This document shows, piece by piece, positions 1 through 64,000 of a DNA stretch of 64,000 bases. The notes beneath the pieces are model-generated. The model did no database searches and had not been told where the DNA came from. It worked only from the letters and a program-made list of their open reading frames with translations. Location of the stretch: positions 4,069-68,068 of the forward strand of contig JAZLBV010000011.1 of the NCBI GenBank assembly GCA_045613925.1. Reading direction: 5' to 3'. A program made the position numbers and the translations under genes. Positions within the stretch are counted from its first letter, which is position 1; each line of letters starts with the position of its first letter. This DNA is from Candidatus Enterousia sp. (GTDB lineage: Bacteria; Pseudomonadota; Alphaproteobacteria; Rs-D84).

Positions 1-48
1 AAATACAATTTCACCATTTTTTAACAAATGATAATATTGCTATTATTC

Positions 49-77
49 TTGACGGGTGTTGGTTTGGGTTTTATACT
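49..77 (+). promoter_or_regulatory. sigma70-type promoter for the lptF/G-lptD-surA-rlmN operon
   Basis: TTGACG(49-54)-17 bp-TATACT(72-77); the ATG at 85 follows 7 nt later. Confidence 0.7.
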
Positions 78-84
78 TTGAATT

Positions 85-1146
85 ATGAATATAATACGCA
101 GATATTTTATACGCCAATTGCTTGGTATTTTTATTATGTTGTTGCTTATCCTGACGGGGTTGGCCTGGATGATGCAGGTTATGGCAATGATGAAATTTTT
201 GATTGCTTATGGCGTTCGGTTATCCAGTTTTATGTATCTTATTTCGTTGATGATACCGTTCATTGTATCTATTATAATCCCGTTTGTGGCCTTTATCGCG
301 GTGATATTCGTTTACAATAAAATGATTTCCGAAAATGAAATAACCGTTATGATGTCATCTGGTTTATCACCATGGCAGGTTGCAAAACCAGCAATAAAAT
401 TTGCAGCAGTTTTAACGGTTATCCATTTGATTTTAAATATTTGGTTGGTTCCTTATAGCCAGGCGAAATTTTACAGTACTCAATGGAATTTGCGTTATGG
501 TTTGGCACATTTGAAATTGCAAGAATCTGCGTTTACTAAGTTGGCTAATGGGTTGGTGGTGTATGTTGATAATGTTTCTGGAAATGATTTGAATCAAATT
601 ATGTTGTCAGATATGCGTGATGATAAAAATCAAATGCTGATTTTCGCAGAACGTGGAAAATTGGTTTCTACGGTACACGGTTTATCTATTGTTACCAATA
701 ATGGTTCATTACAGATGCAGGGAAAAAATGGTTTTACAACCGGAACATTTGATAATTTTGATATGGATTTAAATTTAGTTGAAGATGATGCAGATGTTGC
801 TTTCAGGGTTCGTCGTATACCAACGCTGAAATTAATCCAAGATGTCATTTCGCAAGACAGTGCCGATCAACATCATTTGACATTGGTTGAATTATGCACA
901 CGTTTAATAAACCCATTTATGAATTTGATTTTGACTATTGTCTGCACTTTGATTTTATTAAAAACATCGCTTTTGCGTCGGCGCGCCAGTTTTGCGCCTG
1001 CAATGGCAGTATTGTCGATGGCGGCCATAATGGCGATGTATATGTCTGTATCAAATATGGTGAACAGTTTGACTGATGTTTGTTTATTGGCAATTGGTGT
1101 ATTTATGTTGTTATTTGGTTTAATTGGTTTATTATTAAAAAAATGA
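85..1146 (+). CDS. LptF/LptG family LPS export permease
   Basis: 3 N-terminal TM helices with E-x-x-x-M-x-S-S-G-L-S-P motif, periplasmic beta domain, 3 C-terminal TM helices; directly upstream of lptD. Confidence 0.85.
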   Translation: MNIIRRYFIRQLLGIFIMLLLILTGLAWMMQVMAMMKFLIAYGVRLSSFMYLISLMIPFIVSIIIPFVAFIAVIFVYNKMISENEITVMMSSGLSPWQVAKPAIKFAAVLTVIHLILNIWLVPYSQAKFYSTQWNLRYGLAHLKLQESAFTKLANGLVVYVDNVSGNDLNQIMLSDMRDDKNQMLIFAERGKLVSTVHGLSIVTNNGSLQMQGKNGFTTGTFDNFDMDLNLVEDDADVAFRVRRIPTLKLIQDVISQDSADQHHLTLVELCTRLINPFMNLILTIVCTLILLKTSLLRRRASFAPAMAVLSMAAIMAMYMSVSNMVNSLTDVCLLAIGVFMLLFGLIGLLLKK

Positions 1147-3176
1147 AATATTTAAAAAAATCTTGGTTGGTTTGTCTGATGATAACCGATGCTTTTGCAT
1201 TGGGTGTTAATATGGACGAAGCAAAAACCGTTAAATCAGACGAAATTGAATACAATATAAAATCCCAAGAAATAAAAACATCTGGAAATACAGAGGTTGT
1301 TAACGCATCTGGACAACGTATAAAACTTGATAGTTTGTCTTTATCTAAAAATAATTCTAAGATTGCTGCAAATGATGTGGAATTGTGGTTGGGCAGCCAT
1401 GTGTATGTAAAGGCAGAAAACATAACCCGCGACAACCAAGAAACTATCGCGCATAACGCAACATTTACAGCGTGTGATGGATGCGATGAATTTGGAAATG
1501 CCTGGGAAATTTCAGGAAACACCATCATTCACGACGCAGACGAAAAAATGTTATATTTTCACAATGCTGCATTTTGGTTATATAACGATAATATCCCTGT
1601 GTTTTGGTTGCCGTATTATGAAATGCCAGATCCGTCTGTGAAATACAAAACAGGATTTTTAACGCCAAGCTTCAATTCAACAAACGGTATGGGAACACAA
1701 TTTAATATTCCTTTTTATATCAACATATCTGATAGGCACGATTTAACACCAACTTTTTCATATCTGACAAATGAAAATCCATTATTTCAATTGGAACACA
1801 GGTTGAATCTGTCTCGTTCTGAATTCAGAACATGGGGGTCATATACACACAACAAACAGGGTGAAAATCGTTGGCATATATACAATAATGATAAAATAGA
1901 ACTGGGACAAAATGCACGCGCCACCGTATATGTGCAAAGAACATCTGATAAAACATATCTGCAGAAATATGGATTTTATGACTATCAGCCATATCTTGAT
2001 TCTGGGGCCAAAGTGGAATTGTTTGGCCAGACCAGCTACGTTGTTGCAGATACACATATATTCCAAGAATTGCGTCAACCTGTTGGAAATCAGACTTTGG
2101 TATCTGGAAACATTTTGCCAAACATTCGTGGTGTTTATCAGACGAATCCATTATTTGCAGAAACTTACATAAATTTAAGCGGTGATATATTGGGTGTATC
2201 TGGGAGTCATGCGTCGTCTCAACGTGTCATAGGCGAAGCGCAAATTGTATCACCTTGGACATTGTGGGGCGGGAATCGATTAACAGCCAGCGCATCTGCG
2301 CGGTATGATGTGTACAATTTTGATAATACCAGTATTTACGAAGGGGACTCTGTCGTAGATTCTTACAATGGTGTTAAAACCAGATTTTTACCAAGTGGTT
2401 TTATTGAATGGGGATTACCATTATTCAGTGTTGAAAATGATTGGACATATATCATTGAACCACGTGCAAGATTGACAGTTATGGAACGCACAGACAAAAA
2501 ATCTGTGTTTGCTGTTGATAATGATTCTGCGGGACGTTTTTTATCTGATACTACGCTGTTTTCAGATAACAGGTATGCGGGTCTTGATGTGTGGGAAAAT
2601 GGAAATTTTGCCGATTATGGCGCACGTTGGATGGCATTTAATGATAATCACAACATAGAAGTTTTTATGGGACAAACCTATGATTTTAATACCGTAGAAC
2701 AAGACTTTAATGACAATGGATTCAGAAATGGTTTTTCTGATTATGTTGGGCGTGTTTCATACAGCAACAACAATAATATCCAATTATCAACACGTTTTCG
2801 TTTTGACAGAACAAATATAGATCTTAATCACATAGAAAATTCTGTATATTTCGGCAAAAATAATACTTATCTGACAATGGGGCATATTTGGGATTCTCAA
2901 CCGATTGATATATATTCAACAAACGATAAAGATACTCATGAAATAATAGCTGGGGCAGGATTACAAATAACAAAAAGAATAAATATTAGTGGTAATGTAG
3001 TTTATGATATGTATGACCATACGATTCAAAGACATTCTGGTGGAATATTTTATAATCACCCTTGTTATTTCTTGTCTTTTGAATATCATAGTGATAATTC
3101 TGCAAAATATGACTATAATGGAAATACAACCTTTAAATTCAAATTTGGTATAAGTGTTGATGGTAAACACTATTAA
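1143..3176 (+). CDS. lptD: LPS-assembly outer membrane protein LptD
   Basis: Signal peptide from ATG 1143, FTAC..C..W motif, P-x-F-W-L-P-Y, KTGFLTPS, beta-barrel-like C-terminus. Confidence 0.85.
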   Translation: MKYLKKSWLVCLMITDAFALGVNMDEAKTVKSDEIEYNIKSQEIKTSGNTEVVNASGQRIKLDSLSLSKNNSKIAANDVELWLGSHVYVKAENITRDNQETIAHNATFTACDGCDEFGNAWEISGNTIIHDADEKMLYFHNAAFWLYNDNIPVFWLPYYEMPDPSVKYKTGFLTPSFNSTNGMGTQFNIPFYINISDRHDLTPTFSYLTNENPLFQLEHRLNLSRSEFRTWGSYTHNKQGENRWHIYNNDKIELGQNARATVYVQRTSDKTYLQKYGFYDYQPYLDSGAKVELFGQTSYVVADTHIFQELRQPVGNQTLVSGNILPNIRGVYQTNPLFAETYINLSGDILGVSGSHASSQRVIGEAQIVSPWTLWGGNRLTASASARYDVYNFDNTSIYEGDSVVDSYNGVKTRFLPSGFIEWGLPLFSVENDWTYIIEPRARLTVMERTDKKSVFAVDNDSAGRFLSDTTLFSDNRYAGLDVWENGNFADYGARWMAFNDNHNIEVFMGQTYDFNTVEQDFNDNGFRNGFSDYVGRVSYSNNNNIQLSTRFRFDRTNIDLNHIENSVYFGKNNTYLTMGHIWDSQPIDIYSTNDKDTHEIIAGAGLQITKRINISGNVVYDMYDHTIQRHSGGIFYNHPCYFLSFEYHSDNSAKYDYNGNTTFKFKFGISVDGKHY

Positions 3177-3191
3177 AGAAAGGAAAAATTA

Positions 3192-4013
3192 ATGAAAAAA
3201 ACGTGTATTTTTATCACTTTGTTTTTAAATATACTGTCTGCTAAGGCTGCAACGGTGGTGGCTACTGTAAACGGCAACCCAATAACAGATGCAGATATTA
3301 CTGCACGTACTGAATTAATGGCAAAACAAGGCAATGTATCCGCAACCAATCGTCGTGATGCATTTAAAAACATTGTTGATGATTATGTCAAATTAAACTA
3401 TGCGGCAAATTTTAATGTTAAACCCACAGATAAAGATGCAGATACAGAATTAAAAAAAATGAATCTGGGCGATATGAATGAAACTATGTGGGCTATGGCA
3501 CGTCTGGCGGTACGGTCAGACATTGCATGGGGCGTGGTAATGTCGCGGACTATTGTTCCAACCATAGATGTTTCACGTGAAGAAATTCAGCGTGAACGTC
3601 GTGATTTAATCCGCGAACGTGGATTACCAATTGAAATGGAAATTGTTCGCTTGGTTGATATCCCAGATGATATGACACAAAAATTAACAAAACCTAAAAA
3701 TTGCGACGCAGCTGTTAGTATGGTTGAAAAATTGGGTGGCGATCCACAAAGATTTACAGCTGTGCAGTATGAATTATCATCTGATATTCGCAACAGAATT
3801 GCCGATTTACCATCCTTGACTTGGTCGCCTGTCAAAGACAATTCTGTAATTTTAGTGTGCAGCGAAAAAAAGACAAATGAATACAAAAATCTTGATGAAA
3901 TAATTAAACAAAATGCCATTTATCGCAAAGCATCTTTTGTTTCAGATCAACAATTAAAGCAACTTCGCCGCAAAGCTGTTATTATCATAAATGACGATAG
4001 ATATAAATTATGA
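3192..4013 (+). CDS. SurA-like periplasmic chaperone
   Basis: Signal peptide, VVATVNG.PIT..DI motif of the SurA N-terminal domain; canonical position after lptD. Confidence 0.7.
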   Translation: MKKTCIFITLFLNILSAKAATVVATVNGNPITDADITARTELMAKQGNVSATNRRDAFKNIVDDYVKLNYAANFNVKPTDKDADTELKKMNLGDMNETMWAMARLAVRSDIAWGVVMSRTIVPTIDVSREEIQRERRDLIRERGLPIEMEIVRLVDIPDDMTQKLTKPKNCDAAVSMVEKLGGDPQRFTAVQYELSSDIRNRIADLPSLTWSPVKDNSVILVCSEKKTNEYKNLDEIIKQNAIYRKASFVSDQQLKQLRRKAVIIINDDRYKL

Positions 4014-5104
4014 AAACTGTACTTTTTGATTTAAACAAAACAGAACTTGAAAAATTCGTCGCTGATATGGGACTGCCACGGTTTCGCGCACAACAAATAC
4101 GCGATTGGTTAAATCGTGGGGCGCCAGATTTTGATATTATGAAGAATTTGCCTATTGAATTACGTACGAAATTAAAAGATTGCGCACAAACTTTGCCTGT
4201 AAAAATTGTAAAGCGGTTAGACAGCAGCGATAATCAAACGACTAAATTTTTATTAGAATTAAATGATGGCGAACAAATCGAATGTGTCTTGATGCGCACA
4301 ACCTATGGGAACAGTGTTTGTGTTTCTTCCCAGGCTGGTTGCGCAATGGGATGCAAATTTTGTGCCAGCACCCTGCTTGGTTTAAAGCGCAATTTGACAG
4401 TTAATGAAATGTATGCCCAGGTTTTAACCGCACAATGGGAATTACGTCGTAATCGTTTTGACAAAGAAAATGTTCATCCGAACGGCGATGCTAATAATGG
4501 CGATGTTTCCCACATAGTTGTTATGGGCACCGGTGAACCATTACAAAACACACAAAATGTTATCGGATTTCTGGAACGTGCAAATTCTGAATTAAATATA
4601 TCGTGGCGTCGTATAACTGTTTCCACGTGCGGAATTGTTCCTGGGATACAAGAACTCAGCACGTGGGGGCGTCCGATAAATCTAGCCATATCTTTGCACG
4701 CACCAGTTGATGAATTGCGTTCACAAATTATGCCTATTAATAACAAATACAAATTGATTGATGTTTTGAATGCCGCTTTTGATTTTTCAGACCAACAAAA
4801 CCGCCAATTGATGATTGAATATATATTACTGGGTAAACGCGACGAAAATGATGAAATAGTTCTTTATAATTGTTCAAATGAATATGCGGAAAAATTATCA
4901 GAACTTTTGCGTGGACATAATGTTATGGTAAATTTAATTCCGTGGAATACTGTGGACGAACGTGATTTTGCATCCATTTCTGGTAATGCAGTTCACAGAT
5001 TCCAAGATATTTTAATAAAAAACGGTATTCACACACGAATTCGCCGTGAACGTGGCGCAGATATAGGTTCTGCGTGCGGGCAATTAAGATTAAAAAAGGG
5101 GTAA
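4010..5104 (+). CDS. rlmN: 23S rRNA m2A2503 / tRNA radical SAM methyltransferase RlmN
   Basis: CVSSQAGCAMGCKFC radical SAM motif, MGTGEP, SLHAP, C-terminal ACGQL. Confidence 0.95.
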   Translation: MKTVLFDLNKTELEKFVADMGLPRFRAQQIRDWLNRGAPDFDIMKNLPIELRTKLKDCAQTLPVKIVKRLDSSDNQTTKFLLELNDGEQIECVLMRTTYGNSVCVSSQAGCAMGCKFCASTLLGLKRNLTVNEMYAQVLTAQWELRRNRFDKENVHPNGDANNGDVSHIVVMGTGEPLQNTQNVIGFLERANSELNISWRRITVSTCGIVPGIQELSTWGRPINLAISLHAPVDELRSQIMPINNKYKLIDVLNAAFDFSDQQNRQLMIEYILLGKRDENDEIVLYNCSNEYAEKLSELLRGHNVMVNLIPWNTVDERDFASISGNAVHRFQDILIKNGIHTRIRRERGADIGSACGQLRLKKG

Positions 5105-5106
5105 AA

Positions 5107-5859
5107 ATGCAATTACGTTATATAACTTGTTCGGATCCACGGGAACACAATCCAATCCAAAAAATCATAACACTTGGAAAACTGCCAAGGGCCGAAATAG
5201 CTGTTCAGTGTCATCCATCAAAAATGTCAGACGGTATGCCACGTAATGTCTGGTTTAAAGAACTATTGCATCAAGCATACGATATCCCAAAACTTAATTT
5301 AGCAATACATATAAACAATGATTGGGCAAACGATATATGTGTAAACGGAAAAATTCCTGATGAAATAATAAATTTTTTAGGTGCACGCAATTCGGCGAAA
5401 AAACCTGCTATTAAACGTATCCAGATAAATATGCCTGTCTTGACTGCAGATAACATCAATCCAGCCGCCGTGGCAAGGATAATCCATGATTTTTGCACAC
5501 GTGAATTCATATTCCAGTATAATGATAGCACAAAATCTGCGGTGGAAAAATTACACCAAACAGGTGCGAAATTTTCTCTGTTATTTGATGCTTCGGGTGG
5601 CAATGGCGTTCAACCAAAATGTTGGGAAAAACCAATTTATGAAACACATCCTATGGGATATGCTGGTGGAATATCACCAGATAATGTTATGCATAATTTA
5701 CGGCAAATTAATGCGCTGGTTCCACAAACATCATCTATTTGGATTGATGCCGAAGGTCGCCTTAAATCAAATGATTTGTATGATAATAAATTAAAATTTG
5801 ATACAAATTTGGCGCGAATATATATAATTCAGGCAAATAATTTTATAAATCAAAAATAA
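5107..5859 (+). CDS. Hypothetical TIM-barrel protein, TrpF (PRAI)-like C-terminal motifs
   Basis: LLFDASGGNG, GYAGGISPDNV and WIDAEG resemble the phosphate-binding end of ribulose-phosphate-binding barrels; N-terminus unlike canonical TrpF. Confidence 0.55.
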   Translation: MQLRYITCSDPREHNPIQKIITLGKLPRAEIAVQCHPSKMSDGMPRNVWFKELLHQAYDIPKLNLAIHINNDWANDICVNGKIPDEIINFLGARNSAKKPAIKRIQINMPVLTADNINPAAVARIIHDFCTREFIFQYNDSTKSAVEKLHQTGAKFSLLFDASGGNGVQPKCWEKPIYETHPMGYAGGISPDNVMHNLRQINALVPQTSSIWIDAEGRLKSNDLYDNKLKFDTNLARIYIIQANNFINQK

Positions 5860-5863
5860 AAAA

Positions 5864-5880
5864 TGCCGGGATAGCCGGCA
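5864..5880. terminator. Hairpin between convergent genes
   Basis: TGCCGG-gatag-CCGGCA with an upstream A-tract. Confidence 0.5.
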
Positions 5881-5888
5881 GATTAAAA

Positions 5889-6170
5889 TTATTTCTGGAT
5901 ACCCAAAGAATTCTGCAATGCAAACGTCTTTGCATTATTTAATGCCTTGTTGAAATCTATCGCTTTGATTTCAGTATTTGATTTGGGTTTAATCTGGATT
6001 TCTTTGGCGGATTTCGCTTTCTTTCTCTGTATGGTTTCAGAAACAGATTTTACTATATAACGCGTGAACATAAACAATGCAGCTGAAGCTATTACCGCAA
6101 GTACAACCGTCATTGCAGTATCAAATTTAGAGTTTTTTTGTTCGCTGTTTTCAATATTTCTTTCTGGCAT
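5889..6170 (-). CDS. Small hypothetical protein with one TM helix
   Basis: 93 aa, hydrophobic segment then Lys-rich tail; AGGGG RBS and TTGACA upstream. Confidence 0.6.
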   Translation of the reverse strand: MPERNIENSEQKNSKFDTAMTVVLAVIASAALFMFTRYIVKSVSETIQRKKAKSAKEIQIKPKSNTEIKAIDFNKALNNAKTFALQNSLGIQK

Positions 6171-6244
6171 TGATGCACCCCTATTTCGTTATATTCTGAC
6201 TCAACGGTATCACAAAAATACAAAATGTCAATATTTTTACAAAA

Positions 6245-6660
6245 AACTCCTTCGTTCTCGTCTCTAACCATCCCCAGGCACAAATAAAAAAACGCCATTG
6301 TGGCGTTAAATCTAAATGTAGGGATGTTAAAGACTCGCTCGGCAACTTACATTGCCTACGCGGCAACCGTTAGCGCTCAAACTTCTCTTCGCTCGTTTTC
6401 GCTTACTTATTGTCGAACTCCTTCGTTCTCGTCTCTAACCATCCCCAAGCACAAATAAAAAAACGCCATTGTGGCGTTTTAGAATAAATGTTGGGATGTT
6501 AAAGACTCGCTCGGCAACTTACGTTGCCTGCGCGGCAACCGTAACGATTTGATTGCGCTACGCTTATCAAATCTACTTGTTGTCGAACTCCTGCGTTCTC
6601 GTCTCTAACCATCCCCAAGCACAAATAAAAAAACGCCATTGCGGCGTTTTTTTATTTGTG
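6245..6660 (-). repeat. Tandem array (~170-171 bp period, ~2.4 units) of tRNA-Val-derived structured units
   Basis: ACTCC..CGTTCTCGTCTCTAACCATCCCCA recurs at 6246, 6417 and 6587; units share GGAGTTCGA and GAGTCT(C/T)TTAACATCC with the adjacent tRNA-Val. Confidence 0.9.
6620..6660 (-). terminator. Intrinsic terminator after tRNA-Val(TAC)
   Basis: Perfect 18-bp inverted repeat CACAAATAAAAAAACGCC / GGCGTTTTTTTATTTGTG. Confidence 0.8.
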
Positions 6661-6735
6661 GTGGATGTTAAGAGACTCGAACTCCTGACCCTCTCGGTGT
6701 AAACGAGATGCTCTAGCCAACTGAGCTAAACATCC
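6659..6735 (-). tRNA. tRNA-Val (TAC)
   Basis: Reverse complement folds as a cloverleaf; anticodon arm TCTCG-TTTACAC-CGAGA, GTTCGA T-loop, encoded CCA. Confidence 0.97.
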
Positions 6736-6785
6736 AGGAAAGCAGCGTTATAATAACCTGTTTTTTCCCTGTTGTCCAGTTTTTT

Positions 6786-7082
6786 TTAATTGAACGTAAA
6801 ACCACCTGTTACTTTAGCCATAATTTCGTCGATTAAGACATCGGCTTTTCCTTTTGCATCCCTGTATGCGGTTGCAACTAATTCAGAAACAGTTTCTGCA
6901 CCCCGCGATAATGTTTCTGAATTTATAACAACAGACACCACATCATATTTTCCTGTCATATCAACAATAACCGCACCATTATCAGCGATACCTTTAACAT
7001 GCATTTCTGAAAGAGAATCTTGGGCTTTGGCTATTTTATTTTGCAGTCCCTGGGCATTTGCCATCAATGATTCCATATCCAT
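6786..7082 (-). CDS. ybaB: YbaB/EbfC nucleoid-associated protein
   Basis: M..LM..AQ.LQ..I.KAQ..L..M.V.G.A..G.V.V...G, 98 aa. Confidence 0.85.
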   Translation of the reverse strand: MDMESLMANAQGLQNKIAKAQDSLSEMHVKGIADNGAVIVDMTGKYDVVSVVINSETLSRGAETVSELVATAYRDAKGKADVLIDEIMAKVTGGFTFN

Positions 7083-7103
7083 TTCTAATCCTTAATTCTT
7101 ATT

Positions 7104-7128
7104 AAAAAGGGCGAATTGTTCGCCCTTT
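7104..7128 (-). terminator. pnp terminator
   Basis: AAAGGGCGAA-TTG-TTCGCCCTTT, U-tract on the minus strand. Confidence 0.75.
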
Positions 7129-7140
7129 GTCATAAAGTTT

Positions 7141-9303
7141 TTATTTTATTTCTTTACCAGTTTTTTGATCGATACCAACCATTGAAAAACGTGTTTTACC
7201 GCGTTTATCAGCGCCCAGATACCGAACATAAACTTTATCACCAACATTTAATTTGGTGTCTTCTATTTTGGCGATGCGTTCACCGGTGATTTCAGAAATA
7301 TGAACCATAGATTCAAAATTCTTCAATATTTTTACGAACAAACCAAAATCTTTGATTCCAGAAATAACACCTTCATAAATTTCGCCTACCTCTGGTTCTG
7401 CGACAATTTCTTTAATGCGCGCAATTGCAGCGTCTGCGAAATCTTTAGACGAAGCCAATATCTTAACCGTGCCATCGTCTTCAAGGTCAATTTGTGTATC
7501 TGTTTCACGTGTCAAAGCCTGAATAACAGAACCACCCTTGCCTATTACTTCACGAACTTTTTCAGGATCGATTTTCATAGTATAGATTTGTGGTGCAAAT
7601 TCAGACAATTTTTTGCGTGGTTCTTTAATCGCATTTTCTATTTTACCTAAAATATGCATACGGCCGTCTTTTGCCTGGCTTAATGCGTGTTCCATAATTT
7701 CAAATGTAATAGAAGTGATTTTGATATCCATTTGCAAAGCTGTAATACCGCGATCCGTTCCAGTCACTTTGAAATCCATATCACCAAGATGGTCTTCATC
7801 ACCCAAAATATCGGTCAAAATGGCATAATCATCGCCCTCTTTTATCAACCCCATAGCAATCCCAGCCACAGGTCTTTTCATCGGAACGCCACCATCCATC
7901 ATAGCCAATGTCGCACCACAAGTGGTCGCCATAGACGAAGAACCATTAGATTCCAAAATATCAGAACAAATACGTATCACATAATCAAATTCTTTACGTG
8001 TTGGAATCATAGGATGAACCGCACGCCACGCCAAATTACCGTGCCCCAATTCACGACGTCCTGGGGATTTTAATCCCTTAGCTTCGCCAACGGAAAATCC
8101 AGGAAAATTATAATTCAATATAAATTCACGTTCGCTTTCACCATCCAAAGATTCAATCGGCAAAGCATCCTGGCCAGATCCCAGCGTTAAAGATACCAAA
8201 GCCTGGGTTTCACCACGCGTAAACAATGCAGAACCGTGTGCACGTGGCAAAACACCCAATTCAATTTCAATTGGACGCACTGTCTTGGTATCACGACCGT
8301 CGATACGTGGTTTACCAGCCAAAATATTTCCACGCATAATACGCGCAGTAATATTTTCAATAATTTCATCAGCCCAAGATTCCAACGTAGATGTCGCAGT
8401 TGTTGTATCTGGGAATAATTCTACTATACGAGTTTTTGCCGCTGCGTGAATTTGTGCCAAAGTGTCCAAACGAACCAATTTTTCTTTGATTAACAAAGCT
8501 TTTTCAATGTCATTCGAATATTGTTCGAAATCTTTTTCCATTTCGATATATTCTGGTGTTTTTTCTGGTATCGCCCAACGTTCTTTGCCAGCTTTAGCCA
8601 CCAAATCGTTAATTGCAGCAATCGCAGTCTGCTGTGCGTCAAAACCAAACTTCACAGCGCCCAACGTTGTTGCTTCGTCCAATTCACCAATTTCAGATTC
8701 CACCATCAACACACCATCTTTGGTTGCAGCAACCACCAAATCCATTTGGGAATCTTCGGTTTCTTTTTTAGATGGATTCAAGACATATTTGCCATCTTTA
8801 TAACCAACACGTGCCGCACCAATAGGCCCAAAGAATGGAACCCCAGACAAAGCCAAAGCTGCACTGGATGCAATCATTGCCAAAATATCAGGTTGATTTT
8901 TTCTATCATAAGAGAACACCTGTGCAATTATTTGAACCTTGTTTTTAAATGTTTCTGGGAACAGTGGACGGATAGGTCTGTCTATCAAACGTGCAATCAA
9001 AGTTTCATTTACGCTTGGTTTACCTTCGCGTCTATCACGAGAGCCCGGAATACGCCCAGCAGATGCAAACTTTTCCTGGTAATCAACGGTCAAAGGAAAG
9101 AAATCTTGTCCTTCTACCGCTGTTTTTTCAGCACACACTGTTGCCAAAACCATTGTTTCACCCATTGTCGCCATAACTGCGCCAGTTGCCTGTTTCGCAT
9201 AGCGACCTGTTTCTAAACGTACAGTTTCATCACCATATTTGAATTCTACCGCAATCGGGTTATTCAAAACATTTTTTTCAGATTTACTAAAAAATTTAAA
9301 CAT
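7141..9303 (-). CDS. pnp: Polyribonucleotide nucleotidyltransferase (PNPase)
   Basis: Two RNase PH domains (RLIDRPIRPLF, LGDEDHLGDMDFKV), KH and S1 domains. Confidence 0.97.
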   Translation of the reverse strand: MFKFFSKSEKNVLNNPIAVEFKYGDETVRLETGRYAKQATGAVMATMGETMVLATVCAEKTAVEGQDFFPLTVDYQEKFASAGRIPGSRDRREGKPSVNETLIARLIDRPIRPLFPETFKNKVQIIAQVFSYDRKNQPDILAMIASSAALALSGVPFFGPIGAARVGYKDGKYVLNPSKKETEDSQMDLVVAATKDGVLMVESEIGELDEATTLGAVKFGFDAQQTAIAAINDLVAKAGKERWAIPEKTPEYIEMEKDFEQYSNDIEKALLIKEKLVRLDTLAQIHAAAKTRIVELFPDTTTATSTLESWADEIIENITARIMRGNILAGKPRIDGRDTKTVRPIEIELGVLPRAHGSALFTRGETQALVSLTLGSGQDALPIESLDGESEREFILNYNFPGFSVGEAKGLKSPGRRELGHGNLAWRAVHPMIPTRKEFDYVIRICSDILESNGSSSMATTCGATLAMMDGGVPMKRPVAGIAMGLIKEGDDYAILTDILGDEDHLGDMDFKVTGTDRGITALQMDIKITSITFEIMEHALSQAKDGRMHILGKIENAIKEPRKKLSEFAPQIYTMKIDPEKVREVIGKGGSVIQALTRETDTQIDLEDDGTVKILASSKDFADAAIARIKEIVAEPEVGEIYEGVISGIKDFGLFVKILKNFESMVHISEITGERIAKIEDTKLNVGDKVYVRYLGADKRGKTRFSMVGIDQKTGKEIK

Positions 9304-9337
9304 ATAATTTTCTCCATTTATTTGTTTTTTTACAAGT

Positions 9338-9401
9338 GCAGAGACAAATTATTCGTTTTTGTATTCAAAAAAAATACAAGAAGGAACAATCTCGTCCCTG
9401 C
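9338..9401 (-). promoter_or_regulatory. Long imperfect hairpin in the pnp 5' leader
   Basis: GCAGGGACGAGA/TTTGTCTCTGC, TTGTTC/GAATAA and TTGTATT/AATACAA helices; G-U pairs form only on the minus strand. Confidence 0.65.
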
Positions 9402-9483
9402 GATTTCGTGAATTGATTATAAAGTAATTTTCTGTTTTTGCAACAAAATTACCCGATATTTATTAAAAGTTTTTATTTTGGTT

Positions 9484-11103
9484 TTATCTGACTTTTTTTA
9501 ATTTTTTTTCTACAAAAGGAACAACAACCAAACCATCGTCAGATAAATCCAGCGCACGCATATACGCCTTTTGCGCAGCATCTTTGTTGCCTTTCTTCTT
9601 ATGCATATCACCAATATGCTCGTACAAAGATGATGTAGATACAGATATCTCACCCACCCTGTCCAGCAATTCAAGCGCTGCATCCACACCTTCGCGTTTT
9701 TCAACGATAACACCTAAGATATCCCACGCTTCCACGTCAGAAGTATTTCTTTTGACCAAAGTCATTGCATAATCATAAGCATCATCCAGATTGCGATTTT
9801 GCGCCGCCCAAATACGCGCCTGTAATAATAAAACATCTGATAATAACCGGTCATCTATGTTCTGCACAGCTTTTAAATCCCTTTGTGCTTTCTTAGGCTG
9901 GTTAAACATTAAATAAATATTCGCACGATGTTTCAAGAAAAACACACGGCCTTCATCTGTTAAATTCTTTTGATTTAATGCACGATTTACGACCTTTAAT
10001 GCAGAATGTTTATCGCCGTGTTGTATATCGTTTGCTATTATCACCCTAGCCGCCGGAATAAACAAAGGATTTTTATGCACTAATTTGCGCATCATTCCTA
10101 TATCGCCGTTCTTTTCAGCAATTTTCATCTGGCCAAATAAATACAATGGGCTTTTTTTATCTATTGCATTAAAACTCTTCTCGCAATCGCCAAAATTATA
10201 AAAATAATACTGTCCAAGATAATAATTTATTGCGTCCTGATTAGTGTCTGGCGACACGACATATGCAAATTTAAGCAACATCAAAGCCAAATCTGTAAAA
10301 ATCATTATCTGTGTATGTGAAACATTTTGAACAATACTGAACACCAGATTATTTTTGTATCCTGCGTAATTAGACCAATCTGGAATATCATCATAATCAA
10401 AAACATACATACCACCAGGTTTTGCCAGAAAATCATCACGCAGAATATCCATATCTTCGGTCATATTGTTTTCTTTGTAAAAAGACATTAAATACAGATA
10501 ATCATTTATATTCATAAAGTCAGGATGAACATCTGCAAATTCCTTAGCAGCTTGTTTAACATCATTGTTTAAAACTGCGATTTGACCACGAACAAATGCT
10601 TTCCAAGAACTATTCGTTTTTAAAGAATCAACATATTTTTTGGCATCTGCGATTTTACCCTGATGTACAGATGAAAATATACGTAATGGTGCCACAAACA
10701 TAGAATCGTCTTTGGCATGGCGCGAATAAAGCGTCTTCCAATCATCTTTACCAATAAGATATGCATCATAAATTAAACGTGATGCTAAATCTTTTGAATC
10801 TTTCAACGAATCGACATTATTGGGCATTTTCCCCATAAAAAAATCACTTAACCCACGCGATTGATTTACAACATCCAGATTAACATTAACGTTTTCTAAC
10901 ATCTTAGACGCAGAATCAAAATCATTAACATATAACGCATGCTGGGCAGCCAAAAAATCCCCAAACTCTGTGTTAATCACAGCCTTTTGATTCGTATATC
11001 TATCAACAAAAAAATTGTTTATCTTTTGCCCTATAACACAAGAACAAACGACAACAGCACCAATCAAAATAGTGCCTTTGTAAAAACTTTTTATATCTTT
11101 CAT
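9484..11103 (-). CDS. TPR-repeat exported/membrane-anchored protein
   Basis: N-terminal hydrophobic anchor, GDFLAAQHA motif, C-terminal TPR helices (LYEHIGD..W-like, AY.RAL). Confidence 0.7.
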   Translation of the reverse strand: MKDIKSFYKGTILIGAVVVCSCVIGQKINNFFVDRYTNQKAVINTEFGDFLAAQHALYVNDFDSASKMLENVNVNLDVVNQSRGLSDFFMGKMPNNVDSLKDSKDLASRLIYDAYLIGKDDWKTLYSRHAKDDSMFVAPLRIFSSVHQGKIADAKKYVDSLKTNSSWKAFVRGQIAVLNNDVKQAAKEFADVHPDFMNINDYLYLMSFYKENNMTEDMDILRDDFLAKPGGMYVFDYDDIPDWSNYAGYKNNLVFSIVQNVSHTQIMIFTDLALMLLKFAYVVSPDTNQDAINYYLGQYYFYNFGDCEKSFNAIDKKSPLYLFGQMKIAEKNGDIGMMRKLVHKNPLFIPAARVIIANDIQHGDKHSALKVVNRALNQKNLTDEGRVFFLKHRANIYLMFNQPKKAQRDLKAVQNIDDRLLSDVLLLQARIWAAQNRNLDDAYDYAMTLVKRNTSDVEAWDILGVIVEKREGVDAALELLDRVGEISVSTSSLYEHIGDMHKKKGNKDAAQKAYMRALDLSDDGLVVVPFVEKKLKKVR

Positions 11104-11129
11104 AACAAAATGATGTTAGAATAAAAGTT

Positions 11130-11690
11130 ATGGATAATAAAGAAAAATTTGTAAAATACGAAAAATTATTAAAACAATGGTCTGAAAAAATGAACCTTGT
11201 CGCACCAAGCACTTTGGTCGACATTCAGCACAGACATTTTGACGACAGCGCCCAATTGGCCGATTTTATCCCAAAAAACGCAAAAATTATCGATTTAGGA
11301 AGCGGTGCAGGTTTTCCGGGTGTAGTTCTGGCAATTTTGGGTTGGAACGTCATTTGTATCGAATCAATTTCAAAAAAGGCCGGCTTTTTATCAATTTTGA
11401 AGCAAGAATTAGATTTACCAAACCTGACTATTATTAACGATAGAATAGAAAATTTTTTTGCGAAAAGGCCGGTAAATGCCGGGGATTTTATATTGACCGC
11501 ACGGGCATTTGCACCGTTGATAAAGATTTTTGATTATACACACCGAACAAATTTCCGGCTTTTTTTGCTAAAAGGCCGGGAAATCAAAACCGAAATTGCG
11601 ACTGCAAAAAAGAAATATAAATTCGATTATGAATTACACCCATCAAAAACTGGCGACGGTTTTATTATTTGCGTAAAAAACTTAAAATAA
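11130..11690 (+). CDS. rsmG: 16S rRNA m7G527 methyltransferase RsmG (GidB)
   Basis: W..KMNLVA, RHF.DS.QL, IDLGSGAGFPG, TARAFAPL; precedes parAB. Confidence 0.92.
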   Translation: MDNKEKFVKYEKLLKQWSEKMNLVAPSTLVDIQHRHFDDSAQLADFIPKNAKIIDLGSGAGFPGVVLAILGWNVICIESISKKAGFLSILKQELDLPNLTIINDRIENFFAKRPVNAGDFILTARAFAPLIKIFDYTHRTNFRLFLLKGREIKTEIATAKKKYKFDYELHPSKTGDGFIICVKNLK

Positions 11691-11808
11691 AAACATTATT
11701 TCATATGAAACAAAATACAACTTTTTGTTTTTAGTGTATTTTTATTTTATATTGACTATTTTTCTTTTATTTTATATTCTTGGTTTTGAAAGATTAAGGA
11801 AACAAAAA

Positions 11809-12588
11809 ATGGCAAAAATAATATCTTTTGCAAATCAAAAAGGCGGTGTAGGAAAAACAACAACAGCCATAAACATTGCAGCATCGTTGGCTGCTATAAA
11901 AAAACGTGTCTTGTTGATAGACTTGGATTCACAGGGAAATGCTGGTACTGGATTGGGTTTTGTTCGCGCTTCACACAAACAAAGTATTTACGGTGTATTG
12001 ATGGGAAATGCCGGTATTATTGAAAATATTTTAACCACAGCAATACCAAACATGCATATTTTACCGGCATCTGCAAAATTAGCCGGCGCAGAATTAGATA
12101 TGCTTGATATGGAACAACGCGAATACCGCCTGCGCGATGCTTTAAAAACAGTAGATAACAACTATGATTATATATTGATTGATTGCCCACCTGCCCTGGG
12201 AATTTTAACAATAAATGCACTTAGTGCATCAGATTACGTTATTATACCATTACAGTGTGAATTTTTCGCCCTGGAAGGTGTTCAACAATTACTATCAACT
12301 ATTACGGCCATACAACAAAAATGGAATTCAAAACTTGAAATTTTGGGTATGGTATTGACCATGTATGATAAGAAACTAGGCCTTACACGCGCAGTAGAAG
12401 AAGACGTCCGAAATACGTTTGGCAACAAAGTTTTCAAGACGGTTATTCCACGAAATGTACGCATTTCAGAAGCCCCCAGCCATGGTAAACCCGCCCTATT
12501 CTATGATTTCAAATCATCGGGCGCCCAGGCATATTTACGTGTCGCAACTGAAGTTGTTAACGCATTGGAACAAAAGGATATAAAATGA
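11809..12588 (+). CDS. parA: Chromosome partitioning ATPase ParA/Soj
   Basis: ANQKGGVGKTTT deviant Walker A, DLDSQGNA, DCPPALG, RNVRISEAPSHG; AAGGA RBS before ATG 11809. Confidence 0.95.
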   Translation: MAKIISFANQKGGVGKTTTAINIAASLAAIKKRVLLIDLDSQGNAGTGLGFVRASHKQSIYGVLMGNAGIIENILTTAIPNMHILPASAKLAGAELDMLDMEQREYRLRDALKTVDNNYDYILIDCPPALGILTINALSASDYVIIPLQCEFFALEGVQQLLSTITAIQQKWNSKLEILGMVLTMYDKKLGLTRAVEEDVRNTFGNKVFKTVIPRNVRISEAPSHGKPALFYDFKSSGAQAYLRVATEVVNALEQKDIK

Positions 12589-13460
12589 CATCTAAATTTT
12601 TGGGAAAATCTCTTGCACAATTAAATCAAGAAATGGGGCAAATACCGGATATTTCTGTATTAACTGGGGGTGAACGCGTGGTTGTAAAACCTATTCCATT
12701 GGTACAAATTAGCCCAAACCCTGATCAACCACGAAAAACTTTTTCAGAAGCAGAATTGCGGGATTTATCAGAATCTATACGTGAAAAAGGCGTATTGGTT
12801 CCAATTATATTGCGAACCGTTCAAAACAAACCATATGTTTATGAAATTGTCGCGGGCGAACGTCGATATCGTGCAGCACAAATGGCCGGATTAAGCGAAA
12901 TTCCGGCATTGGTAAAGACTATGACAAATCAAAACGCAATGGAAATTGCATTAATTGAAAACGTACAACGTGAAAACCTGAACCCAATAGAAGAGGCCGA
13001 AGGTTATAAAAACCTGATGGAAAAGTGCGGATACACTATTGCAGATGTATCAAAATTAATTGGAAAATCTGAAAGCTATATTCGCAACCTTACACGCATA
13101 GTTTCATTGCCTGAATCTGTCAAAGAATTGGTAAAAAGCGGTGAATTGTCGGCATCACACGCACGTACAATCGCAGTATCAGATAATCCAGAACAGCTTG
13201 CACACGATATTATAAATAATAAACTATCTGTTGCAGATGCACAAAAATGTGTAAAAGATACCAATCGTTCAAAACGTTGCCGGTCTTTCGTTAAAACAAC
13301 ATTAAACAAAGAATATGTTGAAAAAATCGAATCAAAATTGCAAAAAACTTTAAAAACACCGGTAAAATTGCGTGAAAAACGGGGTGGGGCTGGCGAAATT
13401 ATTATTTCATTCGGCAGTCGTATCCAAATGGAAGATTTAATTGAAAAACTAACAAAATAG
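12585..13460 (+). CDS. parB: Chromosome partitioning protein ParB/Spo0J
   Basis: NPDQPRKTF, GERRYRAA CTP-binding motif, IENVQRENLNPIEEA, HTH. Confidence 0.95.
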   Translation: MTSKFLGKSLAQLNQEMGQIPDISVLTGGERVVVKPIPLVQISPNPDQPRKTFSEAELRDLSESIREKGVLVPIILRTVQNKPYVYEIVAGERRYRAAQMAGLSEIPALVKTMTNQNAMEIALIENVQRENLNPIEEAEGYKNLMEKCGYTIADVSKLIGKSESYIRNLTRIVSLPESVKELVKSGELSASHARTIAVSDNPEQLAHDIINNKLSVADAQKCVKDTNRSKRCRSFVKTTLNKEYVEKIESKLQKTLKTPVKLREKRGGAGEIIISFGSRIQMEDLIEKLTK

Positions 13461-13473
13461 GATGAAAATAAAA

Positions 13474-13507
13474 ATAAAAAAATACCGGCAAATGCCGGTA
13501 TTTTTTT
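13474..13507. terminator. Bidirectional terminator parB/pal
   Basis: AAAAAAATACCGGC-AAAT-GCCGGTATTTTTTT. Confidence 0.85.
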
Positions 13508-13519
13508 ATTTTTCAACAA

Positions 13520-13936
13520 TTATTTAACTGTTGTTGTTGCATTACGATTGTATTTCCAAACATCTTCGCCAGTACCTTTGACCAATGGACGTTCTTTACC
13601 ATAAGAAATAGTGGAAATACGACGTGCATCTATACCATCATTAACCATAACTTTCTTTGCAGCGTTTGCACGACGTGCACCCAAAGCCAAGTTGTATTCT
13701 GTGGAACCACGTTCGTCGCAATTACCAGCAATTTGGATTTTTGTATCTTCGTGGTTTTTCATATACAAAGATTGGCCCAACAAGTTATCGCGTGCTTCGT
13801 CTGAAATTTCAGCAGAGTTGAAAGCAAAGAAAACACGTTGATCGTTCAAATCAGTTGGTTCAACAATACTGGAACAGCCGCAACCAGCCAACAGTCCAGC
13901 AACACCAGCCAATAAAGCAAAATTTTTTATTTTCAT
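13520..13936 (-). CDS. pal: Peptidoglycan-associated lipoprotein Pal (OmpA-like)
   Basis: Lipobox LLAGC, GNCDERGSTEYNLALGARRA, ISYGKERP. Confidence 0.9.
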   Translation of the reverse strand: MKIKNFALLAGVAGLLAGCGCSSIVEPTDLNDQRVFFAFNSAEISDEARDNLLGQSLYMKNHEDTKIQIAGNCDERGSTEYNLALGARRANAAKKVMVNDGIDARRISTISYGKERPLVKGTGEDVWKYNRNATTTVK

Positions 13937-14011
13937 GAAAATACTCCCTTGAGTTTTTGTTGCTCAGCGTTTATTGTATACTAATGAATAAAAAAAATCA
14001 AGGACAAAACG

Positions 14012-14746
14012 ATGTGGTATGATGCTTTACAAGATTTACATATGGCAGGAGTTAGGTGGGAATTATCTGAAAACACAAAAAATGTAGTAAAAAACGCGCC
14101 ACGAAATACATCAGTCCAAAACACACCATCAAAACCGGTTATTGTTCCAGCATCTGCCCCCATTACATTAGAGATTGCAAAATCTATGGCAACACGCCCG
14201 AATGATATAGAATCTCTTGTTCGTATGATTTTGGAATTTAACCACCCACTGCGTATTGGTGCAACAAATGTTGTTATACCAAACATAGCAACATCTGCAA
14301 ATGGTTTGGTTATTATTACAGACATGCCCAGTACTGATGATGATTTATCTGGGAAAATTTTGTCTGGGGCCGCAGGTGAAATGATGGATAAAATGTTGTC
14401 CGCTATTGAAATGGGTCGCGATAGTGTTTCTATTGTGCCTTTGGTTTTTTGGCGCACCCCCGGGGGAAGAAGCCCTACACGCGAAGAATTAGATTTGATT
14501 CGTCCGTTTATTGATAAAATGTTAGAAATGTTAAACCCAAAAATCGTTATAACGCTTGGAACATTGGCTTCAACCGAAATAGGGCAGATAAATTTAACCT
14601 CTAATCACGGCGCCCAAATCCAAAGCGACAAAGGTTTCACTATTATCCCTATGTATCATCCGAATTATTTGATTTTAAAACCTAGTGCCAAGCGGGATGT
14701 TTGGACTGTATTGCAAAATGTGCAAAAGATGTTGAAAAACCCTTAA
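14012..14746 (+). CDS. Uracil-DNA glycosylase family 4-like
   Basis: GAAGEMMDKML, VFWRTPGGRSPT.EE...RPF, LGTLA, MYHPNYL. Confidence 0.8.
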   Translation: MWYDALQDLHMAGVRWELSENTKNVVKNAPRNTSVQNTPSKPVIVPASAPITLEIAKSMATRPNDIESLVRMILEFNHPLRIGATNVVIPNIATSANGLVIITDMPSTDDDLSGKILSGAAGEMMDKMLSAIEMGRDSVSIVPLVFWRTPGGRSPTREELDLIRPFIDKMLEMLNPKIVITLGTLASTEIGQINLTSNHGAQIQSDKGFTIIPMYHPNYLILKPSAKRDVWTVLQNVQKMLKNP

Positions 14747-14788
14747 AAATATTTAATAATCCATAGGTATTATTAAAGGAGCACAACG

Positions 14789-15334
14789 ATTAAACCAACA
14801 AATAATAACAAAGCCCGTGATATGGGCCCACGTGTGAACGATAAAATTTTTGCTAAAACTGTCCAGGTAATAAGCCAAGATGGACAAAATCTGGGTGTTA
14901 TGAATACGGCTGATGCAATTAATATGGCATATGACCAAGATATGGATTTGGTTGAAATAAATGCATCTGCAACGCCTGTGTTGGTAAAAATTATGGATTA
15001 TGGTAAATATAAATACGAACAAAAAAAACGTGCTAATGAAGCACGCAAAAAACAAAAAATTGTTGAATTAAAAGAAGTGTGGATAACACCTGTTATTGAA
15101 GAAAATGATTTAAACATCAAACTGAAAAAAGTGTTTGAATTTTTAGCACAGGGAAACAAAGTAAAAATCGCAGTTATGACACAGGGTGATAAACGTGTAT
15201 TGGCACGCAGTCGTGAAGCTGTTCCGCAATTATTTGCACGAATTATTGAATTAATTGGCGACAAAGGAACAATGGAATCCAAATCAAAACCTGAAGAAAG
15301 AACTAAATCGATTATTATTGCACCTGTGAAATAA
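14789..15334 (+). CDS. infC: Translation initiation factor IF-3 (probable ATT start)
   Basis: PRVNDKI, DLVEI, KIMDYGKYKYEQKK; AAAGGAG RBS 7 nt before an in-frame ATT at 14789. Confidence 0.92.
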   Translation: MKPTNNNKARDMGPRVNDKIFAKTVQVISQDGQNLGVMNTADAINMAYDQDMDLVEINASATPVLVKIMDYGKYKYEQKKRANEARKKQKIVELKEVWITPVIEENDLNIKLKKVFEFLAQGNKVKIAVMTQGDKRVLARSREAVPQLFARIIELIGDKGTMESKSKPEERTKSIIIAPVK

Positions 15335-15336
15335 AT

Positions 15337-15366
15337 AAAACGCCCAAAAACAGGGCGTTTTTTATT
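15337..15366 (+). terminator. Terminator after infC
   Basis: AAAACGCCC-AAAAACA-GGGCGTTTTTT. Confidence 0.7.
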
Positions 15367-15444
15367 AAAGAAATAATTGTTTATTTGTTGCAAACAAATC
15401 TTTTATGCGGTATCTTGCAATCGATGAACCAAAGGAAATATATT

Positions 15445-15648
15445 ATGGATTCCAACAAACTTTCTTTTGAAGAAGCATATAAACAATTAACTGAATTGGT
15501 TAAAAAAATGGAATCAGGCGAAATGTCGTTGGCTGATTATGTTGCGGCATACGAACAAGGTATTAAATTAAAGGCGTATTGTGAACAATTGCTGAAAGAG
15601 GCCGAATTAAAAATTGAAACGTTAAAGGTATCAAACGCAGGTGAATAA
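15445..15648 (+). CDS. xseB: Exodeoxyribonuclease VII small subunit
   Basis: LSFEEAY.QL.ELV.KME.GE.SL...V.AYEQG..L...C...L..AE.KI. Confidence 0.9.
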   Translation: MDSNKLSFEEAYKQLTELVKKMESGEMSLADYVAAYEQGIKLKAYCEQLLKEAELKIETLKVSNAGE

Positions 15649-18163
15649 TATGGTCAAACAAAATAAACTTTCACCTGTTATGCAACAATACGTTGATATG
15701 AAATCTGAAAATCCAGATGCATTGTTGATGTTTCGTCTGGGCGATTTTTATGAGGCTTTTTTTGAAGATGCAAAAACAGTTAGTGAAACGCTTAGTTTGG
15801 TTTTGACACATCGTGGCACAGATGGTTTTGGCGAAAATGTACCTATGTGCGGGATTCCTTGGCATGCTGCAGATAATTATTTTGGTCGCTTGGTTCGTGC
15901 AGGATTCAAGGTTGCACTGGTTGAACAAATGGAAACCCCACAGCAAGCCAAGCAACGTGGACATAAGTTTATAGAAAGAAAAGTTGTTCGTGTTTTAACC
16001 GCTGGGACCATAACTGATGAAAATTTATTGGCACCAAAAATTTCTAATTTTTTAATTTCACTGGTGCCTGTATCTGTATCAAAATTTGATATTGCGGGCT
16101 GCGATATTTCAACCGGGGAAATTTTTATTGGTCAAACAGATTCTGTGTTTGACGATATGATTCGCATAAATCCTGCAGAAATAATTTACCCAGAACAAAG
16201 CGCAGAAAATACCATTATAAAGAATTTGCGTGGCATTTATAAAACCACACCTGTGTATGAAAAATTGTATGTTCGTTCAGACATAAATTTAATTGTATCA
16301 CACGTGTTTGGCGGAAATGTTAAATCTGATAATACAGAAAATATTTCTGCAATAAAATTATTAGCAGGTTATTTATTTAACACACAACGCGGGGCAAATA
16401 TATCTTTTCGGACACCATATGATTTTAAATCTGGACGGCAATTATTAATAGATTCTGCAACCTGGAAAAGTTTGGAAATAGATTCGCCTATAAACGATGG
16501 TGGCGCGTGTTTATTAGATGTTTTGGATAAAACTATAACAGCATCAGGCGCGCGAAAAATGCGTTCTTATTTGCGCACATTACCCGGGGATAAAGATGTT
16601 ATTTTATCACGCCAAGACCATATTGGACATTTATTATTAAACCATCCTTTGATGACAGAAATATCCGGTATTTTGTCGCGCACCCCAGATGTAAATCGCG
16701 CAATTTCACGATTGATGTCTGGACGTGGAACGCCACGCGATTTAAAAAACGTTTCTGAATTTTTAATGGTACTGGATGCGATAAAGGGTATCGGAACAAA
16801 GCTTGATTCTGATTTATCTGATAAATTTGTAAACATAAATACACATAACAATATTGCCAACGAATTAATGTTGGCGTTAAACGATGAATTGCCAAGTTTT
16901 TTCAGGGACGGCAATATTATTAAGCCCGGTTTTAATGTCGCACTTGATAATATGCGCAACTTGTCCAACGGTGCAATGGGGACGATTGCTGAATTACAGG
17001 CAAAATATATATCCCAAACAAACATAAATACTCTAAAAATCAAATTTAACAACATTTTGGGGTATTTTATAGAGGTTCCATCCACACGTGCTGATATGCT
17101 GATGGCACCAGAATCTGGTTTCATACATCGTCAAACTATGGCGGGAAACATGCGTTTTACAACACCGCAATTGATTGATTTAGATAACGATATACGCAGT
17201 GCATCTGAAAAGGCTGCCGCCATAGAAGCTGAAATTGTAGACAACATAATTGAAAAAATTCGTGATATATCTAATGATTTGATGAATACCGCAGATTTAA
17301 TTGCAGATTTAGATGTTTGGTTGGCACTGGCAACGTGCGCAGATTTATATTCTTGGGTGCGCCCAGAAATAACAAATGATACAGAATTTGAGATAATTGG
17401 TGGTCGTCATCCGGTAATAGAATATGTTCTGCGCGGGCGGGGTGATAACTTTGTCAAAAACGATTGTAATTTAAATGATAAATCTGTCGCATTATTAACA
17501 GGACCAAATATGGCGGGTAAATCCACATATTTACGTCAGAATGCAATTTTGGTTATTCTGGCACATTTGGGTTCTTTTGTTCCGGCTACGCGTGCCACAA
17601 TTGGGATTTGCGATCAATTATTCAGTCGAGTAGGGGCATCAGATAATTTGGCGGCAGGACAATCTACGTTTATGGTTGAAATGGTCGAAACGGCGAACAT
17701 ATTAAATCGTGCAACAAAAAAATCTTTTATAATATTTGATGAAATAGGGCGCGGTACATCAACTTTTGATGGTATGGCGATAGCTCAGGCTATTTTGGAG
17801 CACGTCAATAATCTGGGGCCACGAACTTTGTTTGCCACGCATTATCATGAATTGACCGGGTTAATAGATGATGAAAATTTAACAAATGTGTCGTGTTTGA
17901 CTATTGATGTTCGTGAACATAATAATGACATAGTATTTTTACATAAAATTATACCAGGGGTGGCGAATCGCTCATACGGAATAGCGGTTGCTAAGATGGC
18001 AGGAATGCCAAATGCTATTGTTGACCGTGCTGAACAGATTTTGGGAACATTGGAATCTAATTCACCAAATTCAACTCAAAAGACAATAGTGGATGTTAAA
18101 CCATCTGTGAAACCTGTGGTTGAAGAAAAAAAGAATAATTCGCAATTGTCTTTGTTTGGTTAA
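15641..18163 (+). CDS. mutS: DNA mismatch repair protein MutS
   Basis: SPVMQQY, FRLGDFYEAF, TGPNMAGKSTY, DEIGRGTSTFDG, FATHYHEL. Confidence 0.97.
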   Translation: MNNMVKQNKLSPVMQQYVDMKSENPDALLMFRLGDFYEAFFEDAKTVSETLSLVLTHRGTDGFGENVPMCGIPWHAADNYFGRLVRAGFKVALVEQMETPQQAKQRGHKFIERKVVRVLTAGTITDENLLAPKISNFLISLVPVSVSKFDIAGCDISTGEIFIGQTDSVFDDMIRINPAEIIYPEQSAENTIIKNLRGIYKTTPVYEKLYVRSDINLIVSHVFGGNVKSDNTENISAIKLLAGYLFNTQRGANISFRTPYDFKSGRQLLIDSATWKSLEIDSPINDGGACLLDVLDKTITASGARKMRSYLRTLPGDKDVILSRQDHIGHLLLNHPLMTEISGILSRTPDVNRAISRLMSGRGTPRDLKNVSEFLMVLDAIKGIGTKLDSDLSDKFVNINTHNNIANELMLALNDELPSFFRDGNIIKPGFNVALDNMRNLSNGAMGTIAELQAKYISQTNINTLKIKFNNILGYFIEVPSTRADMLMAPESGFIHRQTMAGNMRFTTPQLIDLDNDIRSASEKAAAIEAEIVDNIIEKIRDISNDLMNTADLIADLDVWLALATCADLYSWVRPEITNDTEFEIIGGRHPVIEYVLRGRGDNFVKNDCNLNDKSVALLTGPNMAGKSTYLRQNAILVILAHLGSFVPATRATIGICDQLFSRVGASDNLAAGQSTFMVEMVETANILNRATKKSFIIFDEIGRGTSTFDGMAIAQAILEHVNNLGPRTLFATHYHELTGLIDDENLTNVSCLTIDVREHNNDIVFLHKIIPGVANRSYGIAVAKMAGMPNAIVDRAEQILGTLESNSPNSTQKTIVDVKPSVKPVVEEKKNNSQLSLFG

Positions 18164-18167
18164 AAAA

Positions 18168-19037
18168 ATGGATGGAATTATTGTCTTAGATAAAGATTCT
18201 GGGGTGTTCAGCAGAACCGCAGGCTTTCGCATTGCAAAAATGTTTGGTGAAAAAAAATTTGGTCATATCGGAACACTGGACCCGATGGCCAGTGGTGTTT
18301 TGCCCATTGCCATTGGAAACGCAACCAAGATGATTCCTTTCATCGAAGAAATTTGCCCAAACCAAAAAGAATATTTATTCGGTTTGCGGTTTGGAATTGA
18401 AACTGATTCTTTGGATATTACCGGCAAAATCATCAAAAAGACCGGGAAAATACCAACTGATGACGATATAAAATTAGCCGTTGAAAATATACGTAAAACA
18501 ACTGAACAGGTGCCACCGGCTTTTTCTGCGATTCACATAAACGGGAAAAGGGCATATGAATTGGCACGCCAGGGCGAAACAACAGATTTACCCGCACGTC
18601 CGATAAAAATATACGAATTAGAATATACCGGTAAAAATGACGAAGAATACAATTTTCGCGTTCTTTGTTCACGTGGAACGTATGTTCGCGCTATTGTTCG
18701 CGATATTGCAACATTTTGTGGCACAATTGCAACCACTACATACATACGGCGAACGCTTTCCAATGGATTTTTGATAAAAAATGCGGTAAAACTTGATTTT
18801 TTAGAAAATCTGGTTAATAATAACGGGGCCAAGGAAGAATATTTGATGGCACCAGATTGTGCACTGGGGGACATTCCGGTAATCAATTTGGGTAATGAAG
18901 ATGCCAAATTATATAAAAATGGCGGATTCATAAAAACTGATGAAACGAACGGTTTGCGACGTGTTTATTGCGGTAAAAAATTTATCGGCATAGGGCGCAT
19001 AGAAAACGGTTTAATTCATCCAAAAAGAACTATGTAA
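18168..19037 (+). CDS. truB: tRNA pseudouridine-55 synthase TruB
   Basis: GHIGTLDPMASG, QVPPAFSAIHINGKRAYELAR, CSRGTYVR. Confidence 0.93.
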   Translation: MDGIIVLDKDSGVFSRTAGFRIAKMFGEKKFGHIGTLDPMASGVLPIAIGNATKMIPFIEEICPNQKEYLFGLRFGIETDSLDITGKIIKKTGKIPTDDDIKLAVENIRKTTEQVPPAFSAIHINGKRAYELARQGETTDLPARPIKIYELEYTGKNDEEYNFRVLCSRGTYVRAIVRDIATFCGTIATTTYIRRTLSNGFLIKNAVKLDFLENLVNNNGAKEEYLMAPDCALGDIPVINLGNEDAKLYKNGGFIKTDETNGLRRVYCGKKFIGIGRIENGLIHPKRTM

Positions 19038-19058
19038 AAAAATATAAAGGATTAACAA

Positions 19059-19331
19059 ATGTCCATAACAAAAGAAAAAAAAGGCGAATTAATCGCTGCA
19101 TTTAAAACGACAGAAAATGATAATGGTGGTTCTGCGGCTTCTCAGGTTGCTGTGTTAACAGAACGTATTCGCAATTTAACGGCGCATATGAAAAAAAATC
19201 ACAAAGACGAACATTCAAAACGTGGTTTGTTGTTGATGGTTAATCGTCGTAAAAAATTGTTGGCGTACATCAAAAAACATGATGTCGCAGAATACGAAGA
19301 ACTTATCAAGAAATTGGGTATTCGTAAATAA
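19059..19331 (+). CDS. rpsO: 30S ribosomal protein S15
   Basis: [13 protein letters not shown]...N.KD.HS.RGLL.MV.RR.KLL.Y. Confidence 0.97.
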
Positions 19332-19350
19332 CACCAATTTTATTAACACT

Positions 19351-19379
19351 AAACGGTATCGTTTGATGCCGTTTTTTTT
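19351..19379 (+). terminator. Terminator after rpsO
   Basis: AAACGGTATC-GTTT-GATGCCGTTTTTTTT. Confidence 0.75.
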
Positions 19380-20439
19380 ATTCATTGTTATCAACATAAT
19401 ATGCCGTCTCAGACAATTTTATATTATCAAGGCATTCCGATACAACGTGAAGATGATGTTTGTCAGCGTTTTTATCAAATTCCCCTTTGAAGTCATATTC
19501 GTCATCATACAAAAAATGGTTTGATTTGATTCGAACAGCCCCAGGTGCAATCTCTTTTCGTTCAAATTCAAATCGCCCCATACGTCCATCGTGTTCAAAG
19601 AACACAAAATCAATCTGTTTATTTGGGAATTTTTTATTTAAACATTTTATTGCATATTTTATATCTTTATCAGGAACCGACTTTTCCAATATTGCACGTT
19701 GTTCCCACAAAGTACTTAACCAACAAATCAATATTTTATTTGATTTAGTAAATGCATCTTGCAATCTTTCTGCGCGACGTTGCATAGTTTCAACAAAAGT
19801 CGACATATATTCTTCGATACTTTTGTTTATTGGGAAATGATGAACAAATCTTATGTGTGTACGCGTATTTACAACATTGTGATGTTCTTTGTTTCCGGTC
19901 CATTCTGATACATATTGAAAATCTTTAGGTATCATATATTCAGAAAAATCATTACAAATTGCATCTATTTTTTCGCGAAATCTGGTATCTCGATAAACCC
20001 CGGGCAAACGATTCCATTTTTCTGGCACCATCCCACCAGTCCATTCAAACGGCGTTGAAAAACGTCTTAAATTAAACATATTCAAAAAATCTGTTATAAA
20101 ACACGTGGAACCTATGGCAAAAATCAAGTCATATTCTGTACTGCGTCCTGGTAATAATTGTTTTCCATTATTATGTTGTAGCCATTGGGATTTTATTTTC
20201 AAATATTCTTGTTCTTTTATATTCGTTTCTTGGTTTGATTGTTCTGGTTCTGTGTGATTTAGTTCTTCAAACATTTTTTGTAAATTTATAATTTGTGTGT
20301 GTAAGTCTGTAATTTGGGTTTGTAAATCTGAAACTGTTATTGGCAAATTCATCCAATCCATAACCTTACGCCTTGCCATATGACGTTTATGGCGCGAAAC
20401 AAAAAACATAGCAATCACATTTGCAATAAAATGTTTCAT
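19378..20439 (-). CDS. DUF1796-like putative papain-type cysteine peptidase with N-terminal coiled coil
   Basis: IGSTC....L..FNLRRFSTPFEW and FVHHF motifs, F...MQRRAERL; AAGGGG RBS before MKHF. Confidence 0.6.
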   Translation of the reverse strand: MKHFIANVIAMFFVSRHKRHMARRKVMDWMNLPITVSDLQTQITDLHTQIINLQKMFEELNHTEPEQSNQETNIKEQEYLKIKSQWLQHNNGKQLLPGRSTEYDLIFAIGSTCFITDFLNMFNLRRFSTPFEWTGGMVPEKWNRLPGVYRDTRFREKIDAICNDFSEYMIPKDFQYVSEWTGNKEHHNVVNTRTHIRFVHHFPINKSIEEYMSTFVETMQRRAERLQDAFTKSNKILICWLSTLWEQRAILEKSVPDKDIKYAIKCLNKKFPNKQIDFVFFEHDGRMGRFEFERKEIAPGAVRIKSNHFLYDDEYDFKGEFDKNADKHHLHVVSECLDNIKLSETAYYVDNNE

Positions 20440-20483
20440 TTTAACCCCTTTGTAAACAAATACCGCCAAATAATCAGGCGGCT

Positions 20484-20604
20484 GGAGGTTAGAAACAATT
20501 CAAGATGAAATTGCGTGTTTTATTCAACATATTCAACACCCTCCAACCAAAGTTGGAGATTTAACGTCCATTTAGACGCATCTTGACAAGGGTTTCTAAG
20601 CCCC
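20484..20604 (-). ncRNA. Candidate 6S-like RNA (long irregular hairpin with central bubble)
   Basis: GGGGC.TTAGAAAC / GTTTCTAA.CTCC closing stem, TCAAGATG/CATCTTGA helix, apical CTCCAAC/GTTGGAG hairpin, downstream terminator 20463-20481. Confidence 0.5.
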
Positions 20605-20670
20605 ATCAGCAAAAACTCTTGCTGATAATGTTCATTTTATCAAAATAATATTAGTTAATAAAGAAATTAT

Positions 20671-21888
20671 TTATTCATATCTTAAACTGTCTATTGGGTT
20701 TAATTTGGCAGCTTTGATTGCAGGCATAACCCCAGATGACAGCCCCACAACAACCGCAACCGTAACAGATAAAAGCACTGGCCAGGCACTAAATGGGACA
20801 TTATAGTGCAATATAAATCGACCAACGCCTTGGGAAAGACCAACCCCCAATATTAATCCTATCATTGACCCGATAAAAGATATTAAAACCGATTCAGACA
20901 AAAATTGGATAATTATTACACGTTCGCGCGCACCAACGGCCTTACGAACACCTATTTCGCGCGTGCGTTCTACAACAGAAACCAACATCATATTCATAAT
21001 TCCTATTGACCCAACCAACAAAGATACTGCCGCTATAGCAACCAACAATAATTTCAAATAACCCGTCACAGTATCCATTGTTTCCATAATTTGTTTCATA
21101 TCTGTAATTTGAAAATCGTCTTCATCGCCGTCTTTTAATCTGTGGCGTTGACGCAGCAGGGCGTTTATTTGATCCGTCACAACTGCGTTATCTGCATCCG
21201 GATATATTTTTAATGCAATCATTGTGACCGAATCAGGAAAAGGCGAACCCTGTAATCGTTTTTTTAATGTAGTAATTGGGATAATTATCATATCATCTTG
21301 GGAACCAAAGGACGAATCACCACGTGCCTTCATTACACCTATGATTACAAAAGGCATATTTTGAATACGTATAATTTCCCCAACTGGATTATCTGGCAGA
21401 CCTAATTCGCGCGCTGTATCTGGTCCAATCACTGCATAAGTTGATGCATTTTTCACAGCCGTCATATCAAAAAATGTTCCGTTTTCAATTTCTATATCTT
21501 GGATAACTGTATAATCAGGATATGTTCCCAACATCATAGTTGACCAATTTTTATTACCATAAATTACCTGGGCAGAACCACTTTGTGCAGGGGTTATGGA
21601 CATAACATCTGGCAATTTTCGAATTTGTTCTGAATCTGTTATTGTTAAAGTATTTCGATTACCAGAACGAATACCACCGCGACGTGCTGCGCCCGCACGA
21701 ATAACTATTGTGTTTGTGCCCAGGGCTGAAAATTGATCTGTAATTGATTGTTGGACCGTTTCACCCACAGCAACCATTATCACCACAGCCATTACACCAA
21801 TAATAATACCCAATACGGTCAAAAAAGAACGCAGTTTATTCCCGCTTATGGACAACCAAGATTCTTTTAAAATGTCAGATATGGTCAT
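20671..21888 (-). CDS. MacB/FtsX-type ABC permease
   Basis: NKLRSFLTVLGIIIGV, GIMNMMLVSVVERTREIG.RKAVGA, LNPIDSLRYE. Confidence 0.92.
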   Translation of the reverse strand: MTISDILKESWLSISGNKLRSFLTVLGIIIGVMAVVIMVAVGETVQQSITDQFSALGTNTIVIRAGAARRGGIRSGNRNTLTITDSEQIRKLPDVMSITPAQSGSAQVIYGNKNWSTMMLGTYPDYTVIQDIEIENGTFFDMTAVKNASTYAVIGPDTARELGLPDNPVGEIIRIQNMPFVIIGVMKARGDSSFGSQDDMIIIPITTLKKRLQGSPFPDSVTMIALKIYPDADNAVVTDQINALLRQRHRLKDGDEDDFQITDMKQIMETMDTVTGYLKLLLVAIAAVSLLVGSIGIMNMMLVSVVERTREIGVRKAVGARERVIIIQFLSESVLISFIGSMIGLILGVGLSQGVGRFILHYNVPFSAWPVLLSVTVAVVVGLSSGVMPAIKAAKLNPIDSLRYE

Positions 21889-22631
21889 TTGTGATGTTCC
21901 TTGTCTAACTTTAATAATACGTTTTCGTTCTTGGGTACAGGGCCATTGAAAGTAATATGACCGTCATATATGTGTATAAGACGTTGTGCATATTGCGCGA
22001 TTTCAAATTCGTGTGTAATCATTACTATGGTTATTCCCATATCTCGATTTAATTCTTTGAAAAATTTTAAAATTTCATTCCCCATTTTTGAATCCAGTGA
22101 TCCAGTAGGTTCATCCGCCAAAATTAACTTAGGATTTCCTGATAAAGCGCGCGCAATTGCAACACGTTGTTTCATACCGCCCGATAATTGTGTTGGTAAA
22201 TATGATTCAAAATTTTCCAATCCAACAAGTTTTAACATCTCACGCGAACGGCGGTTTCTGTCGTCTATAGACAATCCACGATACATCAAAGGCAACATAA
22301 CATTGTCCAAGATGTTTCTTTTTGGTAATAAATTAAAATTTTGAAAAACAAATCCGATGTATTCGTTGCGGACAGTTGCTAATTCATCTGGGGTCATTGT
22401 TGTAATATCTTTGCCAGATAATTCGTATTTCCCACTGGTTGCAGAATCAAGCGCCCCGATTATATTCATACACGTTGATTTTCCAGAACCACTGGGCCCC
22501 ATAATCGCAACAAATTCCCCAATATTTATATCAAAAGTTATGTCAAATAAAACCTGTTGTTGACCGCCGATTTCAAGCGGAAAAATTTTACAGATTTTTT
22601 GCAAAGAAATTATTGGTGGTTCCGGTTTCAT
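21885..22631 (-). CDS. ABC ATP-binding subunit (MacB/LolD-like)
   Basis: GPSGSGKST, LSGGMKQRVAIARAL, ADEPTG, H-switch ITHE. Confidence 0.93.
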   Translation of the reverse strand: MKPEPPIISLQKICKIFPLEIGGQQQVLFDITFDINIGEFVAIMGPSGSGKSTCMNIIGALDSATSGKYELSGKDITTMTPDELATVRNEYIGFVFQNFNLLPKRNILDNVMLPLMYRGLSIDDRNRRSREMLKLVGLENFESYLPTQLSGGMKQRVAIARALSGNPKLILADEPTGSLDSKMGNEILKFFKELNRDMGITIVMITHEFEIAQYAQRLIHIYDGHITFNGPVPKNENVLLKLDKEHHK

Positions 22632-22634
22632 AGA

Positions 22635-23813
22635 CTACATCCTTGGTCTGCCGCCGCCAAGCGTGCTTTTGTTTGTAGAAACCTGACCTGAAAAACCAAC
22701 AACCAATTTATCGTTTTCTTTGATTTCATCCGATATTAATTGTGTTTCAGTCGGGGTGGTTAATCCTTTGGTATATGGAACAAAAATTATATCATTATCG
22801 CGCTTTATGGCCAGATGCGTTTGAGGGGTAATATTATCAGGCACTTGGTCAACCAATGTTTTATATGAACGAATCAAAAGCCCGGCATTTTTTGTTTTCC
22901 ACGCATTTTTAGCGTCTGCAATTAACACCGTAACAAATGCTGTCATTCCAGGCATTAATCGCAAATCGGAATTATCAACATTTATGACAACAGTATAAAC
23001 AACTACATTTGATACGGTTGTTGGAGACAATCTTATTTGATGAACGTTGCCTTTAAATGTTTGATTTGGATACGCATCAACAGTAAAGCTGACTGGTTGT
23101 CCTTCTTTAATCATACCAATATCTGCCTCTGATACGGCGGTTTCAATCTGCATTTTCGATAAATCTTCAGCTATTTCAAAAAGATCAGGTGTTTGGAAAG
23201 ATGCAGCCACAGTTTGACCTTTGTCTACTTTGCGTGAAATAACGGTTCCATCTACGGGTGAAGTAATTGTTGCATACCCAAGATTTGTAACGGCACGGTC
23301 ATATGAATATTGCGCTTTGTTAACTGCTTGTTTTGCTTGTTCGTGAATATTTTGAGATTTTTCCATTTCCGCGCGCGATATAAAACCGTCTGCGTATAAC
23401 AATTGATTTCGTTTATATTCAGATTCGGCGTATGCTAATTCTGATTTTGCAGAATCAAGTGATGCTTTGGCTTCGTCCACAGATGATTTCAGCACAGATG
23501 GTTCTATGGTTAATAAAATATCACCTTTGTTCACGTGCGAATTGTAATCTACAAAAATGTCTTCTATGGTGCCAGAAACCTGAGAGCCAACATTTACAGT
23601 ATTTACCGGTTGAATTTCACCAGTTGCTGTTACAGTCTGTGTTATATCTCCACGTGTTATATCAACTGTTATATAGTTTTTCTTTTTGTTTACACGTGTC
23701 GCAAGCACCCACCAAATTATTCCGCTGATAATAATGATGGATAATAAAATCCACCATTTCTTGTTCCAAACACGTCGCCAAAACGAAGTTTTTTTAATTT
23801 CCGCTTCCGTCAT
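22635..23813 (-). CDS. MacA-like periplasmic adaptor (membrane fusion protein)
   Basis: N-terminal TM, VGSQVSG, ITSPVDGTVI, V.GQTVAASFQTPDLF, VSEADIG. Confidence 0.9.
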   Translation of the reverse strand: MTEAEIKKTSFWRRVWNKKWWILLSIIIISGIIWWVLATRVNKKKNYITVDITRGDITQTVTATGEIQPVNTVNVGSQVSGTIEDIFVDYNSHVNKGDILLTIEPSVLKSSVDEAKASLDSAKSELAYAESEYKRNQLLYADGFISRAEMEKSQNIHEQAKQAVNKAQYSYDRAVTNLGYATITSPVDGTVISRKVDKGQTVAASFQTPDLFEIAEDLSKMQIETAVSEADIGMIKEGQPVSFTVDAYPNQTFKGNVHQIRLSPTTVSNVVVYTVVINVDNSDLRLMPGMTAFVTVLIADAKNAWKTKNAGLLIRSYKTLVDQVPDNITPQTHLAIKRDNDIIFVPYTKGLTTPTETQLISDEIKENDKLVVGFSGQVSTNKSTLGGGRPRM

Positions 23814-25116
23814 CTTTTATCCCAGATTTAATATCGCCTATGGCCAATGCAACTGCGGCACGTTTTATAAACAAATCATATTTTGCAGAATTATGTTGAT
23901 TACGTGCATCTGCTAATTCAGATTGTGCAGTCTGCCAATCAAGCATTGTACTGCGTCCTACTTTATACATACCAGATGTTACGCGTTCATTTTCTTTTGC
24001 AGATTTCAACAGTGTTTGGGTTTGGGTTAAAACTGTTTTGGCTGTTTTATAATTTTGGTATGCACTGAATACATCCATCATAGCATTATCTGAAACATTT
24101 TGTTGGTTATATTTCGCATTTTCATAATCTGAATTTGCAGAACGTGCATTATAGAAATTAGAAAAACCCGCAAAAATCGGCATAGAAACAGAAAAACCTA
24201 TGGTTCCATCAACTTTAAGCGACATATGTTCAAACATTCCACCAAATGTGTTGTCTTTGACACCAACAGTTCCATTAACAGAAAACGATGGTAAATTTTT
24301 AAGAAACGCACTGTTTCTGCGATGCCACGCCGCAGCAGTCTGTGCATCAGCTTTTAATAAATCAGGCCTTTTCTTTTGCGCAATCGCTATTAATTCATCA
24401 AGTTTTTCTATTTCTGCATCAGAACCGAAACTGGCCGGCATATCTTTGATTGTTATATTTTGGTCTGCTGGGAAAGAAAGTGTGTTTAACAATGTTCCTT
24501 TGGCTATTTCACGATTATTTTTCGCGCGTTCCAAAACCAATTGAGATGATGCCAAATTAGTTTCGGCTTTGTACACATCTGCTTTTGCAACCGCGCCAGA
24601 GTTATATTTTTTATCTGCTATATTTTTTGCGGTTTGCGCCACAGTCAAAGCAGATTTCGCAGATTCAACACCTGCATCTGCATTAAGCAATTCATAATAT
24701 GCGCCTATGATAGAATAAACAAAATTTTGAATCGTTTCATCATAATCAAAACCTGCAGCACGATATACAGCCAAAGTCTGGGCAAAATCAGATTCCCTTT
24801 TGCCGAAATCAAAAATCAAATATGATGCAGAAAGTGATGCGTTATATGTCCAATCTTCGTGATTTGTGTGTGAACGTTGTGCATTGTTGGTTGCTGATAC
24901 AGTTGGCAAATAATATGAATGCGCAGCATTTTTTGTATACCGCGCAGATTGCAAAGCTGCGTATGCCGCCGCAGTACGCGGATTACGGCAAAGCCCCAGA
25001 TTTATAACCTGTTGCAACGTCATTTCATTAGACGGAACTGTGCGCGTTGTTGCACAATTTGTGTCTGCGTGCGCACACCAAGGTACCATAAAAATAAAAA
25101 ACACCAACCGTTTCAT
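23794..25116 (-). CDS. TolC-family outer membrane efflux protein
   Basis: Signal peptide and two OEP repeats (YLP.VS, LIFDFG; RPDL..A, MPIFAG); first gene of the exporter operon. Confidence 0.85.
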   Translation of the reverse strand: MKRLVFFIFMVPWCAHADTNCATTRTVPSNEMTLQQVINLGLCRNPRTAAAYAALQSARYTKNAAHSYYLPTVSATNNAQRSHTNHEDWTYNASLSASYLIFDFGKRESDFAQTLAVYRAAGFDYDETIQNFVYSIIGAYYELLNADAGVESAKSALTVAQTAKNIADKKYNSGAVAKADVYKAETNLASSQLVLERAKNNREIAKGTLLNTLSFPADQNITIKDMPASFGSDAEIEKLDELIAIAQKKRPDLLKADAQTAAAWHRRNSAFLKNLPSFSVNGTVGVKDNTFGGMFEHMSLKVDGTIGFSVSMPIFAGFSNFYNARSANSDYENAKYNQQNVSDNAMMDVFSAYQNYKTAKTVLTQTQTLLKSAKENERVTSGMYKVGRSTMLDWQTAQSELADARNQHNSAKYDLFIKRAAVALAIGDIKSGIKDDGSGN

Positions 25117-25207
25117 ATCTTACCCGTTTATATAAGTATCAAGATACCATGTTTATAATGCTTAAAACATCGGAACAAATTCATCTTTGAATATTTGAAT
25201 TTTTATG

Positions 25208-25236
25208 TTGAAAAGTGATTATTTTTTGCCTAAGAT
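25208..25236 (+). promoter_or_regulatory. sigma70-type promoter for tRNA-Cys/recF
   Basis: TTGAAA-17 bp-TAAGAT. Confidence 0.55.
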
Positions 25237-25249
25237 GTTTCTGCGAAAA

Positions 25250-25323
25250 GGCCAGGTGGCAGAGTGGTTATGCAGAGGACTGCAAATCCTTGGATGCCGG
25301 TTCGATTCCGACCCTGGCCTCCA
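25250..25323 (+). tRNA. tRNA-Cys (GCA)
   Basis: GGCCAGG..CCTGGCC acceptor stem, GAGGA-CTGCAAA-TCCTT anticodon arm, CCA. Confidence 0.97.
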
Positions 25324-25333
25324 GTTTATTAAA

Positions 25334-26413
25334 ATGATAAATCAAATCACTATTACCAATTTCAGAAATCATACATCTTCCAGAATTAAAACGGGTGGTG
25401 TAAAAAATATTATTATTACTGGGTTAAATGGTGCTGGTAAAACCGCTATATTAGAGGCAATATCGTTATTATCTGGCGAACGTGGATTACGTGGTGCAGA
25501 AATGCAAATGTTGGCGCGGTTTAATGGCGATGGGGGATTTTCTGTATTTGCAACAACCGATGACGATACAGATGTTTGTGTTTTTTTGAATACTGGTGAA
25601 ACAAATCGTCGCGCAAAAATAGACAATGAAAATGTCGCGCTATCTGAATTAGCAAAAAAACTACGTATCGTTTGGCTGACCCCACGTGAAGATAGAATCT
25701 TTGTTGAATCGGCATCTGAACGCCGGGCGTTTTTTGATCATCTGGTTGCAAGTTTTGAACCATCGCATATTGGACGTATAACACGCCTTAATAAATTATT
25801 GTCAGAAAGGGCGGGGGCGTTAAAATCGTGCGCTGATAAAAATTGGATGGATGCAATTGACACCCAGATTGCTGCGACTGCGGTTGCCGTTGGGGCAGGG
25901 CGTATACGATATGCATCAGAAATAAACTATTTTTTTGAAACAGGCGCTGTGTCCGTCGACGGTATGATTGAAAAATTGATATTGGAAAACACTTTGACAA
26001 ATGCAGAAAAAATCTATTTTGAGTATCTGATGCAAAATCGCACTTTGAACGGCGATAAAATGGTGATAGACGGCGCACACAAATCTGATTTTGGCGTATT
26101 TAACAAAATACTTAGTTTACCGGCAAACATAACCAGTACCGGACAACAGAAATCTATTTTAATTGATTTAATTCTGGCGCACGCAAAATTGATACATATA
26201 AAAACAGGTCAAAATCCTTTGATTTTATTGGATGAAGCGGCCGCACATCTGGACGAAAACGCGCGTAAAAAATTATTTACAGAATTAAATAATGCCGAAG
26301 CTCAGGTTTGGGCCACAGGATTAGATAAAAATATTTTCTACGATATTCCAAACGCTGCATTTGTTGCTTGCCAAAACGGGGAAATAAGTAATATAGTTAT
26401 GCCAAGGAATTAA
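25334..26413 (+). CDS. recF: DNA replication/repair protein RecF
   Basis: ITNFRNH, GLNGAGKTAILEAISLL, STGQQK, LLDE..AHLD; the ORF-track 5' extension runs through the tRNA and is discarded. Confidence 0.92.
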   Translation: MINQITITNFRNHTSSRIKTGGVKNIIITGLNGAGKTAILEAISLLSGERGLRGAEMQMLARFNGDGGFSVFATTDDDTDVCVFLNTGETNRRAKIDNENVALSELAKKLRIVWLTPREDRIFVESASERRAFFDHLVASFEPSHIGRITRLNKLLSERAGALKSCADKNWMDAIDTQIAATAVAVGAGRIRYASEINYFFETGAVSVDGMIEKLILENTLTNAEKIYFEYLMQNRTLNGDKMVIDGAHKSDFGVFNKILSLPANITSTGQQKSILIDLILAHAKLIHIKTGQNPLILLDEAAAHLDENARKKLFTELNNAEAQVWATGLDKNIFYDIPNAAFVACQNGEISNIVMPRN

Positions 26414-26415
26414 AT

Positions 26416-26886
26416 ATGCATAAGATAGATTATCAACAATTATTAGATAACGCATTAAAATCCGTGGTTAAAGAAGCTTTAATTTATGCACAATTTAACG
26501 GATTGGGTGATGATGCAGGATTTTTTATAACCTTTAAAACGCGTGATCCTGGGGTTGTGTTGCCTGATTTTTTGCGGATGCGATATCCGGATATTATGAC
26601 AATAGTGTTACAATATTCGTATAACAATTTAAATGTTTCGGACAAAGAATTTGGCGTGCAATTGACCTTTGATGGGCGTCCATTTTTTATTCGTGTTCCG
26701 TTTTCTGCATTGGTTGAATTCAAGGATCCGTCCACAGAATTTATGTTGTCATTCCATCCGAAACAACCACAGTCCGCAAATTCAGATAAAGACATAGAAT
26801 TACCATTAGAAGAAAAACCAGGCACAGTCCCCGATGACAAACGCGTTGTATCATTAGACGAATTTAGAAAAAGAAGAAATTCATAA
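26416..26886 (+). CDS. sspB: Alphaproteobacterial-type SspB (ClpXP adaptor)
   Basis: FFITFKT.DPGV.LP..L...YP..MTIVLQY, F.V.L.F.G.P...VPF.AL..F.DPS..F.L.F, C-terminal VVSLDEFRK. Confidence 0.85.
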   Translation: MHKIDYQQLLDNALKSVVKEALIYAQFNGLGDDAGFFITFKTRDPGVVLPDFLRMRYPDIMTIVLQYSYNNLNVSDKEFGVQLTFDGRPFFIRVPFSALVEFKDPSTEFMLSFHPKQPQSANSDKDIELPLEEKPGTVPDDKRVVSLDEFRKRRNS

Positions 26887-26945
26887 AAAATACCGGCATC
26901 CGCTTCCGCTTTGCTACAGCGAGATTAGACGCCGGTGTTTTTATT
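26887..26945. terminator. Bidirectional terminator sspB/accC with an enlarged loop
   Basis: AAAATACCGGC ... GCCGGTGTTTTT closing a ~33-nt GC-rich loop. Confidence 0.65.
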
Positions 26946-28326
26946 CTTTTGTTTCTTCTTCTGGGATTTTTTCTGATTCCTTTTCAGATTCCAGAAAAGT
27001 TTCCAGCCAATGATTATCTGTCTTTAATTGGCGAACATCGGAATTATTTAACAATTTTTTCTGAAGTGGGATTGTGGTTTTTACACCCTCTATCACGAAT
27101 TCATCCAGCGCACGCTGGGCACGCATAATACACGCCGGGCGCGATTGCGCGTGGACTATTAATTTCGCAATCATAGAATCGTATGTGGGCGGAATTGTAT
27201 AACCGCTATACACTGCAGAATCAACACGAACCCCCAATCCGCCAGACGGCGCATAAAGTGATATTGTGCCTGGATTTGGAATAAACGTATCTGGATCTTC
27301 GGCATTAATACGAAATTCAATTGCGTGGCCGTGCGCAACCAGGTTTGATTGTGTGTACCCCAATTTTTCACCCGCTGCAATTCTGATTTGTTCACGAACC
27401 AAATCAATACCATAAACCATTTCCGTGACAGGATGTTCAACCTGAAGCCGCGTATTCATTTCTAAGAAATAAAATTTACCATCTTCGAACATAAATTCAA
27501 AAGTTCCCGCGTTGGTATATTTCATTTTCTTGGCCGCAGTTTTGCAAATTTCAATCATATCATCGCGTTGTTTTTGGGTTAAAATGGCCGCAGGGCATTC
27601 TTCCATAACCTTTTGATTTTTTCTTTGCAATGAACAATCGCGTTCACCAAAAATCACAACATTACCGTGTTTATCACCCAAAACCTGGAATTCAATATGA
27701 CGCGGGTGTAATAACAATTTTTCCATATAAAGAGTATCATCACCAAATGCCGATTTAGCTTCTGCCTTGACAATTGGGAAAAATTCTTTCAATTCATTTG
27801 CATTATGCACAGCGCGCATACCGCGACCACCACCACCAGATGCAGCTTTAATCATAACAGGATAACCGATTTTTTCCGCCCAAATGGTTGCATCATCCAA
27901 ATTTTTCAATGCACCGTCAGAACCCGGCACCACAGGCAAACCACATTTAATCGCAGTTTGTTTAGCGTTAACTTTGTCGCCCATCTTACGAATCATATTC
28001 GCATCAGGTCCAATCCAGATAAGTCCATGCTGTTCCACTTTGTCCACAAAATCGGCACGTTCTGATAAAAATCCATAACCCGGATGAATCGCATCTGCAT
28101 TTGTCAATAATGCAGCCGTCAAAATCGCAGATTCATTAAGATATGATTCGCTGCTTTGCGCCGGGCCGATACATACGGATTCATCCGCCAATTTCACATG
28201 CATAGCATCCCTGTCTGCAGTAGAATACACCGCAACAGTTCGTATCCCCATATCACGACACGCACGAATAACACGCAGTGCGATTTCGCCGCGATTCGCA
28301 ATTAAAACTTTCTTGATTTGTGGCAT
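26941..28326 (-). CDS. accC: Acetyl-CoA carboxylase, biotin carboxylase subunit
   Basis: ANRGEIALRV, HPGYGFLSE, GGGGRGM, EMNTRLQVEHPVTE, YDSMIAKLIV. Confidence 0.96.
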   Translation of the reverse strand: MPQIKKVLIANRGEIALRVIRACRDMGIRTVAVYSTADRDAMHVKLADESVCIGPAQSSESYLNESAILTAALLTNADAIHPGYGFLSERADFVDKVEQHGLIWIGPDANMIRKMGDKVNAKQTAIKCGLPVVPGSDGALKNLDDATIWAEKIGYPVMIKAASGGGGRGMRAVHNANELKEFFPIVKAEAKSAFGDDTLYMEKLLLHPRHIEFQVLGDKHGNVVIFGERDCSLQRKNQKVMEECPAAILTQKQRDDMIEICKTAAKKMKYTNAGTFEFMFEDGKFYFLEMNTRLQVEHPVTEMVYGIDLVREQIRIAAGEKLGYTQSNLVAHGHAIEFRINAEDPDTFIPNPGTISLYAPSGGLGVRVDSAVYSGYTIPPTYDSMIAKLIVHAQSRPACIMRAQRALDEFVIEGVKTTIPLQKKLLNNSDVRQLKTDNHWLETFLESEKESEKIPEEETKE

Positions 28327-28334
28327 AATAAAAC

Positions 28335-28763
28335 CTATTCAATTACGATAATTGGTGTATCAAATTCAACCGCAGCGCCATCCACGACCAAGATTTCTTT
28401 GACAACACCATCTATATCAGATTTAATCGGGTTAAATGTTTTCATCGCCTCTACCAATGCGACTGTATCACCCGCCTTGACAGAATCGCCAATTTTTACA
28501 AATGGCTTTGCGCCCGGTTCTGGTGCCAAATACGCAACACCAACCATTGGTGATTTAAGCGCATGTCCAGAAATTTTTTCATCGTCTTTTGTTTTTTGTT
28601 GTGAAACAAATCCCACAGGTGCAGCCACAGCCTGTTGTTTAGAAAGATGAATATGTTTACGATATAAACCCAATAACAGTTGACGTTCCAAATCTAATTC
28701 AGTTATGCCCATTTCATCCATCAATTTGGACATATTTTCAACTGTTGCACGAAAAGATGTCAT
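28335..28763 (-). CDS. accB: Biotin carboxyl carrier protein
   Basis: SPMVG, EAMKTFN biotinylation motif. Confidence 0.93.
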   Translation of the reverse strand: MTSFRATVENMSKLMDEMGITELDLERQLLLGLYRKHIHLSKQQAVAAPVGFVSQQKTKDDEKISGHALKSPMVGVAYLAPEPGAKPFVKIGDSVKAGDTVALVEAMKTFNPIKSDIDGVVKEILVVDGAAVEFDTPIIVIE

Positions 28764-28820
28764 AATTATAAATCCTTTTTACATATTTGTATATAAATTC
28801 TATCACAATGTTTTTTTATG

Positions 28821-29057
28821 TCAAGGCACAGGATCATACCCGTATCCACCACCTGGACGACAACGAGAAATTCGTTTTAACCCCAACCAACAACCACGTA
28901 TTATACCATATTTTTCAATTGACTGGCGTGTATATTCACTGCAAGTCGGTGTAAATCTGCACGTAGCACGTCCACCAACAAACGGCGATATAGCCATTTG
29001 ATAAAATCGTACCAAACCACAGCCAAATTTTGTAAAAAAACTATTTTGCACAGCCAT
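28821..29057 (-). CDS. yidD: Membrane protein insertion efficiency factor YidD
   Basis: YQ..ISP....CRF.PTCSEY....I.KYG...G.WL..KRI.RC.P.GG.GYDPVP. Confidence 0.93.
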
Positions 29058-29397
29058 TTATTTTGCGATATTTGATAATTCGGCGAAATGCACGACGCGC
29101 GGCTTCGCGTCCTTCGTCACGTGTTGCACCTAAAATATCTTTGTATATGATGAAAATGTAATCAAATTCATCAAGCATTAAATTTTCATTATAAAAAATC
29201 CAATCTCGTAATAATCGTTTAGCACGATTTCTGTCCACAGCCGCCTTAAAAACACGTTTTGGCGCAATAATACCATAACGAGGATCTTTTGGATATTTTG
29301 CCACTTTTGTTTTTAATATAAAATACGGCGAACGCGCACAAAGGTCATCGCGAGATGTAAGAAAATCTTTATAAGCACGTATAGTTTTACGTTTCAT
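29041..29397 (-). CDS. rnpA: RNase P protein component
   Basis: R.GIIA.K.V.K.AV.RNR.KR.LR RNR motif; upstream of yidD. Confidence 0.88.
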
Positions 29398-29475
29398 AGT
29401 TCTAATAATACCAAAATATATTGATTTGCAAATAAAAAAGCAAAATTTATTGCCCTGCGCACTTGATTTTTTTAA

Positions 29476-30573
<1,098 letters not shown>

Positions 30574-30590
30574 TACATTGAAATTTCTAG

Positions 30591-30618
30591 AAAAGGCCGG
30601 TAAATACCGGCCTTTTTT
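30591..30618 (+). terminator. Terminator after mreB
   Basis: AAAAGGCCGGTA-AA-TACCGGCCTTTTTT. Confidence 0.85.
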
Positions 30619-30657
30619 ATTAGTTTTTTTAAAAAATAAGTTTTTAAGTGTTTTTAT

Positions 30658-30685
30658 TTGCAAATCCAAAATTTATTGCTATAAT
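30658..30685 (+). promoter_or_regulatory. sigma70-type promoter for tRNA-Val(GAC)-metG
   Basis: TTGCAA-16 bp-TATAAT. Confidence 0.6.
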
Positions 30686-30696
30686 GCGGTTGTTTT

Positions 30697-30773
30697 GGGT
30701 GGTTAGCTCAGTTGGTTAGAGCGTTACGTTGACATCGTAAAGGTCGTTGGTTCGAGTCCAATACCACCCACCA
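30697..30773 (+). tRNA. tRNA-Val (GAC)
   Basis: GGGTGGT..ACCACCC acceptor stem, TTACG-TTGACAT-CGTAA anticodon arm, CCA. Confidence 0.97.
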
Positions 30774-30788
30774 AAAAAGATAAAGAAC

Positions 30789-30864
30789 ATGAAACGAATG
30801 CAAATTTAATTTTGATAAAAAAATAAACGGGATTCATTGGACGCCCCGTTTGCGTCCATTTTTT
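30789..30864 (+). promoter_or_regulatory. Candidate metG attenuator: leader MKRMQI plus alternative hairpins
   Basis: ATG AAA CGA ATG CAA ATT TAA (30789-30809); AAACGGG/CCCGTTT competes with the terminator TGGACGC/GCGTCCA-TTTTTT. Confidence 0.5.
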
Positions 30865-30889
30865 ATAAAAAAACCAAGGAACAAATACA

Positions 30890-32512
30890 ATGGGACAAAA
30901 ATATCTTATAACTTCTGCATTACCATATATAAACGGTGTATTACATATTGGTCATTTGGTTGGCTGTTGGTTGCCAAGTGATGTATATGCCAGATTTTGC
31001 CGTGCCCTGGGTCGTGATGTTCTTTATATAGGTGGCGCTGATGAACATGGAACACCTGCGTTGGTTGGTGCTTTAAAAGAAAATATGCCCATACTAGAAT
31101 ATACTGATAAATATTATGAAAAACATTTGCGGGCTGTATCTGATTTTAATTTGTCTTTTGATTTATATGGACGAACACATACCCAATTACAGCAAGAATT
31201 AATTCACGATTTGTTTAAACGTTTGGAAGAACGTGGTTTGATTGAAGAACGCGAAACAATTCAACCGTTTTGTGTGGATGACGATATGTTCTTGGCAGAC
31301 AGACAATTAGAAGGCACTTGTCCGAAATGTGGTTATGACAAAGCACGTGGCGACCAATGCGATAATTGCAGTGCAACATACGAAGCCGATGAATTATTAA
31401 GCCCACGGTCTGCGATTTCTGGGTCAACCAATATCGAAATGCGAAAAACAAAAAACTTGTTTTTTATGGCCTCTAAGATAGAAAAAGACTGGCGAAAATG
31501 GTTATTGGAGCATGCACCAAAATGGTCTAAGACCGCTTCGGCTATTGCACAAGGTTGGGCTAATGAAGGTTTACGCGACACATCTATTACCCGTGATTTA
31601 AAATGGGGAATTCCTGTGAACAAACCAGGGTATGAAAACAAGGTTTTTTATGTATGGTTTGATGCACCGTGGGGTTATGTTTCTATATCCCAAGCCGCAA
31701 ATAAAGATTGGGAATCTTGGTGGAAAAATCCAGATTGTTTTTATGCACAATTTATGGGCAAAGACAATGTAAAATTCCATTCTGTATTTTTCCCAGAACA
31801 ACAATTAGCAATGGATGATAATTGGAAAACTGTGGATTTATTAAAATCTTTGAATTTCTTGAATTTCGAAGGCGGAAAAATTTCTAAATCAACAGGAAAC
31901 GGAATCTTTTTAGATAATGCGCTTGATATCGCACCAAGTGATTGTTGGCGATATGCACTGATGGCGTCAGCACCCGAAACAGACGACACAGATTTCACTA
32001 TGGCGCGTTTTGTCGATATTGTGAACAAAGATTTAAATGGTTTGCTTGGTAATTTTGTATCACGTGTTTGCAAATTAAGTGCTAAAAATTTCGGTGATGT
32101 TGTACCAAATGGTGGCGATATAGATCCTGAATTAGCAAATAAAATTAATGAAAAAATTGATGAATTAACAAATGCTTTGGAAAAATGCGAATTCAGAAAA
32201 TCTATTGTTGCACTGCGTGAAATTTACGGTATTGCAAATGAATATATGACCATCAAAGAGCCGTGGGCATTGGTTAAAAATGGTGATTTAGATGGTGCCG
32301 CATCTGCGTTAAACGAATGTTTTCAACTGATTGATTTATTCGCACGTGTGTCTGCACCGTTTATCCCAGATGCTGCCAACAAAATTCAAAATATATTTGA
32401 AATAAAACACGATTTTTCATGGCCAACAAAATACGAACACAGAATACAAAATGGCGAAAAATTCGTGGTTCCAGAAAATTTGTTTAATAGGCTTGAAATA
32501 AAAGAAGATTAA
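30890..32512 (+). CDS. metG: Methionine--tRNA ligase (short form, no C-terminal tRNA-binding domain)
   Basis: TSALPYINGVLHIGH, DEHGT, Zn knuckle CPKC..CDNC, YVWFDAP, KISKS. Confidence 0.95.
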   Translation: MGQKYLITSALPYINGVLHIGHLVGCWLPSDVYARFCRALGRDVLYIGGADEHGTPALVGALKENMPILEYTDKYYEKHLRAVSDFNLSFDLYGRTHTQLQQELIHDLFKRLEERGLIEERETIQPFCVDDDMFLADRQLEGTCPKCGYDKARGDQCDNCSATYEADELLSPRSAISGSTNIEMRKTKNLFFMASKIEKDWRKWLLEHAPKWSKTASAIAQGWANEGLRDTSITRDLKWGIPVNKPGYENKVFYVWFDAPWGYVSISQAANKDWESWWKNPDCFYAQFMGKDNVKFHSVFFPEQQLAMDDNWKTVDLLKSLNFLNFEGGKISKSTGNGIFLDNALDIAPSDCWRYALMASAPETDDTDFTMARFVDIVNKDLNGLLGNFVSRVCKLSAKNFGDVVPNGGDIDPELANKINEKIDELTNALEKCEFRKSIVALREIYGIANEYMTIKEPWALVKNGDLDGAASALNECFQLIDLFARVSAPFIPDAANKIQNIFEIKHDFSWPTKYEHRIQNGEKFVVPENLFNRLEIKED

Positions 32513-32514
32513 AT

Positions 32515-32952
32515 ATGAAAAAGAAACGAAACCCAAGAATTGATATAGATTATACAGATTTTTCCTGTACACAAATTAATTTAAATGATGGTTGTGTAGA
32601 TGAATTCACAATAAAAAATTGGCGCGATTTTACTAATTATGCTAAATTATTAACAGCCCCTGTTGAAATCAAAGCGCACTATCAAAAGCATTTTATTGAT
32701 TTATGGCAGGGACGCGGAGATGAAGATTCGCCACACCCAATTATACATACAATTAACAAAAATCTGGAATTTGTGATTGTTGCTGACAAACAAGAATTCA
32801 ATGCTGTTTTTGCAAAAACAAATACTAAATACGACGGTTTGGTTGTAAACAAGAAAATACATATAATTTTACCAAAACAAACAGATACTATTGATTATAC
32901 AATTTATGCCTATTTTAATAGAATAGAGATACCAACTAGAAATGGTCGATAA
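32515..32952 (+). CDS. Hypothetical protein
   Basis: 145-aa ORF tightly packed between metG and queH; no recognised motif. Confidence 0.6.
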   Translation: MKKKRNPRIDIDYTDFSCTQINLNDGCVDEFTIKNWRDFTNYAKLLTAPVEIKAHYQKHFIDLWQGRGDEDSPHPIIHTINKNLEFVIVADKQEFNAVFAKTNTKYDGLVVNKKIHIILPKQTDTIDYTIYAYFNRIEIPTRNGR

Positions 32953-33481
32953 AATAAAATTGGTTTTAATGTCTTGTTGTGCACCATGTTCGTGCGGCGC
33001 AATTAAACAACTTGCAGACGGGGAAATTCCCGGCATAGACGATTTTATTGTCATGTTTTTTAATCCAAATATTTTTCCAGATAGCGAATATCAAAAGCGT
33101 TTACAAGAACAAATAAAATACTGTGAAAAATTGGGTGTGAAATATGTTGTTGGCGATTACAATCACGATGCTTGGCGTGATTATGTGCGCGGATTAGAAA
33201 ACGAACCCGAACGTGGTGCACGATGCAGTAAATGTTTCGCATATCGTTTTTGTTTCGCACGCGATTGGGCAATAAAAAATGGTTTTAATGCAATTGCATC
33301 TGTGTTTGGTGTATCTCGACACAAAGATCAATCTCAGGTCGATTGTGCTGCAGAAACATCCTGTGGTGATATAAAATATTTGCCAATAAAATGGGATGAA
33401 AAATTACGCAACAAAATCAACCGTGAATCTGAATTTTACAGACAAAATTATTGCGGTTGTGAATTTTCAGTGCGTAAATAG
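32942..33481 (+). CDS. queH: Epoxyqueuosine reductase QueH (DUF208)
   Basis: CCAPCS, NPNI.P..EY.KR, EPERG.RC..C...R, YRQNYCGC.FS. Confidence 0.92.
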   Translation: MVDKIKLVLMSCCAPCSCGAIKQLADGEIPGIDDFIVMFFNPNIFPDSEYQKRLQEQIKYCEKLGVKYVVGDYNHDAWRDYVRGLENEPERGARCSKCFAYRFCFARDWAIKNGFNAIASVFGVSRHKDQSQVDCAAETSCGDIKYLPIKWDEKLRNKINRESEFYRQNYCGCEFSVRK

Positions 33482-33556
33482 TAGTTTATGCATAATAATT
33501 TGATTTTTGCTTTTAATTTTCTATAATTTATGGGGTAAAATAAAAAAAGGACAAAT

Positions 33557-34432
33557 ATGTCATCTATACTTGTTTTTCCAGGCCAGGGTTCACAAACTGT
33601 CGGTATGGGGCGCGAATTGTATGAAAACAATGCAGATGCACGCGCTGTGTTTGACGAAGTGGACGATGCTTTGAATGAAAAATTATCAGATATTATTTTT
33701 AATGGGACAATGGATGATTTAACACTTACCCGCAATGTACAGCCTGCAATTATGGCAACATCTATTGCAATGTTTCGTGCAGCTAAGGTACCGCTTAGCG
33801 AATATGTTGCTGGACATTCATTGGGTGAATATACTGCACTGTGTGCGGCGGGCGCGTTGTCGTTGAAAGATACTGCAAAATTATTGCGCTTGCGTGGAGA
33901 TGCTATGCAACGCGCTGTACCGGTTGGACAGGGGTTAACCGCAGTCATTTTAGGATTGGACATAGATGTTGTTCGTGATATTTGTGCACAAACAGATTGT
34001 GATGTTGCAAATGACAACTCTCCGGGTCAGGTTGTAATTTCTGGTGCACGCGACGTTGTTGAAAAAACAATGGAAATGGCGCGTGATGCAGGGGCAAAAC
34101 GTGCTTTGCCGTTGGCATTATCTGTGCCTGTACATTGCAGAATTCAAGAACCTGCGGCAGAAGAAATGCGCGAAGCGTTGGAAAAAACAATTATAAATAA
34201 CCCAAATGCAAAATTGATTTCAAATAAAACATGCAGTCCTATATCAGATGCAAACGAAATTCGCGAAACATTGGTATATCAAATGACACATGGTGTTCGC
34301 TGGCGCGAAAGTGTGTTAGAGATGCAAAAAATTGGTATAGATGAAACGATAGAGGTTGGACCTGGGGCGGTTTTAACAGGTTTGATAAAACGTATTTGTC
34401 CCGACATGAACGCAATTAAGTTAGAGGTATAA
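33557..34432 (+). CDS. fabD: Malonyl-CoA:ACP transacylase
   Basis: FPGQGSQ, QPAI, GHSLGEY, NDNSPGQVVISG, VRW.E. Confidence 0.95.
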   Translation: MSSILVFPGQGSQTVGMGRELYENNADARAVFDEVDDALNEKLSDIIFNGTMDDLTLTRNVQPAIMATSIAMFRAAKVPLSEYVAGHSLGEYTALCAAGALSLKDTAKLLRLRGDAMQRAVPVGQGLTAVILGLDIDVVRDICAQTDCDVANDNSPGQVVISGARDVVEKTMEMARDAGAKRALPLALSVPVHCRIQEPAAEEMREALEKTIINNPNAKLISNKTCSPISDANEIRETLVYQMTHGVRWRESVLEMQKIGIDETIEVGPGAVLTGLIKRICPDMNAIKLEV

Positions 34433-34435
34433 ATA

Positions 34436-34723
34436 ATGAAAAAGAATAGACGTTCAAAAAACAAACGCGACTGGTATTACAATGGTAAAATTGCTGGTGG
34501 TTATTCATTAAACCGAAATCCGCGTGGCGTATTGTTTGAACCAGTGGAGAATATGGAAATAATTGATGCAGCCAAGGCAGCATATCATCTTGCGTTGCAT
34601 CATAAAATAGATGTTGTAATGAATTTTAATGGGGTCAAATTAAACGTCACTTGTCAAAATGGGGCAAAGCCAGAAAACATCGCCAAAAAATATTATAAAT
34701 TCTGTAATAACAAAACAAGATAA
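34436..34723 (+). CDS. Small basic hypothetical protein
   Basis: 95-aa ORF with GAGG RBS, between fabD and fabG. Confidence 0.55.
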   Translation: MKKNRRSKNKRDWYYNGKIAGGYSLNRNPRGVLFEPVENMEIIDAAKAAYHLALHHKIDVVMNFNGVKLNVTCQNGAKPENIAKKYYKFCNNKTR

Positions 34724-34742
34724 GAAAACAAAGGAAACAAAA

Positions 34743-35471
34743 ATGTTCAATTTAAAAGATAAAGTTGTTTTAATAACTGGCGCAACTGGTGGAATTGGCG
34801 GTGAAATTGCTAAACAGATGAAAAATGCGGGGGCAACAGTTGTTGTTTCTGGGCGCGGAATTGATAAGTTAAATTCTGAATTTGATGACGGTTTTATAAA
34901 AATAGCATCTGATTTATCAACAGATGGTGCAACCGAAAAATTAATTGCGGATACAATTGAACGCACAGGTCGCATAGATGTTTTAATCAACAATGCCGGA
35001 ATTACCGCAGATACATTGATGATGCGAATGTCAGATGAACAATTTGACAATGTTATAAATGTTAATTTGCGCGCAACGTTTAAATTATGTCGGGCAGTAT
35101 TGATGCCTATGATGAAACAACGTTTTGGACGTATAATAAATATGGCATCGATTATCGGTACTATTGGTGGCCCGGGTCAGGCAAATTATGCCGCATCAAA
35201 GGGCGGAATGATTGCAATGACTAAATCCATAGCGGCCGAAGTTGCTTCGCGTGGAATCACTGCAAATTGCATTGCCCCAGGTTTTATAAAAACACCTATG
35301 ACTGATGTATTGCCAGATGAATTAAAGAAAACTTATTTATCACAAATACCGGCTGGACGTTTTGGGGAACCGATTGATATTGCAAACACTTGCGTGTTTT
35401 TGGCATCCGACGAAGCGTCATATATCAATGGTCAAACAATCCACGTAAACGGCGGAATAGGGAGGTTTTAA
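34743..35471 (+). CDS. fabG: 3-oxoacyl-ACP reductase
   Basis: TGATGGIG, NNAGIT.D, YAASK, AAGGA RBS before MFNL. Confidence 0.93.
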   Translation: MFNLKDKVVLITGATGGIGGEIAKQMKNAGATVVVSGRGIDKLNSEFDDGFIKIASDLSTDGATEKLIADTIERTGRIDVLINNAGITADTLMMRMSDEQFDNVINVNLRATFKLCRAVLMPMMKQRFGRIINMASIIGTIGGPGQANYAASKGGMIAMTKSIAAEVASRGITANCIAPGFIKTPMTDVLPDELKKTYLSQIPAGRFGEPIDIANTCVFLASDEASYINGQTIHVNGGIGRF

Positions 35472-35473
35472 TT

Positions 35474-36028
35474 ATGAAACCACAAGAATTTAAAATACTA
35501 AAGACTAAAAATTTAAAATTAAAACCACTGGTTGCAACATTCAAATTTGCAAATGAATTATTTGATATTATTGATACTAACCGGGATTTTTTCAAATATA
35601 TGCCCTGGGCAGATGTAGAAAAACCAGAACAGGAATTTGTTTATTTACGCGATTCAGAAAAGGGCTGGAAAAATAATACCAAGGCCAATTATGGTTTATT
35701 TCTGCACGATAGTGAAGATTTTGTTGGCGTTTGTGGGATGTTCAACATAAATTGGGAAAACGAAAGTGGTGAAATCGGGTATTGGATGAATCCAAAATAC
35801 GCAGGCAAAGGTTTTATGAGCGAAGCTGTTAATGCTATTTCTTCTGAATTCCTGAACATAGGGTTTAAACGTATTGTAATATTGGCAAATCCGGAAAACA
35901 TTGCTTCGTGTAAAGTCGCCGAAAAATGCGGTTTTGAACGCGAAGGTATTATGCGCAGTTATGATTTTTTGCCTGTTTTGAATAAACGCGAAGATATTGT
36001 GTTATACGCGAAAATAAACGAAAAATAG
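35474..36028 (+). CDS. GNAT acetyltransferase, RimJ/RimL family
   Basis: EIGYW.NPKYAGKGFMSEA, N.ASCKVAEKCGF..EG. Confidence 0.88.
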   Translation: MKPQEFKILKTKNLKLKPLVATFKFANELFDIIDTNRDFFKYMPWADVEKPEQEFVYLRDSEKGWKNNTKANYGLFLHDSEDFVGVCGMFNINWENESGEIGYWMNPKYAGKGFMSEAVNAISSEFLNIGFKRIVILANPENIASCKVAEKCGFEREGIMRSYDFLPVLNKREDIVLYAKINEK

Positions 36029-37681
36029 ATGCAAGAATTTGATGTTATTGTTATTGGTGGTGGACACGCGGGTGTTGAAGCAGCAACCGCATCTGCGCGA
36101 CGTGGGGCAAAAACACTGTTATTAACAATGCGTGAAAGTGATATAGGTGCAATGTCGTGTAATCCATCTATTGGTGGGCCCGGAAAATCGCAAATGGTTG
36201 CCGAAATGGCCGCATTTGGGGGTGTTATGCCGTGTGCGGCGGATTCTGCAGGAATTCATTGGCGAACATTGAATGCAACGCACGGGGCGGCAACCCAGGC
36301 TTTGCGTGCACAGATTGATAGAAATTTTTATCATAATGCGGTAATGAAAATTTTAGAAAACACCGGTAATTTGACGGTAATTTTTGAAAAAGTCATCGAT
36401 TTAGATATTGAAAAAAAATCTGTTAATAAAAAATATACTGCAAAATCGTTGGTGTTAACAACCGGGACTTTTCTGTGGGGGCTTGTCACGCGCGGAAATG
36501 AAAAAATTGAATCTGGGCGTTTAATGGACGATGGAAAATATCAAGAAAATGATACGGTGATATCAAAAATTCTTAAAAAGGCCGGCTTTGAACTGTTGCG
36601 GTTAAAGACGGGAACACCTGCACGAATTTATCGCGATAGTATTGATTTTAGGGTTTGTGAAGAACAACCCGGTGATTTTCCACACGATTGGTTTGGTGTG
36701 GGGGACGATAAAAACACATATAATGACAAATGTTTCATCACGCATACGAATGAAAAAACACATGAAATTATTCGGGAAAATATAAAAAACGCACCTATGT
36801 ATAACGGCGATATCAGGGGGCTGGGTCCGCGTTATTGTCCGTCTTTGGAAGATAAAGTAATGCGTTTTCCAGAACACACTTCACACCACGTGTTCTTAGA
36901 ACCCGAAGGTTTCAACAGCGATTTAATTTATCCAAACGGTATATCAACCAGTTTTGGTTCGGATATTCAAGATATTTGGATACGGACTATTCCTGGGTTA
37001 GAAAACGCCCGCATAGCGCGATATGGATACGCGATTGAATATGATGCAATTGATGCACGAAAATTAAAAACTACACTGGAATCAAAAGATATACCAGGGC
37101 TTTTTTTTGCGGGACAAATCAATGGAACATCTGGATACGAAGAAGCTGCAGCCCAAGGTCTGGTTGCTGGGGCAAATGCCGCTGCGTATGCATTAAATGT
37201 TGCACCATTGGTTTTAGATAGAACAAATTCTATGATTGGTGTTTTGATTGATGATATAACAACATTGGGGGTTGACGAACCATATCGTATGTTCACCTCT
37301 CGGGCAGAATACAGATTAAACCTGCGCGCAGATAATGCAATATTCAGATTGGGCTATACGGCACAATCTCTGGGATTGATAGATTCAGAAACATTTGAAA
37401 AAATAAAAAACATACGTGAAAAAGTTACCATAGAAAATGACAAATTTTATGCAGGTTATATATCACGTAATGAACGCGAAATTGAAAACTATAAAAAAGA
37501 TGCCGAATTAAAAATCCCACACGATTTTGATTATAAATCTATGCCGGGTTTAACAAACGAATTGGTTGAAAAATTAACAAAAACACGTCCTGAAAATATC
37601 GCCGCTTTATCACGAATTCCGGGTATGACACCGGCTGGAATTATTGTTGTTTTACGCAAAATAAAATGTGGAAATAAATAA
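36029..37681 (+). CDS. mnmG: tRNA uridine-5-carboxymethylaminomethyl modification enzyme MnmG (GidA)
   Basis: [67 protein letters not shown]. Confidence 0.95.
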
Positions 37682-37708
37682 AAATATGTATTAAGATTCC
37701 TGCAAGTT

Positions 37709-37784
37709 GCCGGTTTAGCTCAGCTGGTAGAGCATCTCATTCGTAATGAGGGGGTCGTAGGTTCAAGTCCTATAACCGGCACCA
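37709..37784 (+). tRNA. tRNA-Thr (CGT)
   Basis: GCCGGTT..AACCGGC acceptor stem, TCTCA-TTCGTAA-TGAGG anticodon arm, CCA. Confidence 0.95.
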
Positions 37785-37793
37785 GAAAATTTC

Positions 37794-38468
37794 TTATATT
37801 TTTTTATCTGATGAATTACACCATTTTGAAACCGGACAGTTTGCACAATTTGGATGCAGAGCTTTACACGTATAACGACCATGCAGAACCATTGTATGAT
37901 TTGTTATTGCATGATATTTTTTGGGGATTATTTTAAGCAGTTTTTCTTCGACCCGTTCCGGGGTGTTATCGTTTTCATCACACCAATTAAAACGATGTGA
38001 AAGCCGGAAAACATGTGTATCAACACCTATGTTCGGCGCATTCCAAAGCACGTTCATTATAACGTTTGCCGTTTTTTGTCCCACACCTGGCAATTTCATT
38101 AATTCATGTCGCGTGTGATATTTTGTCGGAAATTTATAATTTATATCATCGCTGTTTTCATCTTTTAATTGTTGGGACAGGGCGATAATCGATTTTGCTT
38201 TATTATTAAAAAAAGATATTACTTTGATGTGTTTTTTTAATCCGTCCAATCCCAATGTCAACATTTTATCGGGCGTTGGCGCAATACGAAAAAGTTCGGG
38301 GGTAACTTCATTCACTTTTTTATCAGTGGCCTGGGCTGACAAAATCACCGCCACAGCAAATGTAAATTCATTTGTCGAATATAACTCTGACCGGATGTTC
38401 ATATTCAATGTTGGACAAACATTTTCAAAATAAACATCCGGTGTAAGAGTTATTTTTTGTTTACGCAT
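37794..38468 (-). CDS. nth: Endonuclease III
   Basis: LSAQATDKKVN, HhH LPGVGQKTANV, VDTHV.R, C-x6-C-x2-C-x5-C Fe-S motif. Confidence 0.95.
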   Translation of the reverse strand: MRKQKITLTPDVYFENVCPTLNMNIRSELYSTNEFTFAVAVILSAQATDKKVNEVTPELFRIAPTPDKMLTLGLDGLKKHIKVISFFNNKAKSIIALSQQLKDENSDDINYKFPTKYHTRHELMKLPGVGQKTANVIMNVLWNAPNIGVDTHVFRLSHRFNWCDENDNTPERVEEKLLKIIPKKYHAITNHTMVLHGRYTCKALHPNCANCPVSKWCNSSDKKI

Positions 38469-41400
38469 TTACTTTTTCAATATTTATAGATATATCGTAT
38501 TCTTCAATTTTATCAGAATATTGATTGGCATTGCCAAAGTTCATTTCAACGATTAACGCTTCGTGCATAAGGTATTTTTTATGCAACTCTATTGCATCGC
38601 GCAAGGCAGAATCCGCCGTATAGGTCAATTTTATTCTGTCTGAAACATCCAGATTCGCCGCTTTGCGTGAATCTTGGATAAAGCGTTTTACTTCATTGGC
38701 CAAACCTTCGGCAAAAAGTTCTGAATTAATCTCTATATTCAAAACTACAACCGCGGTGTTATCAGGTAATGTTGCGCCAGTTATACCTTCTTTGATAGTC
38801 AAACGATTTTCAAATTCGTCGCCATTCAAAGTATATTCGCCAACAATTAATTTATCATTTTCAATTTTATAATCACCACGTTTTACCATTGGGACTATAT
38901 CTTTCAAAGCACCACCCAGACGCGCGCCAATTTTTGGTGTGATTAAATATACAAAAGAATCAGCAACTTCATTTATATTTTCAACAAATTTGATTTCTTT
39001 GACATTTAATTCATCGCGGATAATATCGCTATATTCGCGCATATCAACATCCGCAATTGTTGCGTCTTGCAAAGGCAAACGATTACGCAATTTATATTGT
39101 TCGCGCAACTGTTTCCCAGTAGATACTATCATTTGAACACGACGCATATCGTTCACTGTTTTTGTGTCAATATCGCCAGCCGTTGGCCAATCTTCAAGAT
39201 GTACAGATTCTTTGCCTGTTAAATTTTTGAATATGTATTCAGAAATAAACGGTGCAAATGGTGCCAAAACCTTACAAAATGTCGTCAAAACATAGTGCAA
39301 TGTTTCAAATGCACTTTCATCTTCATCCCAAAAGCGGTCGCGATTACGACGAATGTACCAATTATTTAAGACGTCTAAGAATCGTACAAATTCTTTGACT
39401 GCTATATCTGGTTTGTATTCATTCAGCGCATTTGTTGTTGTGTTTATCAAATCGTTCAATTCAGACACTATGTATTTATCAAGCAAATTATCCAATTGCG
39501 GCGCACGCGATACAGTAATATTCGCAGCATTCGCATATAAAGTAAAGAAATGATATGCATTCCAAAGCGGTGTTAATATTGTTTTGATTGTATCATTAAA
39601 AACACGACCTTCTTTGTCTATGCCAACAGATTCAGCCTTCATAAAATTGCTGCCCTGGATAAACAAACGAATTGCATCTGCACCGTATGTTTCTATTTGT
39701 TCACTTGGGTCAACATAGTTATGCAAAGATTTAGAAAACTTTCTTTTTTGTTCATCGCAAATCATACCATTTGCAGACACAACCTTGAACGCAGGTTTAT
39801 CAAACAAAGCAACTGCGATAACCATCAAAGAATAAAACCATCCGCGTGTTTGATCTTGACCTTCGATAATATAATCAGCAGGGAAGGTTGCTTCGAATTT
39901 ATCTTTGTTTTCAAACGGGTAATGCAAGGATGCAAACGGCATAGAACCACTTTCCACCCAACAATCCAAAACATCAGTTATACGATGCCAACCATCTTTT
40001 GTTAAATTATCTAATGTTGGACGATGTAAATCTTTGATTTCAACACCAAAGAAATCTTGCATTTCTTTGATAGACCCAAATACTTTGTATTCACCATCTT
40101 TTTCCCAAATTGGTAATGGAACACCCCAGAATCTATTTCTTGATATTCCCCACGGACGTGCGTTTTCTATCCAGGCCAAAAATCTGTTTCCCGCAGACGT
40201 CCAATTTGTTTGTGTTTTTGTTATCTCTACCAGACGTTCCCGCACTTTTGGAACATCAATATACCAGGCATCAGTTGCACGGTATATCAATTTTTCTTTG
40301 CTGCGTGGACCAAAAGGATAACTGTGTTTGTGTTGATCTTTTTTAACCAATAAACCGTTCGCACGCAAATAATCTATGATTTTTGGATTTGCCACAAATA
40401 TATTTTCACCAGCCCAATCTTTCACAGTGTTATCAAAATTACCATAATCATCAACATTCAATATGATTGGGAATTTTGGATCTATGGCCTTAGCAACAAA
40501 ATAATCATCTTCACCATATGCCGGTGCAATATGAACAATACCCGTACCATCAGAATCACTGACATAATCACCAGGGATTATTTGATATAATAAATCACTT
40601 GTTCCTTCATAGTAATTGAATAATGGTTTATAATGCATACCGACCAATTCAGAACCCTTGACTGTTCCCAAATTTTCTGATGTTGCAAATATTTTTTCAT
40701 AAGCCTTTAATCTGGATTCAGCCAAAACATAAACATGGCCGTCATCGTGTTTCATACGAACATAAGTCATATTCGGATTTACCGCCAACGCAGAATTCGC
40801 AGGTAATGTCCAAGGTGTAGTTGTCCAGGCAATAGCTCTGTCGCCATTTTGTAATTCAAACCAAACCGTCACAGTATCATCAACAATATCTTGGTATTCG
40901 GATGATGCTTCGGAATTAGAAAGCACTGTCCCCAATTTCCAATCAAATGGATTTACTTTGAAATCTTTATAAAGTAATCCCTGGTCATATAATTGTTTTA
41001 AACCCCAGATTACAGATTCCATATAATTAGTATCCATGGTACGATATCCAAAATCGTCACCGCCATCAACCCAACGACCTATGCGTTCTATATAACGCAA
41101 CCATTCATTAGTATATGTCAAAACATCGCTTTTACACATATCACAAAAAGTAGATATACCATCATTTGCAACAATATCTTTGGCACTACGATTTTGTTTC
41201 TTTTCAACACTATTTTCAGCCGGTAATCCGTGGCAATCCCAACCAAGTTCGCGTTCAACATAATTACCACACATCGTTTGAAAACGAGAAACCATATCTT
41301 TAATCGCAGAAACACCCAAATGCCCCCAATGTGGCAAACCGTTTCCGAACGGTGGACCGTCATAAAAACTGAACGGATGCCCCTGTTTAGTCTTGTTCAA

Positions 41401-41496
41401 AGATTTATGAAATGTGTCATCTTTGCGCCAAAATTCCATTACTTCATTTTCAAGTTTTGGAAAATCAGCCTTGGTTTCTGTTTTGCGATATGTCAT
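38461..41496 (-). CDS. ileS: Isoleucine--tRNA ligase, type 2-like
   Basis: YDGPPFGNGLPHWGH, WTTTPWTLPAN, WGISRNRFWG, EGQDQTRGWF, KFSKS; long C-terminus without the type-1 Zn-finger Cys motif. Confidence 0.95.
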   Translation of the reverse strand: MTYRKTETKADFPKLENEVMEFWRKDDTFHKSLNKTKQGHPFSFYDGPPFGNGLPHWGHLGVSAIKDMVSRFQTMCGNYVERELGWDCHGLPAENSVEKKQNRSAKDIVANDGISTFCDMCKSDVLTYTNEWLRYIERIGRWVDGGDDFGYRTMDTNYMESVIWGLKQLYDQGLLYKDFKVNPFDWKLGTVLSNSEASSEYQDIVDDTVTVWFELQNGDRAIAWTTTPWTLPANSALAVNPNMTYVRMKHDDGHVYVLAESRLKAYEKIFATSENLGTVKGSELVGMHYKPLFNYYEGTSDLLYQIIPGDYVSDSDGTGIVHIAPAYGEDDYFVAKAIDPKFPIILNVDDYGNFDNTVKDWAGENIFVANPKIIDYLRANGLLVKKDQHKHSYPFGPRSKEKLIYRATDAWYIDVPKVRERLVEITKTQTNWTSAGNRFLAWIENARPWGISRNRFWGVPLPIWEKDGEYKVFGSIKEMQDFFGVEIKDLHRPTLDNLTKDGWHRITDVLDCWVESGSMPFASLHYPFENKDKFEATFPADYIIEGQDQTRGWFYSLMVIAVALFDKPAFKVVSANGMICDEQKRKFSKSLHNYVDPSEQIETYGADAIRLFIQGSNFMKAESVGIDKEGRVFNDTIKTILTPLWNAYHFFTLYANAANITVSRAPQLDNLLDKYIVSELNDLINTTTNALNEYKPDIAVKEFVRFLDVLNNWYIRRNRDRFWDEDESAFETLHYVLTTFCKVLAPFAPFISEYIFKNLTGKESVHLEDWPTAGDIDTKTVNDMRRVQMIVSTGKQLREQYKLRNRLPLQDATIADVDMREYSDIIRDELNVKEIKFVENINEVADSFVYLITPKIGARLGGALKDIVPMVKRGDYKIENDKLIVGEYTLNGDEFENRLTIKEGITGATLPDNTAVVVLNIEINSELFAEGLANEVKRFIQDSRKAANLDVSDRIKLTYTADSALRDAIELHKKYLMHEALIVEMNFGNANQYSDKIEEYDISINIEKVNA

Positions 41497-41522
41497 TGTT
41501 TTCTACCTTTTTTGTTGCATTT

Positions 41523-41569
41523 AAAAAGGGCGCTTACGCGCCCCAGCCACCGCTAAAGCGCAGCGCCTT
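41523..41569 (-). promoter_or_regulatory. ileS attenuator terminator/antiterminator
   Basis: Terminator GGGCGC-GUAA-GCGCCC-UUUUU (41543-41523); alternative UGCGCUUU(41562-41555):GGGGCGCG(41544-41537) pairing. Confidence 0.8.
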
Positions 41570-41602
41570 TTATTTAATAATAATTATTGCTTTTTGTTTC
41601 AT
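41570..41602 (-). CDS. ileS leader peptide MKQKAIIIIK
   Basis: ATG AAA CAA AAA GCA ATA ATT ATT ATT AAA TAA; four tandem Ile codons upstream of ileS. Confidence 0.85.
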   Translation of the reverse strand: MKQKAIIIIK

Positions 41603-41609
41603 AATGATA

Positions 41610-41638
41610 TTTATACAATGATTTTATTAAAAAATCAA
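41610..41638 (-). promoter_or_regulatory. ileS promoter
   Basis: TTGATT-17 bp-TATAAA, 7 nt before the leader ATG. Confidence 0.65.
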
Positions 41639-41654
41639 GTTGTGATTATAATTT

Positions 41655-44003
41655 TTATGCGCGCAATTTCGCACCACATTTTGTTTCAACATTTGCAATA
41701 ATCGTATTTTGGATTTTCAATAAATCTTCATCCGTCATATTTTGTTCTGGATAAATAGTTATTGTAAATGCCACTGATTTTTTACCGTCGCCCATATCAA
41801 ACGAATCAAATATAACCGCATTTGATATACGCGAATCACAAGATAATGCCGTTGATATTATCTTTTGTGATTCATAATCTTTGTCAACTACAAACGCAAA
41901 ATCACGTGTAATCGGCATAAAATCCGTCATTGGGATTTTTTTATACTTTAATTTCTTTGGCAATAATTCAATGTCTTCAACAATTGCAACCATCACAGGT
42001 GTTTTTATATGCAATTTTTTCGCTATTGACGGATGTAATTCACCAAATTGTGCCAAAACACGTGGCCCCTGGGTAATCGCTCCGTATTTATACGGGTGCG
42101 CCCAAAGAGGCGGATTTTTTGTATCTATGTTGAATTTTTGTGAACCAAGCAAAGATAAAACATCCGCTTTAACATCAAAAACATCAACATTACGATTGCG
42201 TTTCTGCCAATGTTTTGGCGATGTAGCACCGGTTCTGACTATGCAAATAGAGTTATGTTGTTCACCCGGTTTATCACCATCAAACACTGTTCCTAATTCA
42301 AACATATTCATATCTGGAAATCCGCGTTTTTCATTTTTTGCAACCGCAATCAATAAATTTTCCAACAAATTATTTCGTGCAGTATCTAAATCAACAATGA
42401 TTGGATTGGCAATTTTGATTATTGATTTTGTCGTTAACATCTCTTCGATTTTTGAATTGCCAAAACCAAAAGTGATTGCTTCGTTTAATCCACGATTTGC
42501 TAATTTTTCTTTTAATGATAAATTCATATCATTATGCACAATATTCGTTTTGTTTTCTGGTAATGAATCAAAACCTATTTTTTCATAACCATAGATACGA
42601 ATTAAATCAGAAACTATGTTTTCAGGAATCACTACATCCACACGCTGTGGATTTGGTATTATAACCCAATTACCATTTTTGTCGTCTGTGATTTTATATT
42701 GTAATTTTTCAAGTATTTCACGTTGTGTTTTTTCATCTAAATCAATACCTGTTTTTTGTTTGAAATAAGATGGTTTATACACGACGGATTCTGGTGTATA
42801 GGATGCACGACCTGCAACTGATACATTTACAATTTTACCGCCACACGCATCCATTATTATTTTGGCAGCATAGGCCAAGGCGCGTGCGGTTCCATCTGGA
42901 TTAATACCACGTTCATATCTGTACGAAGAATCAGTTGATATACCGTGTCTTTTTGATGATTTACGTACGAACACAGGGTCAAAATACGCTGATTCCAAGA
43001 TAATATTTTTTGTGTTATCGTTTGTCATACCACGCGCACCACCAATTACACCGGCCAAAGCCAAAACACCAGCATCATCTGCGATAACCAAATCTTTGTC
43101 GCAAAGTTCGTGTTCATTTCCGAACAGGTCTGTGAATTTTTCTTTATCTTTGGCCATACGAACAGTTATGTCGCCCTTGATTTCATCAGCATCAAAACAA
43201 TGCATAGGTTGTGCCAAATCATAGCAAATGTAATTAGTAGCATCCACCGGTGCATTTTTTGGATTAATGTCTGCAGAACGTAATCTGTTTTGAATTTTTT
43301 TATCTGACGGTGCGTTTTTAATTCCGTGTATTTCGCAGAAACGATATGTTTTGCACGCATCAGGCGCCAATAAATTCACTTTGCGATAATTTTCTTTTGA
43401 ATCAGATCTTTTTTCTTCTCTATCTGCTATAGTTTCATCAATATTGTTTGCAATATATTTTCCGGCACCCGCAGCGGCCAAATCCAAAGCAATTCCACGC
43501 ACAGATAAATAATCTGGACGATTTGGGGTAATAGATGTTTCCAATACCGCAGACGCAGAATCCTGCATAGCAGATATAGGTTGACCGATAGCTTCTTCTT
43601 TTTCGTTTAATTCGATAATACCGTCATCATCGGTTCCTATGCCCATTTCAGCAGCGCTGCACATCATACCATTTGATTCAACACCACGTAATTTTCCAGG
43701 TTGAATTACAAAATCGCCGATTTTACAGCCCGGCAATGCCAGCGCAGAAACCAATCCAACACGTGCATTTGGCGCACCACATACAACCTGGCGTAATTTA
43801 CCAGAACCATCATCCACTTTTAACACATGTAAATGATCACTGTCTGGATGCTGGGCACATTCGACAATTTTTGCGGCAATTGGCAATATAGGCAATGATA
43901 AATCTTCAACCTCTAACCCAATCGCGTTTAATTTATCAGCAATTTGTTCTGGGGTTAAATCTGTATCAAGATATTCTTTTAACCATTCATAAGACCATTT
44001 CAT
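41655..44003 (-). CDS. pheT: Phenylalanine--tRNA ligase beta subunit
   Basis: MKWSYEWL, HPDSDHL, VVCGAPN, RGVES.GM.CS, ITPNRPD, RYERG, C-terminal FDX-ACB (RDFAFVV). Confidence 0.95.
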   Translation of the reverse strand: MKWSYEWLKEYLDTDLTPEQIADKLNAIGLEVEDLSLPILPIAAKIVECAQHPDSDHLHVLKVDDGSGKLRQVVCGAPNARVGLVSALALPGCKIGDFVIQPGKLRGVESNGMMCSAAEMGIGTDDDGIIELNEKEEAIGQPISAMQDSASAVLETSITPNRPDYLSVRGIALDLAAAGAGKYIANNIDETIADREEKRSDSKENYRKVNLLAPDACKTYRFCEIHGIKNAPSDKKIQNRLRSADINPKNAPVDATNYICYDLAQPMHCFDADEIKGDITVRMAKDKEKFTDLFGNEHELCDKDLVIADDAGVLALAGVIGGARGMTNDNTKNIILESAYFDPVFVRKSSKRHGISTDSSYRYERGINPDGTARALAYAAKIIMDACGGKIVNVSVAGRASYTPESVVYKPSYFKQKTGIDLDEKTQREILEKLQYKITDDKNGNWVIIPNPQRVDVVIPENIVSDLIRIYGYEKIGFDSLPENKTNIVHNDMNLSLKEKLANRGLNEAITFGFGNSKIEEMLTTKSIIKIANPIIVDLDTARNNLLENLLIAVAKNEKRGFPDMNMFELGTVFDGDKPGEQHNSICIVRTGATSPKHWQKRNRNVDVFDVKADVLSLLGSQKFNIDTKNPPLWAHPYKYGAITQGPRVLAQFGELHPSIAKKLHIKTPVMVAIVEDIELLPKKLKYKKIPMTDFMPITRDFAFVVDKDYESQKIISTALSCDSRISNAVIFDSFDMGDGKKSVAFTITIYPEQNMTDEDLLKIQNTIIANVETKCGAKLRA

Positions 44004-44020
44004 TGTTTTTACCCCTTTAA

Positions 44021-44965
44021 TTAAAAACCACTATTTTTTAACCAACGAATATCGCCGTCATATATTGGGCGTATATCATTCAAACCATATTTTAACATTG
44101 CCATTCTGTCCCAACCAAAACCAAATGCAAAACCCTGATATTCATCTGGATTTATATTACAGTTTTTTAGAACATTTGGGTGAACCATTCCGGCACCACA
44201 TATTTCAAGCCATTTTCCGTTATCCCATTTCATATCAAATTCAACCGATGGTTCTGTGAATGGAAAGTACGACGGACGTATACGTAATTCTATGTCGCGT
44301 TCAAAAAACTTTGACAGCAGCGCACGCAATGTCCCGATTAAATCAGACATTGTTATGTTTTTATCAACATATAATGCCTCCATCTGACCAAACATAGGTG
44401 CGTGCGTCGCATCCCATTCTTTGCGGTATGTAGCCCCAATTGCAAATATCTTAATCGGAGCACCCATTTTTTCCATAGCACGAATTTGTATTGCAGATGT
44501 CTGTGTCCGCATAACATTGCCATTTTCAAGAAAGAAAGTATCTTGCATATCGCGTGCAGGGTGATAATCCGGTGTATTCAAAGCAGTAAAATTATGCCAA
44601 TCATCTTCGATTTCGGGGCCAGTCCAAAGTGTAAAACCAAAAGACTCCATTACGGCAGATAATTCCTTTAACGCTTGTGTCATTGGGTGCAAGGTTCCGC
44701 GATTTTCGGGTTCTGTATCCAATGTCACATCAACATATTCCGTTGCCAATTTTGCGTTTAACGCCGCGTTTTCAAGTTCAGTTTGTTTATCTTTGAATAA
44801 TTGACGTAATTCAGAATTTTCAGCATTTACAACCGCACGTTCTTCATTGGAAAGCGCAGCCATATTTTTCAATTTGGCCGTCATCGTGCCATTCTTACCA
44901 AATGTTTCGGTATATAAAACCTGTAATTCTTCAAGCGATGACACGTTTTTTATTTTATCTTTCAT
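44021..44965 (-). CDS. pheS: Phenylalanine--tRNA ligase alpha subunit
   Basis: HPARDMQDTF, RTQTS..QIR, RPSYFPFTEPS, GAGMVHP, GFAFGFG.DR. Confidence 0.96.
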   Translation of the reverse strand: MKDKIKNVSSLEELQVLYTETFGKNGTMTAKLKNMAALSNEERAVVNAENSELRQLFKDKQTELENAALNAKLATEYVDVTLDTEPENRGTLHPMTQALKELSAVMESFGFTLWTGPEIEDDWHNFTALNTPDYHPARDMQDTFFLENGNVMRTQTSAIQIRAMEKMGAPIKIFAIGATYRKEWDATHAPMFGQMEALYVDKNITMSDLIGTLRALLSKFFERDIELRIRPSYFPFTEPSVEFDMKWDNGKWLEICGAGMVHPNVLKNCNINPDEYQGFAFGFGWDRMAMLKYGLNDIRPIYDGDIRWLKNSGF

Positions 44966-44994
44966 TTTTACCCCGTTTTTCACGTTTATACACT

Positions 44995-45058
44995 AAAAAA
45001 TAAGACCGTAATACTTTACGGTCTTATATTCTGACAAAACAAAACATTGCCGTAAAGC
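44995..45058 (-). promoter_or_regulatory. Terminator between rplT and pheS with overlapping mini-ORF MFCFVRI (PheM-like candidate)
   Basis: 12-bp stem ATAAGACCGTAA/TTACGGTCTTAT plus U-tract; ORF 45047-45024 has 2 Phe codons; alternative 9-bp pairing GCTTTACGG/CCGTAAAGT. Confidence 0.55.
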
Positions 45059-45059
45059 A

Positions 45060-45428
45060 TTATTTAGCGGTTTCGGCAATAAATCGTTTTGCTGTTTCAA
45101 TCAAACTATTAAAGTTTTTATCAGCATCGTACGCCATTTGGGCCAAAACTTTGCGGTCCAAAGTAATACCTGCTTTTTTCAAACCGTTCATAAATTGACT
45201 ATATGTCAAACCATTTGGACGAACCGCAGCATTGATACGAACAATCCAAAGAGAGCGAAAATCACGTTTCTTTTGACGACGATCGCGATATGCATACTGT
45301 CCAGCCTTTTCGGTTTTTTCACGTGCAGCACGATACGTTGAATGATGACGACCAAGATAACCCTTAGCCCGTTCAAGTATCTTGTTATGTTTTTGTTTAA
45401 CGGTTGTTCCACGTTTTACCCTTGCCAT
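45060..45428 (-). CDS. rplT: 50S ribosomal protein L20
   Basis: [37 protein letters not shown]. Confidence 0.97.
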
Positions 45429-45441
45429 AATATGCCCCCTT

Positions 45442-45645
45442 TTATTTCAATCCGTATGGAGCCAAGATTTTCGCCTGACCCATCATATTTTCGTTTAAAT
45501 ACTGTGGCTTTGTCCCAGCGTTATTTGCACGCTTTGATTTATGCGACAGACATTTATGGTGAGCATTTCTAGCAACGCGAACCTTTCCGGTTGCAGTCAT
45601 AGAAGCACGTTTTTTTAAATAAGATTTTGTTTTTAATTTTGGCAT
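45442..45645 (-). CDS. rpmI: 50S ribosomal protein L35
   Basis: MPKLKTK...KR..T.TGKV; upstream of rplT. Confidence 0.9.
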
Positions 45646-45736
45646 TTTTAATCCTTTTTTTTATAATCCTCGTGGCAATGCCTGCCATTTCGGTTGCTGT
45701 TATTCTGACACATAAAAAAGAAAAATCAAGTTTTTA

Positions 45737-45765
45737 TTGAATATTAAAATTTTTGCGGTTAAAGT
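45737..45765 (+). promoter_or_regulatory. mreC operon promoter
   Basis: TTGAAT-17 bp-TAAAGT, 7 nt before ATG 45773. Confidence 0.6.
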
Positions 45766-45772
45766 ACTTTTC

Positions 45773-46594
45773 ATGACCAAGGACAAATTATCTTATAAAT
45801 TAACAAAAATTATAAAATCTGTATTAGCGGCACTGGCGGTGCCTGTTTTTGTTATTTATATCATTGTCGCAAAGCCTGATTATACCATTATGAACGGGTT
45901 GGCGTATGTTGTATTACCCGTGGCAAATTGGGTTGGTGATATTATAACCTGGCCGGTGCGCGTTGTTGGTCAGGGTGTAGATTGGGTACGCGAAACAGCA
46001 AAAATACGGTCTGAAAACGAAGAATTAAGGAAGAAATTGGATACAGCATTGGCAAATAAATATGCCTGTGATATCGCGATGGCGGAAAATCAAAAGCTTG
46101 AAAATGAAATAGGCGTAAAAAATGCATCGCCATACAAAACAGTTGTTGCAGATGTGCAATTTAATGATTCTGTATTTCATCATAATACATTTTTAATAAA
46201 TCGTGGAAAAAAAGATGGTTTGGCTCGCGGGATGGTGGTTGTTTCTTTTGATAATCGATTAATTGGAATGATTGTTGATTGTGGCTCTGAATTTTGCCGT
46301 GTACGTGGTCTGTGTGATGCAGATTCTAATATTGCTGTGCGTGTTGCAGGCAGTGATATTTCCGGGTTTTTACAGGGAAATGGAAAAACGCGTGCTTCTA
46401 TTGGCTTTTTCAGCGATCCACAATTTGTGGCAAGGCCCGGATTAAAGATTATAACAAGTAATATAAGTGGGATTTTGCCATCTGGTGTGTATATAGGCGA
46501 TATGATTAATGAAACCTATGTTGATGTTTTACCGGCAAATAAGTATTCACGGGTTTTGGTTTTGAAATATAACGGTTCGGGTTCGTATAATTGA
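45773..46594 (+). CDS. mreC: Rod shape-determining protein MreC
   Basis: N-terminal TM, coiled coil (ENEELR..L), INRGKKDG...GM.V, L.G; upstream of mreD/mrdA. Confidence 0.85.
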   Translation: MTKDKLSYKLTKIIKSVLAALAVPVFVIYIIVAKPDYTIMNGLAYVVLPVANWVGDIITWPVRVVGQGVDWVRETAKIRSENEELRKKLDTALANKYACDIAMAENQKLENEIGVKNASPYKTVVADVQFNDSVFHHNTFLINRGKKDGLARGMVVVSFDNRLIGMIVDCGSEFCRVRGLCDADSNIAVRVAGSDISGFLQGNGKTRASIGFFSDPQFVARPGLKIITSNISGILPSGVYIGDMINETYVDVLPANKYSRVLVLKYNGSGSYN

Positions 46595-47043
46595 TGAATA
46601 ATTTTATTGTTCTTTTTCGACATATTGCGCCATTTTTAATAACTTTATTTTTATGGCGTTTAAATGTTCAGTTTTGGAATCCTGGGGGGATATTGGCATT
46701 GATACCCGTGTTTTATTATACATTTGTTCGACCAATTAATTGGTTTGCTGGGTTTGGTTTATTGGTTTGTTTTTTGATAGATTACAGATGTAATTTGTCT
46801 TTGTTTTGGACATCTATGTTTTGTTTGTTTTATGCTATAAATGGGTTTCAAAATTATGTAGAAATAGAACATGTTGATAAAAATGCGCTTTATATTTTTA
46901 TGCTTTTTATTGGTTCTGGTATTTTTTTATTGATATTTTCAGCATTAACCTGGATGAATTTTATAAATAATATTTGGATGTTTATTTGGTTGTCGGTTTT
47001 GTATATTCCTATAACATCTTTGGACAGATGGATAAAACGATGA
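46591..47043 (+). CDS. mreD: MreD-like integral membrane protein
   Basis: 150 aa, ~5 TM helices, between mreC and mrdA; assigned mainly by synteny. Confidence 0.6.
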   Translation: MMNNFIVLFRHIAPFLITLFLWRLNVQFWNPGGILALIPVFYYTFVRPINWFAGFGLLVCFLIDYRCNLSLFWTSMFCLFYAINGFQNYVEIEHVDKNALYIFMLFIGSGIFLLIFSALTWMNFINNIWMFIWLSVLYIPITSLDRWIKR

Positions 47044-48806
47044 TAGATACCGAAGTGGCACGCACTTTTGATCGACGCAGCGCACTGTTTTTAACAGGCG
47101 GTGTGGTATTGACATCTGTTCTGGTGCTGCGTATGTTGCAAATGCAGATTTTTAATTACAAAGAATATTCACGCAAAAGCGAAAACAATTCGTTCAGAAT
47201 TCAGGCTATTATGCCACAGCGCGGAAATATTTTATCAGAATCAGGAACAATCATCTCACGTGATGCGCCTATTTATAGAATCTATATTATTCCCGAAGAA
47301 TCTGACGACATAGAATCGCTGGTTGACACAGTTGCAAAGGATTTAAACCTTAGAAAAAAAACTGTCGACAGAATATGGCGCGATATAAAAAAACAAAAAG
47401 CTTTTCAACCTGTTTTGATAAGTGAAAATTCCAATTGGAATACACTTGCAAAATTAGCAGCTAAAAATATTTCTGGAATTCATATAAACGAAGGTTTTTC
47501 ACGTGTATACGAAATGGGACCTGCTGGGGCCCAGGTGTTTGGGTATGTAGGTGCACCGAAAAAACCTGTTCCTAATGCGCCATTTTTCACAACTGGTATA
47601 AATGGTTTAGAAAAAAAATTTAATGATGATATTGCAGGCGAAATGGGGCAAACAGTATTAATAACCAATGCAATCGGTCGTATAACAGGTGAAGATAAAA
47701 CTCAATATATTTCACCTGTAAATGGTCCAGATATTAAAACAACTATTCGGGAAGACATTCAAAAAACATTGTATGATGCCCTGGCAATGAATCGTGCAGG
47801 GTGTGGTGTTGTTTTAGATATTGAAAATGGCGCAATACTTGCGATGGCATCTACACCTAGTTTTGATCCAAATAATTTCAAAACAGATGACGGCGAAGAA
47901 TATATATCATCGCTTTTAACAGATGTCGCTAAACCTTTTATGAACAAAACAATAGAAGGATTATATCCGCCCGGATCTACATTTAAAATTGTTGTTGCGC
48001 TGGCCGCTTTGGAAAGTGGTGCAATAACTGTAAATGAAAAGATTTTCTGTCCTGGGTATTGGGAATATGGTAATCATAAATATCATTGTTGGGAAAAACA
48101 CGGGCATGGGTATGTTGATTTATACGGTGCGTTAAAACATTCTTGCGACGTATATTTTTATCAGGTTGCTTTGCGCATAGGTATTGATGCAATAAAACAA
48201 ATGGCGTTAAAATTGGGTTTAAATCAAAAATATATGGATGATATATTGGCGCACGAAATGCCTGGGGTTATACCTGATAGGCGTTGGAAGGAAAAAAATA
48301 TTGGTGCTCCGTGGGTTCATGGGGATACTGTTATTTCTGGGATTGGTCAGGGATTTATTTTAACAAATTGTTTACAATTGGCAGTTATGATAGCACGCGT
48401 GGCGTCTAATAAAGAAGTTGTTCCACATCTTATTTATTCTGAAGAAAAACCAAAATTTAAGAATTTAGGTATTTTGGATAAAAACATTAAACACGTTTTA
48501 AATGGTTTGGAACAGGTTACACAAAAGGGTGGCACCGCATCAGGCAGTGCGATAAACGTAAACGGCAAAAAAATGGGTGGCAAAACAGGAACATCTCAGG
48601 TAAGAAATATTTCTAAATCTGAACGCGCCAGTGGCGTGTTAACAAACGAACAATTAAAATGGAATTTGCGTAATCACGGGTTATTTGTTGGTTATGCTCC
48701 GACGAACGCCCCAAAATACGCCGTATGCGTAATTATGGAACACGCAGGTGGCAGCGGACCTGCTGCGCGCGCAACCGCCAGTATAATGAAGGAATTATTA
48801 AAATAA
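47040..48806 (+). CDS. mrdA: Penicillin-binding protein 2
   Basis: P.RG.I, YPPGSTFK (SxxK), SCD (SxN variant), GKTGTSQ, HGLFVGYAP. Confidence 0.92.
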   Translation: MIDTEVARTFDRRSALFLTGGVVLTSVLVLRMLQMQIFNYKEYSRKSENNSFRIQAIMPQRGNILSESGTIISRDAPIYRIYIIPEESDDIESLVDTVAKDLNLRKKTVDRIWRDIKKQKAFQPVLISENSNWNTLAKLAAKNISGIHINEGFSRVYEMGPAGAQVFGYVGAPKKPVPNAPFFTTGINGLEKKFNDDIAGEMGQTVLITNAIGRITGEDKTQYISPVNGPDIKTTIREDIQKTLYDALAMNRAGCGVVLDIENGAILAMASTPSFDPNNFKTDDGEEYISSLLTDVAKPFMNKTIEGLYPPGSTFKIVVALAALESGAITVNEKIFCPGYWEYGNHKYHCWEKHGHGYVDLYGALKHSCDVYFYQVALRIGIDAIKQMALKLGLNQKYMDDILAHEMPGVIPDRRWKEKNIGAPWVHGDTVISGIGQGFILTNCLQLAVMIARVASNKEVVPHLIYSEEKPKFKNLGILDKNIKHVLNGLEQVTQKGGTASGSAINVNGKKMGGKTGTSQVRNISKSERASGVLTNEQLKWNLRNHGLFVGYAPTNAPKYAVCVIMEHAGGSGPAARATASIMKELLK

Positions 48807-48807
48807 A

Positions 48808-49950
48808 ATGACAACAACACGTGTTTCAAATGCAAATATGATGACGTTTAGTGAAAAACTATCACGTTTTTCGTGGGTGTTATTTATTCCTATGTGTATA
48901 GTGTTGGCTTTGTCTTTGGTTGTGCTTTATTCTGCAGGTGGTGGTTCTTGGACCCCGTTTGCGATGTCGCAACTATTAAAAATTGTTTTTGGCATGGTAA
49001 TCTTTTTTGCTGTGGCATTTTCTAATATAAAAACGTGGATAAAATCTGCATACTTTATATATGCAATCGCTTTGATTTTAATTGTTTTGGTTACGTTTAT
49101 TGGTGATGTTGGTATGGGTGCACAAAGGTGGCTATCTGTGGGGGGAATAAACATACAACCATCTGAATTTATCAAAATAGCACTGGTTTTGGCTTTGGCG
49201 CGGTATTTTGCGTGGCAAAACAGCGTTGAATTGACACAATTCAAAAATTATCTGGTTCCTATTGCGTTGTTGTTGGTACCTTTTGTTTTGATTTGTGCAC
49301 AACCTGATTTAGGAACAGGTATTTCATTAGCGTTAATTACAGTTGGGATGTTTTATATTGTTGGTGCAAATAAAAAATGGTTTTTAATAGCAGGCATATT
49401 GGCCTTGATGGCGGCACCTGCAGTTTGGTATGGTGCAATGCATGATTATCAACGTGGCCGAATTATAACATTTTTAAATCCTGAAATGGATTCACGTGGG
49501 GCAGGATATCAGATAAACCAGGCAAAAATTGCATTTGGTTCGGGCGGAATAATTGGCAAAGGCTATCTATCTGGTACCCAGGCGCAACAATCATTTCTGC
49601 CAGAAAAGCAGACAGATTTCATATTTACTATGTTGGGTGAAGAATTTGGGTTCATTGGTGCGTTTTTATTATTGGTAATATACAGTTTTATTGTGGTTGT
49701 TCTTTTTTGGTCGGCAAAAACATGCAGAAATAGATTTGGACAATTAATCTGTTTCGGTTTTATGTTGAACTTTTTTATTTATTACTCTATAAATATTTCT
49801 ATGGTATTGGGATTGATGCCAACAGTTGGTGTTCCGTTGCCATTAATGTCTTTTGGTGGAAGCAGTTTGATATCTTTGCTGTTTGGATTCGGTTTATGTC
49901 AAAATGCACATATCCACAAAGATCAACAATTATCGTCCAAAGGGTTTTAA
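48808..49950 (+). CDS. rodA: Rod shape-determining protein RodA (SEDS)
   Basis: GAQRW, QPSEF.K, QPDLGT, GYQ..Q..IAFGSGG..GKG, LPE.QTDFIF, GVPLP..SFGGSS. Confidence 0.94.
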   Translation: MTTTRVSNANMMTFSEKLSRFSWVLFIPMCIVLALSLVVLYSAGGGSWTPFAMSQLLKIVFGMVIFFAVAFSNIKTWIKSAYFIYAIALILIVLVTFIGDVGMGAQRWLSVGGINIQPSEFIKIALVLALARYFAWQNSVELTQFKNYLVPIALLLVPFVLICAQPDLGTGISLALITVGMFYIVGANKKWFLIAGILALMAAPAVWYGAMHDYQRGRIITFLNPEMDSRGAGYQINQAKIAFGSGGIIGKGYLSGTQAQQSFLPEKQTDFIFTMLGEEFGFIGAFLLLVIYSFIVVVLFWSAKTCRNRFGQLICFGFMLNFFIYYSINISMVLGLMPTVGVPLPLMSFGGSSLISLLFGFGLCQNAHIHKDQQLSSKGF

Positions 49951-49953
49951 AAA

Positions 49954-52200
49954 ATGAATTTATTAATCGTAGAATCTCCATCAAAAGCAAAAACTATTGA
50001 AAAATATCTTGGCAAAGACTGGCGTGTTGTTGCATCTGTTGGGCATGTGCGTGATTTAGTTCCAGAAAGCGGCAGTGTTGATACTGAACACGATTTTAAA
50101 CCAAAATGGCAAATTATGCCCGGTAAAGAAAAACAATTAAAAATTATTATAGATGAATTAAAAAAAGCAGATGCAATATATCTTGCATCCGATCCTGACC
50201 GCGAAGGGGAAGCTATTGCGTGGCACATAAACGATATATTGACATCGCGCGATGTGTTAAAAAATAAAAAAGTATATCGTGTTGCGTTTCACGAAATTAC
50301 AAAAAATGCGGTTATAGAAGCAATTAAAAATCCACGTGAAATTGATGATAATTTAGTGGATGCTTATCTGGTTCGGCGTATTCTGGATTATTTAATCGGT
50401 TTTGGTATATCACCGCTTTTGTGGCGACGCAATCTGGGGAAATCTGCCGGACGCGTACAAAGTGTTGCTGTGAAATTAGTTGTTGAACGCGAAAAAGAAA
50501 TTGAAAATTTCAAACCTGTTGAATATTGGAGTGTTGCTGCCAAGTGCGGGTTTAATAAAAATGAATTTGATGCTGCGCTGGTAAAATTCAATGGTGAAAA
50601 AATTGAAAAAATGACCATAGAAAATAAAGATATGGTCGATAAAATTGCATCAAGTATAAAAACCCCAACGCTTGGTGTTGTGGCCAATATAGATAAAAAG
50701 AAAGTCCAACGACGTCCATCTGCACCGTTTACAACATCTACTTTGCAACAAGAAGCTGCGCGTAAATTGAATTTTTCATCAAAGCGGACTATGGCGACTG
50801 CACAAAAGTTATATGAACAAGGTTTTATCACATATATGCGAACTGATGCTACTAATTTATCAAACGAAGCTATTAGTGAAATTCGCGAATACATAAACAA
50901 AGAATATGGAAATAATTTTGTTCCAAGTAATCCTAATATTTATATTACAAAATCTAAAAATGCACAAGAAGCACACGAAGCAATTCGTCCTACACATTTT
51001 ATCAATAATGATGTTCAACTGTCTGGAGATGAATTAAAATTATATAATTTGATTTGGAAAAGAACCATTGCGTGCCAAATGTCTAATGCACAATTTGATT
51101 CTGTATCTGTTGATATAGATGTTAAAAATTCTGTATTCCATTGTGTTGGAACTACACGGACATTTGATGGATTTATGAAAGTTTATATTGAAGATATAGA
51201 CGAAGAAAAAGAAGACAAAGAAATAAAATTACCACCATTAAATATTAATGATGAAATAGAAATAAAATCTTTAAATTGCGAACAACACTTTACTCAACCA
51301 CCTGCACGTTTTACAGAAGCATCGCTGGTAAAAAAACTTGAAGAGCTTGGTATTGGGCGTCCATCCACGTATGCAACTATTATGTCTACGATTGTCGACA
51401 GAAAATATGTTGAGCAAGATAAACAACACCGTTTTCATCCAACTGTATCCGGATGGGTGTTGGTATCTTATTTATCTGAATATTTCAAAGATTTGGTTGA
51501 TGTGAATTTTACTGCGAAAACAGAAGACACTTTGGATGATGTATCAAATGGAAATCAAAATAAATTATCTGCTTTGAATTCTTTCTGGACACCAACAAAC
51601 AAAACTATTGATTCTGTGCGTGGAATCAAGACAGCCGATATTATTGATAACATAAATAAATTTATGCATCAACATTTATTCAAAGAAACAGATGATAAAT
51701 GTCCAAAATGTGGTGGAATTTTGGGTATAAAATTATCTAAATATGGGCCATTTATTGGATGCAGTAATTATCCGACGTGTAATTATACTGTGAAATTATC
51801 TGATGATGTTATGGAAAACAAAACAGAAAATAATGATGAAACACCAAAAGAAAAAGATTTAGGTGAAAATATTATTTTCAAAATTGGAAAATATGGGCCA
51901 TATGTTACAGATGGTCAAAAAAACGCATCTGCAAAAAAATATGATATAAATACTATTACTTTAGAAATAGCCAAAGAATTATTGGCAAATGATAAAAAGA
52001 AAATAGAACCTGTTATTATCGGGAAAAATCCATCTACTGATAAACCAATATATTATTATCCAGATGGTCGGTATGGACCTTATTTATCATCTAATCGTGT
52101 AAATGTTTCAGTCAAAGAACAACCAAATTTAGACGAAGCAATTGAATTAATAAATAACAAAAATACAAATAAAAAATCTTTTTCAAAAAGGTCAAAATAA
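49954..52200 (+). CDS. topA: DNA topoisomerase I
   Basis: IVESPSKAKTI, DPDREGEAI, SAGRVQS, ITYMRTD, one C4 Zn ribbon, C-terminal GRYGPY-type repeats. Confidence 0.96.
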   Translation: MNLLIVESPSKAKTIEKYLGKDWRVVASVGHVRDLVPESGSVDTEHDFKPKWQIMPGKEKQLKIIIDELKKADAIYLASDPDREGEAIAWHINDILTSRDVLKNKKVYRVAFHEITKNAVIEAIKNPREIDDNLVDAYLVRRILDYLIGFGISPLLWRRNLGKSAGRVQSVAVKLVVEREKEIENFKPVEYWSVAAKCGFNKNEFDAALVKFNGEKIEKMTIENKDMVDKIASSIKTPTLGVVANIDKKKVQRRPSAPFTTSTLQQEAARKLNFSSKRTMATAQKLYEQGFITYMRTDATNLSNEAISEIREYINKEYGNNFVPSNPNIYITKSKNAQEAHEAIRPTHFINNDVQLSGDELKLYNLIWKRTIACQMSNAQFDSVSVDIDVKNSVFHCVGTTRTFDGFMKVYIEDIDEEKEDKEIKLPPLNINDEIEIKSLNCEQHFTQPPARFTEASLVKKLEELGIGRPSTYATIMSTIVDRKYVEQDKQHRFHPTVSGWVLVSYLSEYFKDLVDVNFTAKTEDTLDDVSNGNQNKLSALNSFWTPTNKTIDSVRGIKTADIIDNINKFMHQHLFKETDDKCPKCGGILGIKLSKYGPFIGCSNYPTCNYTVKLSDDVMENKTENNDETPKEKDLGENIIFKIGKYGPYVTDGQKNASAKKYDINTITLEIAKELLANDKKKIEPVIIGKNPSTDKPIYYYPDGRYGPYLSSNRVNVSVKEQPNLDEAIELINNKNTNKKSFSKRSK

Positions 52201-53820
52201 TTGTCAAAATTTGATAATTCCTTTACCGATGAATTAAGACAACGCTTGTCGATTGTAGACGTTGTTTCTCGCCGTATACCGCTTGTTAAACGTGGTCAAA
52301 ATTATTGGGGTTGTTGCCCGTTTCATAATGAAAAAACACCTTCGTTTGCGGTATCAGAAGATAAAGGTTTTTATCATTGTTTTGGTTGTGGTGAACACGG
52401 TGATATTATTTCATTTGTTATGAAATCTGAAAATGTTGATTTTAAAACAGCTATATCTGAATTGGCAGATATGGCGGGTGTAAAAATGCCAGAGATAAAA
52501 CAAAAATCGCAACAACAAATTGAAAATGAAGAACATTATATAAAAATCACTGATGCGGCAGCAAAAATTTATCAAGATTTGTTATATGGTGAATCTGGAA
52601 AAATTGCTTTGGATTATATAAAACGGCGCGGATTTAGCGATGAAATGATAAAAAAATATCGTATAGGTTATGCGCCCAAAAACAATACTATTTCAGCAAA
52701 ATTTTCAAATATAAACCAAGATAAACTTATTGCCACAGGGCTTGTCCGTCTTGGAAATTACGGTCCATATGATTTTTTTCGTGATAAATTGATGTTTCCT
52801 ATATTTAATGCACATAATCAAATTGTTGCTTTTTCTGGACGTTCTTTGGACGGTAGTGAGCCAAAATATATAAATACTGCTGATACAGAATTATTTCATA
52901 AACGTCAAACTATATTTGGTTTTAATTTCGCACGCGATGCAATACATCGTCAAAATCGCAGTATTGTTGTAGAGGGTCAAATTGATGCTATACAAATGCA
53001 AAATCATGGATTCCCAGAAACTGTTGCACCACTTGGTACCGCTTTGACAGAAGATCATATTGCAATGCTTTGTAAATCAAATCGAAATATTGTGTTTTGT
53101 TTTGACGGTGATAATGCAGGACAAAAAGCCGCTATACGGGCTGCTATGCTGGTTTTGCCGTTTTTACGTGAAACAAGCGATGTTAAATTTGCTTTTGTTA
53201 GTGGTGGTAAAGATCCAGATGAAATATTAAAAACAGCTGGTGAATCTGCTATGCACAAAATCATAGATAACGCAGAACCTTTGGTTGATTTCTTATGGGA
53301 TGTTGTAAATAAAAATTATCTGGTTAATACACCTGGTGGACGTACACAGGCTGAAAAATATCTGAAAGATTGTGTATCAAAAATTCAAGATAAAATATTT
53401 CAAAATGAAATTGAACAAGAGTATAACAATCGCAAATTTAATCAATGGCATAAATGGAAACAACAAAAATATACACCAATCATTGAAATGCCTGATACAG
53501 ATGTGATGACTATAAATATTATAAAATCTATTGTTCAAACATATCCTACAATTTCTGAAAAATATGTTGATTTCCTGGCATCACTTGGTATTTCGTTCGA
53601 TGAAAATGCGCAAAAAACGGATTTAAGTTCAGATGCTGCTGAAAAATTCATAGTTTCTTTTAAATTGCAAAAATATCTAAAAAAATTAGAGGATGAAAAA
53701 CAACAAATTTTATCAAATGCATTGAAAAACAATATTGATTGTTCAGAAAACCTGGCTGAAATTAATAATAAAATAAATCAAGCCAGGGAAAAATTAGAAC
53801 TTTTGTTGGATATAAAATAA
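52201..53820 (+). CDS. dnaG: DNA primase (TTG start)
   Basis: CHC2 CPFHNEKTPSF..CFGC, FRDKLMFPI, PKYIN, VEGQID, FDGD.AG..A, KDPD. Confidence 0.95.
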   Translation: MSKFDNSFTDELRQRLSIVDVVSRRIPLVKRGQNYWGCCPFHNEKTPSFAVSEDKGFYHCFGCGEHGDIISFVMKSENVDFKTAISELADMAGVKMPEIKQKSQQQIENEEHYIKITDAAAKIYQDLLYGESGKIALDYIKRRGFSDEMIKKYRIGYAPKNNTISAKFSNINQDKLIATGLVRLGNYGPYDFFRDKLMFPIFNAHNQIVAFSGRSLDGSEPKYINTADTELFHKRQTIFGFNFARDAIHRQNRSIVVEGQIDAIQMQNHGFPETVAPLGTALTEDHIAMLCKSNRNIVFCFDGDNAGQKAAIRAAMLVLPFLRETSDVKFAFVSGGKDPDEILKTAGESAMHKIIDNAEPLVDFLWDVVNKNYLVNTPGGRTQAEKYLKDCVSKIQDKIFQNEIEQEYNNRKFNQWHKWKQQKYTPIIEMPDTDVMTINIIKSIVQTYPTISEKYVDFLASLGISFDENAQKTDLSSDAAEKFIVSFKLQKYLKKLEDEKQQILSNALKNNIDCSENLAEINNKINQAREKLELLLDIK

Positions 53821-53821
53821 A

Positions 53822-54385
53822 TCAAAGCGTATTTATATTTACCAATTTTTCTATGTTTTTTGCCACATTTTTTGATAAGTTTTTATGTTTTAATATACAA
53901 TATAGTGCAAATATAGCGACACCTATAAACACATATGTTTCTTCAGGTTGAATTAAATTATACACAAATTTACTATGACCCTGGATATACAAAGTTCCCA
54001 ACGCAAGCGCAAGCATAACATACGATGAATATTTCCCTGTCGCAAATAATATACGTGCCATTTCTGTATTTCTGGAAATCTTTTTCAAAACATTTATTTG
54101 TTTATCGTTCAGATTTTGGGTTAAACCTGTTTTTTCAGCGTTTTGAAAGGTGTTTAATCCATTACCTTTGTAATAAGACACAATTGAACAAGATGATAAT
54201 GCCAATTTTTGTAAGCAATTTATATATTCGCATTTTTCATCATTTGTTAATTCTTTATCACTTTTGATTTCAGTTGCAAGTTCATTAATATCACGGATTT
54301 GCGATAAAACATCTTCTGCAGACTGACCAATATCAGCATATTTTCCACAATTTCTTTTTGGAATTTTTCTTAAAATTTTTGCCAT
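53822..54385 (-). CDS. Hypothetical protein with two C-terminal TM helices
   Basis: 187 aa, AAGGG RBS; no recognised family. Confidence 0.6.
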   Translation of the reverse strand: MAKILRKIPKRNCGKYADIGQSAEDVLSQIRDINELATEIKSDKELTNDEKCEYINCLQKLALSSCSIVSYYKGNGLNTFQNAEKTGLTQNLNDKQINVLKKISRNTEMARILFATGKYSSYVMLALALGTLYIQGHSKFVYNLIQPEETYVFIGVAIFALYCILKHKNLSKNVAKNIEKLVNINTL

Positions 54386-54454
54386 TATTTTAACCCTTGG
54401 TATTTTTGTATAAATTTATCACATATTTTTATTTTGTCAAATTAAATATAAATC

Positions 54455-54506
54455 AAAAAATTACCGGCCTTTTTGAAATTTTTTATCGAAAAGGCCGGTA
54501 TTTTTT
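54455..54506 (-). terminator. Inverted repeat downstream of ychF
   Basis: TACCGGCCTTTT ... AAAAGGCCGGTA 12-bp arms flanked by A/T tracts. Confidence 0.65.
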
Positions 54507-54512
54507 AATATT

Positions 54513-55592
54513 TTAAACATTGAACAGGAAATGGCAAATATCACCTTCTTGCATAATATATTCTTTGCCAACAAGACGCATTTTGCCGGCTTCTTTAACT
54601 GCAACTTCACCACCGTATTGAATATAATCATTTGGTGATATAATTTCTGCACGTATAAACCCGCGTTCAAAATCAGTATGAATTTTGCCAGCTGCCTGTG
54701 GTGCGGTCATACCTTTGGTAATTGTCCAAGCATGCGCTTCTTTTGGTCCAACTGTATAAAATGTTTGAAGCCCCAATGTATCATATCCTGTATGTATAAC
54801 CTGGTCCAGACCAGATTGTGATAACCCCAGTTCATTCAAAAACATTTTTCGTTCATCTATATCGATAATCTGCGCAATCTCCATTTCTATCTTTGACGAT
54901 ATTATTAACACAGGTGCAGTCTTAGAAAATTTTTCACGAACCATATCGGAATATTTATTACCGGTGCTTGCAGCTGATTCTTCGACATTACATACATAAA
55001 TTACCGGTTTTTTTGTTAATAAATTAAATGGTGTTGCATCAACATCTTGGTCGCGGGCCGGTATAGATTGTTCAAGACCCTGTTTTATTTTGATTGCAGC
55101 ATCTAACAAGACGGCTGCATTTTTATCCTGTCCATGAACCTTTTTTTCAAGTTTTTTTATTTGATTATCCAAACTTTCTATATCAGCCAACATTAATTCT
55201 GTTTCTATGGTTTCTATATCAGATAATGGGTCTATGCGGCCGTTCACATGAACTATATCATCATTTTCAAAACAACGAACAACGTGAATTATTGCATCTG
55301 TTTCAAGAATATTTGATAAAAATTTATTACCAAGACCTTCACCGCTAGATGCACCTTTGACAAGGCCAGCTATATCAACAATTTCAAGTTGTGTTGGAAT
55401 AATACGATCTGCACCAGCAATAGATGCCAATTTCAAAAGTGTTTCATCAGGAACAACTACGCGGCCTGTATTTGGTTCAATAGTGCAAAACGGATAGTTT
55501 TGTGCATCCGCAGCAGCACTTTGTGTCAATGCATTAAATAAAGTAGATTTTCCAACATTTGGCAATCCAACTATACCACAATTAAATCCCAT
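54513..55592 (-). CDS. ychF: Redox-regulated ATPase YchF (Obg family)
   Basis: GIVGLPNVGKSTLFNALT, NYPFCTIEPN, DIAGLV.GAS.GEGLGN.FL, GKIHTDF.RGFIRAE. Confidence 0.96.
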   Translation of the reverse strand: MGFNCGIVGLPNVGKSTLFNALTQSAAADAQNYPFCTIEPNTGRVVVPDETLLKLASIAGADRIIPTQLEIVDIAGLVKGASSGEGLGNKFLSNILETDAIIHVVRCFENDDIVHVNGRIDPLSDIETIETELMLADIESLDNQIKKLEKKVHGQDKNAAVLLDAAIKIKQGLEQSIPARDQDVDATPFNLLTKKPVIYVCNVEESAASTGNKYSDMVREKFSKTAPVLIISSKIEMEIAQIIDIDERKMFLNELGLSQSGLDQVIHTGYDTLGLQTFYTVGPKEAHAWTITKGMTAPQAAGKIHTDFERGFIRAEIISPNDYIQYGGEVAVKEAGKMRLVGKEYIMQEGDICHFLFNV

Positions 55593-55667
55593 ATTTTTTC
55601 ACCAATTTTTTGTTTGTTTTTTATTTATTATATTTTATTATGAATATATATTAATTCAGGATTAAAT

Positions 55668-56366
55668 ATGTCATACCTTTGGCAAGAATTCAATATAAAA
55701 ACTTTCCCGGCGGAAACTTTGGTTTTTCGTGATGGTGTTTTTTATGATGATTTATCTGATTATGAAAATGGATATTTTGATTCTGAAAAAAATTTAATAA
55801 TTATAAATAAAACTCCAAAATTGCCGGTACATATTATATATATTGGTGAAATTGCCGGGAATTTTGATATAAATGTTGATTTATCTGCACAAAATACTAA
55901 TGTTTTTTTAACAGCAAAAATAATTAACAAAAAGCCGGCCTTTTTGAACATTTTTATCAAAAACACCGGAAAAAATAGTGTATTAAAAGGACAAATTATA
56001 GCACAAAATTATAATTTGCTGAAAATAGAAGAAAAAGCACAACATTTTTGCGAAAATACCGGTATTTTCTTAAAAAATCGCATTTTGGCACATAAAAATT
56101 CAGATACAGAATTAAATGGCTATGCGATTATAGATAAAAATTTACCAAATTGTGATTCTGATGTGTCTTTTTCTGTTATGGCTGATAAAGATGCAAAAAT
56201 AAAAATGAAGCCGACACAATATATAAAATCAGTTCCAAATTCTGCAAAACATTCAGCGTCTTTATATACCCCTACAGAAAATCAAATAAATTATTTACGT
56301 GAATCTGGACTTTCTGGGGTTGAAGTCAAAGATCTTTTACAAGAGGCGTTTTTAAGCCAAGAATAA
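55668..56366 (+). CDS. SufB/SufD-like beta-helix protein (short)
   Basis: C-terminal P....H.AS......QI.YL...G motif typical of SufBD; only 232 aa. Confidence 0.55.
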   Translation: MSYLWQEFNIKTFPAETLVFRDGVFYDDLSDYENGYFDSEKNLIIINKTPKLPVHIIYIGEIAGNFDINVDLSAQNTNVFLTAKIINKKPAFLNIFIKNTGKNSVLKGQIIAQNYNLLKIEEKAQHFCENTGIFLKNRILAHKNSDTELNGYAIIDKNLPNCDSDVSFSVMADKDAKIKMKPTQYIKSVPNSAKHSASLYTPTENQINYLRESGLSGVEVKDLLQEAFLSQE

Positions 56367-56373
56367 AAAAAAA

Positions 56374-56390
56374 TACCCATGAAATGGGTA
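56374..56390 (-). terminator. rpmJ terminator
   Basis: TACCCAT-GAA-ATGGGTA; U-tract on the minus strand. Confidence 0.6.
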
Positions 56391-56413
56391 TAAAAACATC
56401 ATCCAATCGGATT

Positions 56414-56548
56414 TTATTTTCTTTTAAATCCTTGCTTTGCCTTTAACTTAGGATTAGAAGGATCAATCAAAATAACCTGTTTTCCACGGCGAATCTGTTT
56501 AATATTACCACGTTTTTTCCAGGCCTTTAACGAACTTAAAAATTTCAT
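56414..56548 (-). CDS. rpmJ: 50S ribosomal protein L36, Cys-free type B (absent from the ORF track)
   Basis: MKFLSSLKAWKKRGNIKQIRRGKQVILIDPSNPKLKAKQGFKRK; AAGGA RBS. Confidence 0.88.
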   Translation of the reverse strand: MKFLSSLKAWKKRGNIKQIRRGKQVILIDPSNPKLKAKQGFKRK

Positions 56549-56599
56549 ATCAAAATCCTTTTTGCTTTGTGCATTATAAACAAGTTTTAGAAAAAATCA

Positions 56600-56838
56600 A
56601 ATATTTATTATATTTTATTGTTTTTATTGTACCTGTTTATTGTATTAAAAACGTTTTTAAACTTTTTTTAAACAAGTTTTCAACAAAAAAATCTTTATTT
56701 TCTGGTATTTTTAGAGAAATTGTTGAAAATGTTATAATTATAAATATTGTGTTGAAAAATACAGATTTTTTAATATTTTCAACAATTTTTAATGTTTTTA
56801 CTTTTATGCTTGTTGAAAAAAGTTGAAATTGTTATAAT
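56600..56838. promoter_or_regulatory. AT-rich intergenic region with five TTTTCAACA boxes (candidate oriC or operator array) and virB3 promoter
   Basis: Boxes at 56677(+), 56721(-), 56750(-), 56776(+), 56811(-); TTTATTGT x3 at 56614-56643; TTGTTG-17-TATAAT at 56810-56838. Confidence 0.6.
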
Positions 56839-56859
56839 TGAAATAACCAGGAGAGGATT

Positions 56860-57156
56860 TTGAAACAAAAAGTTTTAAAAGCTTTGGCAAATCCGCCGCG
56901 CATATTTTATGTGCCTTATTCGTTAGCGCTTTTGAATTTTTTTGTTTGGTTTTTAACTTTTGTGGTTTCTATGGTGGTTTTTCTGATATTTACAGGAAAT
57001 ATTCCTATGTCTTTGCCACTTGTTTTTTTGGGTGTTTTATCTTTTTTTCATGCACTTTTGGGTGTTTATGCAAAAAAAGATTATCAAATTGCCCAAATTT
57101 TAATTGCAAGTTTTCAAGTTTTTAAAAATAAAATACCAAGAAGATTAGTGTCATAA
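56860..57156 (+). CDS. virB3: VirB3-like type IV secretion membrane protein (TTG start)
   Basis: 98 aa, KALANPPRIFYVPY resembling the VirB3 (A)L.RP..F.GVP motif, two TM helices, immediately before virB4. Confidence 0.75.
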   Translation: MKQKVLKALANPPRIFYVPYSLALLNFFVWFLTFVVSMVVFLIFTGNIPMSLPLVFLGVLSFFHALLGVYAKKDYQIAQILIASFQVFKNKIPRRLVS

Positions 57157-57158
57157 AA

Positions 57159-59570
57159 ATGGAAGAATTATTTAATTATTTTGCCGGTAATACAAATTCT
57201 ATGACTTTGATTTTTGTCATAGTTGCTATGTCTGTATTATTGGTTTTTATTGTGTTTTTGATGTATATTCCGGCGTTGACTAAAAAGATTTTGCCAAAAT
57301 TTGGTTATGCGAAATATTCTGATTATTTACCTTTTACCAGTGTTTATGATGATAACAGTATTGGAATCAGGGATGGTTCTTTGGTTCGGGTATATAAAAT
57401 TGCTGGTAAACAGACCAGTATGATGGATGAAAAAAATCGTGAAAAACTGCTTGATTTGCGGGCGCAATTATTTAATCAAATTCAAGATCCTGATGTTCAT
57501 TTACGCTTTTTTAGTATTCGTGATAGGGCGGATGAAAAAACCAATTATGAATTTCATCAACCTGTATTACAAAAAATATATGATAAATGGAATAACCAGG
57601 GGTTAAAGATATTTATTAATAGTTATTATGTTGTTATTTCTGTCAAAGGTCAAAATAATCGTGAAAAATTAAATCAATATTGTAATTATATTGAATCTAT
57701 ATTGTCTGCGTATGATCCAAAATTATTAAAACATAATGGTGTTGATAACATAGCAACATTTTTTGGTCGCATTTTATCACCTGTTAGTAAACCTGTGTTA
57801 AAAAGATGTGATGGTGATATTGCAAGTTTAGTTGCTGTGGATGATGTAGAATTTTTGAAAAATGGGATTATAAAGTATTCCAGCGGTAATAAAGCATATT
57901 ATGCAGCTGCGTTGTCTTTTAAAGTTGCACCAGATTATTTAGATGAAGAATTTTTTAATTCTGTTTTAACAATTCAAAACGAAATGATTTGTATGAATGG
58001 TTTTCATATTTTAAGACCAAATGATGTAGAAGCTTTGATTCGTCAACATCGTTCGACTATGACAGAAGAAAATCAATTATCAACAATAGAGCAAATAAGT
58101 GAAGCCCAGATATCTTTGGATGAAAATATAACAGGGGCACAGACTTTGGTTGATTATTATCCGTTGTTTATGTTGTTTGGATATAATCTGGATGAACTTG
58201 ATGATAGTATATCTGAATTTAAAAAGATTTGTGCATCGTTTGGTGTTGCACCTGTGGTTGAAAATTTTGCAGCCAAAGTTTCATTTTTTGCACAAATCCC
58301 TGGTTTTGATATTTTCCCACGCAGTTTTAAGATGTTGTCAAAGACTGCCGCTGTAAGTATACCTTTGTCTACTATGCCAACGGGTATAAAAAATAGTGAT
58401 TGGGGTCCGGGACCTTTGGTTGTATTTCCAACCGCGCAAGGTACACCATATCAATTTCAATTCCATGTTTCTGATAAACCGGCGGCGGTGGGACATACTT
58501 TGACAATTGGGCCAACTGGTGGTGGTAAGACAACTTTGTTCTCGTTCTTGATTGCTCAGTCATTAAGACATCAAAAGTTGAAAGCGTTTTTCTTTGACAG
58601 AAATAAAGGTGCAGAAGTATTTACTTTGGCCGTGGATGGAAAATATATAACTATGAATGGCAAAGAAAAAGATTCTAAAAAAGATGTATTTTTAACACAT
58701 TTGAATCCATTAAAAATGCCTGATACAGCTGCAAATCGTGCGTTTTTAAGACGTTGGTTGTCTATGATAACTGGGCAAAATGATGTTTTATCTAATGATG
58801 AAATTGCGCGTGCTGTGTCTGTTAATTTTGATTATTTATCAAATAAAGATAGATTATTAAAAAATCTTTACGAAAGTTGTTTTTCTTCGAATGGAACCAT
58901 GCGTGGTGAATTAAGAAAATGGGTAGATCCATTGCAATATGGTGATATTTTTAATGAAAATGAAGATACTTTGGATTTAAATTCTCGGTTAACCACTTTT
59001 GATTTTACTGAGATTTTACAAGATGAAGTTTTAGCGCCTGCGGTTATATCTTATATATTACATAGAATTAATAATATAACTGTGTCTGGGGGAAATCCAT
59101 CGTTGATTATGATTGATGAAACAGCGCCTATGTTAGAAAACAAAATGTTCCGCGATAGTTTTGTTGCAGGATTACAAGAAGGTCGTAAGAATCGCCAGGC
59201 CTATATGGTTGCTTTTCAGCGTGCAAATGTTTTAGATAAACTTGGGATAGGTGATGTTGTTCGTGGCCAGACCCAGACTGTGTTATTCTTCCGTAATCCG
59301 GCGGCAGATGTTTCTGATTATGAAAAATGGAATTTGAATCCTTTGGAAATGGCATTTATTCAGGGCAAAGCATATCCAAATCTTAAACGTGCTGTGTTGT
59401 TATTACGTCGTGTTAATAATGAATCTGTTATTTTAAATACAGAATTAGGCGGGCTTGGTAATTTATTACGGTTGTTTGAATCTGGGCGTAAATCTGTGCT
59501 TTTGGCAGAAGAATTATACAAAAACTATGGCGATAGTTTTGTTTCGGAATATCTTAAAAAACAGGGATAA
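57159..59570 (+). CDS. virB4: VirB4 family type IV secretion ATPase
   Basis: 803 aa, GHTL.IGPTGGGKTTL Walker A, FFDRNKG, IMIDE Walker B, GRK, LN..E. Confidence 0.9.
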   Translation: MEELFNYFAGNTNSMTLIFVIVAMSVLLVFIVFLMYIPALTKKILPKFGYAKYSDYLPFTSVYDDNSIGIRDGSLVRVYKIAGKQTSMMDEKNREKLLDLRAQLFNQIQDPDVHLRFFSIRDRADEKTNYEFHQPVLQKIYDKWNNQGLKIFINSYYVVISVKGQNNREKLNQYCNYIESILSAYDPKLLKHNGVDNIATFFGRILSPVSKPVLKRCDGDIASLVAVDDVEFLKNGIIKYSSGNKAYYAAALSFKVAPDYLDEEFFNSVLTIQNEMICMNGFHILRPNDVEALIRQHRSTMTEENQLSTIEQISEAQISLDENITGAQTLVDYYPLFMLFGYNLDELDDSISEFKKICASFGVAPVVENFAAKVSFFAQIPGFDIFPRSFKMLSKTAAVSIPLSTMPTGIKNSDWGPGPLVVFPTAQGTPYQFQFHVSDKPAAVGHTLTIGPTGGGKTTLFSFLIAQSLRHQKLKAFFFDRNKGAEVFTLAVDGKYITMNGKEKDSKKDVFLTHLNPLKMPDTAANRAFLRRWLSMITGQNDVLSNDEIARAVSVNFDYLSNKDRLLKNLYESCFSSNGTMRGELRKWVDPLQYGDIFNENEDTLDLNSRLTTFDFTEILQDEVLAPAVISYILHRINNITVSGGNPSLIMIDETAPMLENKMFRDSFVAGLQEGRKNRQAYMVAFQRANVLDKLGIGDVVRGQTQTVLFFRNPAADVSDYEKWNLNPLEMAFIQGKAYPNLKRAVLLLRRVNNESVILNTELGGLGNLLRLFESGRKSVLLAEELYKNYGDSFVSEYLKKQG

Positions 59571-59577
59571 TTTTGCT

Positions 59578-60240
59578 GTGTTTAATAAGATTTTTATTAT
59601 CATAGTTTGTTTGTTTTCATTTTCTGTTATGGCGGATGATAATTGTCTGCGGTTTAGATATGATGTAGATATTAATATAAAAAATAATACAGACAATAAT
59701 GTTGTTGTTGAAAAATCTGCTGAAAATCTGGTTGGTCGCTTGGGGTATACTGTTTCAAATATTACGTATAGTTATCAGTTGTTAATGGTGCCTGTTCGGG
59801 TGGAAAATGGGTATTGTTTGTCTTTGCGGTCAATAGATATAGATGTTTCGCCAAAGTTTAATATTGTATTAGATAAACGTTTAAAAGAAAATTCTTGTGC
59901 TTATAAAATTGTTTATCAACACGAACAAGACCATAAAGATGTTTATGAAAAAATATTAAAAGATAATATTGATAATATAAAATCTGCGGTTATAGAGGCA
60001 ACTAAATCTGTAAAACCTGTATTTTTAAAAAATATAGATAAAGCGAACGATGTGGAAATAGAAATATCAAATAAATTAGAAAAATATTCTGAAGTTGAAA
60101 AAATCAAAGAAAAAATCAAAAATTTAACAGATGAAGAAAATAAAAAAATAGACACACGTGGAGATGACTATAAAATTTGGAAATGCAAAGATTTCTTTGA
60201 TGAAATGAAGGAATTTTATGGTTCTATGACCATAGATTAA
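59578..60240 (+). CDS. Secreted HExxH protein, DUF922-like (start uncertain, GTG)
   Basis: Signal-peptide-like N-terminus, C.Y..VY.HEQDH, four conserved Cys; paralog of the next gene. Confidence 0.6.
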   Translation: MFNKIFIIIVCLFSFSVMADDNCLRFRYDVDINIKNNTDNNVVVEKSAENLVGRLGYTVSNITYSYQLLMVPVRVENGYCLSLRSIDIDVSPKFNIVLDKRLKENSCAYKIVYQHEQDHKDVYEKILKDNIDNIKSAVIEATKSVKPVFLKNIDKANDVEIEISNKLEKYSEVEKIKEKIKNLTDEENKKIDTRGDDYKIWKCKDFFDEMKEFYGSMTID

Positions 60241-60244
60241 AGAT

Positions 60245-60862
60245 ATGTATAAATTTATTTTATTATTTTTTCAAATGTTTTTGTTTGTTTCAATGGCTGG
60301 CGCTGTTGATGATTGTTTAGGGTATAAATTAACACCTAATATTTCTGTGCGTGTGCCGATGTGGGAAAAAAATGTTGTGCAACCACTTCAAAAAATGGAT
60401 GTTTTGCACGGTAATGTTATTGCTACGATGGTTGATAATTATGAAATAAATACAGATATTACTTCTATTGAAGATGGTTTTTGTGTTGCGTTAAAAGGTG
60501 TTGATGCAATAGTTGGATATACTGATTTTTTGGTGCAAATCGATATTTCACATCGTCCAAATTCTTGTTCATATAATGCTATTTTATCACACGAAGATGA
60601 ACATATACGTGCATATTTATCAATCATAGATGATAATTATGATTTAATAAAAAAATCTTTGATGTCAGCAGCAAATTCTATTACACCGATTTTTGTTGAA
60701 AAACAATCTGATATAGAATTTGCTATTGATAATTTAAATGAACAGATTCAAACACATCCTGATATAATTTTATTGAAACAACAAATTAAAGCAGCCGAAG
60801 AAATACGTAATAAACATGTTGATCAAACTGATAATGGTCGACAATTAAAAGATTGTTTCTAA
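60245..60862 (+). CDS. Secreted HExxH protein, DUF922-like
   Basis: Signal peptide, CSYNAILSHEDEH, same Cys pattern. Confidence 0.65.
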   Translation: MYKFILLFFQMFLFVSMAGAVDDCLGYKLTPNISVRVPMWEKNVVQPLQKMDVLHGNVIATMVDNYEINTDITSIEDGFCVALKGVDAIVGYTDFLVQIDISHRPNSCSYNAILSHEDEHIRAYLSIIDDNYDLIKKSLMSAANSITPIFVEKQSDIEFAIDNLNEQIQTHPDIILLKQQIKAAEEIRNKHVDQTDNGRQLKDCF

Positions 60863-60863
60863 T

Positions 60864-61562
60864 TTATCCGAAATAAACCCAAATTGCAAATGGTGCGATG
60901 ACCGCTGTCATAAGACCAGAAATTACTATACCAAGTGAACTAAATGAACCTTCTATTTTACCCATTTCCATTGCTTTGACTGTACCGGCAGCGTGTGAAG
61001 CATTACCGATTGCCAATCCGCGTGATATAGGATTTTTTAATTTCATCCATTTACATAATTTATCACTTACTGATGCACCAAGAATACCTGTGATTATAAC
61101 CGCAGATACGGTCAAAGATACCATACCACCCAATTTTTGTGTAATACCTATTGCCAGTGCTGTGGTGACAGATATAGAAACCAATGAACGTGCTATAATG
61201 TCTGAAAGACCAAGCAGTATGACAAGTATGCTTATAGATAATACAGAACCAATAACCCCAATTAACATAGCAAATAAAATTGACCAGATGTGTTTTTTCA
61301 ATAATGGTAATTGACGATACATAGGAACCGCAAAACATACCGTCACAGGTGTTAAAAAATATGTCAGATATTTCGCACTTTCGTTATATGTTTTATATGG
61401 AATATTAAATGACAATAACACAATAATAACAAATATAGTTGCTAAGAATAATGGTGTTGTGAACGGATTTTTCCAATATTTATTTATTATGCTGGCCATA
61501 ACAAAAAGCGCAATTGTTATTGCAGCACCAAAATATGTAGAATTTGTAATTAAATCTAGCAT
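60864..61562 (-). CDS. lrgB: LrgB/CidB family membrane protein
   Basis: LTP.TV.FAVP.YRQ, S.TTA.A.GI, RGLAIG.A.HA.GT..A.E. Confidence 0.9.
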   Translation of the reverse strand: MLDLITNSTYFGAAITIALFVMASIINKYWKNPFTTPLFLATIFVIIVLLSFNIPYKTYNESAKYLTYFLTPVTVCFAVPMYRQLPLLKKHIWSILFAMLIGVIGSVLSISILVILLGLSDIIARSLVSISVTTALAIGITQKLGGMVSLTVSAVIITGILGASVSDKLCKWMKLKNPISRGLAIGNASHAAGTVKAMEMGKIEGSFSSLGIVISGLMTAVIAPFAIWVYFG

Positions 61563-61918
61563 TTTTTACGTTTTCCCCTATGTTCCAGGAAATAATCTGC
61601 GGTTTTCCCGGTTAAAACCATTGTTACAAAATATGCAGCAACCAGTAAAAACACCAGATAATACCAAATGTCGGAAATATCAGCCCAGATATCTATGACT
61701 GCTACTGCGGGCGCAACAAAAAACAAAGCCATTATACTATGAAACCAATCTGCAATATCTGCCACCCATTTTAATTTTATTATGTGTAAACAAAGCGCAA
61801 GAAATAAAAGCAATAATCCATAAATACTGCCGGCAATAGGCAGATTTATAAAATGTTCGCAGATTTCACCTAAGAATACGAACAATAATATAATCATAAA
61901 TTGAACAAGATATTTCAT
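61556..61918 (-). CDS. lrgA: CidA/LrgA family holin-like protein
   Basis: QF.IIL...F.GE, LPI.GSI.G..LLF.AL, M.LFFV.PAV. Confidence 0.88.
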   Translation of the reverse strand: MKYLVQFMIILLFVFLGEICEHFINLPIAGSIYGLLLLFLALCLHIIKLKWVADIADWFHSIMALFFVAPAVAVIDIWADISDIWYYLVFLLVAAYFVTMVLTGKTADYFLEHRGKRKKC

Positions 61919-61982
61919 AATCTCTCTCTGTTGAGTTTGATTATATAAAAATAAAATAATTTTTGGAATATAAAAATTCGAA

Positions 61983-62492
61983 TTATCGCAATTTATATTT
62001 GATGTTTTTGTATATATTCAATAATGTCCACGCGCTTAACATAACATCCATAAGCGCAGATGGGTAGGCGCCTACGTAAAAATCGTGCACAAACCAAAGC
62101 ATCAAATTTATTATCAGCGCAAAACGTATTTGTTGTTCATTTCGTGTTAAATGTAAAAATATAGTATATATTACAGATGCAGCCATTGGAAATAATCCAA
62201 TAATTCCGCGATTGTTGGCTATCAGTCCAAACATAATGCATAATATTACTAAGACAATTGTTATTTTCTTTGATAGTTTGTTTTTATAGGCCAAAATATC
62301 GCGAATCAATGCTATTGAATTTGTTGTTAATGCAGAATATGTAATCAAGGCTATGTTAGATAAAATGCAAAAAACAACCTCTAAAATTTGCCACATCAAA
62401 AGTGATGCTGTTGTTTTTTTAAATACTGAAACACCCAGGCAAATTGCTGCAATCAGTGAAAATATATTCCCAAGTATAAAATACGTCTGCAT
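61983..62492 (-). CDS. YgjV-family inner membrane protein
   Basis: Multi-TM, GN..S..A, IRF...NL..W..HD..V.AY. Confidence 0.65.
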   Translation of the reverse strand: MQTYFILGNIFSLIAAICLGVSVFKKTTASLLMWQILEVVFCILSNIALITYSALTTNSIALIRDILAYKNKLSKKITIVLVILCIMFGLIANNRGIIGLFPMAASVIYTIFLHLTRNEQQIRFALIINLMLWFVHDFYVGAYPSALMDVMLSAWTLLNIYKNIKYKLR

Positions 62493-62627
62493 AAAAACTC
62501 CATTCTATATAATCTGGGGATAAATATAAAAACTACAGTTAAAAAAATCTAGATAAAAATTATATATCTACAATTTTAATATCATATAAAAAATACAAAG
62601 ATTTAGCGGTATTACATAAGATTTAAA

Positions 62628-62656
62628 TTGTATTTAATCAAAAATTTTGCTATCAT
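62628..62656 (+). promoter_or_regulatory. sigma70-type promoter
   Basis: TTGTAT-17 bp-TATCAT upstream of the ORF at 62678. Confidence 0.55.
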
Positions 62657-62677
62657 ATCTGAGGTGAGAGAAAATTT

Positions 62678-63877
62678 ATGAAGAAAATCTTGTTAATATT
62701 GTTTTTTGGATACACTGTATCGGTTTTAGCACGTACAGAGCCTATACCGTATTATTTTAGTGATGAATTAAAAAATGCTATCTCTAATTGCACACCATAT
62801 TCAGAGGATATATATAAAAAAAATCCTGATATGAGAGAACAGGCAGAATCTTTTGCAAAGGTGCTTTTTGATAAAATAGATTTATCTGAATCAAGAATGA
62901 TTTTAAGTGTTCAAGGTCCTAAAGAAGACAAATGTCAAATAATTATAAAATCGGATTATGAATTTCCTGTGGCTTTGGAACAAGAATGTTTTTTATCACA
63001 TGATATGCAAAAAAGATTATTAGATGCAATGAATGATAAATCAACAGAAACAAAAACAAGAAAAATTACGAACAATGGTTTTTATATGACTATGACGGCC
63101 AGAGAATTTGATTTAACATTTTCAGAAATACAAAATAATTTTTGTAAAGAAATAGAACACAGCTCAGCAGAAGAAGAACAAAAAATGAAAGAACTTCAGC
63201 ATAAAATGACGAGTTTTTCTGATAAATTCAAAAATTCATTGAAAAATTGTTCTCCAGATAAAGATACTTTTAGTATGTTTGGCATCAAAGTTAGCGAAAT
63301 AGAAATAAAAGGAAATGATCAAGGAAAATGCCATATAGTTTCTCAGGGATTTCATATTTTGCTTAATGATGATGAATTATCTTTGTCCAGCTTTGATGAA
63401 TTATACAACCTATTGACAGATGAGACAAGGGTTGTTTACCATCCATCATATAAATACAAAGGTGTACTTTTTGCCCTAAACGAATGTGAACAAAAAAAAT
63501 CTTTTGATTATGGAAATGACACGATAACTCTTGGTAAAGATAAAATAAAAATTCTGCATGGTGTCAGCAGTTCTTATAAAAACAATGTATGTCAAGTACG
63601 AGTTTCTCTAATAATAACCAAAAACAACAAAAAAGAAGATTACTCACTACTTTGTGATATACAAGAAAACGATATATCATCATATACAAAACCATATTCT
63701 AAATTGATAGAACAATTTGCACCAAAAACTATAAAAAAGGATAATACCACCATCTATCAGGCAGGAACACAGAATGACTATGTCTCAGCAGCAGACAGGG
63801 AAATATTTGTAAAAATGTACAAAGCTGGTATATGTAAAAAACTAAACAAAAAAGATGATGTATCTATGGTGCCCTAA
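62678..63877 (+). CDS. Secreted hypothetical protein with internally repeated Cys-paired modules
   Basis: Signal peptide; YFSDELKNAISNCTP...GPKEDKCQI repeated as SFSDKFKNSLKNCSP...GNDQGKCHI. Confidence 0.7.
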   Translation: MKKILLILFFGYTVSVLARTEPIPYYFSDELKNAISNCTPYSEDIYKKNPDMREQAESFAKVLFDKIDLSESRMILSVQGPKEDKCQIIIKSDYEFPVALEQECFLSHDMQKRLLDAMNDKSTETKTRKITNNGFYMTMTAREFDLTFSEIQNNFCKEIEHSSAEEEQKMKELQHKMTSFSDKFKNSLKNCSPDKDTFSMFGIKVSEIEIKGNDQGKCHIVSQGFHILLNDDELSLSSFDELYNLLTDETRVVYHPSYKYKGVLFALNECEQKKSFDYGNDTITLGKDKIKILHGVSSSYKNNVCQVRVSLIITKNNKKEDYSLLCDIQENDISSYTKPYSKLIEQFAPKTIKKDNTTIYQAGTQNDYVSAADREIFVKMYKAGICKKLNKKDDVSMVP

Positions 63878-63940
63878 GCAAGAATCGGACTTGCGACTCG
63901 TCCTTACCAAGGACGTGTTTTACCACTAGACTATTAGGGC
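63867..63940 (-). tRNA. tRNA-Thr (GGT)
   Basis: Reverse complement GCCCTAA..TTAGGGC acceptor stem, CGTCC-TTGGTAA-GGACG anticodon arm, CCA. Confidence 0.95.
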
Positions 63941-64000
63941 AACTGTTCCCAATTATAACGAGAAACACGCAAAAATCAACATTATTTTTGTTGTGCGTTC

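What the first reader, a model, noticed from the sequence alone, without database searches (positions are those of the whole stretch)
56600..56838. Candidate replication origin with variant DnaA boxes (TTTTCAACA x5)
Seen: five identical 9-mers in both orientations within 143 bp, where a rough composition estimate expects below 0.01. They adjoin an extremely AT-rich stretch with three TTTATTGT repeats in a ~310-bp intergenic gap. Known: the DnaA box consensus is TTWTNCACA (one mismatch here), and origins combine box clusters with an AT-rich unwinding element. Typically origin-linked genes (mnmG, rsmG-parAB, rnpA-yidD, recF) are in this window. Inference: oriC with a lineage-specific box. Alternatively an operator array for virB3-virB4, since the last box overlaps its -35.
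Basis: partly seen in the sequence, partly recalled or inferred. Interest (0 to 1): 0.65.

Follow-up and report, generated by a model that had tools for sequence, protein, structure and literature searches.

The report
Replication origin with variant DnaA boxes
This 310-base gap is very probably the chromosome's replication origin in a tiny uncultured gut alphaproteobacterium (Candidatus Enterousia), built from a lineage-specific spelling of the DnaA binding site whose last copy also sits on the promoter of a type IV secretion operon; it is a useful annotation, not a new kind of element.

Summary
TTTTCAACA occurs five times in 143 bp, and there are seven TTWTNAACA boxes in the 311-bp rpmJ|virB3 gap. 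This is the only such cluster in the 870-kb assembly and in a closed genome of the same genus. No cluster of canonical TTWTNCACA boxes exists anywhere in either.

The origin reading is supported by four lines of evidence.
- **Conservation:** the boxes keep their positions in 36 Enterousia genomes. Letters 1-4 and 6-9 are nearly fixed and letter 5 is free, the same degenerate position as in TTATNCACA.
- **Skew:** gene-corrected GC3 skew changes sign at this gap or within 11 kb of it in five genomes. In the closed genome the skew maximum lies opposite the gap.
- **DnaA:** its DNA-reading residues are altered (P423T, T435A, H439Y). They are invariant in 28 other alphaproteobacterial families.
- **Sister family:** there the same box type (TTATT[C/A]ACA) clusters next to parB, at that lineage's skew switch. 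It is absent from the virB3 promoter, so the boxes follow the origin and not the operon.

The A-at-position-6 box has a precedent in Mollicutes. Verdict: oriC, confidence about 0.8; a new member of a known kind.

The parts
56549..56859 (.). Candidate oriC: the whole rpmJ|virB3 intergenic gap (311 bp, 81% A+T)
   Evidence: It holds the unique box cluster. Mean column identity is 69% across 18 relatives. The skew switch lies at or next to it.
56585..56676 (.). AT-rich stretch (86% A+T), candidate DNA-unwinding element, with TTTATTGT x3 at 56614, 56623 and 56636
   Evidence: Among the least stable 0.06% of 80-bp windows in the genome. A T-T-N three-base pattern is invariant across relatives. Unwinding itself is inferred, not shown.
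56666..56674 (+). Box 0, TTTTAAACA. It is co-oriented with box 1 and separated from it by 2 bp
   Evidence: An exact TTWTNAACA stands at this aligned site in 22 of 36 genomes.
56677..56685 (+). Box 1, TTTTCAACA
   Evidence: Present in 36 of 36 genomes. Letter 5 varies (C 25, A 9, T 2) while the other eight letters are invariant.
56721..56729 (-). Box 2, TTTTCAACA
   Evidence: Exact TTWTNAACA in 25 of 36 genomes.
56750..56758 (-). Box 3, TTTTCAACA
   Evidence: Exact in 26 of 36 genomes and within one mismatch in 33 of 36. Letter 5 is free (T 16, C 15, A 4, G 1).
56776..56784 (+). Box 4, TTTTCAACA
   Evidence: Exact in 24 of 36 genomes. Letter 5 is free (T 14, A 12, C 10) while AACA is invariant.
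56811..56819 (-). Box 5, TTTTCAACA, overlapping the -35 position of the virB3 promoter
   Evidence: Exact in 35 of 36 genomes, and here letter 5 is also fixed. It lies inside the invariant block CTTGTTGAAAAAAGTTGAAATTGTTATAAT.
56810..56838 (+). virB3-virB4 promoter: TTGTTG, a 17-nt spacer, then TATAAT with an extended -10 TG (TGTTATAAT, 56830-56838)
   Evidence: Read from the sequence. The block is nearly invariant in relatives. The promoter scan did not list it, because its -35 matches only 3 of 6 letters.
56573..56600 (-). rpmJ promoter: TTGATT, a 16-nt spacer, then TATAAT
   Evidence: 10 of 12 matches. This accounts for the conserved AATCAAATATTTA block, which also fits the IHF consensus.
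56414..56548 (-). rpmJ (ribosomal protein L36), the left flank
   Evidence: PF00444, E = 4.8e-5; translation read.
56860..59570 (+). virB3 (56860-57156) and virB4 (57159-59570), the right flank, transcribed away from the origin
   Evidence: PF05101, PF03135. GC3 skew is +0.80 and +0.50, as for leading-strand genes.

Best explanation
The rpmJ|virB3 gap is the chromosomal replication origin (oriC) of this Candidatus Enterousia genome (Alphaproteobacteria, order Rs-D84).

**Proposed mechanism (inferred).** DnaA binds six to seven 9-mers of the form TT(T/A)TNAACA. This is the DnaA box with A in place of C at position 6. The boxes stand in both orientations over about 155 bp and include a co-oriented pair 2 bp apart. 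The bound DnaA then opens the adjacent 86% A+T stretch, and forks leave in both directions.

**Link to DnaA.** The variant box goes with changes in DnaA's DNA-reading residues: P423T, T435A and H439Y in E. coli numbering.

**Link to the T4SS operon.** The box nearest virB3 overlaps the -35 position of the virB3-virB4 promoter. DnaA occupancy therefore probably also modulates that operon.

**What is shown and what is inferred.**
- Shown: the uniqueness of the cluster, its conservation, the pattern of conservation within the box, its coincidence with the strand-skew switch, and the DnaA substitutions.
- Inferred: DnaA binding, unwinding, and the promoter coupling.
For: **1. Uniqueness.**
- This is the only cluster of the 9-mer in the 870-kb assembly.
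- It is the top TTWTNAACA cluster in the assembly, and also in the closed 958,618-bp genome G098 of the same genus (7 boxes in 240 bp; the next best has 3-4).
- No cluster of canonical TTWTNCACA exists in either genome.

**2. Conservation.**
- 36 Enterousia genomes carry 3-8 boxes (median 5) at the same aligned sites, and none carries a canonical box there.
- Within boxes 1, 3 and 4, letters 1-4 and 6-9 are nearly invariant while letter 5 varies freely. That is the N of TTATNCACA.
- The free letter corresponds to the G of the -35-like TTGAAA inside the box, so promoter function is not what is being conserved.

**3. Skew.** I used cumulative GC3 skew corrected for gene strand.
- The global minimum falls exactly at the gap in G001 (400 kb of a 532-kb contig) and in G003.
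- In G002, G098 and this genome the curve is flat for the 11 kb to the left, then rises steeply from virB3.
- In G098 the maximum lies at 677-690 kb. The point opposite the gap is 684 kb.
- Pooled over 36 genomes within 6-8 kb of the gap: left of it, plus-strand genes score -0.014 and minus-strand genes +0.211. Right of it, they score +0.266 and +0.093. Right-plus exceeds left-plus in 36 of 36 genomes.

**4. DnaA.**
- 28 other alphaproteobacterial families all have SLP[ED]IG...RDHTT[VI].H. This genome has SLTEIG...RDHATVVYA.
- The Bac_DnaA_C domain scores 70.7 bits here, against 101-117 bits elsewhere in the class.
- Residues 399, 423, 432-435 and 438-439 make the base-specific contacts (PMC5043019).
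- The helix at 434-451 reads TnCACA, and R399, which is conserved here, reads TTA (PMC5742627).

**5. The boxes follow the origin, not the operon.**
- In family f43 (G067, G065, G048) the top cluster is TTATT[C/A]ACA, in the gap just after rsmG-parA-parB.
- That gap is at the skew switch in G067 and within 1 kb of it in G065.
- There is no box at the virB3 promoter in f43, and virB4 has lagging-strand skew there (-0.39).

**6. Precedent.** The Mollicutes DnaA-box consensus is TT(A/T)TC(C/A)ACA (PMC3322544).

**7. Autoregulation hint.** One TGTTNAAAA box is conserved upstream of dnaA in 6 of 7 genomes.
Against: - **No direct data.** There are no binding, unwinding or marker-frequency results.
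- **The skew minimum is not always at the gap.** In this genome and in G098 it lies about 11 kb to the left (window 45.4 kb; G098 194 kb). The mreC-to-rpmJ segment is skew-neutral, so skew alone places the origin only within about 11 kb.
- **The AT-rich stretch is not unique.** About 40 equally unstable places exist in the genome.
- **No further origin landmarks.** The geometry of the boxes and the T-rich repeats does not fit the B. subtilis box-pair/DnaA-trio arrangement. There are no GANTC or GATC sites and only one TTAA-N7-TTAA. dnaA is 150-165 kb away.
- **Box 5's invariance may be a promoter effect.** It could be due to the promoter alone.
- **One f43 genome lacks a minimum.** G048 shows only a change of slope at its box cluster, not a minimum.
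- **The related genomes are not independent samples.**
Confidence: 0.8

Rival explanations
1. The cluster does bind DnaA but is not the origin. It would be a DnaA-controlled promoter region for virB3-virB4, or a datA-like titration site. The true initiation site would lie elsewhere in the skew-neutral zone to the left, for example nearer parAB or the rpmI|mreC junction.
For: - The corrected skew minimum lies 11 kb to the left in this genome and in G098.
- Box 5 overlaps the promoter.
- In family f43 the origin candidate lies next to parB. Here two exact boxes lie at the end of parB, at window 13316 and 13510.
Against: - No other box cluster, of either spelling, exists in the assembly or in the closed genome.
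- The other gaps in the 11-kb neutral segment are 47-127 bp. The 308-bp gap at 45.4 kb is filled by rpmI.
- G001 and G003 have their skew minimum exactly at this gap.
- The minus-strand genes just left of the gap have leading-strand skew when pooled (+0.21).
Confidence: 0.12
2. The 9-mers are an operator array for a dedicated transcription factor, not DnaA, that controls the type IV secretion operon. Their position at the skew switch would be a coincidence.
For: - The boxes lie directly upstream of virB3, and the last one overlaps the -35 position.
- The proximal promoter block is invariant.
- Regulators of T4SS loci are known in Rickettsiales (from my own knowledge).
Against: - In f43 the virB3 promoter has no such box, while the same box family clusters beside parB at the skew switch.
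- Outside the cluster the motif is not enriched between genes (29 of 294 hits against 8.4% intergenic DNA), and no intergenic hit lies before the next run of plus-strand genes on the contig, about 11 kb downstream, whose products I did not identify.
- The motif matches TTWTNCACA at 8 of 9 letters, with the same free fifth letter.
- DnaA's own reading residues are changed in this lineage.
Confidence: 0.05
3. The repeats are a chance product of very AT-rich, low-complexity intergenic DNA and have no function of their own.
For: The gap is 81% A+T. TTTATTGT is not enriched in the window overall (11 copies against 12.3 expected).
Against: - None of 20,000 composition-matched shuffles of the gap reaches the observed counts.
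- The box positions are conserved across 36 species whose VirB4 proteins are 59-84% identical to this one, while letter 5 and the flanks drift.
Confidence: 0.01

Closest known systems
Escherichia coli oriC (DnaA boxes R1-R5 of form TTATNCACA, AT-rich 13-mer unwinding element)
   Same: - A compact size of about 250-300 bp.
- Several 9-mer boxes in both orientations, some only 2 bp apart.
- An adjacent AT-rich stretch whose T-rich strand carries TTATT/TTGTT words.
- Transcription units at the edges.
- Position at the skew minimum.
   Different: - Every box has A instead of C at position 6, and TTTT instead of TTAT.
- No GATC sites.
- The box nearest the AT-rich stretch has the opposite orientation to R1.
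- The neighbours are rpmJ and virB3, not gidA and mioC.
- DnaA has P423T, T435A and H439Y.
Mollicutes oriC boxes (Mycoplasma pulmonis, Spiroplasma citri and others): consensus TT(A/T)TC(C/A)ACA (Cordova et al. 2002, as cited in PMC3322544)
   Same: - The same spelling, with A allowed at position 6 and T or A at position 3.
- AT-rich, reduced genomes.
- TTTTCAACA and TTATCAACA are both named there as mollicute boxes.
   Different: - A different phylum.
- Mollicute boxes flank dnaA, whereas here dnaA is 150-165 kb away.
- Enterousia uses A6 only, whereas Mollicutes and sister family f43 mix C6 and A6.
- I could not compare the DnaA residues of Mollicutes.
Caulobacter crescentus Cori and the Wolbachia/Rickettsiales origins (alphaproteobacterial type)
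   Same: The same class of bacteria. The origin is not next to dnaA, a promoter lies inside or at the edge of it, and the DnaA boxes are weak or non-canonical.
   Different: - hemE is absent from this genome.
- There is one TTAA-N7-TTAA word, only partly conserved, instead of several CtrA sites.
- No GANTC sites.
Epsilonproteobacterial origins (Helicobacter and Arcobacter: box TCATTCACN, with changes in DnaA helix 5; PMC5043019)
   Same: A lineage-specific box spelling goes together with substitutions at DnaA positions 423, 435 and 438-439.
   Different: There the changed letter is position 5 (a fixed T). Here it is position 6, and position 5 stays free. The epsilonproteobacterial case is backed by footprinting; this one is not.
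Bacillus subtilis basal unwinding system (co-oriented box pair plus DnaA-trios; PMC10721633)
   Same: A co-oriented pair of boxes 2 bp apart (box 0 and box 1). The pair is conserved in Enterousia and also seen in G067 of family f43.
   Different: No convincing run of central-A trios on the correct side and strand of the pair. The conserved three-base T-T-N pattern lies on the wrong side for that geometry.

Membership tests
DnaA-dependent bacterial chromosomal origin (oriC) | Cluster of several DnaA-box-like 9-mers in a non-coding region | tested here: met
   Seven TTWTNAACA boxes lie in 311 bp. This is the unique top cluster in this assembly and in closed genome G098.
DnaA-dependent bacterial chromosomal origin (oriC) | Position at the switch of replication-strand composition skew, opposite the terminus | tested here: met
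   The corrected GC3-skew minimum falls at the gap in G001 and G003, and within 11 kb of it in G002, G098 and this genome. In G098 the maximum lies at 677-690 kb and the point opposite the gap is 684 kb.
DnaA-dependent bacterial chromosomal origin (oriC) | Adjacent AT-rich DNA-unwinding element | tested here: inconclusive
   Positions 56585-56676 are 86% A+T and in the least stable 0.06% of windows, but about 40 other such places exist. Unwinding was not tested.
DnaA-dependent bacterial chromosomal origin (oriC) | Conservation of the element across related genomes | tested here: met
   36 of 36 Enterousia genomes carry 3-8 boxes at aligned sites. Clusters also occur in families f1 and f42 of the order.
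DnaA-dependent bacterial chromosomal origin (oriC) | DnaA binds the boxes and replication starts there (footprint, marker frequency, autonomous replication) | not testable with these tools
   The organism is uncultured.
Canonical DnaA box TT(A/T)TNCACA | C at position 6 | tested here: not met
   All boxes have A at position 6. No canonical box occurs in the gap in any of 36 genomes. Sister family f43 mixes TTATTCACA and TTATTAACA.
Canonical DnaA box TT(A/T)TNCACA | Free fifth letter, T or A at the third, remaining letters fixed | tested here: met
   Letter 5 is C/A/T(/G) in boxes 1, 3 and 4. Letter 3 is T here and A in families f42 and f43. The other letters are 89-100% fixed.
Mollicutes-type DnaA box TT(A/T)TC(C/A)ACA | Spelling fits the published consensus | tested here: met
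   TTTTCAACA fits it exactly (PMC3322544). This is a shared spelling, not shared ancestry.
Caulobacter-type alphaproteobacterial origin | Lies next to hemE, with several CtrA sites (TTAA-N7-TTAA) and GANTC methylation sites | tested here: not met
   hemE is absent from the genome. There is one TTAA-N7-TTAA, which is not conserved in all relatives, and no GANTC.
Basal unwinding system (box pair plus DnaA-trios) | Co-oriented box pair directly followed by at least 3 trinucleotides with a central A on the correct strand | tested here: inconclusive
   The pair is present (56666 and 56677, 2 bp apart). The flanking sequence is poorly conserved and fits trios only trivially, and the conserved T-T-N pattern lies on the other side (read).
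Operator array of the virB3-virB4 promoter | The motif accompanies the virB3 promoter wherever the operon occurs | tested here: not met
   The 13 surveyed genomes of families f43 and f46 show at most two, usually no, boxes within 1 kb upstream of virB4. In f43 the cluster sits beside parB, 2.4 kb beyond the 3' end of virB4.

The most novel reading that the evidence does not exclude
In the order Rs-D84, DnaA and its box have drifted together. The whole order carries T435A and H439Y.
- Families that keep P423 (f43, f45) mix C and A at box position 6.
- Families that have lost P423 (f1 Enterousia with S/T; f42 with M/N/T) use A only.

Enterousia would then have an initiator-origin pair partly orthogonal to that of other Alphaproteobacteria. 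Because the terminal box is also the -35 region of virB3-virB4, expression of the secretion ATPase would be tied to the initiation potential of the cell.

A further unexplained feature could belong to the same story. One replichore has half the composition skew of the other in G098, and none at all in G067. That would fit initiation that is often one-sided.
Probability: 0.3. Interest if true: 0.6.

Novelty: new member of a known kind. Interest (0 to 1): 0.4.

Why it matters
- **A usable origin coordinate.** It gives the first evidence-based origin for Candidatus Enterousia and the order Rs-D84, a widespread group of reduced-genome bacteria in animal guts. That coordinate is needed to estimate growth rate from metagenomic coverage and to orient and check assemblies.
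- **A gap in origin finders.** Finders that look only for TTATCCACA-like words, or that expect dnaA or hemE nearby, would miss this origin.
- **A natural experiment on DnaA specificity.** T435 is regarded as decisive for sequence-specific binding in E. coli. Here alanine replaces it across a whole order, together with tolerance of, and then a requirement for, A at box position 6. This can be tested with recombinant domain IV and short oligonucleotides.
- **A simple testable circuit.** The overlap of an origin box with a T4SS promoter links the state of replication initiation to the expression of a secretion system.

Tried and rejected
1. **Rival origin site at window 45.4 kb.** This is where the corrected skew minimum lies in this genome. 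The 308-bp apparent gap there is filled by rpmI, leaving 92 bp and no boxes.
2. **Second-best box cluster, on contig C4 (20.9-21.1 kb).** It lies inside a coding sequence and was treated as chance.
3. **Concern that T4SS genes have an intrinsically high GC3 skew.** That would fake the rise at virB3. It was rejected because in family f43 virB4 sits on the other strand and scores -0.39.
4. **IHF site.** AATCAAATATTTA (56595-56607) fits WATCAANNNNTTR and is conserved. However, it coincides with the -35/spacer of the rpmJ promoter (TTGATT-16-TATAAT), so it is not counted as origin evidence.
5. **DnaA-trio / basal-unwinding geometry.** It does not fit.
6. **CtrA and CcrM hallmarks.** One TTAA-N7-TTAA, no GANTC, no GATC.
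7. **Boxes as mere -35 hexamers (TTGAAA).** Rejected, because the freely varying letter is the G of that hexamer.
8. **Regulon idea.** Outside the cluster the motif is not enriched in intergenic DNA: 29 of 294 hits against 8.4% intergenic.
9. **Known RNA families in the gap.** Nothing came near the gathering scores.
10. **Origin relocation or two active origins (parB site and virB3 site).** This was meant to explain the weak-skew zone. It is not needed, because the zone carries the sign expected for a single origin at the gap, only weaker.
13. **Fujikawa et al. 2003.** The paper is not held, so residue-to-base assignments come from two reviews.

Full report
**What is in the sequence.** The gap 56549-56859 (311 bp, 81% A+T) lies between two diverging genes. 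On the left is rpmJ (ribosomal protein L36, 56414-56548, minus strand). On the right are virB3 (56860-57156) and virB4 (57159-59570), both on the plus strand.

TTTTCAACA occurs at 56677(+), 56721(-), 56750(-), 56776(+) and 56811(-). Relaxing the pattern to TTWTNAACA adds 56666(+), which is 2 bp from the box at 56677 and co-oriented with it. It also adds 56574, which belongs to the rpmJ promoter.

None of 20,000 dinucleotide-preserving shuffles of the gap reaches these counts. The genome holds 78 copies of the 9-mer, and this is its only cluster.

Left of the boxes, positions 56585-56676 are 86% A+T and carry TTTATTGT three times. Right of them lies a promoter with an extended -10 (TGTTATAAT, 56830-56838). 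The last box occupies its -35 position.

**Who it belongs to.** The window is C11:4069-68068 of an 870-kb, 19-contig assembly. VirB4 finds 40 loci in gut and rumen MAGs labelled Candidatus Enterousia or Alphaproteobacteria, at 59-84% identity for the full-length matches. Enterousia belongs to the uncultured order Rs-D84, all of whose members have reduced genomes (PMC12306168).

**Conservation.** The boxes keep their places upstream of virB3 in nearly all relatives. In an alignment of 36 genomes, each has 3-8 TTWTNAACA boxes (median 5) in 332 bp and no canonical TTWTNCACA.

Within boxes 1, 3 and 4, letters 1-4 and 6-9 are 89-100% fixed. Letter 5 drifts freely (C 25/A 9/T 2; T 16/C 15/A 4/G 1; T 14/A 12/C 10). 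That is the information profile of the DnaA box TT(A/T)TNCACA with a single change, C to A at position 6.

The free letter is also the G of the -35-like hexamer TTGAAA inside the box. The boxes are therefore not conserved as promoters. Only box 5, which overlaps the real promoter, has letter 5 fixed.

**Replication-strand evidence.** Raw GC skew in this lineage largely follows the gene strand. I therefore used third-codon-position skew per gene and subtracted a common transcription term.

| Genome | Where the corrected minimum falls |
|---|---|
| G001 (400 kb of a 532-kb contig) | Global minimum directly after virB3, i.e. at the gap |
| G003 | Exactly at the gap |
| G002 | Flat for 12 kb, then rises from virB3 |
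| This genome | Window 45.4 kb; near-flat to 56.5 kb; steep rise from virB3 |
| G098 (closed, 958,618 bp, same genus) | Flat 178-205 kb; minimum at 194 kb; steep rise from virB3 at 205.3 kb |

In G098 the skew maximum lies at 677-690 kb, and the point opposite the gap is 684 kb.

Pooling 36 genomes within 6-8 kb of the gap gives these GC3 skews:

| Side of gap | Plus-strand genes | Minus-strand genes |
|---|---|---|
| Left | -0.014 | +0.211 |
| Right | +0.266 | +0.093 |

The replication term therefore changes sign across the gap. Right-plus exceeds left-plus in 36 of 36 genomes.

Skew alone fixes the origin only to the 11-kb segment from mreC to virB3. Within that segment this is the only gap longer than 127 bp, because the 308-bp gap at 45.4 kb is filled by rpmI. 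dnaA lies 150-165 kb away, and the skew runs straight through it.

**The initiator is altered in step.** Enterousia DnaA reads SLTEIG...GGRDHATVVYA, where E. coli has SLPEIG...GGRDHTTVLHA. The changes are P423T, T435A and H439Y. R399, D433 and H434 are kept.

Twenty-eight other alphaproteobacterial families, sampled evenly, all have P423, T435 and H439. Their DnaA_C domain scores 101-117 bits, against 70.7 here.

Residues 399, 423, 432-435 and 438-439 make the base-specific contacts (PMC5043019). The helix at 434-451 reads the TnCACA half of the box, and R399 reads the TTA half (PMC5742627). The changed box letter therefore lies in the half read by the changed helix.

Across the order, T435A and H439Y are general. 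Residue 423 is P in families f43 and f45, M/N/T in f42, and S/T in f1.

**The decisive comparison.** If the 9-mers were operators of the virB3 promoter, they should travel with that promoter. They do not.

The genomes surveyed from families f43 (eleven), f46 (two) and f44 (one) have at most two, and usually no, boxes upstream of virB3. Families f1 and f42 have clusters there.

In f43 genome G067 the strongest cluster, within the 400 kb of contig C1 that I could fetch, lies in the gap just after rsmG-parA-parB. It holds seven boxes: TTATTCACA twice, TTATTAACA three times, TTATAAACA and TTATACACA. That is where the corrected skew turns from flat to steeply rising. virB3-virB4 lie 2.4 kb away on the other strand, with lagging-strand skew of -0.39.

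G065 repeats this result: five boxes, with the skew minimum within 1 kb. G048 has the cluster but shows only a change of slope.

So the box family marks the skew switch in two families whose flanking genes differ. The sister family also mixes the canonical C with A at position 6. This gives a plausible evolutionary series: TTATTCACA, then TTATTAACA, then TTTTCAACA.

**Comparison with what is known.** This is an ordinary DnaA-type origin in its architecture.
- **Box spelling.** It has a precedent. The Mollicutes consensus is TT(A/T)TC(C/A)ACA, and TTTTCAACA is named there as a mollicute box (PMC3322544).
- **Caulobacter-type origins.** It differs from them. hemE is absent from the genome, there are no GANTC sites, and there is one weak CtrA-like word.
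- **B. subtilis unwinding system.** It shares only the co-oriented box pair.
- **IHF site.** An apparent IHF site is better explained as the rpmJ promoter.
- **RNA families.** No Rfam family matches.

**What remains open.** Binding, unwinding and promoter coupling are all inferred. The coverage test could not be run.

An unexplained observation is that the two replichores differ in skew strength. In G098 the replication term is +0.16 to +0.25 on one arm and -0.06 to -0.13 on the other. In G067 it is +0.38 on one arm and about 0 over 230 kb of the other. This accounts for the flat zone left of the gap. It does not change the sign argument.

**Verdict.** Its alternative, operator only, is disfavoured. 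A dual role for the last box as an operator remains likely.

Noticed in passing
G098 whole chromosome (L172-L219); G067:C1:200000-600000 (L220-L239): The two replichores differ in the strength of GC3 skew. In closed genome G098 the replication term is +0.16 to +0.25 on the virB side and only -0.06 to -0.13 on the other. In f43 genome G067 it is +0.38 on one side of the box cluster and about 0 over at least 230 kb on the other. No explanation was found. Candidates are inversions, partly one-sided replication, or an assembly artefact.
   Followed up: partly
G000 contig C14:38729-39051 (upstream of dnaA); the same block in G001-G006: A strongly conserved block upstream of dnaA holds one TGTTNAAAA box in 6 of 7 genomes. 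This genome has a second near-box (TTTTCAACC). It may be DnaA autoregulation through the variant box.
   Followed up: partly
window 13316-13324 (-) and 13510-13518 (+): Two exact TTTTCAACA boxes lie at the 3' end of parB and in the 59-bp parB|pal gap. This is the position where sister family f43 has its origin-like cluster. They could be a relic or a secondary DnaA site.
   Followed up: no
window 1-64000: TTWTNAACA is enriched over the whole window even outside the gap: 52 copies against 28.4 expected, with a maximum of 42 in 100 shuffles. In closed genome G098 the density is only modestly higher near the origin. The strand of the motif flips between replichores (58/118 against 104/65).
   Followed up: partly
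window 56710-56738 (+): A second promoter-like site with an extended -10 (TTTAGA-17-TATAAT, preceded by TG) lies about 100 bp upstream of the conserved virB3 promoter. It is present in this genome but not conserved in relatives.
   Followed up: partly
window 36029-37681 (+) and 11130-11690 (+): mnmG lies 25 kb from rsmG-parAB instead of next to it. It is short: 550 aa, matching model positions 1-469 of 616.
   Followed up: no
window 56373-56391 (-): A terminator-like hairpin with a T-run lies in the 47-bp gap between the converging sufD-like gene and rpmJ.
   Followed up: no
L209 (G098:C1:742290-742350): In the closed relative, an intergenic run of five tandem copies of TGTGCAAAA-like words (TTGTGCAAATTTTGTGCAAAAAATGTGCAAAATTGTGTCAAATTGTGCAAAAA). 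It was picked up as the only small cluster of TTWTNCACA-like words. Function unknown.
   Followed up: no
L166 (G051, family f45), 825-985 bp upstream of virB4: A five-box cluster mixes canonical C6 boxes (TTTTTCACA, TTATTCACA, TTTTCCACA) with A6 boxes (TTTTTAACA, TTATTAACA). This lineage's DnaA keeps P423 and T435. It fits the idea that residue 423 tracks the loss of C at box position 6.
   Followed up: no
G049 (family f44), C22:48685-48885: The DnaA C-terminal domain of this family scores only 47 bits against PF08299. That is even more divergent than Enterousia.
   Followed up: no
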